Part shown: positions 1 through 64,000 of the stretch, piece by piece | How the letters are laid out: every line of letters begins with the position of its first letter | Numbering within the stretch: the stretch's first letter is position 1 | Assembly: GCF_963921235.1 (NCBI RefSeq) | Contig: NC_086100.1 | Coordinates: 60,574,001-60,638,000 of the forward strand | Source: Mobula hypostoma | Lineage: Eukaryota | DNA: 64,000 nucleotides | Reading direction: 5' to 3' | Translations under genes and position numbers: made by a program | The notes under the pieces: model-generated | Seen by the model: the letters and a program-made list of their open reading frames with translations, nothing else | Database searches by the model: none | Told to the model about the DNA's origin: nothing

Positions 1-382
1 ATATTGCATAGTTAACAATAAATATTTTTAGCTATCATACCTGGATCTCAAATTCAAACAAAACATTTCCTAAGAAAACCAAGCTTAAGTCTTATCTTAA
101 GTGATAACGATCAGTAATCAGAATTCTAAAATTGTCTTGAAATGCCAGCAGACACAAAGCTCCACAGATACATAGAAAAACTTCATACCTCCAATCTTAT
201 CAAGTTCCTTAACTTGCAGAATATTTGCTGAAAACTAGCTTGAAAATAGGAAACTCTGTGCTGGCTAGACTCAGTAAAATGGAAATATTTACGTAGTGAT
301 TACCTCTTTCACGGCAGGCTAGATTGAACATTGTCTCATGTACCACCACAATGAATTCAATAGTTTAATTTCAAGTTTTTTT

Positions 383-516
383 TTAGTCCATCATTGCTGC
401 ACCCTCACCACCTGTAGCATCAACAGAAATATGAAGGTCCTCTAACATCTCTGCTAGACTGATCCGGGGAGCACCACCATCATCAGTGTCACTTTCAACT
501 GGAACTTTTGAGGAAT
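383..516 (-). CDS. NMD3: NMD3 last coding exon ([44 protein letters not shown])
   Basis: CAG acceptor at 517-519; TAA stop at 385-383; [13 protein letters not shown]. Confidence 0.97.
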
Positions 517-3500
517 CTGTGAATAAAAATTATTTGCATTTACTATAATCAGATACATTTATGTAATTTCTATTAACTGAAATTCAGTATAATGATGTTT
601 CAAATGGAACCGTTTGAATATTGAACAAATACAATGTCAAATAATTTACAAGCATCAATGAGTTTCTTTTGGCTTAAATAACAAAGCCTTTTACAAATGC
701 AGGCCATCCTGGATTAAAAACATTTTTACAAATATCCATAAGTTAATTTTCCCTACAAGTCAGAAAATGCACAAATCACTGGATACAGTAACCATATCTC
801 CACAGTACTGTAATGAATGCCTTTGAGGAGGATCACTTACAGTGAACATTTATTTATGGTCTTCCCCTGCCTAAGTATACTGAAACGGAATCCGGATAGC
901 CCAAGTTCAATGTCTAGTTTCAATGAGCTTGAAATAGCAGTGGATATTACATTGTTTAATAGTATTTTGTTTCACAAGTTTCCATATATGTGATTGCTTG
1001 TCAATTACCAAAAGCAATCCTCTTAAGTGTCCTATGGTGTAACTGGCAACCTGTGATCTTAAAAAACAATGTGTCTGATTACTGTGCGGCGGTTACATGT
1101 AACCAGGTTTCTTCCCACCCCACCACCCTCCACCAACTCTGGTTCTTGTTTGAATTCAATAATATTTATAGCAGCTAGTACACATATACTAGAATAACAC
1201 ACACAAAATGCTGGATGAACTCCTTCAATTTGTGTGTGTCTGTTGCTCTGGCTTTCTAACATCTGCAGAATCTCCTGTCTTTACATAAAAGTTGTGTGTG
1301 TGATTCACAACCTGGAGAGTTAGGTAGATCAGTAGCTGGTGGTATACAGCCAGAATACAAGTTTGCTTGCCTTCTCCTGCCAGGGTGCTGAGTACAAGAT
1401 CTGGGATATGCAGCTGTTCAAGACATGGTTAGGGCACACTTGGAATATTGGATGCAGTTTCAGCCACCACACAGTGGAAAGGGTGTGGTAGTATTAGAAA
1501 AGAGTGTGGAAGAAATTCACCAAGATGTCACTGGAACAAATGGCTTTAGTTACAAAGATAGATTGGATAGGCTGGGATTTTTCTAACCGAAGTGGAGGCT
1601 GGGGGATGACCTTTTAGATGTTTATAAAATCATGAGGAGCATAGGTAGGGGAGAATAGTTATAGTCTTTTTCCAAAAGTAGGAGAATCTAAAAATTGAAG
1701 TCATGAGTTTAAGGTGAGAAGTGGAGTATCTAAAGACAAAATGACAAGAAGCCTTTCTGTAAAGAGAATGGAGAACATGGATTGAGCTGTCAGAAGAGAT
1801 GGTGGAGACAAGTACAATAACAGCATCTAAAAATCATTTGAACAGGTAGATGGATTGGAAAGGTTAGAGACATGTAGGATAAATGCAGGAATATCAAATT
1901 AGCATCGATTGGCACCTTGGTCAGCATGTTTCCATGCTCTACCACTATGACCAATAATACTTCAGCTCCTCTAATTTCACTACAAGATTCAGAAGTAGAT
2001 GCACCTGACCCGAGTCCACAGAACTTAAAATTAATTACCTTTTTCAATGCACTGCAGGCTTGCAATACAAATAGTAATATTTCCAATCCAAACAAGATGA
2101 GCACTGGACAGCACTCCAATGCCATCTCGGTGGGGGATTAAAATATTACTGCTTACATGCATTCCACGGGTCAAAAAAACAACTTTAACGTTAAATCAGT
2201 TTTGATTTCATAACTATACTAAATCCAACATATAGCAAGAATGAAGACAAATGTCAATGAAGAACATTTCTTACCACCCCTCAAGTTTGTGGCAAACAGG
2301 TGCATGACATTGGATAAGTACATTAAGTACACTGAATGTGCATTGAATTCAGTTAAAAAATTACGTACTTTGCCACGAGATTAAGAGATGCTTAACAGAT
2401 TTCCATCAAAGAAACCAGGTATGGATGGAGGGAAAAAAAAACAAAAAGTAATTTTCTCTCATGTCACATAAAGCAGCAACCTCAATGTTAAACTTACCCC
2501 GATAAATATTGACATTTTTTCTGATGATAGCATCATCTTCAAGGTCTTCGAGAAATTCTAAGTATTGTCTAGAATGTACAGAAATTTTTGTTATTTTATA
2601 TAGATTACATGTATCAATAATAATGTGTGGTTTTCCACTACAGCCTTTCCCAACATTTTCAGCATACTCAGCTATGTTTTAGCACACTTCAGTAAAAGAA
2701 AATTTAAGATCAAATCTAGTTGTGACTCTTGAAGATGGTTGAGGAAAGTGAAGGATATTCGAACAACAAGCATACAGATGGATAGGATCTTATATTATAG
2801 CACTACATTATTAATACAGAAGTTAGGAGACCATCCCACACTGACAATTTCTGAAAGTGAATTCCACAAATCTGATAATATGGAACAATTCCAATATTGA
2901 TTAAGGCTCTCCTATTTTGCTTAAAAAAAGAAACAATTTTGTTGCCCCTTTGTGGTCTACACTTGGCTTCAGTAATTCATTATATTGCTGCGTCACAAGA
3001 ACAAGAGATCGTTCAATTGAAATGTGACAATCTGTATCAACTTGCTTTCCTCACCTTTGCACTTTAAATCTCAATATGTAACAAATATTTATCATTTAGT
3101 TTCAAAGATTTCAACAGCTAAGTTAGAAGCATTTTAGGGGGAGATGTTCCAGAATTCATTAGCATTTGAGGCAGTAACGGGAGACAAAGAAATGGCAGGT
3201 GAACTTAATGAGTATTTTACATTAGTCTTCACTGTGGAAGACACTAGCAGTGGGCCAGAGGTCTATGAGTGTCAGGGAACAGGAGTGATTCCCATTGTTA
3301 TTACAAAGGAAAGAGTGCTAGGCAAACTGAAAGGTCTTAAGGTGGATTAGTCACTTGGACCCGATGGACTACATCCCAGAGTCCTGAAAGAGGTTGCTGA
3401 AGAGATAACAGATACATTAGTCATGATCTTTCAAGAATCACTTGATTTTGACGTGGTCCTGGAAGACAGGAAAATTACAACTGTCGCTCCATTCTTTAAG

Positions 3501-6500
3501 AAAGGAGGAAGGCAAAAAAAAAAAGGAAATTATAGGCCAGTTAGTCTAACATCAGTGATTGGAAAAGTTTTGGAGTCCATTATTAATGATGAGGTTTCAG
3601 GGTACCTGGAGAGTAATGATAAAATAAGACAAAGTCAACACGGCTTCTGTAAAGGGAAATCTTGCCTGACAAATCGATTAGAGTTCTTCGAGGAAGTAAC
3701 AAGCAGGGTTGAAGAAGGGAGAGGCAGTGGATAAGGTGCCAGCCACACTGCTTAACAAGATAAAATCCTATGGCATAACAGGAAAGATACTGGCATGGAA
3801 TGAGAAACGGCTGACAGGCAGAAGGCAGCGAGCAGGAACAAAGAGGGCCTTTTCTGGTTGGCTGCCAGTCACTAGTGGTGTTCCTCAGGGGTCACATTTT
3901 TTGTCAGTGATTTAGATAATGGAACTGAAGGCTATGTGGCAAAGTATGCAGATAATACGAAGATAGGTGGAGGGGTAGGTAGTGCTGAGGAAGCAATGCG
4001 ATTGCAGCAGGACTTACACAAATTGGGAAAATGGCAAAAAAGTGGAAGATGGAATACAGTGTTGGGAAATGTATGACAACGCATTTTGGTAAAAAGAACA
4101 ATAATGCAGACTATTATCTAAGTGGAAAGAAAATTCAAACATCAGAGGTACAGAGGGACTTGGGAGTTCTTGTGCAAGACTCCCAGAAGGTTAGTTTACA
4201 GGTTGAGTCTGTGCTAAAGAAGGCAAATGCAATGTTAGTACTCATATCAAGGGGAATAAAATATAAAAACAAAGAGGTAATGTTGAGGCTTTATAAGACA
4301 TTAGTCAGGCCACACTTGGAGTATTGTCAATAATGTTGGGCCGCACATCTCAGAAAGGATTTATTGTCATTGGAGAGAGTTCAGAGGAAGTTCATGAGGA
4401 TGATTCTGGGAATGCAGGAGTTAGCATATCAGGATTGTTTGGCAGCTTTGGGCCTGTACTCACTGGAATTTAGAAGTATGCCGGGGGGGGGCGCGGTTGG
4501 TTTCATTGAAACCTACCAAATGTTGAAAGGACTAGATAGGGTGGATGTGGATGTTTCCTAATGTGGGAGTATCCAGGACTAGAGGGCACAGCCTCAAAAT
4601 TGAGGGGCAACTTTTTAAAACAGAGGTAAGGAGGAAATTTTTTAGCCAGCGAGTAGTGAATCTGTGGAATGCTCTGCCACAGACTGCAGCGGAGGCCAAG
4701 TCCATGGGTATATTTAAGGCAGAACTTGATAGTTTCCTGTTTGGTCAGGGCATCAAAGGATATGGCGAGCAGGCAGGTGTATGGGGTCGAGTGGGATCTG
4801 GGAACAGCCATGATGGAATGGCAGAGCAGAATCAATGGGCTGAATGGCATAATTATGCATCTATGTCTTATGGTCTTAATCACTTCACAATCTCATTCCC
4901 AAATGGCTAAGTTATTTTTTTCATGGGCTTTTGCCCTTGATCTCGCAAGCGCAATTTCACTGAAAGCTTGATTTCAGCCAATAACATCTGCATATCACCT
5001 CCATTGTGTTTTCCAAATCCAGTAATCAAATTAGGAGTTTGGTTAACACACAAAGTAAATTCATTTTTGAATTCTAATTCCTTAGACATAAAAGCTATCA
5101 TTATTATGGGTTTTTTAGTATTTGTGCACAGTTCAATAGTTGTTACTTTATACTAATTTGTAGACTCTCACCATTAATTGTCCAATTTGTTTTCCTTCAA
5201 CGTTCCCCAACTTTAGACTACCCAGCCAAAATTTTGCTTGTTATCTGTCCACATCCTTTTGTAATTTTCTATTCCATCCATAAATGTCTTGCCACTTAAG
5301 TTAGTGGCAGTTACAGTCTTGCATCCATATCTATTCATCTAACCAAATCAACACATGCTGAAAATCTGACACCTGCATTCCAAAGTCAAAGTCGGGTTTA
5401 CTGACATATACACAAAAACATGTATGCACAAATACAGCAAAAAACTTATTTGTAGCAAAACTTACTTGCAGGGTCCCATTCAGATCCCTGCAGAACAACA
5501 CTTGATATGGATAGTTAAAGAACATTATTTCTTCCTCTTAACTTCTATCTCTTCAGTTCTAAACCATGTCAAAATATTAGCTCCAATTGTGGGCTTACTT
5601 TTACTAAAAAATTCAAGTCTAAATAGATAGATTTTTGGTCCACAGTGAAATTCCAGCATCAACCAGTTTAGAACAATTAGTCAGTCAGACCTGACCTCCT
5701 TAGCAAAACCATACAGACACAAATCAGTTTCTACTAATCCAAGTACTGTTAATCTGTTCTTAGTCATAAACTTTTATAACTTCAGATTGGCATTGGTATT
5801 CAGCTGACTCAATCCTCATTCTCTTCTGAGATAATGTAAGTCATATTTGCAGTTTTGTGACGATATACCATCTTAAATATTACCACCCAAAATAACATTA
5901 AACATCATATATATTCAATTCCTTCCTAGATGTGTTTTTAGGTTATCTGTATAGTTGTAATTTTCTTCCTCTTATAAAATTAGATACATAAACAAATTCA
6001 AAGGGTTCAAATTCTTACAAAAGAAAGCAACCTTTTACACTGGATTATGTTAATGTATTTATAACAGAGAAAACAAACTATTCTGCCTAACACTTCCATG
6101 TTTGCAATTGTGTCATGAGTTTTCCAACCCTCCTTTCTCTATGCCAATATTATATTGTTCAAAATGGTCATTATGGGGTGATAATTCTTGTGTAACAACA
6201 CTGCTTCATTTCAGAAAAAAAAGAGACTACTATGCTGCCTTTAGTCATCTAATAGCACATGATCACCTGCCAATTCTAGCACTGTTTTTCCACCCTAATG
6301 ACAACCTTTAGCTCCATATTATCATATTATTGCCAAATCATTACTATTTAATTAATTATTATGAAGACCAAAGACAATTCCTTTACAATACAAGTTGCTC
6401 CCTACATGACTCCCTTCTCCATTCCATTCCTCCCCACTGATCTCCCTCCTGGTACTTATCCTTGCAAGTGGAACAAATGCTACATCTGTCCCTACACCTC

Positions 6501-9500
6501 CTCCCTCACTAACATTCAGGGTCCCAAACAGTCCTTCCAGGTGAGGTGACACTTAACCTGAGAGTCTGTTGGGGTCATCTATTGTACCCAGTGTTCCCAG
6601 TGTGGCCTCCTGTATATCGGTGAGACCCGATGTAGATTGGGAGACCACTTCGCCAAGCACTTATGCTCTATTCACCAGAAAAAGCGGGATTGCCCGGTGG
6701 CCACCCATTTCAATTCTATTTCCCATTCCCATCCCGACATATCAGTCCATGCTTCTTCTACTGCCACGATGAGGCCACACTCAGGTTGGAGAAGCAACAC
6801 CCAATATTCCTTCCTGGTAGTCTCCAACCTGATGGCACGAACATCGACTTCTCAAACTTCCTGTAATTACCCCCTTTCACCATTTCCCTCTCACCTTATC
6901 TCCTTACCTGTCCATCTCCTCTCTCTGATGCTCCTCCTCCTTCCCAATCTTCCATGGTCTTCTACTCTTCCTATCAGATTTCCCCATTCTCCAGCCTTTT
7001 ACCTCTTTCACCAATCAACTTCCCAGCTCTTTACTTTACCCTTCTCCCTCTCTCATCTACCACTTTGCACTACTTCCTCCCCTCTTCCCCATCTTCTTGT
7101 TCTGACTTCTCATCTTTTTTCCCAGTCCTGATGAAGGGTCTCAGTCCAAAATATCGACTGTTTACTCTTTTCCATAAATGCTGCCTGGCCTGCTGAGTTC
7201 TTCTAGCAATTTGTGAGCATTGCTTACATTTCCTTCAAACTCTGTTCAACAATCCTCATCCCTTATATTTACCTCTTGGCCCTTTGTATCTAATACATGA
7301 TGCCATCTAACCCAGAATTTCAAATGTTCATTACCAGAATTGTTCATTTCCATGGTATTGCCTATTTTCTTCCTATTACATTGCCCGCCTACTGAAACCT
7401 CTATTCAGTGTTTTTGCAATCTCCAATTTGGTTGCTTGTAAGTTGTTCAAGGATCTCAGACTCAAAGCTGATAACCTGGAACCTGAGCTTCGAACACTGC
7501 AACACTTCACGGAGGGGGAAGAGCTACCTGGACACATTGTTTCCGGAGGCAGTCACACCCATTAGATTAACTAATGTCAGGGACAAGAGGGTGCAGCTGA
7601 AAGTGAGGCAGGTAGTGGGATTCAAGAGGTAGTGCTGCAGAAGCCTCAACCATTAAGCTTATCAAAAAGGTTTGAGACTTGTACGCTGTGTGGTCAACAG
7701 TGGAGGCTGTAGGAAAGATGAGCAACTATGCCACTGTGGTTCAGGGAGCATTTCAAGAAGGGGGAGAGAAGAGAAATGTATTGTAACTGGGGATGGTATA
7801 GTCAGGGGACTAGGCAATTATTATCTGTCATAACCTCGAAGGCTGTGTTTGTTACCTGTGTGGTCCCTGGGTTCGGAACAGCACATTTGGCCTGCAGACG
7901 GATTTTGAGTCGGGGGCGGGGGGGGATCTAGTTACTGGAGGTAGAATAAGGAAAATTCTTGATGGGAGTTATATACAGGACTCCAAATAGCTAGGGTGTG
8001 GTGTACAAATTATTACAGGTGATAGAAAAGGCATGAATGAAAGACAAGGTTAAGGTCGTCATGGGGATCTTCAATATGCAGGCAGATCGGGAAAATCAGG
8101 TAGACACTAGATCCCAAGAGCCAGAATTAGTAGAATGACTGCAAGATGGATTGTGGTCAAACACACAAGGGAAAAGGCAATTCTAGACTTGGTGCTGTGC
8201 AATGAACCAGAATTGACTAGGAAGCCAAGGAAAAAGAATCCTTAAGAAGGCAGTGATCATAATGTATCAGAATTCACTGTGCAGCTTGAGAGGGAGAAGC
8301 TAAAATTGGATACAATAGTATTACAGTTGAGTGAAGGTAACGACTCAGGCGTAAGAGAGGAGCTGGCCAAAGTTGATTGGAAGTGGACACTAGCAGGGAT
8401 GATGGTACAGCAGCAATTGAAGGAGGTTCTGTGAGTAATTCAGAAGGTTCAGGATCATTTCATCCCAAAGAAGCAACAACATTATATAGGGAAGATGAGG
8501 TAACAGTGGCTGATAAGGAAGATCAAAGAGAGCATAAAAGCAAAAAAGAACACACATAATATTGAAAAAAAAATTAGCAGAATGCCAGAAGATTATGAAA
8601 CTTAAAAATCAACAGAAGGCAATTAAAAAAAGCAATAAAGTAAAAGAAAGGCAAAAGTGGACATTAGACTGCTAAGAAATGACCCTGGGAAAGTAGCAAA
8701 AGGAACAAAGAAATGACAGATGAACTACATAAATATTTTGCATCCACCTTCACTATGGAAGACACCAGCAACATGCCAGAATTGAGAGGATGAGGGGCAG
8801 AAGTATGTGTAGTCACTATTACAAAGGAGGTGGTGCTTGGGAAGCTGAGAGGTCTGAAAGCAGGTAAGTCACCAGGATTCTGAAAGAGGTAGCTGAAGCG
8901 ATTGTGGAGGCATTAGCAGTGATCTTTCAAGAAACACGAGAGCCAGAAATAGTTCCAGAACATCACAACTGTCACTCCACTCTTTAAAAAGGGAGGGAGG
9001 GAAAATACAGAAAATTATAAACCGGTTAGCAAGATTTTAAGGATCTCGGAGGTACATGACAAAATGGGCCAAACTCAGGATGATTTCCTTAAGGGAAGAT
9101 CCTGCCTGACAAACCTGTTAAGACGCAAGAAGCAGGACAGATGAAGGAGAATCAGTCAACATTGTTTACTTGAATTTTCAAAAGGCCTTTGACAAAACGC
9201 CACCCATGAGGATGCGAAACAAGATGGGGACCCATGGTATGACAGGAAAGGCATTAGCATGGATAGAAGATTGGCTGATTAGAAGAAGGCAAAGAGTGGG
9301 AATAAAGGGGGCCTTCGTTAATTGGCTGCTAGTGACAAGCAGCATTCCACAGAGGTGACGTTGGGTACACTGCTTTTCACATGACATGTTAATTATCTCA
9401 GTGACAGAATAGATGGAATTACAGCCAGGATTGCGCTTGATACAAAGGTAGGTGGAGGGAAAGAGAAAGAGTTGAGGAAGCAGGAGAACTCAGATGGGTT

Positions 9501-12500
9501 GGGAGAATGAGCAAGAAAGTAGCAGATGGAAGACAGTGTAGAAAAGTCTATGGTCATGCACTTTGGTAGAAGGAATAAAGATATAGACTAGTTTCTAAAT
9601 GGAGAAAGAGTCAACAGGACTTGTGAGTCATAATGCAGCTTTTCCTAATGGTTAACTAGGAGGTTAAGAATGAAGTCAGGAAGGTAAATGTAATATTAGC
9701 AGTCATTTTGAGAGGATTAGAATATAAAAGGAAGAATGTAATGGTAAGGCTTTATATGATATTGATCACATTTGGGGTACTGTGAGCAGCAATGAGACCC
9801 AAATTGAAGAAAGGATACTCTAGCATTGGAGAGGATCAGAGGAAGTTTACATGAATGATCCTGGGAAAGAAAAGGTTAATGTATGAGGAGCATTTGACGG
9901 TTCTGTCCTTGCACCAGCTAGAGTTCAGAAGACTCAGAATCAGGTTTAATATCACTGGTATACTTCATGAAATTTGTTAACTTGGTAGCAGCAGTACAAT
10001 GCAATACATGATAAATATCAAAAAAAACAAATGATTTATAATAAGCATATATATTTGTATATCAAATAATTAAAATTAAAAATAGAGCAAAAGCAGATTT
10101 TTTTTAAAGTGAGGTAGCATTCATGGGTTCAATGTCCACTTAGAAATCGGATGGCAGAGGGGAAGAAGCTGTTCCTGAATCACTGAGTGTGTGCCTTCAG
10201 GCTTATGTACCTCCTTCCTGACAGTAACAATAAGAAGAGGGCATGTCCTGTGTGATGGGGGTCCTTAATAATGAACGCTGCCTTTCTGAGGCACCGCTCC
10301 TTGAAGATATCTTGGATACTACTGAACCTGATTCTTTAGCCAGACTCTGTAGAATCATAACCACAAACGGCTGTGGATATCATGTTGTTGAGTATATTTA
10401 AAGTGCAGGTTGATATGTTCTTGATTAGTAAGGGTGTCAGTAAGTACAGGGAAAAGGCAGGAAAATCGGATGGAGAGGAAATGATAAATCAGCCGTGACT
10501 GAATGGTGAAGCACTCAATGGGCTCAGTGGCCGAACTCTGCTCTTATGTCTGATGGTCTACCTTGATCATCTTGTTAACCTCCTGTGTTTCTTTGCATCT
10601 TACAAAATTCAACCAACAAACTCAAATACTTCCAATTCAACTCAATGCCCGCTAATATAACAACTCCTCAGACCTTTCTACCCACAGCAGCTTTTTGTTT
10701 GGTGTCACAGCTTCAAGTATCTATAACCATGAGATTTGTGAGGAAATAATAGACTATACAATACTTTTCATCATCTGTTCCCATCTCGTCACGATCTTTA
10801 TCCAGTTCTTTAAGTTTCCAGTTCCGATGATGTTGCCGTCTGGCTCGATCATAGCTCTTCTTAATTAAAATCTAAAGGAAGAGTACTTATCAATAAATAA
10901 ATATAAATAATTCACAAGTTACTGTATCTTCAAATTAATGTAGATAAAATCGGTCCATGCTAAAGTGCAACATTTTCCAATTTTTTTAAAGAATGATGTT
11001 TTATAAGTTTAAGTTTATGCTTTTAACAATCATCATTGTTACAATTAGACCACTTACAGCTCAAAGTGTTTTACAAGGTGGTGGAAAACCATGGATGAGT
11101 GGGAAGGATAAAGGAAAGTGAGAAATAATGCACTGAAAAGCAGTTTTAGAGCTTGTTGTAAACAAAATAAGACAAAGAAATCCACAAGTGTAAACTGTAC
11201 AATTTAGCATGGACTTGTTCAAAAAAATGAACATGGTACAGTGGACTAAGAATGCATTATACTGTATGAGCATGTATAAGCATGATAAATCATTCCTGTC
11301 TCTATCCGATATATTCCTTTCATTATTTTGTAAGTTTCTATAAGATTCCCGCTCATTCTTCCGAATTCCAATGAGTATAGTCCCAGACGACCCACTCTTT
11401 CTTCTCACATGCCAACCCCTTCATCTCCGGAATCAACCTGGCGAACCTCTTCTGCACCAACTCCAAAACCAGTACATCTTCTCTCAAAGGAGAGCAGAAC
11501 TGCACACAGCACTGCAGGTGTGGCCTCAACAGTACACTGTACGATTGTAGCAAAACCTTCCTGCTCTTAAACTTAATCCCTCTATCAATGAAGAGCAACA
11601 TTGTATTTGCCTTCTTTGTACCTGTTGTACTGCAAACCAACCTTTTACAATTCACACCAACAGTTCCAAATTCCTCTGCGTAACAGCATGCTGCAACCTT
11701 ACACCATTTAAATAACAATCTGTTCTACTTTTACATCCAAAGTGGATGACCTCGTATTTACCAACATTGTATACCATTTGCCAGCCGCTTGGTCACTCAT
11801 TTAGCCTACCATACCTCTCTACAGAATCTTTGTATCCTCTGCAGAGTTTGCTTTCCCACTCAATTTCACGTCGTCAGCAAATTTAGATAAACTACACACA
11901 GACCCTTCTTCCAAATCATTGATGTGTACAGTGATAAGCTGCAGGGTCAGCACCCACCCCTGAAGCACCCCTCACTGCTGATTGCCAGTCAGATAAACAT
12001 CCATTTATCCCAACTCTCTACTGTCTATTGTTAACCAATCCTGTATCTATGCTAATAAATCACCTCTAAATCCAAGCATCACTTTACAGATCACAGGCAT
12101 TAAGCTAACTGGCCTCTTGCCTTGGATAACTAAGGCAATAAAAAGGTGGCAACGAACTAAAAGATCACGTATACAAAATCGTAAAGAGTAGTTAGAAACT
12201 GGGAGATTGGGACTTGGAAGACAAGAAACAGGAATTAATATTGGGTTATACAGAAACAGCTGAGGCTTTGAACAACTATTGTGTTGTCTTTTTGTAGAGG
12301 ACGACGTCTAACATGCCAAAGAGAAATGTTATGTATGTGATAGGAGGTGAGGAGGTTGCTCTACCTTAAGTTCATTCCTCCAGCATTTTGTGGATGGATT
12401 TTGTTCATTTATAGTCAACCAAAAGAGCACGTCTGCATACATTGGATGAGTTCCTCTGTCAAGAACTATTAGGAACTAATACAGTTTTATAGAAACATGC

Positions 12501-15500
12501 ATAGAAACATAGAAAACCGGGCCGGCTGGTGGCGCAATGACATCGGTGCCGGACCCGGGAGTGGAGGTTCCCGGGTTCGAAACCAGTCGGGTCCGCTCCC
12601 GAGTACGCTTTCCATCCGTGCCGGGCTGAGTGTCAAGATCACAACTCAACCTCGTAAAATAAAGAGAAAATACTGAGAAAATGTCTGTGGGAGGAGTAGC
12701 ACCATGCAGTCTCTCTCTCGTTCCGCACCTTGTAAAAAGCCATGAAAAAGACATCATCACGGACACACGCACGGAGGCACACGCCAACAAAAAAATAAAA
12801 AACCTACAGCACAATACAGGCCCTTCGGCCCACAAAGGTGTGCCAAATATGTCCCTACCTTAGCAATTACTAGACTTACCTATAGCCCTCTATTTTCTAA
12901 GCTCCATGTACTTATCCAAAAGTCTCTGAAAAGACCCTATCATATCCGCCTCCACCACCATTGCTGGCAGCCCATTCCATGCACTCACCACTCTGAGTAA
13001 AAAACTTACCCCTGACATCTCCTCTGTACCTACTCCCCAGCACCTTAAACCTGTGTCATCTTGTGGCAACCATTTCAGCCCTCCGAAAAAGCCCCTGACT
13101 ATCCACACAATCAATGCCTCTCATCATCTTATACACCTCTATCAGGTCACCTCTCCAAGGAGAAAAGGCCGAGTTCACTCAACCTGTTTTCAAAAGGCAT
13201 GCTCCCCAATCCAGGCAACATCCTTGTAAATCTCCTCTGCACCCTTTCTGTGGCTTCCACATCCTTCCTGTAGTGAGGCGACCAGATCCAAGCACAGTAC
13301 TCCAAGTGGGGTCTGACCAGGGTCCTATATAGCTGCAACATTACTTCTTGGCTCCTAAATTCAATTCCACGATTGATGAAGGCAATACACCATACACCTT
13401 CTTAACCACAGAGTCAACCTGCGCAGCTGCTTTGAGCGTCCTATGGACTCGGACCCTAAGCTCCTCCACACTGCCAAGGGTCTTACCATTAATGCTATAT
13501 TATAGTATGGTAGTAGTATTGTTGGTGTTCTAATTTGTCTGTAATTCATTTAAATACATAATTTGTTACTCAGTCAAACAATAGTTTGTCTTTTTTATAC
13601 CTTTTTAACTATTCCATGAAACTTCAGCTAATTGAGAAAACTGCTGAATTGGGCCAGAATGTACTAGTTTGCACATGTCCCAATTAACTGGAGTCCACTG
13701 TATTACAAAACAGGCATTTTGGTTCTGTGTTGTAATAAACATCAAATTCATTCTTTAGAAGATAATTAACAAAATATTTCTATTTTATTATATAAGATTG
13801 CTTCTTACCACATCAGGAACTCGTTGAGGATTCATTTTATTCACGTGTTCATCATTGAGATTTGAATTAACCAAATCAAACCTATTAATTAAAAGCAATT
13901 TTTTAAAAATTCAAATAAATCTTTCAACATGTGCGCAGGCGCACACACACACATACTCACTCATTATAAGAACCTTATCTTTAAGAACACAATACTATGC
14001 AGAGATTTTGTAAAATGAAAATAACTAGCTTGTGAATAAGAAGCAAAATTCACAGATTTGAGTATAAATGTTTCAGATCTACCATCTTAGAAGACAATTC
14101 ACATCTCATGCCATAATGCTTTATAGTTAACTATTTTTTATATAGGAAATTACTAACCCCAACACCAGGTCACCATGATTAAGTAAATGCCCCAAATGAG
14201 TACGACAATAGTACTGTTGATTGGTGTTCATTTCAGATGTTTTTTGTACCCAGGCCTCAGCCAATGTATGCTAGAATAAAAATATGAAAGAGAACATAAG
14301 AATTTAAAGCATAACTTACTTATTTTGACAAACATTTTTGCCATTTAGATTGCTTCTGTAGGGCTACATAACTGTTAAAATTAATTGCACTTTAGTGAAA
14401 ATCTTTAACAGTTCTAACTTCTACATTTTCCAGAAATTAGCCCTACAAACTGTATGCATCTGCAAATGTACACCTTTAGAAAACTATCAAAAAGTAGCTA
14501 AACCAACTTATCCAAATGGCAAAGTTTTAATGATGATATCTAAAAAAATAGTTTTGTTAATAGTTGACCAATGTTGTACAGTAACCCGATTACACAGGGA
14601 TTACTGTGGAATCAGTTAAGTACTAACTTATTTTAAATTTCTGTTGGCAGCTTGGTATAAAGTGTAGCAAGTATCTCAATGTACATTATATCACAGAAAT
14701 TTAATCTAACAAACTGAACATGGCACTTAAAGAGATCACTGGGGTCGCCCAACAAAAGCTTGCTCAAAGAAGTAAGTTTTAAAAACGTCTTAAAAGAAAT
14801 GATGGAAATATAGAATGGAGAAGTTGAGGAGGTAATTCCAGAGTTGACACCTATGTCTTTCCTACCACTTAGGTGAACAGAATTTGGCAAGAAATGGGCA
14901 ACAGGAACAAAACTGGTTGACAAAGTTTATGAAGGTTGGAATACACATTACATTATCCAAATTTGTGAGGGAAAATGTGAAAATGTATCTTTGTTGAGTT
15001 AGATAATTCCAATGTCTCATATGTAAGAAATGAAAGTTTTCTTTGCTTTCAATAAATAGTGAATATTTTTTTTACATGCAACACAGTTGTAGAATTGGTG
15101 AATATATCACTATGACGGAATGGAGATGCAGTCCATGTCCAATGGAAGGAAATAAACAGAATCTGTATTGACATTTAGTTATAGGATACAATGTTCAAGA
15201 CATCTAGACTATGGAGGAGAATAATAAAAAGACAAAAATCCAAATGAGAACAAATGAAACAAATGGCAGTGTTTCTCTCAATGCAAGTCAGAGTCTGTAT
15301 CAACCAATATCTGCCCATTTACACTGATCCTACATTGAATCATTTACTTCCACCTCATTCTCATCAAATCCTCCCAGAATCTACCACTCACCTATACACT
15401 AAGGGTACAAAGGTCAATTTGTTACGTAAGCGCAGAGCAAGAATAACAATGGAGTACAGTAGTGATTTTACTGAGTTATGTTAATAACAGTAAAGTGCAG

Positions 15501-18500
15501 GAGCTATGAACTGGACAAGCCAAGTCAACAACATGCTTGAAAGCCCATTCCCAAAAGAGAGAGCCCTCTGCGCATAGCAGGCCTAAACAATTCACCACGC
15601 AATCAATCTGAGACAGTACGTCCCTCCTCCCCCCATAGATGGGAATCACAGAGGAAAGGAATAAGTGTAGTAAACTGAGAAAAATGTTGAAATGTCTACC
15701 CCGCTTGGTTCCCATCAAATGGTTGGTGCAACCTTGTGGACCACTACAGGGGTTAACTTCTCTTTCTGTGCCATCCTGGTTAGCTGATAAAGGCAGTGGA
15801 CTGCGAATCTCCTCTTGATGGGACACTGACTTTATCAGTAGAGGATACTTCTGTAGCTTCCCCGGGTACCCCAGCAGTTTACATGATCCAAATGAAGTCT
15901 CACAATTTGTCCATCTGGTAGCACAAGCTCTACTACTTGACCATGATAATGCCAGATGACAGCCAAAAGCCAGTTTTCTTCCTGTGGGATGCCGGTGTAG
16001 ATTTTGTCTCTGTATCAAACATTCTCAGCCTACCACAGTGAGCATGTCATATTTTTGTTTCATAGCCTCTTGCTTGCACAAATTCTCTGCTGAAGAGCTT
16101 GCCGCAGATCTGCTCTCTGTGGCCAGTCAAGTTCGCATACGGCACTGGGAGGGCCGTGTTAAAACTTCAGCTGGCAATTCCCCTTCGGGTCAACAGTATT
16201 GATCTGAAGTGTCAGCTTGGAAAACCAGCTAGTGCTTTTGTAATAGAGAACTCAATGCGAGGTTCCCCTCAGTACAGTTGATGTAGGACTGCACCAATGG
16301 CATCTTTTTAATCCGATTTCTGCCCAGCAAATTAGGCTACTGGCCTCCCCTGACCACATGCACAGGTAAGTAAAACAGGTCCCACTGTATAATAACGTCT
16401 GCCATAAAGACACCACAGATTTCCCGTGTCCATGCTACCTCCAGTGTAGCTGCGGAACACAGGCGATCAGAACTTTAGAATCCGGCATATGGATAATTCA
16501 CTTACCAAGGTCATGACTGATCCAGTGTCCACCTTAAATTTCACAAGCTGGTTGTCCACTGCGAGTGTAACCAAGAAGGCTGGTTTCGGTGGGCCATGTC
16601 ATGGGGTCAGAAAATAATGCTCACTTCTTTGCTTCGGCTGCATCCTTGTGGAGTTGATGGTCGAACTCCACTGTTTTCTCATGGCACATTGCTTCGCAAA
16701 TCACACCTTCTTGAGGTACCATATCTTCTGACAGAATGGGCAGAGTGTCTTTTGATGCTTGTATCAGACCACTGGGCATGATCTTCACCACAGCGATGGC
16801 ATCTCCGTGGAGACTTAGGTGACATCTGGGATGACTGTAGGCTGTGGGTTAGTATTCGATGGTAAACATTGACGTTTTCAGGAGAGGGCTGAAGACCACC
16901 TCCCAGTGGCGAGCTGTGGAGAATACTCCATCACAGGACAAATTGTACCTTTCAGACAGGAGACTCTCCTTTGTCCTCCCATCTTAGACTCCAACAATCT
17001 ATGCTTGGATAAGCATCACTTCTTCGAATTTGCTCAGGAGAATATCTTTATACTTGCATTCCTGCATCACTAGGGTCAACTGAGTGATAAACTCATCTAT
17101 ATTTTTGTCAAGGGTGTGTCACGGATGTGAGAACCTGAAGCATGTCATAAAGACATTGTCCTGTGTCCCTCAAATGAGTCTTATCAGTTCAGATTCATTC
17201 TATTTCTGCCTGAGTTCTCCTAAGTGCATGCAGAATGGCTTGAGTTTCATTGCTTCCTCGAGTTTTGCCACTGGTAAAATTGGTAGGGATTCAATGTAGT
17301 CCATGAAGGTTTCCTTCCACTGCAGCCAGATTCCAGTGATCAGCCTTGCCGCAGCTGTGGCCCAAAATGACCATAAGACATAGGTGCAGAATTATGCCAT
17401 TCAGCCCATCAAGTCTACTCCGCCATACCATCGTGGCTGATTTATTATCCTCTCAATTCAATTCTCCTGCCTTCTCGCCGTAACCTGATCATAATACTTC
17501 AAGTGTTCCCTTATAAAGCCTCAGCATTACATCCTAGATTTTATATTCTAGTACTCTCAAAATGAGTAATAACATTGCATTTGCTTTCCTTACCACCGAT
17601 TCAACCTGCAAGTCAGCTTTAGGGGATCCAGCACAAGAGCTCCCAAGTCCCTTTGCACTTCCGATTTTTTGAATTTTTTCCTCATTTAGAAGGTAGTCTA
17701 TGCCTTTAACCCCTATACCCAAGTGGATGATCATACACTCCCTACATTATATTCCATCTGCCACTGCTTTTGCCCATTCTCCAAATCTAAGTCTTTCTGC
17801 AGGCTCCGTGCTTCCTCAACACCACCTGCCCCTCCACCTATTTTCACAATGTCTGCAAACTTGGGCACACAGCCATCAATTCTGTCAGTCAAATCATTGA
17901 CATATAACGTGAAAAGAACCAAGTGCTCCAGTTTCCTACCACAGTCCATAGACATACTGAATGGTAGGTTAATTGGTCATTATAAATTGTCCCATGATTA
18001 GGCTAGTGCTGAATCTGGGGTTGCTGGGCGGCGTGGCTTGAAGGGCCAGAAGGGCCTAATCTGCACTGTATTTCAACAAGTACATAAAAATAAACAAACA
18101 CCACTAGTTATCAGCAGCCAACCAGAAAAGGCCTCCTTTATTCCCATTCTTTACCTCTTGCCAGTCAGCCAGTCTTCTATCCATGCTATTATCTTTTCTG
18201 TAATACTTGGGCTCTTATCTTGTTTAGCAGCTTCATGCCAAAGGCCTTCTGAAAATTCAAGGAAATGACATCCACTGACTCTCCTTTGTCTATACTGCCT
18301 GTTATCTCCTCAAAGAATTCCAACAGATTTGTCAGGCAAGATTTCCCCTTAAGGAAACAATACTGCTTGTGGCCTATTTTATCATGTGCTTCCAGGTACC
18401 CCGCAACCTCATCTTTAATAATGGACTTCAACATCTTCCCAACCTCTGAAGTCAGGCTAACTGGCCTATAATTTCCTTTCTTCTGCCTCCTTCCTTTCTT

Positions 18501-21500
18501 GGAGTGACATTTGCAATTTTCCAGTCCTCCAGAACCATTCCAGAATTTAGTGATTCTTGAACAATCACTAATGACAGGTTTTAGAAGTTTTATGTTTTTG
18601 GAAGTGTTTAGAAACTGGAGCACCTGGAGGAAACCCATATGGTCATAGGGAAAACATGCAAATATCACAGAGGTGACACCCAAATTCAAGATTAAACCAA
18701 GGTTTCTGGCACTGTGAGGCAGTGGCTCTACTAGCTGCACCACTGAGCATATATCACCTTAATCGATCAAATCATGCCTCTCACTACCCTTTTACTATGT
18801 AATTGCCATCAGGTGATTTTTCTTTTCTTTTTAAATCTTTTTATTGAATTAGTACACAAAAGGTAAACCATATAGGCACTGATACACTGTTGCAATATAA
18901 CTTTACAAGAGATAGTAATACACAAAAAGAAGTTAATACAAACAGTGCAGTTTAGATATAAAATAACAAGGTAATATAATTGTATACTTATTTTCATACA
19001 TGTCAATAAGGAAAGGAAAAAAAACTCAAAAAAAAAACCCAAAAAAAACCCACCGTGCAACTAATCTAAAAAGCAAAGCAAAGCAATGGGCTAACTAGTT
19101 ATCAAGTAGATAAACAACTTAAAACAATCACGTCCTCAAACCCGACCTCCATTAAAAACAGTTAAAAAGCAAGAAGGGAATGTAAATATGGACAGAGAGA
19201 GAAAAAAAGTTACATTAAATGAAAATGTTGAATAAAAGATCTCCAGGTCTGTTCAAATTTAACTGAAGAATCATAAAGATTACTTCTAATTTTCTCCAAA
19301 TTTAAACATAGTATCGTCTGGGAAAACCAAAAGAACGTAGTTGGAGCATTAATCTCCTTCCAATGTTGTAGAATACATCTTTTCGCCATTAAAGTAAGAA
19401 ATGCAATCAATCAATCTACGGGCTGAAGGGGAAAGATTACTGGAAATTTTAGGTAATCCAAAGATAGCAGTAATAGGATGGGGAGAAATATCTATATTCA
19501 ATACCTTTGAAATAAGATTTTTGAGATACCTTTTATATTAACCATCATTCTGTTTTCATTTTTTCTCTTTGGCAGTGTTACTTTGTATTTTGCCTTCTTC
19601 GTCCCTCAGAAATCATCTGTCTACTTACCCTGGTGGATTTTGTGCCTGAACCAGGCACATTTTTGTTGTCTCCAATTACTTCAATATCTATTACAATAAA
19701 TTCCTCCAGCTGCCCAGGCTGACACAGACTGTAAAAAGGGTAGCGCCAATAAGTGGAACCATCAATTTCTGCAACTGTAAGTAATGAAAAAGTAAATTAA
19801 GATATCTGTTGCGCATTCTTTTCTTTACTGCATCAATGAAATAAACCACTGTTAAATTACAAAGGTAAAGTTAAAAGCTACCACAAATAAACGTAGGTTC
19901 TCCCATCTCCCAGCTGCAGAAATGCTCCCTTCCTATGCAATAAATTTCTAGAATTCAATTAAAATTGAAGCACGAGTGCTGCAAAAACTTACTCTGCAAG
20001 CTGGTAGGATCGATGAGGTGCACAGCACTAGTCACTCGAACACAAACACATATCTGACTCATGTTTCCAAGGCTCTGGGCTACACGTGGTGGCAAGCATA
20101 CCAGATTGTCCTATAAAAGGAGAAACCAAAGTAGGCTGCAGAATACAGCAAAGACTCTGTTGCACAATAATATTTGCTTTTTTTTACGTTCAAGTTTGTT
20201 ACTGGAAGTATCTTCTACTTTACGTACTTTTTAAAATGTACAGCATTATGTCCAATTAAGCATGCTTGACTGCAATGTTTAAGAGGTTTGGATAGGTATA
20301 TGGATGGTAGGGGTACGGAGGGCTATGGTCGCAGTGCATGCTGATGGGAGTAGGTGGTTTAAACGGTTCGGCACAGACTGGATGGGCCTAAGGGCTGGTG
20401 TTTGTGCTGTACTTTTCTATGACTTTATGACTCCAAGTTCCATTTTCTTTACCTTACTTTCAAGATTTCATTTTAAATCTTGGTGGCCACATTACTGAAT
20501 AGCAGATATGATAGTATGGTATAATCAGTGCATATGTAGAATTAAAGTGATAGAAATCAACAAGATGAGCACAAAAATATTTTCCCAGGCTGCATGCAGA
20601 TCTAGAGAACAGACATATAGAGAAATTTGTATACTCTATTTCAAAATACTAAACAAATAATTTATTAAGAGTATCAAAAAGAGTTTTATAACATTAATAT
20701 CACCTAGAGCTGAATGCCACTATAGGATTAAGACCATTATGTCATAGGTGCAGAATTAGGATATTCAGCCCATCAAGTTCGCTCTACCATTCATTCATGG
20801 TAAATTCATTTTCTCTCTCAACCCCGTTTTCCAGCCTTCTCCCCATAATCTTTGACATCCTTACTAAGTAAGTACCCATCTAACTCCACTTTAAATATAC
20901 CTTAGGACTGGGCCTCCACAGCCATCTGGGGCAACAAATTCCACAGACTCACTACACTCTGATTAAAGAAATTCCTCAACTCTACTCTAAAGTGACATTC
21001 TTTTATTTTAAGGTTGTGTCCTGAGGTGCTAGAATCTCACACTAAAGACATCCTCTCCACACAGGCTTTCCAAAATTTGGTAGGTTTCAATGAGATTCCC
21101 CCACCCCCACCCCCTCATTCTTCTCAACTCCAACAAGTTAAGGCTTAGAGCCATCAAACAGTCCTTATACACTGACCCTTCTCATAAGCCTCATCTGGAC
21201 CCTCTCCAATGCCAGCATATCCTTTCTGAATATGGGGCCCAAAACTGCTCACAATCCTTCAAATGAGCTTCAAATGCCTTCTAAAGCCTCCGCATTAAAT
21301 CCTTGTTTTTACAGTATATTATAGTCCTTTTGAAATAAATGCTGACATTGCATTTGCCTTTCTTACTACCAGTTCAACCTGAAATTTAATCTTTAGGGAA
21401 TTCTGCACTAGGACCCACAGGTCCCTTTGCATTTCCGATTTCTGAATTCACTCCCCATTTATAAAACATAGTGTATGCCTTTATTCCTAGTCATATTCAG

Positions 21501-24500
21501 AGACAGAAAACTAATCAAATAAAATTTAAGATCTTGTCTTTGGAATCCAAAAGGATAAATAAACATATGTGAACATGTTGCTCGATTATTTCTCTTCCAG
21601 AGCCACAAGTTTAAAATTAATTTCACATCATTATGAGTACATCGACACTACACAAACTGAAAATCCTGTTGTAAGTTGGCATAGTTTTTTTTGGAAATCA
21701 TTACATTGAAATGTACATATTCTGGAAGATTCAATAAATGTCTTAAGCCTCAATGATCAGTACCTTAACCCATATACCATACTGCTCTCCCTCTCTCCAG
21801 CACCAATGCCAATGCCTGACTTAAATGCTACTACATCACCCATGGAATGGATCATTCTTAAGGCCTCAAATTTGCCGTCTTTTTAATATGTGTAACAGAC
21901 AACTATTAATCGAGCCTCAAACAACACCTCAGCACTGTCCAGACAACTACTGGCAGGTCATTGCTGTCAAAGGTTTCTAACACAGTTATAAATTTCTCCA
22001 GAATTAAATACATCGTAAAGCAATCTTCCGCTACCTCCAACGGGATCCCACCACTAAGCACATCTTTCCCTCCCCCCCCGCTTTCCGCAGGGATCGCTCC
22101 CTACGCGACTCCCTTGTCCATGCGTCCCCCCCATCTCTCCCCACCAATCTCCCTCCTGGCACTTATCCTTGTAAGCGGAACAGGTGCTACACATGCCCTT
22201 ACACTTCCTCCCTCACCACCACTCAGGACCCCAGACAGTCCTTCCAGGTGAGGCGACACTTCACCTGTGAGTCGGCTGGGTGATATACTGCGTCCGGTGC
22301 TCCCAGTGCAGCCTTCTATATATTGGCGAGCCCCGACGCAGACTGGGAGATCGTTTTGCTGAACACCTACGCTCTGTCCGCCAGAGAAAGCAGGATCTCC
22401 CAGTGGCCACACATTTTAATTCCACATCCCATTCCCATTCTGATATGTCTGTCCATGGCCTCCTCTACTGTAAAGATGAAGCCACACTCAGGTTGGAGGA
22501 ACAACACCTTATATTCCGTCTGGGTAGCCTCCAACCTGATGGCATGAACATTGACTTCTCTAACTTTCGCTAATGCCCCACCTCCCCCTCGCACCCCATC
22601 CGTTATTTATTTATTTATTTAGACACATTCTTTTTCTCTTTCTCCTTTTTCTCCCTCTGTCCTCTGGCCCCCTCCCCCTTTTCTTTCTCCCTGGGCCTCC
22701 TGTCCCATGATCCTCTCATATCCCTTTTGCCAATCAACTGCCCAGCTCTTGGCTCCATCCCTCCCCCTCCTGTCTTCTCCTATCATTTCAGATCTCCTCC
22801 TCCCCCTCCCACTTTCAAATCTCTTACTAGCTCTTCTTTCAGTTAGTCCTGACGAAGGGTCTCGGCCCAAAACGTCGACTGTACCTCTTCCTAGAGATGC
22901 TGCCTGGTCTGCTGCGTTCACCAGCAACTTATATGTGTGTTGCGTAAAGCAATTGAAATGGTTTAGAAACCAGAACATTAAAAAATACTAATTTTAAAAA
23001 TAATTAAGAACAGATTGCAGCACCATGTAACACAGTGAAACAAAGAAAAGTGAAAGAACTTTTTAATAAAGGTCACTGCTGTTTAAATATTAGCCATAGA
23101 CGCACATTGCAAGTATGTGCATCTCGCCCCTCTTACAGGCTTGTTCCAGAGATACCAATGAACTCCAGCAGCTAAGCTCTGTTCCTTCCTGTACTTTAAC
23201 ATCTCTTTATACAGATGACAGAATTGTAGGTGCGCTGAACAGTGGAAGTAGAGTGGGATAGCAGCTGAAGACCAACCCAATATCTTCACACCAATGACAC
23301 ATGGAGCTGTTTTTAAGCAAATATTATTTCCTACCTTGCAGACTGGAACAATTTCCACAGAGAAGGTACTCTTGTAATTGTAGCTATTACTGTGGACATC
23401 ATGGGAGATAAGGCGCTGAGATGCCTTATACCTTCAAAACATAAAACACACATTTGTTTCGTAATCAATTAAAAGAAAAGCCCAAAAGTATTTTCTGGAA
23501 ATACTTTATACCAACATCTTGAACTAAATTGGATGTTCAAAAACATACATCTTATACCCTCATTAAAAGGATGATCAGCATACAAGATATTCTAATTTAA
23601 AATTAGTAAAACAAGTTTTATTAGAAATCCTTTGGAGAAGAGTGGAGTAAATGGCTAAGGAAGATAATTTGCAAGAAGTAATGACAATAAGTCTGGATTT
23701 CTCAATATCTTATTGAAGAGAAATTACATAATTGTTGGCAACAGTAAACCTAGTACAGTTGAACCTGCAAGATCCTCATTAGCACATGGAGATGAGCACC
23801 AAGAGTATGAGAGCTGTCCTAAGGACAAGTCGAACAGTAATTATTAACCAGTATGACATTAAACCCCAGTATTATGTTCTATCAAAAAGCTATGATTCTG
23901 ACCCCAGAACAAATTAAGTCTCAGAATATGAGGTTCAAAAGTAACTTGTGGCAAATTTCCACCTTTTGTCCTCCTTCCAACAGATAAAGGTAATCAACTG
24001 TTGAATATCACTTGGAAGAAACAGAATGAGCAAAAATAATGTGTTATGGGTAGGGAGAATAATTAAAAATCATGTTCACAAATGGTTCAGTAGCACTGTT
24101 GCTGCTCAAGTTAGTAACTCACAAAAGTTTCAGATTAGGTCAGTGGCAACCAATTGAGAATGAATGCAAGAGGAAAAGTACTCTCCATCCATATACTCAT
24201 TTCAGATCCAGATGGTTATAAGTGTTGGTGGGAGAAATCACTGTACATTCCTATGAAAATAGCGACTCATTTTCCCACATTGAGAACACCCTACCATGTA
24301 TAGCATGCTAAGTGGGACAGATTTAAAACTGCATATGAACTACCATCTTAGTTTAAATAATCATTTGATTGGCCATGAAAAATCTTTAATACCATATAAA
24401 TCCTTCGATAATAGATCCATTTTGCCTGTAACACTTTAATACCAACCTGCAAGGAACTGTACACTGTAGGAAGTCCACCATCTTCTGGGCATGTTGCTTG

Positions 24501-27500
24501 GAACCATAATAAAAATCCAGACCATCTAAAATCAAAACATTGTTAATACTGATTACTTTGGCTATTTGTAACATTCAAGTAAGCCATCTCAAAATTGAAA
24601 AAAAGAAATCAAGGTGATATTTTAAGACCATTTTTTAAAATATCACCCTATGTTATTAACAAAGATAGTCACTGAAAACACTCAGTTTACTGCTTTCTCC
24701 GCAGAGGCTGCCTGTACTTCTAGTATTTTCTATTTGTTTGTCATAGTTCGAGGATTGGCAATATTTTGATCTTATGTCAAAAGTGGATAGTCAGGAACAA
24801 AACCAGAAACGCCTAAATCTCCGATGTTACCCAAACCTACATATATTTAGCAGCACAGGCAGCACCAGTGGAGCGGGAAAAATAATATCTGACAGCAATA
24901 TCCAGTTATGCGTTAAAACTTTTCTCTTCTCCAGCATTTGCTGTTTTAAATTCAGATTTCTGTATTTTACTTTTATTAAGCTTTTTCTCCCAAATCCATA
25001 GAAGTATTGAAAGGAAAGTACTTCTTTTAAAGTGAAATATACGATATTTGAAATAAATTTTTACTTTGATTTTCCAGTTAATATCAATCTGTTTCTCAAG
25101 CTCCATTAATTTTCAAGCTTGATACTAACACTTGTCTGAATATTTAGTATTTTATTATAAAATTTATATTCAATAAAATAATAAATTAATTAACTGCATT
25201 AATTTAACTAGTTATTATTCTTCTATTTTCTTAAAAGGAAACCGAATTGTATGATTACACTGGACAACAAAGATTTTGCTTCCTGAATACTTTTGGAAGT
25301 ATCTAATGGATTTTGGGCTGCTGATCACGAAAATCACCACGACATCTCCCTATCATGCACCATTTGAAATTGTCTGTATTTGTTATTTCAATTCATAATT
25401 GAAGTCAATTAAAATGTTACCCACAATGTAAGCTGAGAAGTTTTCTATCTTGTCCAGACATACCTCAGCATGCTTAGGCGTGACAGACACTGCATGGCAG
25501 GACAGGTTTTAGAAAGCCTATAAAAGCATCACACACACCGTTCTAGGCATTGTGATTACATGAATATTAGTTTGCAATCACATTGATGTGTATGCTTTAA
25601 GCACGTAAAACATTGTGTGTACTCATTATAATAAAGTAATTGTATTTTTAGGAGTATTTGTGATAGCAGAATGTCTCACCAATGTCGTAACAGTGGCGAT
25701 ACTTTCTGTTATATTTGTGGCAAGTGTAAGTTTAAATCGTAGACTGATAAAGACTCCTCGTATTAAGAAAGCCTATGAGCTCTACTTGGGGTGTAAAACT
25801 GGCGACCAAGACAAAGCTTGGGCTCACAGTTACTGTGCAACATGCGTTATCAATCTTAGAGCTTGGCTCAGAGGTATTCGGAAGTCAATGCCATTCGCTG
25901 TCCCTATGATATGGCAAGAGCAGAAAGATCATGTGGCAGACTGCTACTTCTGTCTCACCAGTGTGCCTGATTTCTCTGCTAAAAAAAGAAATCCACTGAA
26001 TGCCCCAATCTCCCTTCAGCCATGAGACCTGTGCTGCATGATGATAGTCTTCCAGTATCAAAGCCACATGGAGTCTAGAGGAAGCAAAAGATGAAGGAAT
26101 GATGCACAAGCCAGGAACTGAAAATTACACTGATACTAATAGAAATTTTGAACCCTTTATGTCGAGTGAGCATCATCTGATAACTCAATTTGGTTAAGTG
26201 ACCTAGTCAGAGATTTGGGTTTGTCAAAGGCAAAAGCAGAATTACAAGGTTCAAGACTGCAAGAATGGAATCTGCTGTCACCATGCACAAAAATTTCCAT
26301 GAAGGATTTTGATATTTCAGACGGATGCTTCCCAGAATAACCGGTGCCAAGATTAACGAAGGCATTTTTGTTGGTCCACAAATCAAACAGGTCATCAATG
26401 AGGCAATTCAAAGAACTTCAAGTGGGATTACAGAATATTGCATGGAAGGCATTTAAGAATGTTGTTGAAACTTTTCTTAGCTACTACAGAGCACCAAACT
26501 CTGTGCAGCTGGTTGACAACATGCTTAAAGCACACAAAACTGAACTGCAGCACGTCACAAAGGATTAATTTTCTGCGTGCCTATTTAGATTTCTTCCCTG
26601 CAAATCTTGGCGCAGTCAGTGACAAGCATGCTGAAAGATTTCACCAGGACACTGCGGTCACGTAGAAATGGTATCAGGGAAACTAGAATCCATCAATGCT
26701 GGCTGATTATTGTTGGACATGTAAATGAGAAGCCTCAGACACTGAGTACAAACAAAAATCATCAACAAAACATTTTTAACTTAGTTGAACTATTGCAAAG
26801 CATTAGCACTGTTATGCATTTAAACACATTATATTCAATAAAAGATAATTTCCTGTTTCTCCAAATTTCTACATGATACAAACAGTCTGAAATTGTATTT
26901 GTGTTCAGCTTCGAGCCGTCTATCATAACTAAAAATAATTCTAAGGAAGCAACACTTCTGAAAAAATTTGCTGTCCAGTGTTAGTTTCTGTATCTAGTTG
27001 CAGCAACACTCACCAGAAGAATTCCCTTGCAAGCTATTTCTAAAGACAATAAATAACTAACTTGTTCTAAGACGAAAATTTCCTCAACAATCTATTTTGA
27101 CTAACTATCTAACAATCACCCAGAAAGATGTTTAAGACATTTGTGAGGTGTAATTTGCAAATCAGGAAAGATATCATTAAAAGATTACACGGAAGACTTC
27201 CAAGGATGCTGCCAGAACTTGAGGACCCAAGTTACAGGGAGAGGTTGAATAGGTTAGGACTTTATCCCCTGGAGCGCAGGAGAATGAGGGGAGATTAGAT
27301 AGAGGTATACAAGATTATCAGTATAAATAGGGAAAACACAAGAAAAATTTTCCACCGTGGTTGGGAGAGACTAGAACTAGGGGTCGTAGGATAAGAGTGA
27401 AATGTGCAATATTTAAGGGAAACTACTTCACCCAGAACGCTGCGAGAGTGGGACAAGCTGTCAGCAGAAACAGTGGATGAAGTGGGTTTGATTTCAATAT

Positions 27501-30500
27501 TTAAGAGTAACGTGAGTAAGTATATGGATGAGAAGGGTACGGAGGACTATGGTCCAAGTACCGGTTGATGGGACTAAGCAGAAAACCAGTTCAGCACAGA
27601 CCAGATGAACTGAAGGGCCAATTTCTATGCTGTAGTCTTCTATGACTCTATGATTCTCTAAAATAGAAGGGAATGAAAGAAATTTTATAGTCCCAGTACC
27701 AATCATAACAAACTTCACACTATTAGAAAGTATACACCTGAACCGGGGGAATAACGATTTAAAGCTCTGCTCTGTCACCTTCCAGAACAAAATGCAATTC
27801 TGACCATGACCAAAGTATCTGGTTAATATCAGTGAAAATCTAGGATATTCCCAATCTATGGTAAAAAGACAATTTCATAAATATTCACTTACCGTGCATT
27901 TCTTTGATACGCAGTGTATTTTGATGTAGCTTATGCTTTAGGATTAATTGTTCCAAGTAATAAAAAGTTTTCTTGTGTGCAGTCTAAGGAATTCCAAACA
28001 TAAAAAAATAGAAAAGGTATTTTCATTTTTATTTTATAATAAACACAAAAAATTCCAGTATTTCACTATGTGACATACACTCACTAGCCACCAGTAAAGC
28101 TGCTCATAAATGCAAACATCATGTTGTGGCAACTCAATGCATAAAAGCATACAGACAAGAGGCTCAGTTGTTGTTCAGAACAGGGAAGAAATGTGAGCTA
28201 AGTGACTTTGAACATCGAATAATTGTTGGTGCCAGACAGGGTGGTTTGAGTATCTCAGAAACTGCTGATCTCCTGGGATTTTCATGCACAAGTCTCTAAA
28301 GTTTACAGAAAATGGTGTGATATACAAAAAAACCGTCAAGTAAGCAACAGTTCTGTGGGGGAAAAAAACATCTTTTTAACGAGAGGTCAGAGGAGAAAGG
28401 CCAGACTGGTTCAAGCTTACAGAAAGGCAAGAGTAACTCGAATAACCATGTGTTACAACAGCAGAAGAGTATCTCTGAACACGTAACACATCAAACCTTG
28501 AACTGGATAGGCTACAGCAGCAGAAAACCACACAAGGTTCCATTCCTGTACCTAATAAAGTGGCCAGTGAGTGCAAGTTCTAGAATGCTTTATTGAATGA
28601 AAGTCAATTTCACTGGAAAATGTCATATGAATAAGACATGTACTTACTAATGAACATATGACAAAAAATCCTTTTTGCCAATTATTCCAAACAGACATGT
28701 TGTTTACACTCATGCTTATATATCCACCAATCCATCTATTGTAACTAACAATATTGTAGCTATATACATAAAACTTTACAAATGAAGCAAGTATTTATGT
28801 GAAAAGATTTAATGATATCACATCACCATGGGACTTCCAATTTGTGACAGAAAAAAAAATACACGTTTAACAAAGTGAGCTATTAAATAAATCAGTGTGC
28901 TATTTAATGCTATGTAAATAATTAACCACTATCCATCATGGTTGATTTATTTACCCTCTAAACCTCAATCTCTTGCCTACTCCCTGTAACTCTTTAACAC
29001 CTTAACTAATCAGGCACCTATTACCTCTGCTTTAAATCTACCCAAAGACTGGCCTCCAGTCTTCTGTGGCAATGAATTCCATAAATTCATTACCCTCTGA
29101 CTAAGAAATTTCTTCTCATCTCTGTTCTGAGGCTGGGGTCCCCTTGTCCTACACTCTCCCACTATAGGAAACATTCACCCCACGTCCACTCATCTAAGCC
29201 TTTCAATATTCAGTAGATTCCAATGAGAACCCCTCATTCTTCTAAACTCCCAAGGAGTACAAACAGTCATCGTGCATTAACTCTTTCATTCTTGGATCAT
29301 TCTCATAAACCTCCTCTGGCTCCTCTAATACCAGAACATCATTTCTTAAATTATAGGGCCAAAAACTGAATACAATACTACGACTGCAGTCTGACCAATG
29401 CCTTATAAACCCTCAGTTTTGTATTCTAGTCCTCACGCGAAGAATGCTAACATTGCATTTGCCTTCCTTAGTACTGACTCAATCTGCAAGTTAACCTTTA
29501 GGGAATCCCAAGTCCTTTTGACCTCTGATTTCTGAATTTGTTCCCTATTTAGAAATAGCTTAAGGCTTTAGGTAGATAGATAGATATACTTTATTAATCC
29601 CGAGGGAAATTTGGTTTCATTACAGCCGCACCAACCAAGAATAGAGCGTAAATATAGCAATACAAAAACCACCAACAATCAAACAACAAAATGCAAACTA
29701 TGCCAGATGGAAAATAAGTCCAGGACCAGTCTATTGGCTCAGGGTGTCTGACCCTCCACAGGAGGAGCTGCATGTTCGATGGCCACAGGCAGGAACGACC
29801 TCCCGAGCCGCCAAGTGTTGTATCACGGTGGAATGTGGCCCAAGTCCAACAGTAAAAAGTTCATTCCTTCTACCAAAATGCACGACCATATACTTGCCTA
29901 CACTGTAAAATCTGACACTACTTTTTCTATTCTCCTAATCTCTCCAAGTCTTTCTGCAATCTCCTCAATTCCTCAACAGTTTGTCCCTCCATCTCTCTTT
30001 TGACATCCACAAACAAGGCAACAAAGCCATCAATTCCATCATACAGATCATTTACATATAACATGGAAAGTGGTGAACCCAACATCAGCCCCTGCAGAAC
30101 ACCTTTAATCACCAGCAGCTAACCAGTAAAGGCAATGTTTTTTTTCTCCACTTTCTGCCTTCTGCCAGACAGCCAATCTTCTATCGATGCTCGTGTCTTT
30201 CTTATAATTCCATGGGCTCCTATTATGTTTAGTAGCCCAATGTGCAGCATCTTGTCAAAGGCCTTCTGAAACTCCAAGTAAACAATATCCACTGACTCTC
30301 TTTTGTCTATCCTACCTGTTGTTTCCTGAAAGAATTCCAACAGATTTGTCAGAAAAAATGTCCCCATAGGAAACTATGCCTATTTTATCAAGTGCCTTCA
30401 AATCCCAAAACCTCATCTTTAATAATGGATTCTTACAACTTGTCAACCATTGAAGTCAGGCTAGCTGGCCTATAATTTCCTGTCTTGTGCCTCTCTCTCT

Positions 30501-33500
30501 TCTTATAGAGTGGAGTGAAATTTGCAATTTTCCAATCCTCCAGAACAATTCCAGAATCTAGCTATTCTTGAAAGATCACTACTAATGCCTCCACAATCTC
30601 TTTCAGCCGCCTCTTTCAGAAACCTGGGGTGTTTACCTGGTCCAGTTAACTTATCTACCTTCAGACCTTTCTTCTTCCTAAGTGCCGTCTCCTTAGTAGT
30701 AACAACTATACTCATTTCTATCTCCTGACACACTCGACTTTCTGGCATGCTCCTGGCATCTTCCATCGTGAAGACTGATGCAAAATACGTAATTATTCAG
30801 TTTGCCTGCTGTTTTTTTTAAATCTCCATTTCTACTTCTCGAGCATCCAGCTGTCCAATGACTACTTTTGCCTCTGTTTTACTCTTTATACATCTAAAAA
30901 ACTTTTGGTAACCTCTTTTATATTATTGGCTGGCTCACCTTCATAGTTCATCTTTTTTATCCATATTGCTTTTTGAGTCGTCTATGGCTGGTTTTAAAAA
31001 GTTTCCCCATTCTCTAATTTCCCACTGATTCTTACTATTTTATATGCCGTTTCTTCTGCTTTTATGCTGTCTCTGACTTCCTGTATCAGCCACAGTTGCC
31101 TCATTCTCCCTTTAAAACACTTCTTCTTCATTGGAATGAATGAATCCTGCAACCTCCGAATTACTCCCAGAAACTTCAGCCACTGCTGCTCTACCATCAT
31201 CCCTACTAGTGTCCCCTTCCAATCAACTTTGGTTGGCTCCTCTCTCATACCTCTGTTATTTCTCTTACACCAATGTAATACCAATACATCTGACCTTAGC
31301 TTCTCCCTCTCAAACTGCAGAGTGAGTGACTACTGCCTCCTAAGGGTTCCTGTACCTTAAACTCCATAATCAAATCTGGTTCATTACACACTTAATTCGG
31401 AATTGTCTTCTCCCTGTTGGGCTCGACTACAAACTGCTATAAAAAGTCATCTGCTAGGCATTTTACAAATTCCTTCTCTTGAGATCCAACACCAGCCCGA
31501 TTTTCCAATCATGGTGTCGAGGTCTTCACCAATGACGATGGACGAACACAGATTTTTCAATCTACCTGCAAACTGAAATCCCCCAGGACCATTGTAACAT
31601 TGCCCTTTTTACATGCCTTTTCTATCTCTCATTGTAATTTGTATCTCATATCCTGGCTACTATTCAGATGCTTGCTTATAACTCCCATCAGGCACTTTTT
31701 ACCTTTGCAGTTTCTTAACTCTACTGATAAGGCATCTATATTTTCTTTTTTAACCAACAAAGCCACGCCACACCCTCTGCTCACCTGTCTACCCTTTCGA
31801 TATGAATATCCTTGGATGTTAAGCTCCCAGCTGTATCTTCTTTCACCCACAACTCTGTGATGTCTGCAAGGTCATACTTGTCAATTTCTAACTGCGTTAC
31901 AATATAATGCACCTTATTTCATCCATGTTATTTCATTAGCTTTGTTGCAGTAAATAATTCTATGCATTTAACTGCTATTTGTTCCACACACATATCTACA
32001 CCTTTCAAAATGATGAAATGCTGTTACTCACATCAAAATGTTAAGGTACACTATTTTTGTACATTAAAAACAATTTATTCACCTTCTGGCGAACTTGCAC
32101 TACTGCTTTCCAGTAGTCTTTAGCTTCAACACGGTGGCAATCATCACACATCTGTGGTAGAATGACAAAATCTACCACAAATACTTGCTGCAATATTGTT
32201 CCACTCATTACCTGCACACAAAACTTGCTATTAGAAAATGTAAAATAGATTGAATATTATATACTACAACTTAATAGCATAAATAATTTCAGTTGTACAT
32301 AAGGTCAGAAAATGTTCCTCATGTCAAAGGTTGAAGACATCCAGGTAACAAAGCCAGCCAGCCAAGTCAGTAACCTTACCAGCTGTGGATTGTGCAAAGT
32401 AATTTTTAAAAAATCTGAAGTCATCATAAGGCATGCAAAACTGAGAATGTTATCCACAAGTAGCTCATCTAATAAACCAGCGCTTCCCAGGCAACTTTCT
32501 TATTCTGGCTAAGTGCAACTGCACTTTGACATAGTTATAACTGGCCCAGTATAAATTAAGAATACAGGTTTCCCCTGCCATCTGAAGGTAGAGTGTTCCT
32601 ATGAAACGGTTCGTAAGCCGGAATGTCGTAAAGCGAAGAAGCAATTACTATTTATTTATATGGGAAAAATTTGTGAGCATTCGCAGACCCAAAAATAACC
32701 TACCAAATCATGCCAAATAACACATAAAACCTAAAATAACAGTAACATATAGTAAAAGCAGGAATGATATGATTAATACACAGCCTATATAAAGTAGAAA
32801 TACTTTTCCACAATCATTGCCTGCACTGTTCTCTGTAGCGAAAATCTCAGCAAGCACTCTCGGCAGAAACACTCTCTCCAGTAACCTTTAAGCTATGAAG
32901 CTGCCAAATCATACCAAATAACACATAAAAGTACACAGCCGATATAAAGTAGAAATAATGTATGTACAGTGTGTTAGGCTGAGTTGTCGGAGGTTGGGGT
33001 GGGCAGCGAACCGATACCGATCCGCGAAGCATGCAGCGGTCCAGCGGTAACCGGGAGGCACACAGCACATCGTTAAGAAAAAAGCCGAAATAAACAAGCT
33101 AATTAATTAGGTGCCGCCCGGCACGTAATTGTCGGCCCAGATCAGAGGCAATTGCCGATTGCGTCGCCTCTGATCTGGGCCAACATTTACATGCCAGGCG
33201 GCACCTAATTAATTAGCTTGTTTATTACGGCTTTTTTTCTTAAAGATGTGCTGGTTGCCTCCCGGCTACCGCTGCATTCTCCGCGAATCGGTATCTGTCC
33301 GCGGCCCGGGGGTTGGGGTGGTGGGACACTGGGGTGTCATCTCATCATCGTCTGTTTCCATCAGGGCAGGCAGGTCATCTTCTTCTATGACTGCCCGCCT
33401 CGATGTCGAAGGTCGAGGTTCGTCGTCTGCTGTGGCTGATGTGGAAGGCTTAAAAAACGACAGTATGCTTGACTGCTGAGCCTCGCGCATTTTTCTATTA

Positions 33501-36500
33501 TACAATTCTTTGTAAGCACTCAAACCATCTTGCAAATATGCCCTAAACCGACATACCCTTTCAAAATTAAAGTCGTACTTTATCATTGCAGCGAAAATCT
33601 CGCAGTTGCTTCACGTTCAGTTCCTGGACAACTTCACTTTCAGTCCGTTCGCTACTGCATTCAGTTTCGATTGTTATCCTTTCCTCTTCCAATTGCATCT
33701 GCTCTTCGTCTATCAGTTCTTGGTCATGGGATACCAAAACCTCTTCAACATCATCTTCGTCAACTTCCACAAGCCAAACTCACTTTGTCCTTACTTCGTT
33801 CACCACGATCAAAACCCTTAATTATGTCCAGTTTTTACACTAAGTGTAACACCCTTACGAGCTCTTTTAGGCTTCTCTGATACCCTAGAACTCATCTTGC
33901 TAACGGCTGCTCACAGGCACGTGTTCAAGCAATGCCGGCGAGAATGCCGTTCCAAATCCGGGGGAGAGCTGCTGCCTTCTTCCGCGCGCTGCCTTTTCTC
34001 ATAACAGTGAAAACACATTCTGTTAGTGAAAACAGGTAACTAATGTAGGTCTTTCGTAACAGTGAGGTTTCATAAAGCGAACATTCGAAAAGTGGGGGAC
34101 ACCTGTATCCAATTTAAGTGGAGATTCATTGCTCAAACTCTTAAGAAAGCAGTGTAGGACTCATGATCAAATGTCATTTTGATGATAAGTAACAGTACAC
34201 ATCTTTAAATGTCAATTTTTAAATACATTTGAAATTTCCATTCACGATTCTTCATGATATTCAAAATAAGGTGACAATGTCAAGTCATGACATAATGCTT
34301 TGAGTGAGTTTGCTGTTAAGGATTAAGCTTCGTCTTACCTCCTTTTGAATGGTAAGCTTGACTTTTAACCTCTTTGAATGAGGCTCTGTCCAAATGAAGC
34401 CTGCATCTATAAGTCGCACCTGCGTAAGAGAAACCACATGCTGATGCTGATAACTAATGTATCTTAATGATTAGTTTTCCACATTAGATTTTCTATAGAG
34501 AAATGTGTCCAAATTTACACCAGAATAAGGATAGCATAAAGGTTCTAAAATGAAGTCTCCAGTGCTCATTCAGTTATTTAAACCTTCTTTACAAACTGTT
34601 ATTCCCTCTGCCAATTTTCTCTCTCTCCTTCCCAAAGTCAATTTGGCAATATCCAATGAAAATCCTTCCAAAATTTATCCCATCCTTCAAAATTTCATCT
34701 AAGTAATAATATTTACACAGGTATTTATAGCAACCAGTATGAGAATCATAACTAAGCATCATAAACTATACATTTGCCACAGAGAGACCACAAACAAAAA
34801 TTTCACTTGACAACTATTATTTTAACTATTTCTTTGTTAAGGGTGATTTTGTCTAAGACTCCAGAATAGAGAAGACACACTGCTTAACTATTAACCAAGG
34901 ACATTAGTTAAAAGAAAAATTACCAAGCACAAAATAATATTAGGTGATTGGATGGATGTAAACAGTAGCATATGCTAGATGACATTTCCAAAACTGGTAT
35001 TTCACAAGTTTGTACTTCATATTCCAAATGAGCAATAGGTGCTGGAATGAGAATTTCTCCTCTACTAGTAGTCCCCAGCATCTTTTACATAAAATATCTC
35101 TTACAAGTTTATTTGGTACGATCAAATCTGCCAGCTAACTGTTCCGTGTGGTAAAACTATAGCAACACACACAAGTGATGGAGGAACTCAGCAAGTCAGG
35201 GAGCATCTCCAGGAATGAATAAACAGTCGAAGTTTTGGGCCAAGAACCTTCTTCAGGACTGAAAAGGAAGGGGGAAGACACCAGGTTAACAAGGTGGGGA
35301 GTGGGAGGAAGGAGGCTATCTGTAAGGTGATAGGTGAAGCCAGTTAGGTGGGAAAGGAATCTGATAGGATGGGAGAGTGGACTACAGGAGAAAGGGAAAG
35401 GGGTGGGGACCTTGGGGATAGGTGAGAAAGGGTAAAAGGTCAGAGTGGGAAATTGAGGGGGGGGGAGGAGAGAGTATTTTTTTGACCGGAAGGAGAAATC
35501 AATATTCATGCCATGCAGACGGAATACAACTTGTTGCTCCTCAACCCGAGGGTGGCCTCATCTTGGCACAAGAGCTTCGTAGATTCACTGTATATAAATT
35601 GATATCAGATAACTTGCAGCTACTTTTAAATATTTAGTGGCTAATTCAACAAACAGAAGGATTAATTTCTTCATTAAAATAAACACTGACATTTTCTTGT
35701 TAAATTTTACATAATATACTATCAGTAATAGCTTGTGATCTATAACCAGGTCTTTGAAACTAAAAGTTATAACACAACCTTAAGCTATGAAGTATAAATA
35801 TTCTTTGTCTGCAATTAAATAAAAATTCTGAAAAACAAAACTCAAAATAAACAATCTTTTTTTCCATATGACCCAATCTACTAACCTTGCTCAAAGGGGC
35901 CTTCATTTTTTTAAGGCACAAAGTTAAAAGTTCTCTTGATTCCAGTGCACATTGTATCCAGGTTCCAGGAGGTTGAAGATATCTGTTGAGGAAAATCAAA
36001 AGCCAGCATCAAAGTTAATTCCACTTTTTGTTCACTTTTTTGTGCGGGAGGAGGGATTTGGGGGTCGATGTGCCTGATCCCTTCTTTTCAGGGTTTTTTG
36101 AGCAGGAAGAGGGATTTGGGGGTTGATTTGCCTGATTCATTTTGTTCGTTTTTCTTCTGCAGGAGGAGGGATTTTAGGGTCTATGTAGCAGATCCATTTT
36201 GCTCATTTTTTTGTGCGTTTTTGTGCAGTAGCGGGGATTTGGGAGTTGATGTGTCTGATCCTCTTTTTGCAGGGAAGTGGGATTTGGAGGTTGATGATCA
36301 CGCTGCCTTTTCTTTTCTTTCTTGATTTCATGACTACTCAGAGAAATGAAAGATTTCAGAGTTGCGTATTTTGAATAAATCTGAGCAAGTTTGATGAATT
36401 AGGTGGCATTAGCTAATTCAGTTATACAAGTGATCACCATATATCTTCAAGCTTTCATTCTGTAACCCAAAAGCAGTATTTTTCTATAAGGTGTCATGTC

Positions 36501-39500
36501 TCCGACATCGTCAAGCTATATTTGCACATTCAGCGTGGTGAAACTATATAGTTGATTTTAAAGGACTGATTTACTGTAGTCCAAAAGTTAAAACCAAATC
36601 TTAGCAAATATTTTTTACCAATACACTTCCAGCATAATTGTTTTGCAAATTATTAAAGTACATAACAGAGAGAGAATGGTATTTTCATCAATGACATTTT
36701 CACTGTTATGACTTCTAACTTGTTTCTGTAGACTAAATATAGAAAAGGTGCCGTTATAATATGAACAGTTTGGAAAAATCCACAATCCCCTCAAAGCCCA
36801 ATATCTTTGACAGAAATCCTAAATAAAAATGATATCAGAATCAGAATCAGGTGCATGTGATGTGAAATTTGTTAACTTAGCAGCAGCAGTTCAATGCAAT
36901 ACATAATCTAGCAGAGAGAAAAAATAATAATAAAACAAAACATAATAAATAAACAAGTAAATCAATTACGTACATTGAATAGATCATTTAAAAAAATGTG
37001 CAAAAACAGAAATATTGTATACTAAAAAAGTGACATAGTGTCCAAAGCTTCAAAGTCTATTTAGGAATCGGATGGCAGAGGGGAAGAAGCTGTTCCTGAA
37101 TCACTGAGTATGTGCCCTCAGGCTTATGTATCTCTTACCTGATGGTAACATGCCCTGGGTGCTGGAGGTCTTTAATAATGGATGCTGCCTTTCTGAGATG
37201 TCCCTAAAGATGTCCTGGTTACTTTGTAGGCTACTGACCAAGATGGAGCTGACTAGATTTACAATCTTCTGCAGCTTCTTTCGGTCCTGTGCAGTAGCCC
37301 CTCCATACCAGACAGTGATGCAGCCTGTCAGAATGCTCTCCACAGTACAACTATAGAAGTTTTTGACTGTATTTGTTGACATGCCAAATCTCTTCAAACT
37401 CCTAATAAAGTATAGCCTCTGCCTTGTCTTCTTTATGACTACATCAATATGTTGGGACCAGGTTAGATCCTCAGAGATCTTGACACCCAGGAACTTGAAG
37501 CTGCTCACTCTCTCCACTTCTGATCCCTCTGTGAGGATTGGTATGTGTTCCTTCGTCTTACCCTTCCTGAAGTCCACAGTCAGCTCTTTCAACTTACTGC
37601 CGTTGAGTGCCAGGTTGTTGCTGCAACACCACTCCGCTAGTTGGCATATCTCACTCCTGTACGCCCTCTCGTCTCCATCGGAGATTCTACCAACAATGGT
37701 TGTATCATCAGCAAATTTATAGATGGTGTTTGAGCTATGCATAGCCACACAGTCATGTGTATACAGAAAGTAGAGCAGTGGGCTAAGCACACATCCCTGA
37801 GATGCACCAGTGTTGATCATCAGCAAAGAGGACATGTTATCACTAATCCGCACAGACTGTGGTCTTCCGGTTAGGAAGTCGAGGATCCAATTACAGAGGG
37901 AGGTACAGAGGCCCAGGTTCTGCAACTTCTCAATTAAGATTGTGGGAATGATGGTATTAAATGCTGAGCTATAGTTGATGAACAGCATCCTGATGCAGGT
38001 GTTTGTGTTACCTAGGTGGCCTAAAGCCGTGTGAAGAGCCATGGAGATTGCATCTGCCATTGACCTATTGTGATGTTATTAAGTTATCTTGACATCAACT
38101 TAATAATTCTTTAGAAGTAAACAAATTCACTGAAAATGCCGTGTATTATATGCACCCAAAAATTCAATTTTTTTACCCACAAATGTAGTTAGAACATTTA
38201 CCCACATACAAAAAAGTGACAATTCAGTAATATTTCATCTGTCAATAATACCTCTGAGTAGCTTGAAATCAAGTAATTATTTGTACTTGACTATAAGGAA
38301 GATGGTGCAGATGTACATTGGTGACTCACTGCAGACTGTAGGAATTTGTACCTGTTTTCCTTTTAAAAATATTCCTTTTGAACTACTTTCATTGCAATCT
38401 GCAACATGTAAATTTCCTCTTTAACAACAGGATACAAAGTTACATCAATGATCTTCAGATCTCAAGTTCAACAGTTCAATGCAGAGCAGTTAATCGCGAC
38501 ACCTTTCAGGGTCAATATCATGGCTGAAAATGCGGCAGGAAACGCAGAATGAGGCCTCCTCTTCCAAGCATCTTGTTGGCGAATGTATAGTCATTTGAAA
38601 ATAAAATTGACGACCTCAGGGCAAAGCTGCTGTATCAGAGGCAGATAAAGCAGATCTCAATTGTTTGTTGCATTGAGACTTGGTCACGCCAGACCCAGCT
38701 ATCCGATCACGTTTTACTATTTTCAGAATGGATCAAAGCTCAAATTCTGGTAAGGAAAAAGGTAGCAGCATATGCTTTTTAGTCAATTCTCGCTGGTGCA
38801 TGGATGTTGAGGTTATGTCAACTTCCTGTCCCCCTGACTTGGAAAAATTAACGATTAAATGTAGGCTATTCTACTTGCCTCGAGAGCTCTCATCGGTGAT
38901 CCTAACCACAGTTTGTATACCCATAAGCAAGCGCTCGCAAAACTGCACGATGCTGTCTGTAAACAAGAAATGGCCTTTCCTGCCGCATTTCAAGTTATAG
39001 GTGGTGACCTTAACTCTGCATGTTTGAAGAAGACCCTGCCCAATTATCACCAGCACGTAACCTGTTGCACCAGAGGTCCCAACACTCTAGACCACTGCTA
39101 CACTACGATAAGGAATGCCTATCGTTCCTTCCCAAGTCCGCATTTTGGCAAGTCAGATCATTTGGCTGCACTCCTGCCACCTGCATAGAGACACAGCCTA
39201 AAGAGCAAGGCTCCAGAGATCAAGACAACCGAGTGGTGGCCACGAGAGGCTGAGGAACAATTATAGAATTGCCTTAAGTCAGTGGACTAGATCGTGCTCA
39301 GGAATTCATCTGAGGACCTGAATGACTACACCAGGGTCATTACAGACTTTATTAAAACAGCCGAGGATGAGTGTGTCCCCACAAGATCATTCCGGGTTTT
39401 CCCCAATCAGAAGCTCTAGATGAAGAATGAAATGCAGAACCTGCTGAGAACCAGATCAGAAGCGTTCAAGTCTGGAGATCAAGCATGCTACAATACATGC

Positions 39501-42500
39501 AGGCATATCTCAGGAAGTCCATCTCTCAGGCAAAGTGGAGTTTCTGGACTAGACTGGAATCAATGAGGGATGCTCAACAGCTGTGGCAGGGTTTGGATGC
39601 CATAACCTCCTACAAAGTTAAATCTTGCGACATAGGGGACAGCAGAGCTTCACTTCCAGCTGAGCTCAGTGCCTTCTATGCTCACTTCGATCACCAGAAC
39701 AGGGAAGAGCCATTGCACACCCCAATGTCTCCCGATGATCCTTTAATCTCAGTATCTGAAGATGACTTGCAGGCTGCCTTCAAGAGACTGAATCCAAGGA
39801 AAGCATACAGTCCAGGTGGAGGATCAGGCCAAGTACTGAAGATCTGTGCTGACCAACTGGCTAGTGTATTCAACATCTTCAAACTCTCACTCCGGCAGTG
39901 TTAGGTGCCCACCTGCTTCAAGCAGGCTTCAAACGTACCAGTGCCCAAGAAGAATGCGGTAACCTGTCTAAAGGACTACAGCCCACTGGCACTTACATCC
40001 ACAGTGACGAAGTGCTTTCAGAGGCTGCTGTGGAAGCATATCAGCTTGTCTGAATGATGACTTAGATCCACTCAAATTCACCTACTAAAGCAACACGTCT
40101 ACAGAGGATGCCCTCTCACTAGCGCTTCACACAACCATGAAACATTTGGACAGCAAAGATGCATACATCAGGTTGCTCTTTATCAATTACAGCTCAGTAT
40201 TTAACACCATCATCCCCTATAAACTAATCAGGAAGCTCCAAAACCTGGGTCACCACACCCAAGTACTGCAGTTGGATCCTGGATTTCCTCATTTGTAGAG
40301 CCCAGTCAGTTCAGATAGGCAAAAACATATCCTCCACAATCTCTATCAGCACAGCAGCACCACAGGGATATGTACTTATATGTGCCCCCTGCTCTACCTG
40401 CTTTACACCTATGACTGTGTGGCTAAGTACAACTTCAACACCATATTCAAGTTTGCTGATGACACCACTGTTGTGGGCTATATCAAAGGGGGTGATGAAT
40501 CAACATACAGGAGGGAGAATGAAGACTTGGCTGAGTGGTGTAATAACAACAACCTCTCACTCAATGTCAATAAGACCAAGGAACTGATTGTAGACTTCAG
40601 GAGATGGAAGCCAGAGGTTCATGAGCCAGTAATCATCAGAGATCGGAGGTGGAGAGGGTCAGTAACTTTAAATTCCTCAGCATCACTATCTCAGAGGCAA
40701 ATTAGGGTGGATAATTCCCCAGGGCTTGACAAGATGTTTCCTCAGTCCCTGCGAGAGGCAAGTGCAGAAATTGCCAGGGCCCTAGCAGAGATAATCAAAT
40801 CATCCCTAGCGACAGGTGAGGTACCAGAGGATTGGAGGAGGGCCAATGTTGTTCCGCTATTTAAGAAAGGCTCCAAATATAAACCAGGAAATTATAGGCT
40901 GGTGAGATGACAGTAGTGGAAAAGTCATTGTAAGCTACTCTAAGAGACAGTATATACGAGTATTTGGATGGACATGGACTGATTAAGGATAGTCATGGCT
41001 TCATGCACGGCAGGTCATGCCTAACCTTATAGTTTTTCGAAGAAAGTCGATGAAGACAAAGCAGTGGATATTGTCTATATGGACTTTACAGGCCCTGCAT
41101 GGGAGGTTGCTAAAGAAGGTTCAGTCACTCAGCATTCAAAATGAGGTAGTAAATTGGATTAAACATTGGTGTTGTGAGAGAAGCCAGAAAGTGATAGTAG
41201 GTGGTTGCCTCTCTGACTGGAGGGCTGTGACTATGAAGTGCTGCAGGGATCAGTGCTGAGTACTTTGTTGTTTGTCATCTATATCAACGATCTTGATGAT
41301 AATGTGGTTTACTAGATTAGCAAATTTGCGGATGACGCCAAGATTGGAGGTGGTGAACAGGAGGAATGGCTTGCAGCAGGATCTGGACCAACTGGAAAAC
41401 TGGCAGATGGAATTTAATGCAGACAAATTTGAGGTGTTGCACTTCAGTAGAACCAACCAGGGTAGGTCTTACACAGTGAACAGTAAGGCACCGAGGAGTG
41501 CAACAGTACAAAGGGACCTGGGAATTCATTGCGCAGCATTGCAAGTAGGTAGGGTCATAAAGAAAGCTCTTGGCACATTGGGCTTCATTAATCAAAATAC
41601 TGAGTACAATAAATGGGATGTTATGTTGAAGTTGTACAAGACATTGGTGAGACTTAATTTGGAGTTTTGTGTGCAGTTTTGGTCACCTACTTACAAGAAA
41701 GATGTAAATAAGATTGAAAGAGTACAGAGAAAATTTACAAGGATGTTGCTGGGTCTGGAGAACCTAAGTTATATGGAAATTATGAGGGGTATAGATAGGG
41801 TAAATGCAAGCAGGCTTTTTCTACTGAGGCTGGGTGGCACTACAACTAGAAGTGATGAGTTAAGGGTGAAAGGTGAAAAGTTTAAGGGGAACATGAGGGG
41901 AAGCTTCTTCACTCAGAGAGACGTAAGAGCATGGAACAGGCTGTCAGCACAAGTGGTACATGCGAGCTCAATTTCAACATTTAAGAGAAATTTGGATAGG
42001 TACATAGATGTTAGGGTTACGGATGGCTATGGTCCCAGTCAATAGCAGTAGGCAGTTTGAATAGTTCAGCATGGACTAGATGGGCCAAGGAGCCTGTTTG
42101 TGTGCTGTACTCTTCTATGACATTATGACTCTATCTGTACAGCACTTTCCCTGTACTGAAAAAAGTATATTCTACATTGTCTTATTTTCTTGTTCTTGTA
42201 CTACCTCAATGTATTTATACATGGAATAATCCAAATAGATGTCACGCAAACATAAAAGTTTTCACTGTATCTCGGTGCATATGACAATAATAAATAAATA
42301 ACTCCCAGATTAATCTTCTCAAAACTGCAACATTTTAAAAGCAAAAATAAGCAGACTATAAATAGACCATTTTCATAACTCTACAATCAAATGATATTGC
42401 TATATTTTTAAACTCTGAACTTCAAGTGGTTTGAATGATCGTTTAAAAATAATCGGGTTGGAATGTTCTTGACATCAGTATCTGACTATCAACTCTCCAA

Positions 42501-45500
42501 AAGACCAGATTCATAAGTGTGTTTATTTTTACAGAATAGGCTATTATATAATAACTAAATACTCCAAATGAATACAGAACTTTATAGAATTTTTTTTAAA
42601 TCAAGACTATAAATTGAGACTGAGCCTCTCCAGAAAAGAAGTAGGAGGTAAGCAACTCTTGAACCAGTCAGTTTAGGAACACACAGATTTCTCTTACGTC
42701 TGTATTATTACAAGCTCGTGCCTTCCCCTGTCCTCATACACAATTTATTAAACAAAGCATTACTTAAATTCGGCAAAATTACCTCTCACATTGCTTGCAA
42801 AAATGAACATTTACTTGTTTTGGGATTCCTTCTGTGATATCAACTTGGATCCGCAAGCAGGCAACACACATATTTGCAGGATTTGGAGAGATAGGGACAC
42901 CACACTGGCAACATAAACTAAGGATGAAAGAAAACAAAATTAATTTCAAAGGGACTTAACAAATAAAACATTGTGCAACAGCACATACCTTCCCATATTC
43001 TAGAAAGGAAGCTGATAAGACCAAGTTTTTTTGAACTTTACAAGTTCAGTGAATCATTTTCTTAATATTTAGTTATAAATGTTGAGAATTTGAAAGCTAG
43101 GGGCAAGGGCTTAGACCACTTCAGTTTATTATTTAAACAAATTGATTCACTGCTTAATCTAGAAAACTTGATTTCTTTTAAACATGTATGATCATAACCT
43201 TGCACACACTTGTTAATAATGCTTTGCACTCCCAGCAATAGAAAATGATCTGATGGAAAATGGATAATTGTGCATCAGCTGGATATTTAAGGCACAAAAG
43301 GCATGATCAATATCAGAAGTTAGTCACAGGTTACCAGATCAGAAAGCAAAGCTGTTCTCTGTTAACCTGTTGCTGGAAGCAATTGCTTGGTAGACAAGTA
43401 TTCAAAGAGCAGCCAATGTTTAAACAGTTTAATGCACAGTTGCACAACAGCAGCAAAGTTGAGGTGATGAACGTTGGAAAATATATCAATTTTAATTACA
43501 AACAACAGGAATTCTGCAGATGCTGGAAATTCAAGCAACATACATCAAAGATGCTGGTGAACGCAGCAGGCCAAGCAGCATCTGTAGGAAGAGGTGCAGT
43601 CGACGCAGGAATTCTGCAGATGCTGGAAATTCAAACACCTCTTCCTACAGATGCTGCTTGGCCTGCTGCGTTCACCAGCAACTTTCATCAATTTTAATTA
43701 GATCTTATTGCACAAGAAGCAACTATTTTGTTTGTAATTCCCACGCTTGTTTGTAAACATCCGTCCTATTTGTTCCCTGCTTGTACCCCATAATGCTACA
43801 AATCGCCTCCAAATCTCATACACCATTTCCTTTCAAAGATCATCTTTTGTTGATCCAACACTTTCCGATCATAATTCTGTGTGAAATGAATTCTCATCAC
43901 ATGTCCTACCCTTTTGTCAATTATTTCCTTCACCTTGTCTGGTTTGGCAGAGTCTACAGAAATGAGGTTAAACAGCAGAGGGGTCATGGACAGTATCCAG
44001 ACTACAGAAGTGGATCGTAAACACAAAATACTCTGCAGATACTGGAGTCAAAGCAACACTCACAACACGCTAGAGGAACTCAGCAGATCGGGTAGCATCC
44101 ATGGAAATGATCAGTCAACATTTCTGGCACCTCTGCTCCGTCCGCCATAACAGACAGGATCTTCTGGTTGCCACCCACTTCAACTCTGCTTCCCATTCCC
44201 ATTCGGATATGTCTATACATGGCCTCCTCTACTGCCATGATGAGGCTAAACTCAGGTTGGAGGAGCAACACCTCATATATCGTCTAAGTAGTCTCCAGCC
44301 CCTTGGTATGAACATTGAATTCTCCAATTTCCAGTAATTCCCTCCCCCTCCCTTCCCCTATCCCTATTTCACTGTGCCCCCTCCCCCAGCTGCCTACTAC
44401 CTCCCTCATGGTTCCACCTCCTTCTACTACTCATTGTGTTTTCCCCTATTCCTTCTTCACCTTTCCTGCCTATCACCTCCCTGCCTCCCTTCCCCACCCC
44501 TTTATCTTTCCCCTTACTGGTTTTTCACCTGGAACCTACCAGCCTTCTCCTTCCCACCCTCCCCCCACCTTCCTTATAGGGCCTCTGCCCCTTCCCTCTA
44601 CAGTCCTGACGAAGGGTTCCGGCCTGAAACGTTGACTGATCATTTCCACGGATGCTGCCCGACCTGCTGAGTTCCTCCAGCGTGTTGTGAGTGTAATAGA
44701 AGTGGAGATGCTTGCTGTCTTGAGACAAATTAGGGTAGATAAGTCCCCAGGGCCTGACAAGGACCTTGTGGGGCTAGTGCAGAAATTACAGGGCCCCGAG
44801 AGGTATTTAAAACATCATTTACCATGGATGAGGCGCTAGAGGACTGGAGGATAGCTAACATCCACTGCTCAAGAAAGGCTCCAAAAATAAGCTGGGAAAT
44901 TAAGGCCAGTGAGCCTAACATCAGTGGTGGATAAGTTATTGGAACATATTCTAAGACACAGGGTATATAAGTATTTGGATAAACAGGGCATGTTTAATGA
45001 TAGTCAGTTTGGCTTTGTGTCTAACCGATCTTACAAAATTTTTATAGATTACCAGGAAAGCTGATGGAGGAAAGGCAGTGGGCATTGTCAACGTTGACTT
45101 TAGCACATTCCCACATGGGAGGCAGGTGGAGCAAGTTCAGTCGGTTGGCATTCAGGGTGAGGTGGTGAACTGGATTTGACATTGGCTTCATGGGAGAAGC
45201 CAGAGAGTGGTAGCAAATGGTTGCCTCTCTGACCGGAGGCCTGTGATCAGAGATGTGCTGCAGGAATCAATACCAGGTCCATTATTGTTTGTAATCTATA
45301 TTAATAATTTGGATTATAATGTGTTATACTGGATCAGCAAGTTTGCAGATGACACCAAGTATGGGGCATAATGGACAGAGAGGAAGGCTCCCAAAGATTA
45401 CAGTGGGATCTGCACCAGCTGGAAAAATGGGGTGAAAAATGGCAGATGGAATTTAATGCAGGCAAGTGTGAGGTGTTCCACTTTGAAAGGACAAAACTGG

Positions 45501-48500
45501 GTAGAACTTACAGTCACGAGAAAATCTGCAGATGCTGGAAACTCAAGCAACACACACAAAATGCTGGTGCAACACACACAAAATGCTGGTGGAACACAGC
45601 AGGCCAGGCAGCATCTATAGGAAGAAGTACAGTCGACGTTTCGGGCTGAGACCCTTTGACAGGACTAACTGAAAGAAGAGATAGTAAGAGTTTTGAAAGT
45701 GGGAGGGGTCGGGGAGATCTGAAATGATAGGAGAAAACAGGAGGGGGAGGGATGAAGCTAAGATCTGGAAAGTTGATTGGCAAAAGGGATACAGAGTTGG
45801 AGAAGGAGTGGATCATGGGACAGGAGGCCTAGGGAGAAAGAAAGGGGGAAGGGAGCCCAGAGGAAGATGGAGAGCAGGCAAGGAGTGATTGTGAGAGGGA
45901 CAGGGAGAGAAGAAAAAAAGGGGGGGGAAATAAAAATAAATAAGGTATGGAGTAAGAAGGGGAGGAGGGCCATTAACAGAAGTCAGAGAAATCAATGTTC
46001 ATGCCATCAGGTTGGAGGCTACCCAGACGGAATATAAGGTGTTGTTCCTCCAACCTGAGTGTGGCTTCATCTTGACAGTAGAGGAGGCCATAGATTGACA
46101 TATCAGAATGGGAATAGGACGTGGAATTAAAATGGATGGCCACTGGGAGATCCCGCTTTCTCTGGCGGACAGAGCGTAGGTGTTCAGTGAAATGGTCTCC
46201 CAGTCTGCGTCGGGTCTCACCAATATATAGAAGGTCACACCGGGAGCACCAGACGCAGTATATCACCCCAGCCGACTCACAGGTGAAGTGTCACCTCACC
46301 TGGAAGGACTGTCTGGGGCCCCTGAATGGTGGTGAGGGAGGAAGTGTAAGGGCAGGTATAGTACTTGTTCCGCTTACAAGGATAAGTGCCAGGAGGGAGA
46401 TCGGTGGGAAGGGATGTGGCGGGGGGACGAATGGACAAGGGAGTCACATAGGGAGCGATCCCTGTGGGAAGCAGAAAGGCGGGGGGAGGGAAAGATGTGC
46501 TTGGTGGTGAGATCCCGTTGGGAGGTGGTGGAAGTTGCTTACACAGTGAAAGGTAGAACACTAAGGAGTGGGACCGAAACGTGGGAATACAGATCCATAA
46601 TTCTTGAAAACGATGTCACAGGTAGATAGAGACGTAAAGAGAGCTTTTGGCACATTAGCCTTCATATATCAGAGTACTGAGTACAGGAGTTAGGATGTTA
46701 TGTCGAAGTTGTATAAGATGTCGGCGAGACCAAATTTGGAATATTGTGTACAGTGTTGGTTACCTACCTAAGGAAAAATATGAGCAAGATTGAAAGAGTA
46801 GAGAGAAAATTTACAAGGATGCTGGCAGGAGTTGAGGACCTGAGTTATGGGAAAATATTGAATAGGTTAGGATGTTATTCCCTGGAACCTGAGAGAATGA
46901 AGGGAGATTTGATAGAGGTACACAAAATTATGAGGGGTAAATGCAAGCAGGCTTTTTCCACTGAGGTTGGGTGACACTAGAACTAGACGTCATGTTAAAG
47001 ATAAAAGGTGAAATATTTAAGGGGAACCTGAGGTGGAACTTCTTTACACAGAGGACAATGTGAGTTCAAATGAGCTGCCAGTGGAAGCGGTGGATACAGG
47101 ATCAATTGCAATGTTTAAGAGAAGTTTAGATAAGTGCACAGATGGGAGAAATATAGAAAGCTATGGTTCACCTACAGGTCAATGGGGCTATGCAGAATAA
47201 CAGTTCAGCACAGACTAGACGGGCCTAGGGGCCTATTTCTGTGCTACAGAGCTCTATATCTCTACTTCACATTTACAACCAGTCAGTAAACTCAGCTGCC
47301 AGTGGAAATAATGTTCTCTATTTGATTTATCAAATTCCTTCAATTACTTATATTTATTCATAATTATCCTAGAAACTATCCGAGCTTCTCCAATCGATCC
47401 ACACAACTGAAGTCCCTCACCACTCGTACCACTGAGTAAACCTCTTCCATTACTACCCTCGAAATCATTCTGAGGAGCAGTGCCTAAAAGTTCCTACTGG
47501 TTTAGTATGATTTTTGTTTATGTAGTGAATGCTCTTTTTCACAAGTAGCCCAAATACACTGCTGAGTGCCACTACAATCTTGCCCTGCCACTGTCTAGAA
47601 CATACAATACACATTTTTATCTACCCATCCTCCTTCTATTATCTTAATTATCTCCAAATCTTTCCACGTCTGCATGTGTGACACCAGGCTACTTCTTTTG
47701 AGCTCTCTCATAGTTTTAGCATTGTACAGCACAGAAACTAGTTCTTTGGCCAATAAATTGATGCTGCTCTTTTATCTCCATCTACCCTTTGTATCCTTCT
47801 AAACCTTGCCAAGTTAAATACCTGTTTAAATGTCTTCTGAACATAATAGTTAAATTTGACCCCAATACCTCCTCTTGCATTGTGTTCCAGATTTTAAAAA
47901 TATCCTTTAGATCCCCCTTCAAACCAACTAATATGGGAAAAAGATTTTGACAATCTACCCTATCTATGCTTCTCCTAATCTTACATAATTCTATAGTGTA
48001 GCATACAAACAGGACTTACAACTTACTGTGTCTCCACCAATCACAATACCGATTTATTTCCATCTGCCTGCTCATGGTCCATACCCCGCTACTCACTATC
48101 TGTGCATGTATCAATCTAAACATTACTATCATACTGTATGTTTCCAAGGCTGCCCTGGAAGCATATTCCAGACACCTACATAGTTTGTGTAAAATAAAAC
48201 TTGCCTCGTGCTTTTCCTGTACAGCACTGGACAGGCCATTCAGCTCACGATGCTGTGCTGATCTTGATGCCAATTTATATTAAATGTCCTCCTCCAGTTT
48301 ATCATCCATATCCCTCTATTATCTTCTTATTCATGTGTTTACCTAGAAGCCTCAAACTCCACCAAACTGCCTGATCCACTGTGGCACAGCAGCATAGAGG
48401 TTAGCACAATGCTTTACGGTACCAGCAAATTGGTTCATTTCCCGCCGCTGTCTGTAAGGAGTTTGTACGTTCTCCCTAAGTTGGCGTGGGCTTCCTCAAG

Positions 48501-50669
48501 GTCTCCAGTTTTCTCCCACAGATCAAAGGCGTATCAGCTGGTAGGCTGATCGGCCATTGTAAATTGTCTGTGGTTCAATCAGGGTTGTTTGGCGGCAGAG
48601 CTCCAAGGGCTGGAAGAGCCCATTCCACGCTGTATCTCAATAAACAAGCATTTTCCAGGTACCTCTGGTGTTTGATATTTCTTCCCTAGTACGCAGATTT
48701 TGACTGTCTACCCAATCTATGCCATTCATAAATTTAAACCCTCTATCAGGTTTCCCCTGAACCCCCCAAAGCTGTAAGGACAACACAAGTTTGTCTAACC
48801 ATTCTTTATAGCTCATACCCTCTAATCCAGGCAGCATGCTGGCAACCTCCTTCTGCACCCTCTCCACATGCATACAATGGGGTGGCCAAAAATGCACCTA
48901 ATATGCCAAGTATGGTTTGACTAAAATTTTATATTGATGCAGCATAATTTCCTTATTCTAAAACCCACCACATCAAGAACTCAAGATCCCTTTGCATCTC
49001 AATTCTAGTCAGGAGTCTAGTATTAACCGTATAATTCCTCCTTTGACTGCCTGAAGTGCAACACCTCACACTTGTCTGGATTAAACTTCATCTGCCACTT
49101 CTGTAACTACATCTGCAACAGATCAATACCTCACTATTTTCTTTGGTAGTCCTTTACATTGTGTACAGCTCCAACAATCTTGCTAATCCACCCATCTAAA
49201 TTTCCATCCAAATCTTTGATATAAGAGGTCCTAGCACTGATTCTTGCAAAACACCACCGATCATGGACTTCTAGCCAGATTGACAACCTTCCACTCTTAC
49301 TCTGACTTCTGTGGGCCAGAACCAGTTCCTAATCCAAAAATGGTACCTGATGGCTCATACAGACAAGGTCGGTCGAAAGTTTCCATGATGTATTAACCAC
49401 GACTTTACAATTTCTGCTAGAAGTACTAAGAGGGTCAGAGGGCATCTGTGGAAAGAAAAGTCAGGAGAGACTACAGATGCCAGAATCGCAAGTTGTCTCC
49501 CCCCAGCGTGAGGTATGTTGCTTATGGAAAGAGAAACAATTAAAGTTCCAGTTTCCAGATGCTCTGACTTTCTTTTTCCACAAATGCTGCCTGAATAATT
49601 TCCGCAAACAACAGGAATTCTGCAGATGCTGGAAATTCAAGCAACACACATCAAAGTTTCTGGTGAACACAGCAGGCCAGGCAGCATCTCTAGGAAGAGG
49701 TACAATATCCTTGTAAGCGGAACAAGTGCTACACATGCCCTTACACTTCCTCCATTACCACCATTCAGGGCCCCAAACAGTCCTTCCAGGTGAGGTGACA
49801 CTTCACCCGTGAGTCGGCTGGGGTGATATACTGCGTCCGGTGCTCCCGATGTGGCCTTCTATATATTGGCAAGACCCGACGCAGACTGGGAGACCGCTTT
49901 GCTGAACACCTACGCTCTGTCCGCCAGAGAAAGCAGGATCTCCCAGTGGCCACACATTTTAATTCCACATCCCATTCCCATTCTGACATGTCTATCCACG
50001 GCCTCCTCTACTGTAAAGATGAAGCCACACTCAGGTTGGAGGAACAACACCTTATATTCCGTCTGGGTAGCCTCCAACCTGACGGCATGAACATCGCCTT
50101 CCCTAACTTCTGCTAAGGCCCCACCTCCCCCTCGTACCCCATCCGTTATTTATTTTTATACACACATTCTTTCTCTCACTCTGCTTTATCTCCCTCTGTC
50201 CCTCTGAATATACCCCTTGCCCATCCTCTGGGTCCCCCCCACCTCCTTGTCTTTCTTCCCGGACCTCCTGTCCCATTATCCTTTCATATCCCTTTTGCCA
50301 ATCACCTGTCCAGCTCTTGGCTCCATCCCTCCCCCTCCTGTCTTCTCCTATCATTTTGGATCTCCCCCTCCCCCTCCCACTTTCAAATCCCTTACTAACT
50401 CTTCCTTCAGTTAGTCCTGACGAAGGGTCTCGGCCTGAAACGTCGACTGCACCTCTTCCTAGAGATGCTGCCTGGCCTGCTGCGTTCACCAGCAACTTTG
50501 ATGTGTGTTGCTTGAATAATTTCCACATTTACTTGAGATTTCCAGCACCTGCGGCTTACTTTGTTTAATCTTCACTCCCGTGGAATGGGTTTGTGCTGTG
50601 ATCAGGCACTGATATCGCTACTCACATGTGGCCCTGGGTGCTGGTGGCTGGCTCCTTCAGGTACTCCAT
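383..50669 (-). CDS. NMD3: NMD3, 60S ribosomal export adaptor; complete spliced CDS, 15 coding exons, 504 aa
   Basis: Manual exon assembly: 44+135+97+81+129+91+79+97+118+146+113+73+107+71+134 = 1515 nt, all GT-AG, phases match. Protein [35 protein letters not shown]...[28 protein letters not shown] matches vertebrate NMD3, including Cys zinc motifs and the C-terminal leucine-rich NES. Confidence 0.98.
1375..1950 (+). mobile_element. Old CR1 LINE 3' fragment
   Basis: Degenerate [13 protein letters not shown] and downstream CR1 3' sequence; boundaries approximate. Confidence 0.7.
2498..2568 (-). CDS. NMD3: NMD3 coding exon 14 ([23 protein letters not shown])
   Basis: [14 protein letters not shown] motif; AG/GTAAGT. 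Confidence 0.96.
3165..4880 (+). mobile_element. CR1 LINE, 5'-truncated RT/3' half with frameshifts
   Basis: ORF pieces [47 protein letters not shown]. Confidence 0.92.
6385..7225 (+). mobile_element. Penelope-like element fragment (GIY-YIG, pyrimidine tract, pLTR end)
   Basis: C..C..C motif, frameshifted YIGETR/FAKHL..VATHFN; decayed hammerhead at ~7123-7160. Confidence 0.88.
7400..10560 (+). mobile_element. Degenerate near-full-length CR1 (ORF1 esterase remnant, APE, RT, 3' end), interrupted by a Rex1 fragment
   Basis: [10 protein letters not shown]-like ORF1 motif near 7780; MGDLQY/GSDHN-like APE motifs; NFQKAFDK; CR1 tail at ~10500-10560. Confidence 0.85.
9934..10325 (-). mobile_element. 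Rex1/Babar-like LINE 3' fragment nested in CR1
   Basis: (CTGATT)-type tail; closely similar to the 3' end of the 36836-38070 copy. Confidence 0.8.
10765..10871 (-). CDS. NMD3: NMD3 coding exon 13 ([36 protein letters not shown])
   Basis: Basic NLS region RNWKLK; AG/GT. Confidence 0.96.
11280..12090 (-). mobile_element. CR1 RT/3' fragment
   Basis: [26 protein letters not shown] in ORF 11353..11718. Confidence 0.85.
12490..13500 (-). mobile_element. CR1 3' fragment (host of the SINE)
   Basis: [13 protein letters not shown]...[13 protein letters not shown]; AGAAACAT-repeat tail on the + strand. Confidence 0.9.
12519..12798 (+). mobile_element. Young tRNA-headed SINE inserted in a CR1 3' tail
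   Basis: A box TGGCGCAATGA (12530-12540), B box GGTTCGAAACC (12574-12584), A-rich tail, AAAACC duplicated on both sides, many intact CpGs. Confidence 0.85.
13809..13881 (-). CDS. NMD3: NMD3 coding exon 12 ([24 protein letters not shown])
   Basis: Conserved sequence; AG/GTAAG. Confidence 0.96.
14158..14270 (-). CDS. NMD3: NMD3 coding exon 11 ([38 protein letters not shown])
   Basis: RTHLGHLL motif; AG/GT. Confidence 0.97.
15420..17365 (-). mobile_element. Ty3/Gypsy LTR retrotransposon remnant: gag, protease and integrase C-terminus, putative PPT and 3' LTR
   Basis: Minus-strand translation gives [29 protein letters not shown] (gag), CHRCGEDH and CPFCQK knuckles (~16700-16805), FKVDTGS protease (DTG 16521-16529), [13 protein letters not shown] and [14 protein letters not shown] (IN C-terminus); purine tract at 15621-15635. 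Confidence 0.85.
17370..18570 (-). mobile_element. CR1 RT/3' fragment with internal deletions, interrupted by a SINE
   Basis: [33 protein letters not shown]. Confidence 0.9.
17922..18096 (+). mobile_element. V-SINE/HE1-type SINE, 3' half
   Basis: GTGCTCCAGTTTCCTACCACAGTCC..GGTTAATTGGTCATT..AAATTG core and A-rich tail. Confidence 0.75.
18575..18745 (-). mobile_element. V-SINE/HE1-type SINE, 5' half
   Basis: tRNA-like head GTGGTGCAGCTAGTAGAGCCACTGCCTCACAG plus V-domain TTTGCATGTTTTCCC..GGGTTTCCTCC. Confidence 0.8.
18822..19515 (-). mobile_element. L1-clade LINE 3' fragment with A-rich tail and a 7-bp TSD
   Basis: ORF 19210..19410 ([23 protein letters not shown]) matches a fish-type L1 ORF2 C-terminus; AATAAA and A tail; GATTTTT at 18815-18821 and 19516-19522. 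Confidence 0.85.
19629..19774 (-). CDS. NMD3: NMD3 coding exon 10 ([49 protein letters not shown])
   Basis: Conserved sequence; CAG/GTAAGT. Confidence 0.96.
19993..20110 (-). CDS. NMD3: NMD3 coding exon 9 ([39 protein letters not shown])
   Basis: Conserved sequence; AG/GTAAGT. Confidence 0.97.
20730..21490 (-). mobile_element. CR1 3' fragment
   Basis: Same tail and RT C-terminal sequence as the other CR1 copies. Confidence 0.8.
22015..22945 (+). mobile_element. Penelope-like element fragment with an open 97-aa GIY-YIG segment
   Basis: [28 protein letters not shown]...[19 protein letters not shown]; pLTR end with hammerhead-like motif. Confidence 0.92.
23335..23431 (-). CDS. NMD3: NMD3 coding exon 8 ([32 protein letters not shown])
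   Basis: Conserved sequence; AG/GT. Confidence 0.97.
24447..24525 (-). CDS. NMD3: NMD3 coding exon 7 ([27 protein letters not shown])
   Basis: Within ORF 24386..24574; AG/GT. Confidence 0.97.
25258..26980 (+). mobile_element. Chapaev3-type DNA transposon, internally deleted, with TIRs and TTA TSD
   Basis: TIRs CACTGGACAACAAA / CACTGGACAGCAAA; TTA at 25255-25257 and 26981-26983; transposase relics [18 protein letters not shown] (25671), [65 protein letters not shown]. Confidence 0.92.
27175..27660 (+). mobile_element. CR1 3' end
   Basis: RMRGDxIEVYKI-like translation; CTATGACT tail. Confidence 0.8.
27893..27983 (-). CDS. NMD3: NMD3 coding exon 6 ([30 protein letters not shown])
   Basis: [14 protein letters not shown] motif; AG/GTAAGT. 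Confidence 0.97.
28078..28573 (+). mobile_element. Non-autonomous Tc1-like element
   Basis: TIR CACTCACT(A/G)GCCAC preceded by TA; transposase N-terminus [34 protein letters not shown]. Confidence 0.88.
29570..29862 (-). mobile_element. Rex1/Babar-like 3' fragment with (TCTA)n tail nested in CR1
   Basis: GGGATTAATAAAGTATATCTATCTATC-type tail on the minus strand. Confidence 0.7.
31511..31550 (+). mobile_element. 40-bp 5'-truncated copy of the RTE-type element seen at 53195-53755
   Basis: ATGGTGTCGAGGTCTTCACCAATGACGATGGACGAACACA flanked by a 12-bp TSD (GATTTTCCAATC / GATTTTTCAATC). Confidence 0.88.
32083..32211 (-). CDS. NMD3: NMD3 coding exon 5 ([43 protein letters not shown])
   Basis: CxxC and [10 protein letters not shown] motifs; AG/GT. 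Confidence 0.97.
32565..34105 (-). mobile_element. Tigger/pogo-like DNA transposon derivative
   Basis: TA-flanked TIRs CAGGT(T/G)TCCCC...TATGAAAC; TIGD1-like C-terminal relics [18 protein letters not shown] and [17 protein letters not shown]. Confidence 0.9.
33001..33307. repeat. Long inverted repeat (~145-bp arms, short spacer) inside the Tigger element
   Basis: Arms ..AAACAAGCTAATTAATTAGGTGCCGCC..CCCAGATCAGAGGC / GCCTCTGATCTGGG..GGCGGCACCTAATTAATTAGCTTGTTT; mirrored ORFs MFISAFFL (-) and MFITAFFL (+). Confidence 0.95.
34339..34419 (-). CDS. NMD3: NMD3 coding exon 4 ([27 protein letters not shown])
   Basis: Conserved WTEPHSKR motif; CAG/GTAAG boundaries. Confidence 0.97.
35160..35572 (-). 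mobile_element. Penelope-like 3' fragment (older subfamily)
   Basis: DEATL..EQ..MNIDF remnant and pLTR end with decayed hammerhead. Confidence 0.8.
35886..35982 (-). CDS. NMD3: NMD3 coding exon 3 ([32 protein letters not shown])
   Basis: Within ORF 35760..35999; AG/GT boundaries. Confidence 0.97.
36025..36305. repeat. Degenerate minisatellite, 5 units of ~45-65 bp with core GGAGGAGGGATTTGGGGGTTGATGTGCCTGATCC
   Basis: Cores start at ~36047, 36105, 36162, 36228 and 36271, separated by T-rich spacers. Confidence 0.85.
36836..38070 (-). mobile_element. Rex1/Babar LINE, 5'-truncated, open 319-aa RT C-terminal half
   Basis: [43 protein letters not shown]; (CTGATT)n tail. Confidence 0.92.
38295..40695 (+). 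mobile_element. Degenerate Rex1/Babar LINE (5' UTR, APE, RT)
   Basis: AAGATGG start; LANV.S..NKID.L, GDLNSA, LDHCY, GKSDH (APE); [10 protein letters not shown]. Confidence 0.9.
40696..42135 (+). mobile_element. CR1 RT/3' half inserted into the Rex1 copy; a Rex1-like tail resumes at ~42136-42300
   Basis: [42 protein letters not shown]. Confidence 0.9.
42783..42917 (-). CDS. NMD3: NMD3 coding exon 2 ([45 protein letters not shown])
   Basis: AG/GT boundaries; conserved Cys motifs. Confidence 0.97.
43499..43690. mobile_element. Fold-back composed only of Penelope pLTR end fragments
   Basis: ~45-bp perfect inverted repeat (43553-43596 / 43636-43680) enclosing a duplicated CAGGAATTCTGCAGATGCTGGAAATTCAA. 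Confidence 0.85.
44018..44697 (+). mobile_element. Penelope-like element with inverted 5' pLTR piece, inserted in CR1
   Basis: [30 protein letters not shown]; flanked by duplicated AGAAGTGGA. Confidence 0.9.
44601..44638 (+). ncRNA. Minimal hammerhead ribozyme motif (Penelope-associated), core intact, GUU triplet
   Basis: CAGTC-CTGACGA-AGGGTTCCGGCCT-GAAA-C-GTT^GACTG. Confidence 0.75.
45514..46535 (-). mobile_element. Penelope-like element fragment with an open 97-aa GIY-YIG segment
   Basis: ORF 45973..46266 ([10 protein letters not shown]); tandemly duplicated GCAACACACACAAAATGCTGGT near the terminus. Confidence 0.92.
47720..49340 (-). mobile_element. Several old CR1 3' fragments
   Basis: [23 protein letters not shown]. 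Confidence 0.7.
48381..48650 (+). mobile_element. V-SINE/HE1-type SINE, near full length
   Basis: tRNA-like head, GGAGTTTGTACGTTCTCCC V-domain, TGTATCTCAATAAA tail. Confidence 0.82.
49606..50517 (+). mobile_element. Penelope-like element with inverted 5' pLTR piece and open 97-aa GIY-YIG segment
   Basis: ORF 49823..50116; terminal inverted copies at ~49635-49704 and ~50447-50517. Confidence 0.92.
50413..50448 (+). ncRNA. Minimal type I hammerhead ribozyme motif (Penelope-associated), core intact
   Basis: AGTC-CTGACGA-AGGGTCTCGGCCT-GAAA-C-GTC^GACT: stem I AGTC/GACT, stem II AGG/CCT, palindromic ACGT in place of stem III. Confidence 0.8.
50626..50669 (-). CDS. NMD3: NMD3 coding exon 1 ([15 protein letters not shown])
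   Basis: ATG at 50669 in CAGATGG context; GTGAGT donor from 50625. Confidence 0.95.
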
Positions 50670-50990
50670 CTGGGCTCTACGCCGCGTCTGCAGTGCAAAG
50701 GGGAAGCCGGAGCAGTCAGTCGGCCTAGCTCCGCTCCCGCATAGCGCCTCGCCGCTTTCCTACTGGAACCCGGAGGAGGAAAAGGACGCCGAGAGCGAGG
50801 ATGCGAAAGCAATGGCTGCCCGCAGTTGCGCCGCAGCGTGTCCCCGACAGGCCCCCACCACCCACCCCTACAGCTGGCCACGCCGCGCCTGTCACGACAC
50901 ACTCTGACTGTGGCCTTGGAGATCCCACCAGAGGAGAGTGTGTAACGGGAAAATAGGAGCAGAGTGCGATATTCGCTCCTTCGAGCCTGC
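50640..50990 (-). promoter_or_regulatory. CpG-rich promoter and 5' UTR region of NMD3
   Basis: Abrupt GC/CpG enrichment upstream of the NMD3 ATG; candidate acceptor at 50688-50689 and donor at 50762-50763. Confidence 0.75.
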
Positions 50991-52394
50991 TCCCCTATTC
51001 TTCAGGATTATGTTTAAGCCACCTCAACGCCATTTTCCTGCAATGGTCCCCTTAATTTACCAGACGCGTTGATTTCTGCTTGAACAAAGTAAACAAATGA
51101 GTCTCCACAGAAAACCCCAATGATTCGTCATCTCTGCATGAAGAATTTTCCGTTGCTTAGGTCGTAAATGGCTTACCACTTATTCTAAATTCTTAATGCT
51201 GATTACAGTCTCCTCAACCCGCTCAAACGCACAGCCAGCCTGTCAGAATTTTGTAAGCTTCATTAAGGTTTTCTTTCGCTTCCCTAAACTCCAGAGAATA
51301 CAGAATAGATACACTCTCACTATTCTTTGTTTTCTAACAACTAATGAGTTAGTTGACAACCATCATGACCAGAGATAGAGGATAGAGATAGTAACTCACT
51401 AAATCAAGGCACTGTCACATTCACTATAGAGAGCTGATTCTGAAACATTAAACTTGAAGACAAAGTATATGGGTGTCATTTGGTTAAATCGGAACTGGGA
51501 GTACAGATGTACATCAATTTTAGACGAAAACAGTTGAAAATGAAGGAGATATAATATTTACTAAAATTGTCCAAATTCTGATACCTATTAAAATAAAATT
51601 CCATAAAACTTGCATATTCAGAGTCACAATGCGGCTTAATGGGGGGTTTCAACTTGTGGGACATTGGAATCAGCATTGGGGAAGGAGGGAGCTGTCCGAT
51701 GGGATGGGGTCCCTGTGAATCACATAACTAGGGCTGCGGATAGGACTTTAAACTAAATAGTAAGGGTGTGGGTACAACAGCTTGGAAAAGTATGGGTAAA
51801 GTAAAAGGGTGAGAGAGTGCAGGAGAGGTTACGGAGATCTCCAGAATAAAAAATAAGACAAAAAGTTTCAAAGAAGATATGAATTTATCCTCAGGCGACA
51901 TGGAGAGAAAATTGAAAAGGGTAGTAAATACACAAAAGTGTTATATTAGAAAACACACAATATATGTAATAAGGTGGATGATCTTGTAGCACAGTCATAA
52001 ATTGGCAGGTATGACATTGTGGGTATCACCGAACTGTGATTGAAAGTAGATCATACCTCAGAATTTAACATCCAAAGATACACATCATATCAAAAGGACA
52101 GGCAAGTGGCCAGAGGGGTTGGGGTGGATTTGTTGATAAAAAATGAAATCAAATCCTTAGAAAGAAGTGACATGGGATCAGAAGATGTAGAATCTTGTGG
52201 GGAAAGTTAAGAAATTGCAAGAGTAAAAAGACCCTGATGGGAGTTATATAGTGGCCTCTGAACGGTGGCCAGGATGTGGAGTACAAATTACAATGGAGAT
52301 AGAAAAGGCTTGTAACAGGGTCAATGTCACGATGGACATGAGGGATTTCAATATGCAGGCTGGTGCTGGATCTTAAGAGAAAGAATTTGTAGAA

Positions 52395-52915
52395 TCAAGT
52401 CAAGTCAAGCTTATTGTCATTTAACTATATACATGTATATAACATATGTAACCAGATAATGTACGTTTGTATATAGAAATGAGACAATGTGTCTTCGAAC
52501 CAGGGTGTAAACCACAGTTGTGCACATAACACAATGATAACTTATGAAGGTAAGGATAAAAATCTACAGATGAATCACACATAAATAACAAACTAAAGTG
52601 CATTAATATTAAATATTGTAAGATACCAAACAGATGAACCAGTGACACTTTGAATATGATGTAGCAGGGAATTTAAAAAGAAAATGGCCTGGGGGAAAGA
52701 GCTGTTTCTCATCCCAACTATTCTTGTTTTTATGCATCAGAGTCTCCTACCTGATGGTAGAAAGTCAAGGAGGATGCTGGATGGATGGGTGGGATCCTTA
52801 ATAATGTGTACTCAGTATTCCTGATAAATGTCCCCGATGGATGTTAGGGAAACTCCTGTGACCCCCTCAGCTGTTCTCATAGACCTTTGTAGGGACTTCT
52901 GGTTTGATGCTTAGA
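52395..52915 (-). mobile_element. Rex1/Babar-like 3' fragment
   Basis: (GACTT)n tail; IIKDPTHPSSILLDFLPSGRRL-like minus-strand translation. Confidence 0.78.
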
Positions 52916-53194
52916 AATTGCCCAGGACATTGCTTTTAAAGTAGCTTGTGGTCAAGCCCTCTAGGGAAAAGGCAATTCTGGATTGGGTGTTCTTTGATGA
53001 ACCAGATTTGATTAGGGAGCTTAAGGTAAATGAAAATGTAGGAGGCAGTGATCATAATATATTAAAATTCACCCTGCAATTTGAGAAGGAGAAGCTAAGA
53101 TTGGGTGTATTGATATGAGTAAAGAGAGCTACAGATGGATAAGAGAGGAGCTAGCCAAAGCTGATTGGAAGGGGAGACTAGTAAGGTTGCCAGT

Positions 53195-53755
53195 GTGTTC
53201 GTCCATCGTCGTCATCGATGAGGACCTGGACACCATTATGATGGTGTTGAGACTAGCACATGATTTGGATTTAAGTGAGGGAGAGTTGCACAGCGTCAGC
53301 CTCACTCTCTCTTCCCAATTCCCATCTGGATCCAGTGGCAAGACAGAGTCGAGACGGCTGGAGATGGGACTAGGCGCAGTGGATGACCAGGACGCCTTCT
53401 GTGTCTTGTTGTGCTCTACATGTTCCACGACGCTTGCAGAGACCGCCTTCTTGACCGTTGGACCTTCCATTGGTCTCGTCCGCTCAATCCGCCGGAGTCT
53501 GTCTTCACATGCTGGGATAGACAACTCCCTATCTCACCGAGGGTTTGAGACCTGTCGGCTACCCTCATCTGGTTTAGCCGGCTTGTCGAAGCCGTTGCCC
53601 GGGGTGTGGCCACTGTCGCATGCAAACAGCTATGGAGAGCCATAGGTAAGAGCTGAGTGCCAGGTGGGGACCAAAGGTGGACAAGTTGCCTGAAAAGGAT
53701 ATGACATGTTCCCCCACCAGAGGTGCTACCCCTCCCTGGCACCCCATACACCCCA
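53195..53755 (-). mobile_element. Full-length non-autonomous RTE-type retroelement (~560 bp) with ~15-bp TSD
   Basis: AGTAAGGTTGCCAGT (53180-53194) / AGTAAAGGTTGCCAGT (53756-53771); RTE-like 3' end GTCCTCATCGATGACGACGATGGACGAACAC; no evident pol III boxes. Confidence 0.85.
53562..53754 (-). ncRNA. Candidate HDV-like self-cleaving ribozyme at the element 5' end
   Basis: P1 GGGGTGT (53754-53748) / ACACCCC (53607-53601); P3 GGC/GCC; GGGCAA; P4 CGGCTT-CGAC-AAGCCG; J4/2 GCTAA; imperfect P2 CTCTTACCT / AGATGAGGG. Confidence 0.65.
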
Positions 53756-54679
53756 AGTAAAGGTTGCCAGTAAAGGAGCAATGGCTGCAATATCTGGGAG
53801 TAATTCGGAGGATGCAGCATCAGTTCATTCCAAAGAAAAAGAGACATTCCAAAGAGAGGGTGAGACAGCAGTGACTGGGAAGGGAAATCAACGACAGCAT
53901 AAAAGCAAAAGAGAGGACATACAATATAGCAAGAAGCTAGAGGATTTGGAAGCTTTAAAAAACAACAGCAGAATACAATTGTTTTTTAAAAGACGAAAGA
54001 TGAAACATGAAGTCAGTCAGTAATATTAAAGCAGATATCAAATGTTTTTCAGATATATAAGGAGTGAAAAAGAGGCAAGTGGGCATTGGACTGCTGGTAA
54101 ATGACACTGGAGAGGTAGTCGGGGGGACAAAGAAATGCAAATGAACTGAATAAATATTTTGTGTTAGTCGTCACTGTGGATGACACCGGAAGTATGCAGA
54201 AATTCAAGTGTGTCGGGGAGCAGATGTGAGTGCAAAGACTATTACTACGGAGAAGATGCTTGAAAAATTGAAAGGTCTGATGGTAGAGTAGATATGTCAC
54301 CTGGATGAGATGAACTGTACCCCAGGGTTCTGAAAGAGGTAGTGGAAGATTACTTGAGGCATTACTATTGATCTTTTAAAAATCACTAGCTTCTGGAATG
54401 GTTCCAGAGGTCTGGAAAATTGCAAATTTTACTCCACTCTATAAAAAGGGAGGAAGGAAAATGACAGCTAATTATAGGTCAGATACCTTGACATCAGTGG
54501 TTGGCAAGATGTGAGAGTCCATTATTAAAGATAAAGTTTCAGGGAACTTGTCGGCACAAGATAAAGGAAGTCACCATCAGCAAGGTTTCATTAAAGGGAA
54601 ATCTTGTCTGACAAATCTGTTGGAATTTTTTGAAGAACCAGCAAACAAGATAGACAAAGGAGAATCAGTGGATGTTATT

Positions 54680-55025
54680 CTTTTTTAAATTATGAGCATA
54701 CACAGTCCTCTTTTATCGTCATTTAGTAATGCATGCATTAAGAAATGATACAATGTTCCTCCAGAATGATATCACAGAAACACAAGACAAACCAAGACTA
54801 AAAAAACTGACAAAAACACATAATTATAACATATAGTTACAACAATGCAAAGCAATACTGTAATTTGATAAAGAACAGGCCATAGGCATGGTAAAAAAAA
54901 AAGTCTCAAAGTCTCTTGAAAGTCCCATCATCTCACGCAGACGGTAGAAGGAAGAAAAACTCTCCCTGCCATGAGCTTCCAGCGCCGCAAACTTGCCGAT
55001 GCAGCACCCTGGAGTATCAGTGGAT
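54680..55025 (-). mobile_element. Short non-coding retroposon fragment with a 17-bp TSD
   Basis: AATCAGTGGATGTTATT at 54663-54679 and 55026-55042; T-rich body and A tail on the minus strand. Confidence 0.8.
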
Positions 55026-57479
55026 AATCAGTGGATGTTATTTTCTTAGATTTTCAGAAGGTCATCAACATGGTGGCACATGTGGGGTGGTAAATTAGAT
55101 AGCAGCCCATAGTGTTATAAGAAAGACACTAGCATAGACAGAAGAAGATTAGCTGATCGGCAGAAGGCAAAGAGAGGAAATAAACGGGGCCTTTTCTGTT
55201 TGGTTGCCAGTGACTAGTGGTGATATGCAGGGTCAATGTTGGGTCTGCTACTTTCCACTTTCTATATTAATGATCTGTATGATGGAATTGATGGCTATAT
55301 GGCAAGGTGTGTGGATGGTACAAAGATAGGTGGAGAGTCAGGTAATGTTCAGGAAGTAGGAAGTCTGCAGAAGGATTTGGACAGATTAGGAGAATGAGGA
55401 AAGAAGTGTCAGATGGAATACAATATAGGGAAGTGTGTTGTCATGTACTTTGGTGGAAGGAATTAAGGGATAGGCTGTTTTCTGAATGGGGAGTGAATTC
55501 AGAAATTGAAGATGCAAAGGGACTTGGGAAGCCCATTGAAAGGTTCCATAAAGGTTATCTTGCAGTTTGAATCGGTAGTGAGGAAGGTATATCCAATGTT
55601 AGCATTCATTTCCAGAGAACTAGAATAATGCTGAGTATGTAAAGCCAGAATGTAATGCTGAGGTTTTATAAGGCATTGGTCAAGCTGCATTTGAAGTATT
55701 GTGAGCAGATTTGGGCCCCATATCTAAGAAAGGGTGTGCTGGCATTGGGAGGGTCCAGATGAGGTTTGCAAGAATGATTCCAGAATAGAAAGGTTAAAGT
55801 ATGAGGAGCATTTGATGGAGCTGGGCCAGTACTCACTGGAATTTAGATGAGGGAGGATCTCATTGAATCCTACCAGATATTGAAAGGCCTAGGTAGATAG
55901 ATAGTACATACTGAGGATACTTCCTATGGTGTGGAAGTCTAGGAACAGAGGGTACAGACTCAGAATAAAAGGACATCCCTTTAGAACAGGGATAAAGAGA
56001 AATTTCTTTAGCCAGAGGGTGGTGAATCTGTGAAATTCATTGCCACAGATGGCTGTGGAGGCCAAGTCATTAGGTATACTTAAAGCAGAGGTTGATAGGT
56101 CTTGATTAGTAAGGCTGTCAAAGGTTATGGGAGAAGGCACACAATGAGGTTGAGAGGAAAAATAAATCAGCCATGATCAAATGGCAGAGCAAATTTGATG
56201 GGAGAATGGCCTAATTCTCTCCTATGTTTTATGGTCCTTCATGTCAGCCTATTTTATTTTCATTAGAAGTTAGGAAAGAAAGTAAATAATTCAGGATAAT
56301 AGATCTCAGCCATGGTTGTGAATTTTATCAATGTGTTTTATAATGTATTCAATTTTTTAAATTAGTTTGCTACAGCAATCTAATTTACACAATTAATTGC
56401 AAAGCCTCTAAAAGTGATGGAACTTCTTGATTTATAAACTTTTTATTAAATTATCACCATTTAGTAATCTGACTTTGGGCTACCCTCTAAGTGTTTAAGC
56501 TGATTTATATCAAGACGTTTAAAATCTTATCATTAAGAGTTCTTCAGATTCACTCTTGGCTGAGAGGGTCTATGTTTGAAGGTTTAGTCAGATAAACTTG
56601 TTTGAAATATAAATGACAATGACCTTAGAGGAAAGGCTGGAATTGTCCTCCAAAACCTGAAATAGGTAAACAAGAAATAAACTTTGTGATAAGTACTGCA
56701 GTTCAAAACAGTGCAGAATCTGCACGAAGGATTGTTTGCAATATGTAAGGGAACAGTACATTGATAAAACAGGCCCATGTACTTACTAAAGACAAAACTT
56801 TTCACATGTGCTAACATAATTAGAATCAAGTTATTATCTCTGTCTTATAAGACTGAAATTTTGGTTTTGAGATAGCAGTATAGTGCAAAGACATAAAATT
56901 ATTATAAATTACAAAATAAATAAATACTGCAAAAAAAAGAATAACAATTTCACGTTCAGATTGTTAAGAAATCTGATTGCGGAGGGGAATATACTGTTCT
57001 TGAATCATTGAGTGAGCTTTGATCATTGTGGCAAGATAACAATGATGAAGCATGGGACAGGTAGAACAACCAGTATTCCATGTAACAGCAGAGCACGGCC
57101 AAGGTGACCAATGAGGAAATGGTGATACAGCTGACCACATGGCCATAACTGTGGGTAATTAAAATAAACATCCATAAATATGCATATTAGTACTGGAGTT
57201 AGAGCAGGATCCAATCTAGTCAGGCAACTCAATTAAGTGCCTTAAGGCTAGAATGACTGTTTGCCAAGTTGGAATTGTTTAAATGTATTGAAATCATAAT
57301 AGTAATTTATAAAATCATAAAAATATTTGAAATATCTGTATAGAGTACAACACACATCTCTACTTTGTTACAAGATTCTACTCAACTATATTGCCTTAAT
57401 TGCAAAACCGCCCCTCTTTAAGAGACAGAGGGTTTGACATATACTGTTCTATCAGAAAAAACAAAAGAGTGCACTATAC

Positions 57480-58150
57480 TACAGTTCCTTGAAGATTGCA
57501 GGAGAGATCAATAAGGTTGTTAAAATATATATATTTTTTAAATTCTTTTATAAACTGTGCCATATAATGTATAAGCAGGGAGATTATGACAAAATTATAT
57601 ATAACACTAGGTAGATCCCTGCTTGACTACAATGTAAATCTCCCTTCTGTTCCCTCCTATGAATGGTCACCACATTATAAGAATGATGTGATTACAAAAG
57701 AGAGAATGCAAATGAGATTTACAAAGGTTTACAAAGAAAAATTGTATCTATCAGGAAAGAATGGATAAACTCGAGTTGTTTTCTTTAGAAGCTGAAGGGA
57801 GACTTAATTGAGGAGTATAAGGTTTTGAAAGACCTAGATAAATAAACAGGAAGGATCTATTTCCCACAGCAGAGGGCTCTGAAAGAAGGATTAAATAATT
57901 GCAGAAGGATTAGAAAATGTAGGCAGATTTTGTTTCACCCAGAGGGTAATAGGGGTCTGAGACTTACTGTCTGAAAAGTGATAGAGGCAAAAATTCTCAT
58001 TAAGCATTGGACTTGTACTTGAAGCACCATGAGCTGAAAGGCTACAAACCTGGTGCAGAAAGTGGAATTAGGCTGAGTAGTTCTTTATTGATCAGCACAA
58101 GCAGAATAGGTTGAATGGCCTCCTTTTGTGTCATTTGTTTTCTCTGACTC
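57480..58150 (+). mobile_element. Ancient CR1 3' fragment
   Basis: LYITLGRSLLDY..WSPHYKNDV..ERMQMRFTK. Confidence 0.7.
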
Positions 58151-58364
58151 TTTTATTTCTTTGAATTTAGTATGACCTCTGTATCTAAGGGGAACTGGAA
58201 GATTCTAGTTTGTAGCTCCTCAATTTTAACCACAGCTTCCCTCTGCACTCAGTCTGGCCCAGTTGATTAAATGTGGCCAGTTCATTCCCTTAACTCCTCT
58301 TTAACTTTAATTTCCTCCTCCTGTACCCTGCCAAACCTTTTGTTTATCATAGCTTCTGCAAATT

Positions 58365-58728
58365 TCTCTTCCACTATTCAGAGCACTTACAGAGACAGGT
58401 ATGTAAAAAGGGCACAAAGGATCATTGAGGACCTGAGTCACCCCAACCACAAACTGTTCCAGCTGCTACCATTCGGGAAATGTTACCGCAGCATAAAAGC
58501 CAGGACCAGCAGGCTCTAGGACAGCTTCTTCCACCAGGCTAACAGACTGATTAATTCATGCTGGTACAAAATTGTATTTCTATGCTATATTGACTGTCCT
58601 GTTGTACATACTATTTATTACAAATTACTATAAATTGCACATTGCACATTCAGACAGAGTTGTAACGTAAAGATTTTTACTCCTCATGTATGTGAAGGAT
58701 GTAAGAAATAAAGTCAATTGAATTCAAT
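58365..58728 (+). mobile_element. Rex1/Babar 3' end
   Basis: RAQRIIEDLSHPNHKLFQLLP.GK.YRSIKARTSRL; AATAAA and AATTC-repeat tail. Confidence 0.8.
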
Positions 58729-59934
58729 TGTAAACACTCATGCAGAGTCCTCATTTAGTACTTCACATATGCCTTATTCCTTCACAATGAATCTCATTAC
58801 TGACTCGAACAAATAACACCGTTTTTTTACTCAATGTGCCTACATATTTAGGTCTCCTTTAAGTTAGCTGCCAATCGATTTTATTTGATTTTTCCACTCC
58901 ACATTTTACTTTCTTACATCTTCTATAGACTTTTAACATGTAGCCTGTTGTTTTCAAGTATCATGAAGCTGACATCTGTCTTATCTAACTTGGTTCTGCT
59001 TAATCCTACATTTTAACTCCTTTATCATACTGGGAACTCCACTTTTATTTGCCCTCCCTTTTCTCTTTTCAATGAAAATAGCCAGACTGTAGACAGAGTA
59101 TCTCTTCAAAGGTGGACCATTGATCTACTGTATTTCTCCTTGGCTGCTCTTTGACTATTTATCTGGATCAAAGGTTTAGTCAATTTGCTGAAATTAGGTC
59201 TGCTCCAATGAGCAATTTTTAAAATTCTGGAACACTCATCATCCTTGCCGTTAACCAATCTAAATGATATGATGCTGCAATCAAAATCCTAGAGATCCTC
59301 CCCACTCTGATATCCTCCATTTGACCCACAGAAATTCTCAGACCTAGATCCCACAATATCTTCCCCATTTGGCAGAAAGTACATTAATTTAAATAGTGTT
59401 CCCGAACACACATCTTTCTCTGCCTCTTAAATATGACCACAGCCCTTTTTTAATATGGAGATTGTATAAAATATAGGTGTTATTTCCTATTATGATTATT
59501 CTATAACCACTCCATGTACTTGTTCCTTTCATATAGAGCGTTGTAGTTCCACTACTTTTCTTAATTCCATTTTTGAACCCCCTCAAAGGCATTTTCTTCT
59601 CCTAAATGAGTATTTTCACCACTGCTTATCTTTCCTTTACTTTCTTTAATACTTCATAATACAAATATGAACCATCCAAACTACGTTGAGCTAAACTTCC
59701 ATTCCTACCATTGCCAATGTGTTTTATGTCACTGTTTTCATTTGCGGCTTATCAACCATTTTAAACAAACTGTGCAGATACACAGCTACATTTCAAGAGA
59801 CTACGACCTCTGTATTGTCTGTAATCACATGCAGCTCTACATTATTTCCATGCGAATTCTCTGTACCAATTGTCTATACGCCTTGTTGACATCCAATGCC
59901 TAGCTCTCTTCCAGCGTGAACCTTTCCCCTCTGC

Positions 59935-60268
59935 GCAGAATCAAAAGAAGTTGGACAAGAGCCTCCCCACCGTCGAGGGCATCTTCAAAAAGCAGTGCCT
60001 CAGGAAGACAGACTCTTGCTATCTAGGATATGCCCCCTTCTTATTACTACCATTACCGAGGAAGTTCAGAAGCCTGGAGTTGCACACTCAACATTTCAGG
60101 AAGAGTTTCTTCCCCTCTGTCATCAGATTTCTGTGCAGTCCATGAACGCTATCTCACTGTTCCTCCTTTGCAGAATTTATTTATCTTACTTTTATGTCTC
60201 ACACTGTACCACAAAACAGCACATTTCACAACATATGTTAGTGATAATAATCCTGATTCTGATACTGA
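59935..60268 (+). mobile_element. Rex1/Babar 3' end
   Basis: LPTVEGIFKKQCLRK..SFFPSVIRFL; CTGATT tail. Confidence 0.78.
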
Positions 60269-60483
60269 CTCCCAGCTCACCAGTGCAGTGTTTCCAGCTT
60301 GGGTAGAAGAGACCTGTAGAACACATCCAATATGTACAGGTCTCTTCTACCAACTAAATATTACAATATACCAAACCCTCTCCTTGTGCACTATGTTTCT
60401 ACTGATATATTAACCTTTTAAAACTCTCGCCGGCTCATCCGAAAATTACGTTGTCCCATTAAATTCTCCACATCTCCTTGAAC

Positions 60484-60759
60484 TCAGATTGCAGAAATCC
60501 ACCTTGATTCTCTTTGGAACTGGACCACGAATCTATCCTTCCCCCTCCAGTTCTTGGAACCCTGCACCTTTTCCAGAAGGTTCTGCAGTTTATCCAGGCA
60601 CTTTAAGATGCTGTCACCTAAAATAGTTAGAGAAAGAGATATGTTGTTCCGAAGGACTCCTTTTGTATTAACATCTTTCAACCCAGTTGCTATTGTGAAC
60701 TGCTCCTTGATATAAAAACCGCACCTCCTGAAACCTGTGATCTGGGTTAAACCCCGCAC
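60484..60759 (-). mobile_element. Ancient CR1 ORF1 (SGNH esterase-like) remnant
   Basis: TILGDSILK motif resembles CR1 ORF1 V(I)GDSIVR; faint APE-like sequence downstream (~59100-59600). Confidence 0.45.
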
Positions 60760-61399
60760 GAAATCCAGCTTTCCTCAAATTCAGAAACCCACGTTTTGAA
60801 CTCAAGCATTTAGTGATGTTTCTCACTTCGAGCGATCACCTTTGTGCAAGAATTGTAGGCTAATATTTCACAGCTGTCGCCCCATTCTGATTACAAACTT
60901 CCAAAAAGCTTTTGTAAAGTAGACCTACACTTTAAATTACGCTTGTTACTTTTCCGTATATCCCTAAACATAGGAACCATTTTAATCACGAAACAAAATA
61001 AACCATTTATTTGTTAACTGCTGATTTATAATCATCGGGTCGGGTTCTGCCTGCAGGACGTAAAACCGCAGGCATCGTTCCAGCCAATTTTCACTCTCGC
61101 CGGATTCTCAGCTTCTGATCTGCTTGCGATCCACAATTGTGATCATTCCAGCTGCGTCCAAGTTCACATTGAAAAATCCACATGGCCCAAGTTAAATGAA
61201 TAAATACTTAGCGTAATTATAATTACTTACGAACAGATAGTTATTAAATATTCTCAGTAAACATTTTCCAATTAGACTAAAAAATACAAAACGTGTTGTT
61301 CGTGGGGGTTGGCAGGAAAGTAAACAGTTATTGTTCTCCCCATCTCTGGTTCTAGCACCAGACAAAATGCAGATGCTATGTGGAAGTGCTTTGAAATAT

Positions 61400-62048
61400 G
61401 AAAAAGACGTTGCCATTAATCGAGTGTCGACGGGCACGAAGTGAACTTCTATTCGAAGTACCCCAGTGTGGACAAAGCGCGTTTCGACAGTGGTTGAATT
61501 TTGATCCTTCCGGCCACCCGTTTCAAAGCTCCAGCTGCTACGAGCAGAACCTACCAAAGGCGAAGGGGAACCCGCGAAGCAAAATAAACTCAATGACCAC
61601 CCGGGGTATTTGCCTCCTGAGCCGCTCTCCGTTTTCCAAAGGGGAAGGCTTTTTTGCGCGGCAGGGCGAGTACGGGCACCTGGCGCCGGGCTGCGGTAAG
61701 GGCGAGAGTGTGCGCGACCAGTGCGGGTGCGGCCCCGCGTCTGGCGGTGGGCCGGTCCCGCGGGGGGAATGCGGCAGATCGTGTTGTCGGCGCTGGAGCA
61801 CGGTCGGTGGGAGAGCCAGGGGAGCGGCGCTGCTGGCCTGGCCTGCCCTGCCCGTCGGAGCCACATTGACACAGAGGACAGACACACTACCATCGCCATC
61901 GCCGCTCTTCGGGGTTTGGCTGTGCGGGGCCCGGCGGCACCTTGCAGCGGGGTTTGAGCACCGGAGACACTGCCTTTTTCTTTGCGCAGGTCCCTGTTGT
62001 AGAGGATGGTGAATTGATTGTGTGATTCTCCTCAAGTTTGTAGAATAA
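61400..62048 (+). promoter_or_regulatory. CpG island, promoter and 5' UTR of PPM1L
   Basis: High GC/CpG density upstream of the ATG; candidate 5' UTR intron 61696-61989. Confidence 0.8.
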
Positions 62049-62447
62049 ATGATAGAAGATACAATGACTCTGTTGTCTCTTTTAGGCCGCATCATGCGTT
62101 ATTTTCTTCTGAGACCGGAAACTTTATTTCTATTGTGCATCAGCTTGGCTCTTTGGAGTTATTTCTTTCACACAGATGAAGTGAAGACCATAGTGAAATC
62201 GAGCCAGAATGCGGTGAAAATGATGAAAGGGAAAGTGGTGGAAATCATTCAGAATGATCGGTTCGGGGGGTTGGACGTTCTAGAAGCAGAATTTTCCAAA
62301 ACCTGGGAATACAAGAGCAACAATGTGGCCGTTTATTCCATCCAAGGCAGGAGAGATCACATGGAGGATCGATTTGAAGTCCTTACTGATCTGGTCAATA
62401 AAAGTCATCCTTCTATTTTCGGGATATTTGATGGACACGGAGGAGAG
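62049..62447 (+). CDS. PPM1L: PPM1L (PP2C-epsilon) first coding exon, 133 codons: N-terminal TM segment and start of the PP2C domain; gene continues beyond the window
   Basis: MIEDTMTLLSLLGRIMRYFLLRPETLFLLCISLALWSYFF...QGRRDHMEDRF...IFDGHGGE, followed by a GTGAGT donor at 62448. Confidence 0.97.
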
Positions 62448-63179
62448 GTGAGTCCCTATATATTCCCAGAGATGTGTTATTTGACATTCTGTCAATGTCA
62501 AACAAAACGCTAGAATGATTTAAACTTGGGGAGAACAATATGGTAAAGTATTAGACGCCGATGAGAAAGTGACTTGTTAAAGCGGCATCATCATTGAAGT
62601 TAATGCATTCGCGGGATTGTGACATCCCCTCTGCCTTAAGCACTAAGATCACCAGTTGATTTGTCCTTAAAAGTACAGAGGAAAGCGACAATGTTTGCAT
62701 ACGGGATTTGAAGCCGATCATGGTTTGGAAAAATCACGAGATGAGTCTTGTTTAAGATAGTTGTCATTTCATTATGACGGTGGCGATATATATTTTCTTC
62801 ACATTCGGTTATTATATATGTACCATTGCTTCTTTTTTTGATGCGGTAAGTGTGAAACACACACAGGAGAAAATCTTTTGGACTCGTGCAGTAGTATCTG
62901 TGATGCTTCTGTTAGATACATGCGAATTGCTGTGTTGTGAACGTGCGGGCAGTGTGATTAATCGGATGGAAGAAGGTTGTATGTTTAGGAAGAGCACGGG
63001 GATTTAGGCATTCGGTTTCACACGAGATTAGAATAGTGTGAATGCACAAGTACACAGAAAAAAAAACTGCTGGGATACTTCAGCATAAACACTGTCTATT
63101 CTCGACAGTCATAGAACCAAAAGGCTGCAAGCAAAAAAAATGGATTTGTTGGGATGTCAGCTGGCAATGGGGAATACAA

Positions 63180-63925
63180 AAATAAAGAAAGCTGTAAATG
63201 TAAAAGGGCAAGATGCTGAAAACCTGAAGCAAAAAAGAAACAAGTTGTTGAAAACACTCGCATGTCGTGCAGCGATTGTGCAGAAATAAGGACAACTTTT
63301 CAGAGGATGACCTTTCATCTCAACCGGGGGAAAGCAGAAATAAGATAAATCGTAAATTACAGAGAAAAGAGGGGGTGGGGTAGTGCGGTGTAGATGGGAT
63401 GGCGATCAAGAGAGATAAAATATTACATTCATTGCGCACTATACAGTTTCTGCTACACAAAAACAGATTGGATGGTCTAAATCAAACGTGTTCAATCCAC
63501 AGGGATGACCCACACCTTTCATCTGGCTGCCCTTAACTCAGGAGCCTGCCATCTCTTCTAACCACTCTTTCATAAGTTCAAGTACTACATTTTCCTGATC
63601 CAACATTGAATTCACCAATCTCAGATAATCAACCTGTTCAACCTTAAAATATTTAATCTGCATTCTATTCCTGTCCTCTCCTGGTAATTTCGGAGTTCAA
63701 TGTTCCCTACACCCCTCTCCCCATACACACACTATGCTTTTCACCACATTCTGCACCTTCAGACCACTTGTCTAATCTAGACTTGCCCTCTTTTGCACTC
63801 ACTCACTCTCCTCCTTCCCACAAATTTTAACTTGCTTTATTTGTACTATTTCATAGTTTTAGTTAAAGATCACCGATCTGTTACTCTCTCCGCAAATACT
63901 GCCTAAAATGCCTAGCATTTTCTCT
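63180..63925. mobile_element. Highly decayed Penelope-like relic in PPM1L intron
   Basis: GATGCTGAAAACCTGAAGCAA..ACACTC terminus, CAACATTGAATTCACCAAT, pyrimidine tract and opposite terminus. Confidence 0.5.
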
Positions 63926-64000
63926 TTTTTCATATATATGGAAGTATAATGCTATTTTATTAGAAGATGAAGTATGTGTTGAGGCGTTTTAAATTTGTTA

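Follow-up and report, generated by a model that had tools for sequence, protein, structure and literature searches.

The segment at positions 53195–53754 of the window, by which we mean the whole 64-kb stretch of DNA analysed here, is very probably a fossil copy of a high-copy, internally deleted LINE that has kept an HDV-like ribozyme head inherited from its parent, as judged from sequence comparisons. With similar assurance we regard the head as an HDV-type fold under selection; that it would be active with its extra hairpin as drawn below is a reading in which we place less confidence.

The element lies on the minus strand, and its nucleotides are numbered as p = 53755 - x, where x is the window position. 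The parts outside the head, with reference to two LINE-bearing contigs from other organisms (L001 and L002), are as follows.

53195–53754, minus strand: whole non-autonomous retroelement, 559–560 nt, delimited by a target-site duplication (TSD) and by depth collapse with random loose ends in four organisms
53760–53771, no strand assigned: upstream TSD copy (AAGGTTGCCAGT on the plus strand), extending to 53756 with one indel
53183–53194, no strand assigned: downstream TSD copy, the same 12-mer
53251–53561, minus strand: body, p194–504, homologous to the LINE 5' untranslated region beyond the ribozyme (blastn to L001 6231–6734 and L002 5949–6404)
53195–53250, minus strand: 3' tail, p505–560, with the stem-loop CACCAT..ATGGTG and the end ..GACGATGGACGAACA(C), aligning locally to L001 10286–10312, which then runs into (ACA)n

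A perfect 12-bp duplication, AAGGTTGCCAGT, brackets the element and lengthens to 15/16 nt if one indel is allowed. The first-pass annotation had placed the 5' end within 1 nt of G53754 from this duplication, and the placement holds, with T53755 as the sole intervening base. The element contains neither RT nor APE.

Similar copies are abundant in other genomic datasets. Logan contigs from DNA runs of four differently labelled organisms, aligned to the stretch at 80% likeness, gave 2,600–11,400 matching contigs per run, which corresponds to thousands of copies, and the element occurs under at least 12 organism labels. Family similarity is limited to 53196 at one end and to 53754–53756 at the other. 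In the four organisms, contig depth drops by two to three orders of magnitude at 53750–53775 and near 53196, and the loose ends at 53754–53756 and 53196 have a near-random, A/T-rich consensus (agreement 0.36–0.42). The depth collapse and the random loose ends at both limits indicate that the family ends coincide with the ends of the window copy. At their 5' ends the copies agree to within ±2 nt, as anticipated for full-length copies, and homology starts exactly at GGGGTGT in five independent lineages (the window copy, L001, L002, L003 and L006), with unrelated DNA upstream; L001 carries 10 extra nt upstream of this point. The spread of 1–2 nt at the family 5' end is compatible with chance extension into T-rich flanks or with a few non-templated bases, which have been described for R2 lineages whose cleavage falls at the element's first base (PMC3774820). 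Searches of JGI metagenome contigs with peptide patterns and a 23-nt DNA pattern returned no copies, as did a search of IMG/VR, and GTDB genomes held only headless contaminant fragments.

Beginning at G53754, the helix order P1-J1/2-P2-P3-L3-P3'-P1'-P1.1-J1/4-P4-J4/2-P2', a nested double pseudoknot, can be drawn in full on the window copy. Every helix of the HDV/CPEB3-like arrangement that the first-pass annotation had listed was found. The parts of the head, all on the minus strand, are given below.

53748–53754, minus strand: P1 5' strand GGGGTGT, p1–7, forming 7 Watson-Crick pairs with p148–154; invariant in five lineages, all of which start here
53653–53747, minus strand: J1/2 peripheral domain, p8–102, about 95 nt, a branched hairpin of 'P1.2' type (hairpin p11–100, MFE -44.5 kcal/mol)
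53644–53652, minus strand: P2 5' strand CTCTTACCT, p103–111 (consensus CTCTCACCT), pairing with p185–193
53639–53641, minus strand: P3 5' strand GGC, p114–116, pairing with p145–147; invariant in six sequences
53631–53638, minus strand: L3 proper, p117–124, TCTCCATA in the window copy and UCCCCGUA in the consensus, in which C118-C119 make P1.1 with G156-G155
53612–53630, minus strand: inserted hairpin, p125–143, consensus GCTGT-TTGCATGCG-ACAGC, between L3 and P3'; in all six lineages and also predicted by RNAalifold
53608–53610, minus strand: P3 3' strand GCC, p145–147, pairing with p114–116
53601–53607, minus strand: P1 3' strand ACACCCC, p148–154; a C154-to-U change in L006 and L007 makes the HDV-like pair G1-U
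53594–53600, minus strand: GGGCAAC, p155–161, the GG of P1.1 and J1/4; the same string as in genomic HDV and identical in four of six sequences
53579–53594, minus strand: P4 hairpin CGGCTT(CGAC)AAGCCG, p161–176, found by MFE folding, alignment and RNAalifold
53571–53578, minus strand: J4/2 GCTAAACC, p177–184, with the candidate catalytic C178 (x = 53577), kept in five of six DNA sequences
53562–53570, minus strand: P2 3' strand AGATGAGGG, p185–193 (consensus AGGTGAGGG); the consensus restores C109-G187, and pair 111/185 changes from U-A to A-U in L001

The cleavage site is proposed to lie directly 5' of G53754 (G1). Nested MFE folding returned P1, the J1/2 domain and P4 from the window copy and P2 from the consensus. 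J4/2 contains the candidate catalytic C to which attention had been drawn, and its extent was corrected from GCTAA to the longer 8-nt GCTAAACC. The two departures from GGGCAAC are TGGTAAC in L003, with C-to-T and CpG-type G-to-A/C-to-T changes, and GGGAAAC (C-to-A) in L007.

The space between the P3 strands sets this head apart. HDV-like ribozymes usually have L3 closed directly by P3, with about 7–8 nt between the strands, whereas here the strands are 28 nt apart. An L3 expanded to about 28 nt by a hairpin had been described at first; the length and the hairpin stand, and the expansion is reassigned, with L3 itself a canonical 8 nt (p117–124) followed by the 19-nt hairpin (p125–143) as an insertion before P3' and by G144. 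We also considered a fold in which this hairpin serves as P3 and L3 has 9 nt, and rejected it, as it leaves mutually pairing linkers of 13 nt and 4 nt and no CC for P1.1. We know of no precedent for a hairpin between L3 and P3', a position adjoining the active site.

Comparison with genomic HDV supports this division. The genomic HDV string CCUCCUCGCUGGCGCCGGCUGGGCAAC, which is printed in 14 papers, runs through P3, L3 (UCCUCGCU), P3', P1' and GGGCAAC. The element consensus reads GGC-UCCCCGUA-(GCUGU UUGCAUGCG ACAGC)-G-GCC-ACACCCC-GGGCAAC, with the HDV parallel being UCCUCGCU GGC GCCGGCU GGGCAAC. L3 agrees in six of eight letters, GGGCAAC follows P1' in both, and the two share a 7-bp P1, a 3-bp P3 and GGC-N-AA around the catalytic C. 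The consensus holds the core letters, namely the U...CC...G of L3 (UCCCCGUA), the GG at p155–156 and the C of J4/2. By these letters, L3 of the element is canonical in length, in register (U, the two C's of P1.1, then G) and largely in sequence. The element differs from genomic HDV in its large J1/2, the hairpin adjacent to L3, a short P4, a J4/2 of 8 nt (4 in HDV) and G1-C where HDV has G1-U, the latter appearing in L006 and L007.

The window copy itself has decayed from this consensus. It differs from the family majority at at least 24 positions, mostly by G/C to A/T transitions, which indicates an old, decayed insertion. P2 of the window copy forms eight of nine pairs, including two G-U, and has one C-A mismatch. 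Its restoration by the consensus had been set beforehand as a check, and C109-G187 is indeed recovered, as p187 is G in the consensus (x = 53568 T>C, >99% of family depth). With p107 as C, a G-U pair of P2 also becomes G-C, and consensus P2 (CTCTCACCT/AGGTGAGGG) has nine pairs including one G-U. Elsewhere in the core, the consensus has C at p119, the second C of P1.1, where the window copy has U; G at p122, the conserved G of L3, where the window copy has A; C at p143, closing the extra hairpin with G125, where the window copy has U; and G at p112, unlike the window copy. At each of these core positions, p187 and p107 included, the majority letter accounts for 88 to >99% of depth. The repair of the P2, P1.1 and L3 changes by the consensus marks the window copy as a decayed fossil. 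The L3 G is highly conserved, and its change to A abolished cleavage in one R2 ribozyme (PMC3774820). With G122A in L3, C119U in P1.1 and G187A in P2, the window copy is probably catalytically dead, in agreement with the earlier suspicion, based on P2 mismatches, that this copy may be inactive. A second subfamily, seen in the loose ends of reads, has UCCAAGUA as L3 and an unchanged extra hairpin, and differences between subfamilies are greatest in the J1/2 domain.

The topology of the fold is not in itself significant. A lax HDV descriptor, scored on the window and on 40 dinucleotide shuffles, hits shuffled sequence at a rate of about 0.7 loci per 128 kb and, in the window, picks up two other loci besides the head of the element, so random matches are to be expected. 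Significance comes instead from where the match begins, at a nucleotide set independently by the duplication and by the shared family boundary; the coincidence of the fold start with that nucleotide is of the order of 1e-5 per position. Rfam gave no HDV-family or small-RNA match, either for the region and five related loci at E <= 10 or for the whole window at the gathering threshold. Failure of the Rfam HDV_ribozyme, CPEB3 and drz-Agam models to find the head would be expected if its two large insertions defeat them; as a test of recognition, the search still failed.

These chance matches and the silence of Rfam are what favour an alternative account, in which the conserved structure at the 5' end, whether RNA or DNA, has some different function (internal promotion, initiation of translation or binding of the LINE protein, for example), its likeness to HDV is coincidental, and the 5' end arises from transcription starting at G1. 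Heads of this kind can indeed have other roles: the first 77 nt of L1Tc act as promoter and ribozyme alike (PMC3383444). A promoter role is, however, compatible with a ribozyme, and coincidence would have to bring together an L3 with six of eight HDV letters, a GGGCAAC identical to that of HDV, the C of J4/2, CC and GG of P1.1 in register and a P1 at the first base, in a family whose consensus mends precisely those sites that lie in the helices and in L3. We consider this account improbable and retain the HDV-type fold. Contigs tentatively labelled as RNA continue over the head into the upstream flank, with no accumulation of starts reported; contigs cannot display RNA 5' ends, so these are neutral on cleavage.

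Conservation across lineages was assessed by scoring the full pseudoknotted structure on an alignment of six distinct heads, all DNA sequences. Standard pairs occupy 89% of cells over the six lineages, compared with 40–50% when the 3' partners are slid by 1–3 columns. In 500 shuffles the paired percentage was never reached, and the covariation score was reached five times. Changes on both sides were found in nine pairs among the six sequences; J1/2 accounts for seven of these, and P2 and the hairpin for one each. The double changes in the core are single events among these six sequences (U111-A185 to A-U in L001 and G125-C143 to A-U in L002). The hairpin pair 130/138 changes from U-G to U-A, and several changes are wobble-compatible, including the C154 to U that gives the HDV-like G1-U. 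P1, P3 and P1.1 are invariant and hence yield no covariation information, and P2 of L002 contains an A-G mismatch. RNAalifold, run on the core alone, independently returned P2, P3, the hairpin and P4.

The same alignment bears on whether the block is conserved as a peptide, as the N-terminus of a LINE ORF1 or ORF0. In the window copy, frame 1 runs for 112 codons from G1 before a stop, the head is also open in L001 and L002, and 46 protein-library matches share the frame-1 translation. That frame, however, was set by the query itself, a translation of p1–336 used as a handle for relatives, which retrieved 2 and then 46 'proteins', in all of which the part that is conserved corresponds to a translation of the ribozyme core. 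The matched 'proteins' begin at unrelated points, several of them in flanking DNA, and the element's 5' end has no in-frame start. Variable columns make up 34% of the core (p103–195), 57% of J1/2 and 76–84% of the downstream sequence. By codon position 1, 2 and 3, the core has 7, 13 and 12 variable columns of 31, with no third-position excess, and downstream there is likewise none. That the core is the best-conserved part and has no codon periodicity points to conservation at the level of RNA rather than of coding, and we give the peptide account very little weight.

To count pairs, 34 of these spurious ORFs were back-translated. The P3 pairs (G-C/C-G) are kept in 29–31 of the 34 copies. Pair 161/176 is C-G in 21, U-A in 4, U-G in 4 and C-A in 5, and its U-A doubles can be explained by two independent CpG decays, with 4 observed and about 2 expected. 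Among the back-translated copies listed, the residues aligned at codon 60 (L, Q, T) permit C at p178, except for a single T (P0037). This set is mostly uninformative, as one partner of most pairs sits at a third codon position.

The origin of the head, and of the rest of the element, is found in a LINE. A homologous head lies directly upstream of a LINE in both L001 and L002. In L001 the ORF at 7047–10277 is intact (1076 aa, Exo_endo_phos and RVT_1), an 816-nt 5' region has no long ORF, and a 3' UTR of about 35 nt ends in ...GACGGACGAACA(ACA)6; in L002 the APE and RT ORFs are decayed. Nucleotides p1–504 of the element align to L001 6231–6734 (76–78%) and to L002 5949–6404 (73–74%), and the final ~27 nt match the 3' terminus of the LINE in L001 (10286–10312). 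Collinearity of p1–504 with the LINE 5' region, together with a tail that is the LINE 3' end, indicates that the element is an internally deleted LINE and that its ribozyme is inherited from that LINE. In keeping with the RTE mobilisation proposed in the first-pass annotation, this head and tail recur on a LINE that encodes APE and RT, has little 3' UTR and terminates in a microsatellite. The accompanying description of a 'ribozyme SINE' survives in part: the element is non-coding, TSD-flanked and abundant, with a 5' end at G1 of the fold, and it is not a composite SINE with a ribozyme head of its own, being a deletion derivative of the LINE (p1–504 plus ~27 nt). On these alignments we read it as SIDE-like, after the R2 Short Internally Deleted Elements, and not as a small-RNA-derived SINE. 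A classical Pol III SINE, with a head from tRNA, 5S, 7SL or snRNA fused to an RTE tail, would suit the ~560-nt size, the abundance and the LINE-type tail, yet it is scarcely credible given the lack of an Rfam small-RNA family match and the 504 nt collinear with LINE 5' regions from G1 on.

The partner LINE in L001 is RTE-like in architecture: it encodes APE and RT in one ORF close to 1000 aa in length, lacks a long ORF1, has a very short 3' UTR and ends in a tandem repeat instead of poly(A), features that would place it in the RTE clade. Relatives of its ORF2 number over 1,700; many sit on contigs of about 4 kb, the database entries bear no clade names, and the only named one is from a frog (67% identity).

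The arrangement is of a kind already known. In R2, RTE and other LINEs, HDV-like ribozymes are found at the 5' terminus, and their cleavage falls at the first base of the element (PMC3774820; PMC7936874). The head shares with such ribozymes (including those of Sanchez-Luque et al. 2011) the nested double pseudoknot, a P1 that starts from the element's first nucleotide, the U-CC...G of L3, the GG of P1.1 and the C of J4/2, and a presumed role in release from read-through transcripts. It differs from them in its vertebrate host, the 19-nt hairpin between L3 and P3', the 8-nt J4/2 and the absence of an Rfam match, and is known here from sequence alone. Similarly, J1/2 domains that are large and structured have been described and have an activating effect (PMC4908430), and J1/2 reaches more than 700 nt in R2 ribozymes (PMC3774820). 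A stable paired domain of about 95 nt between P1 and P2, short linkers (3 and 2 nt) and a P2 of 9 bp are shared with large ribozymes of the drz-Agam-2-1 type, and together these parts fit the 'pinch' architecture of large HDV-like ribozymes (PMC4908430). In contrast to drz-Agam-2-1 and the R2 ribozymes, the domain is branched and varies between subfamilies, and the sequence of the element is unrelated.

Among deletion derivatives, R2 SIDEs consist of the 5' ribozyme and the 3' end (PMC3414825). The element resembles these and NARTc of Trypanosoma cruzi in being non-autonomous, in joining the LINE 5' ribozyme region to the 3' end, in its presumed mobilisation in trans by the LINE and in 5' junctions that shift by a few nucleotides. 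R2 SIDEs occur rarely and are rDNA-specific, whereas the family described here is dispersed, with thousands of copies in several species, and, unlike SIDEs, the element retains about 300 nt of 5' UTR past the ribozyme. The twister-variant ribozymes at the 5' ends of Schistosoma non-LTR elements follow the same logic of a ribozyme-set 5' end in RTE-type and SINE-like elements (PMC8501958), and they are a different ribozyme class from the head of the element.

From the established behaviour of R2, RTE and L1Tc ribozymes, a route of amplification can be outlined. The element would have retained the first ~500 nt and the last ~50 nt of its parental LINE, of which the first ~195 nt would encode the ribozyme (P1, the J1/2 domain, P2, P3, the HDV-like 8-nt L3, the extra hairpin, P1.1, P4 and the C of J4/2). 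Source copies would be transcribed within longer host or read-through transcripts, from which the ribozyme would cut immediately 5' of G1 and release an RNA that begins with the first base of the element. The LINE APE and RT protein could then bind the common 3' stem-loop and tail, and target-primed reverse transcription would copy the RNA into a nicked target, leaving the duplication of 12–16 bp.

What is new in this family is its vertebrate host, its copy number and the hairpin adjoining L3, possibly a new structural variant. We propose, only tentatively and somewhat more in doubt than in belief, that an 8-nt L3, an extra hairpin ('P3.1') before P3' and a large P1.2 domain together define an undescribed HDV-like subclass that is active and drives 5' processing of a LINE and of its amplified derivative across several lineages of vertebrates (those of cartilaginous fish and of the relatives of a frog LINE). 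If so, no other family of self-cleaving ribozymes in a vertebrate genome would be as abundant. With thousands of copies in each genome and several species involved, the family would be a natural mutational library for the fold, and the hairpin beside the catalytic loop makes a testable prediction on the tolerance of the HDV active site to insertions. The family would furthermore offer a vertebrate test case for co-transcription and self-cleavage as a source of RNA for promoter-less LINEs and their parasites. In genome annotation, this abundant 'SINE' belongs among the internally deleted LINEs.

Within the 64-kb window, neither blastn nor a purpose-built covariance model of the core detected further copies of the element, and tblastn with ORF2 (P0053) found no match to the partner LINE. 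An RT ORF at 37101–38060 belongs to another LINE. A fragment at 31508–31549 ends in the same tail as the element.

The conserved C2H2-like motif CPTCGRxFxxRIGLxSHxRTH is the end of ORF2 of the full-length partner LINE (contig L001, 7047-10277; alignment A5). Under the standard or bacterial code this ORF occupies 7047-10277 and encodes 1076 aa, and the collection's own gene call, 7047-10430 (1127 aa), runs past stop codons. Relatives of the ORF2 number more than 1,700 at E <= 1e-20, many of them on contigs of about 4 kb, and a UniRef entry from the frog Leptobrachium leishanense is 67% identical to it.

Fragments of the ORF2 of this animal LINE are also encoded on contigs catalogued as bacterial:
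CAZDEC010000195.1: contig L008
NZ_RJJX01...: contigs L009, L010 and L012
NZ_RJLM01000247.1: contig L011

These contigs belong to a Thioalkalispiraceae MAG and to the assemblies of Ancylomarina longa and Photobacterium chitinilyticum, and the LINE fragments on them are likely to be eukaryotic contamination. Short contigs (L003, L004 and L005) from three different metagenome samples, JGI 3300030235, ERZ23500279 and ERZ27276717, carry the ribozyme head as a decayed copy that is identical in all three. This sequence identity suggests that all three samples contain DNA of the same animal.

At the 5' junction of the full-length LINE, 10 additional bases, CACCCCTGTT (L001 6221-6230), separate G1 from a TSD-like TCAATCTGT. 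Because CACCCC is complementary to GGGGTG, the addition may be a snap-back or template-switch product.

Within the window, part of a LINE distinct from the partner LINE is also present:
37101-38060, minus strand: 319-aa ORF with RVT_1 and an ALKBH8_N-type domain

No relationship between this ORF and the partner LINE ORF2 was detectable by tblastn. The insertion target of the ribozyme-headed element is a copy of another dispersed repeat, with flanks at 53100-53190 and 53760-53850 (minus strand). An uninterrupted paralogue of this repeat lies at 31120-31330 (plus strand), and the read-data joints labelled 'skips 594' are additional empty paralogues.

A second fragment, at 31403-31550 (plus strand), terminates in ...CAATGACGATGGACGAACAC, a tail identical to that of the element. 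It is probably either a 5'-truncated relative of the element or a member of another family with the same LINE as its mobiliser.
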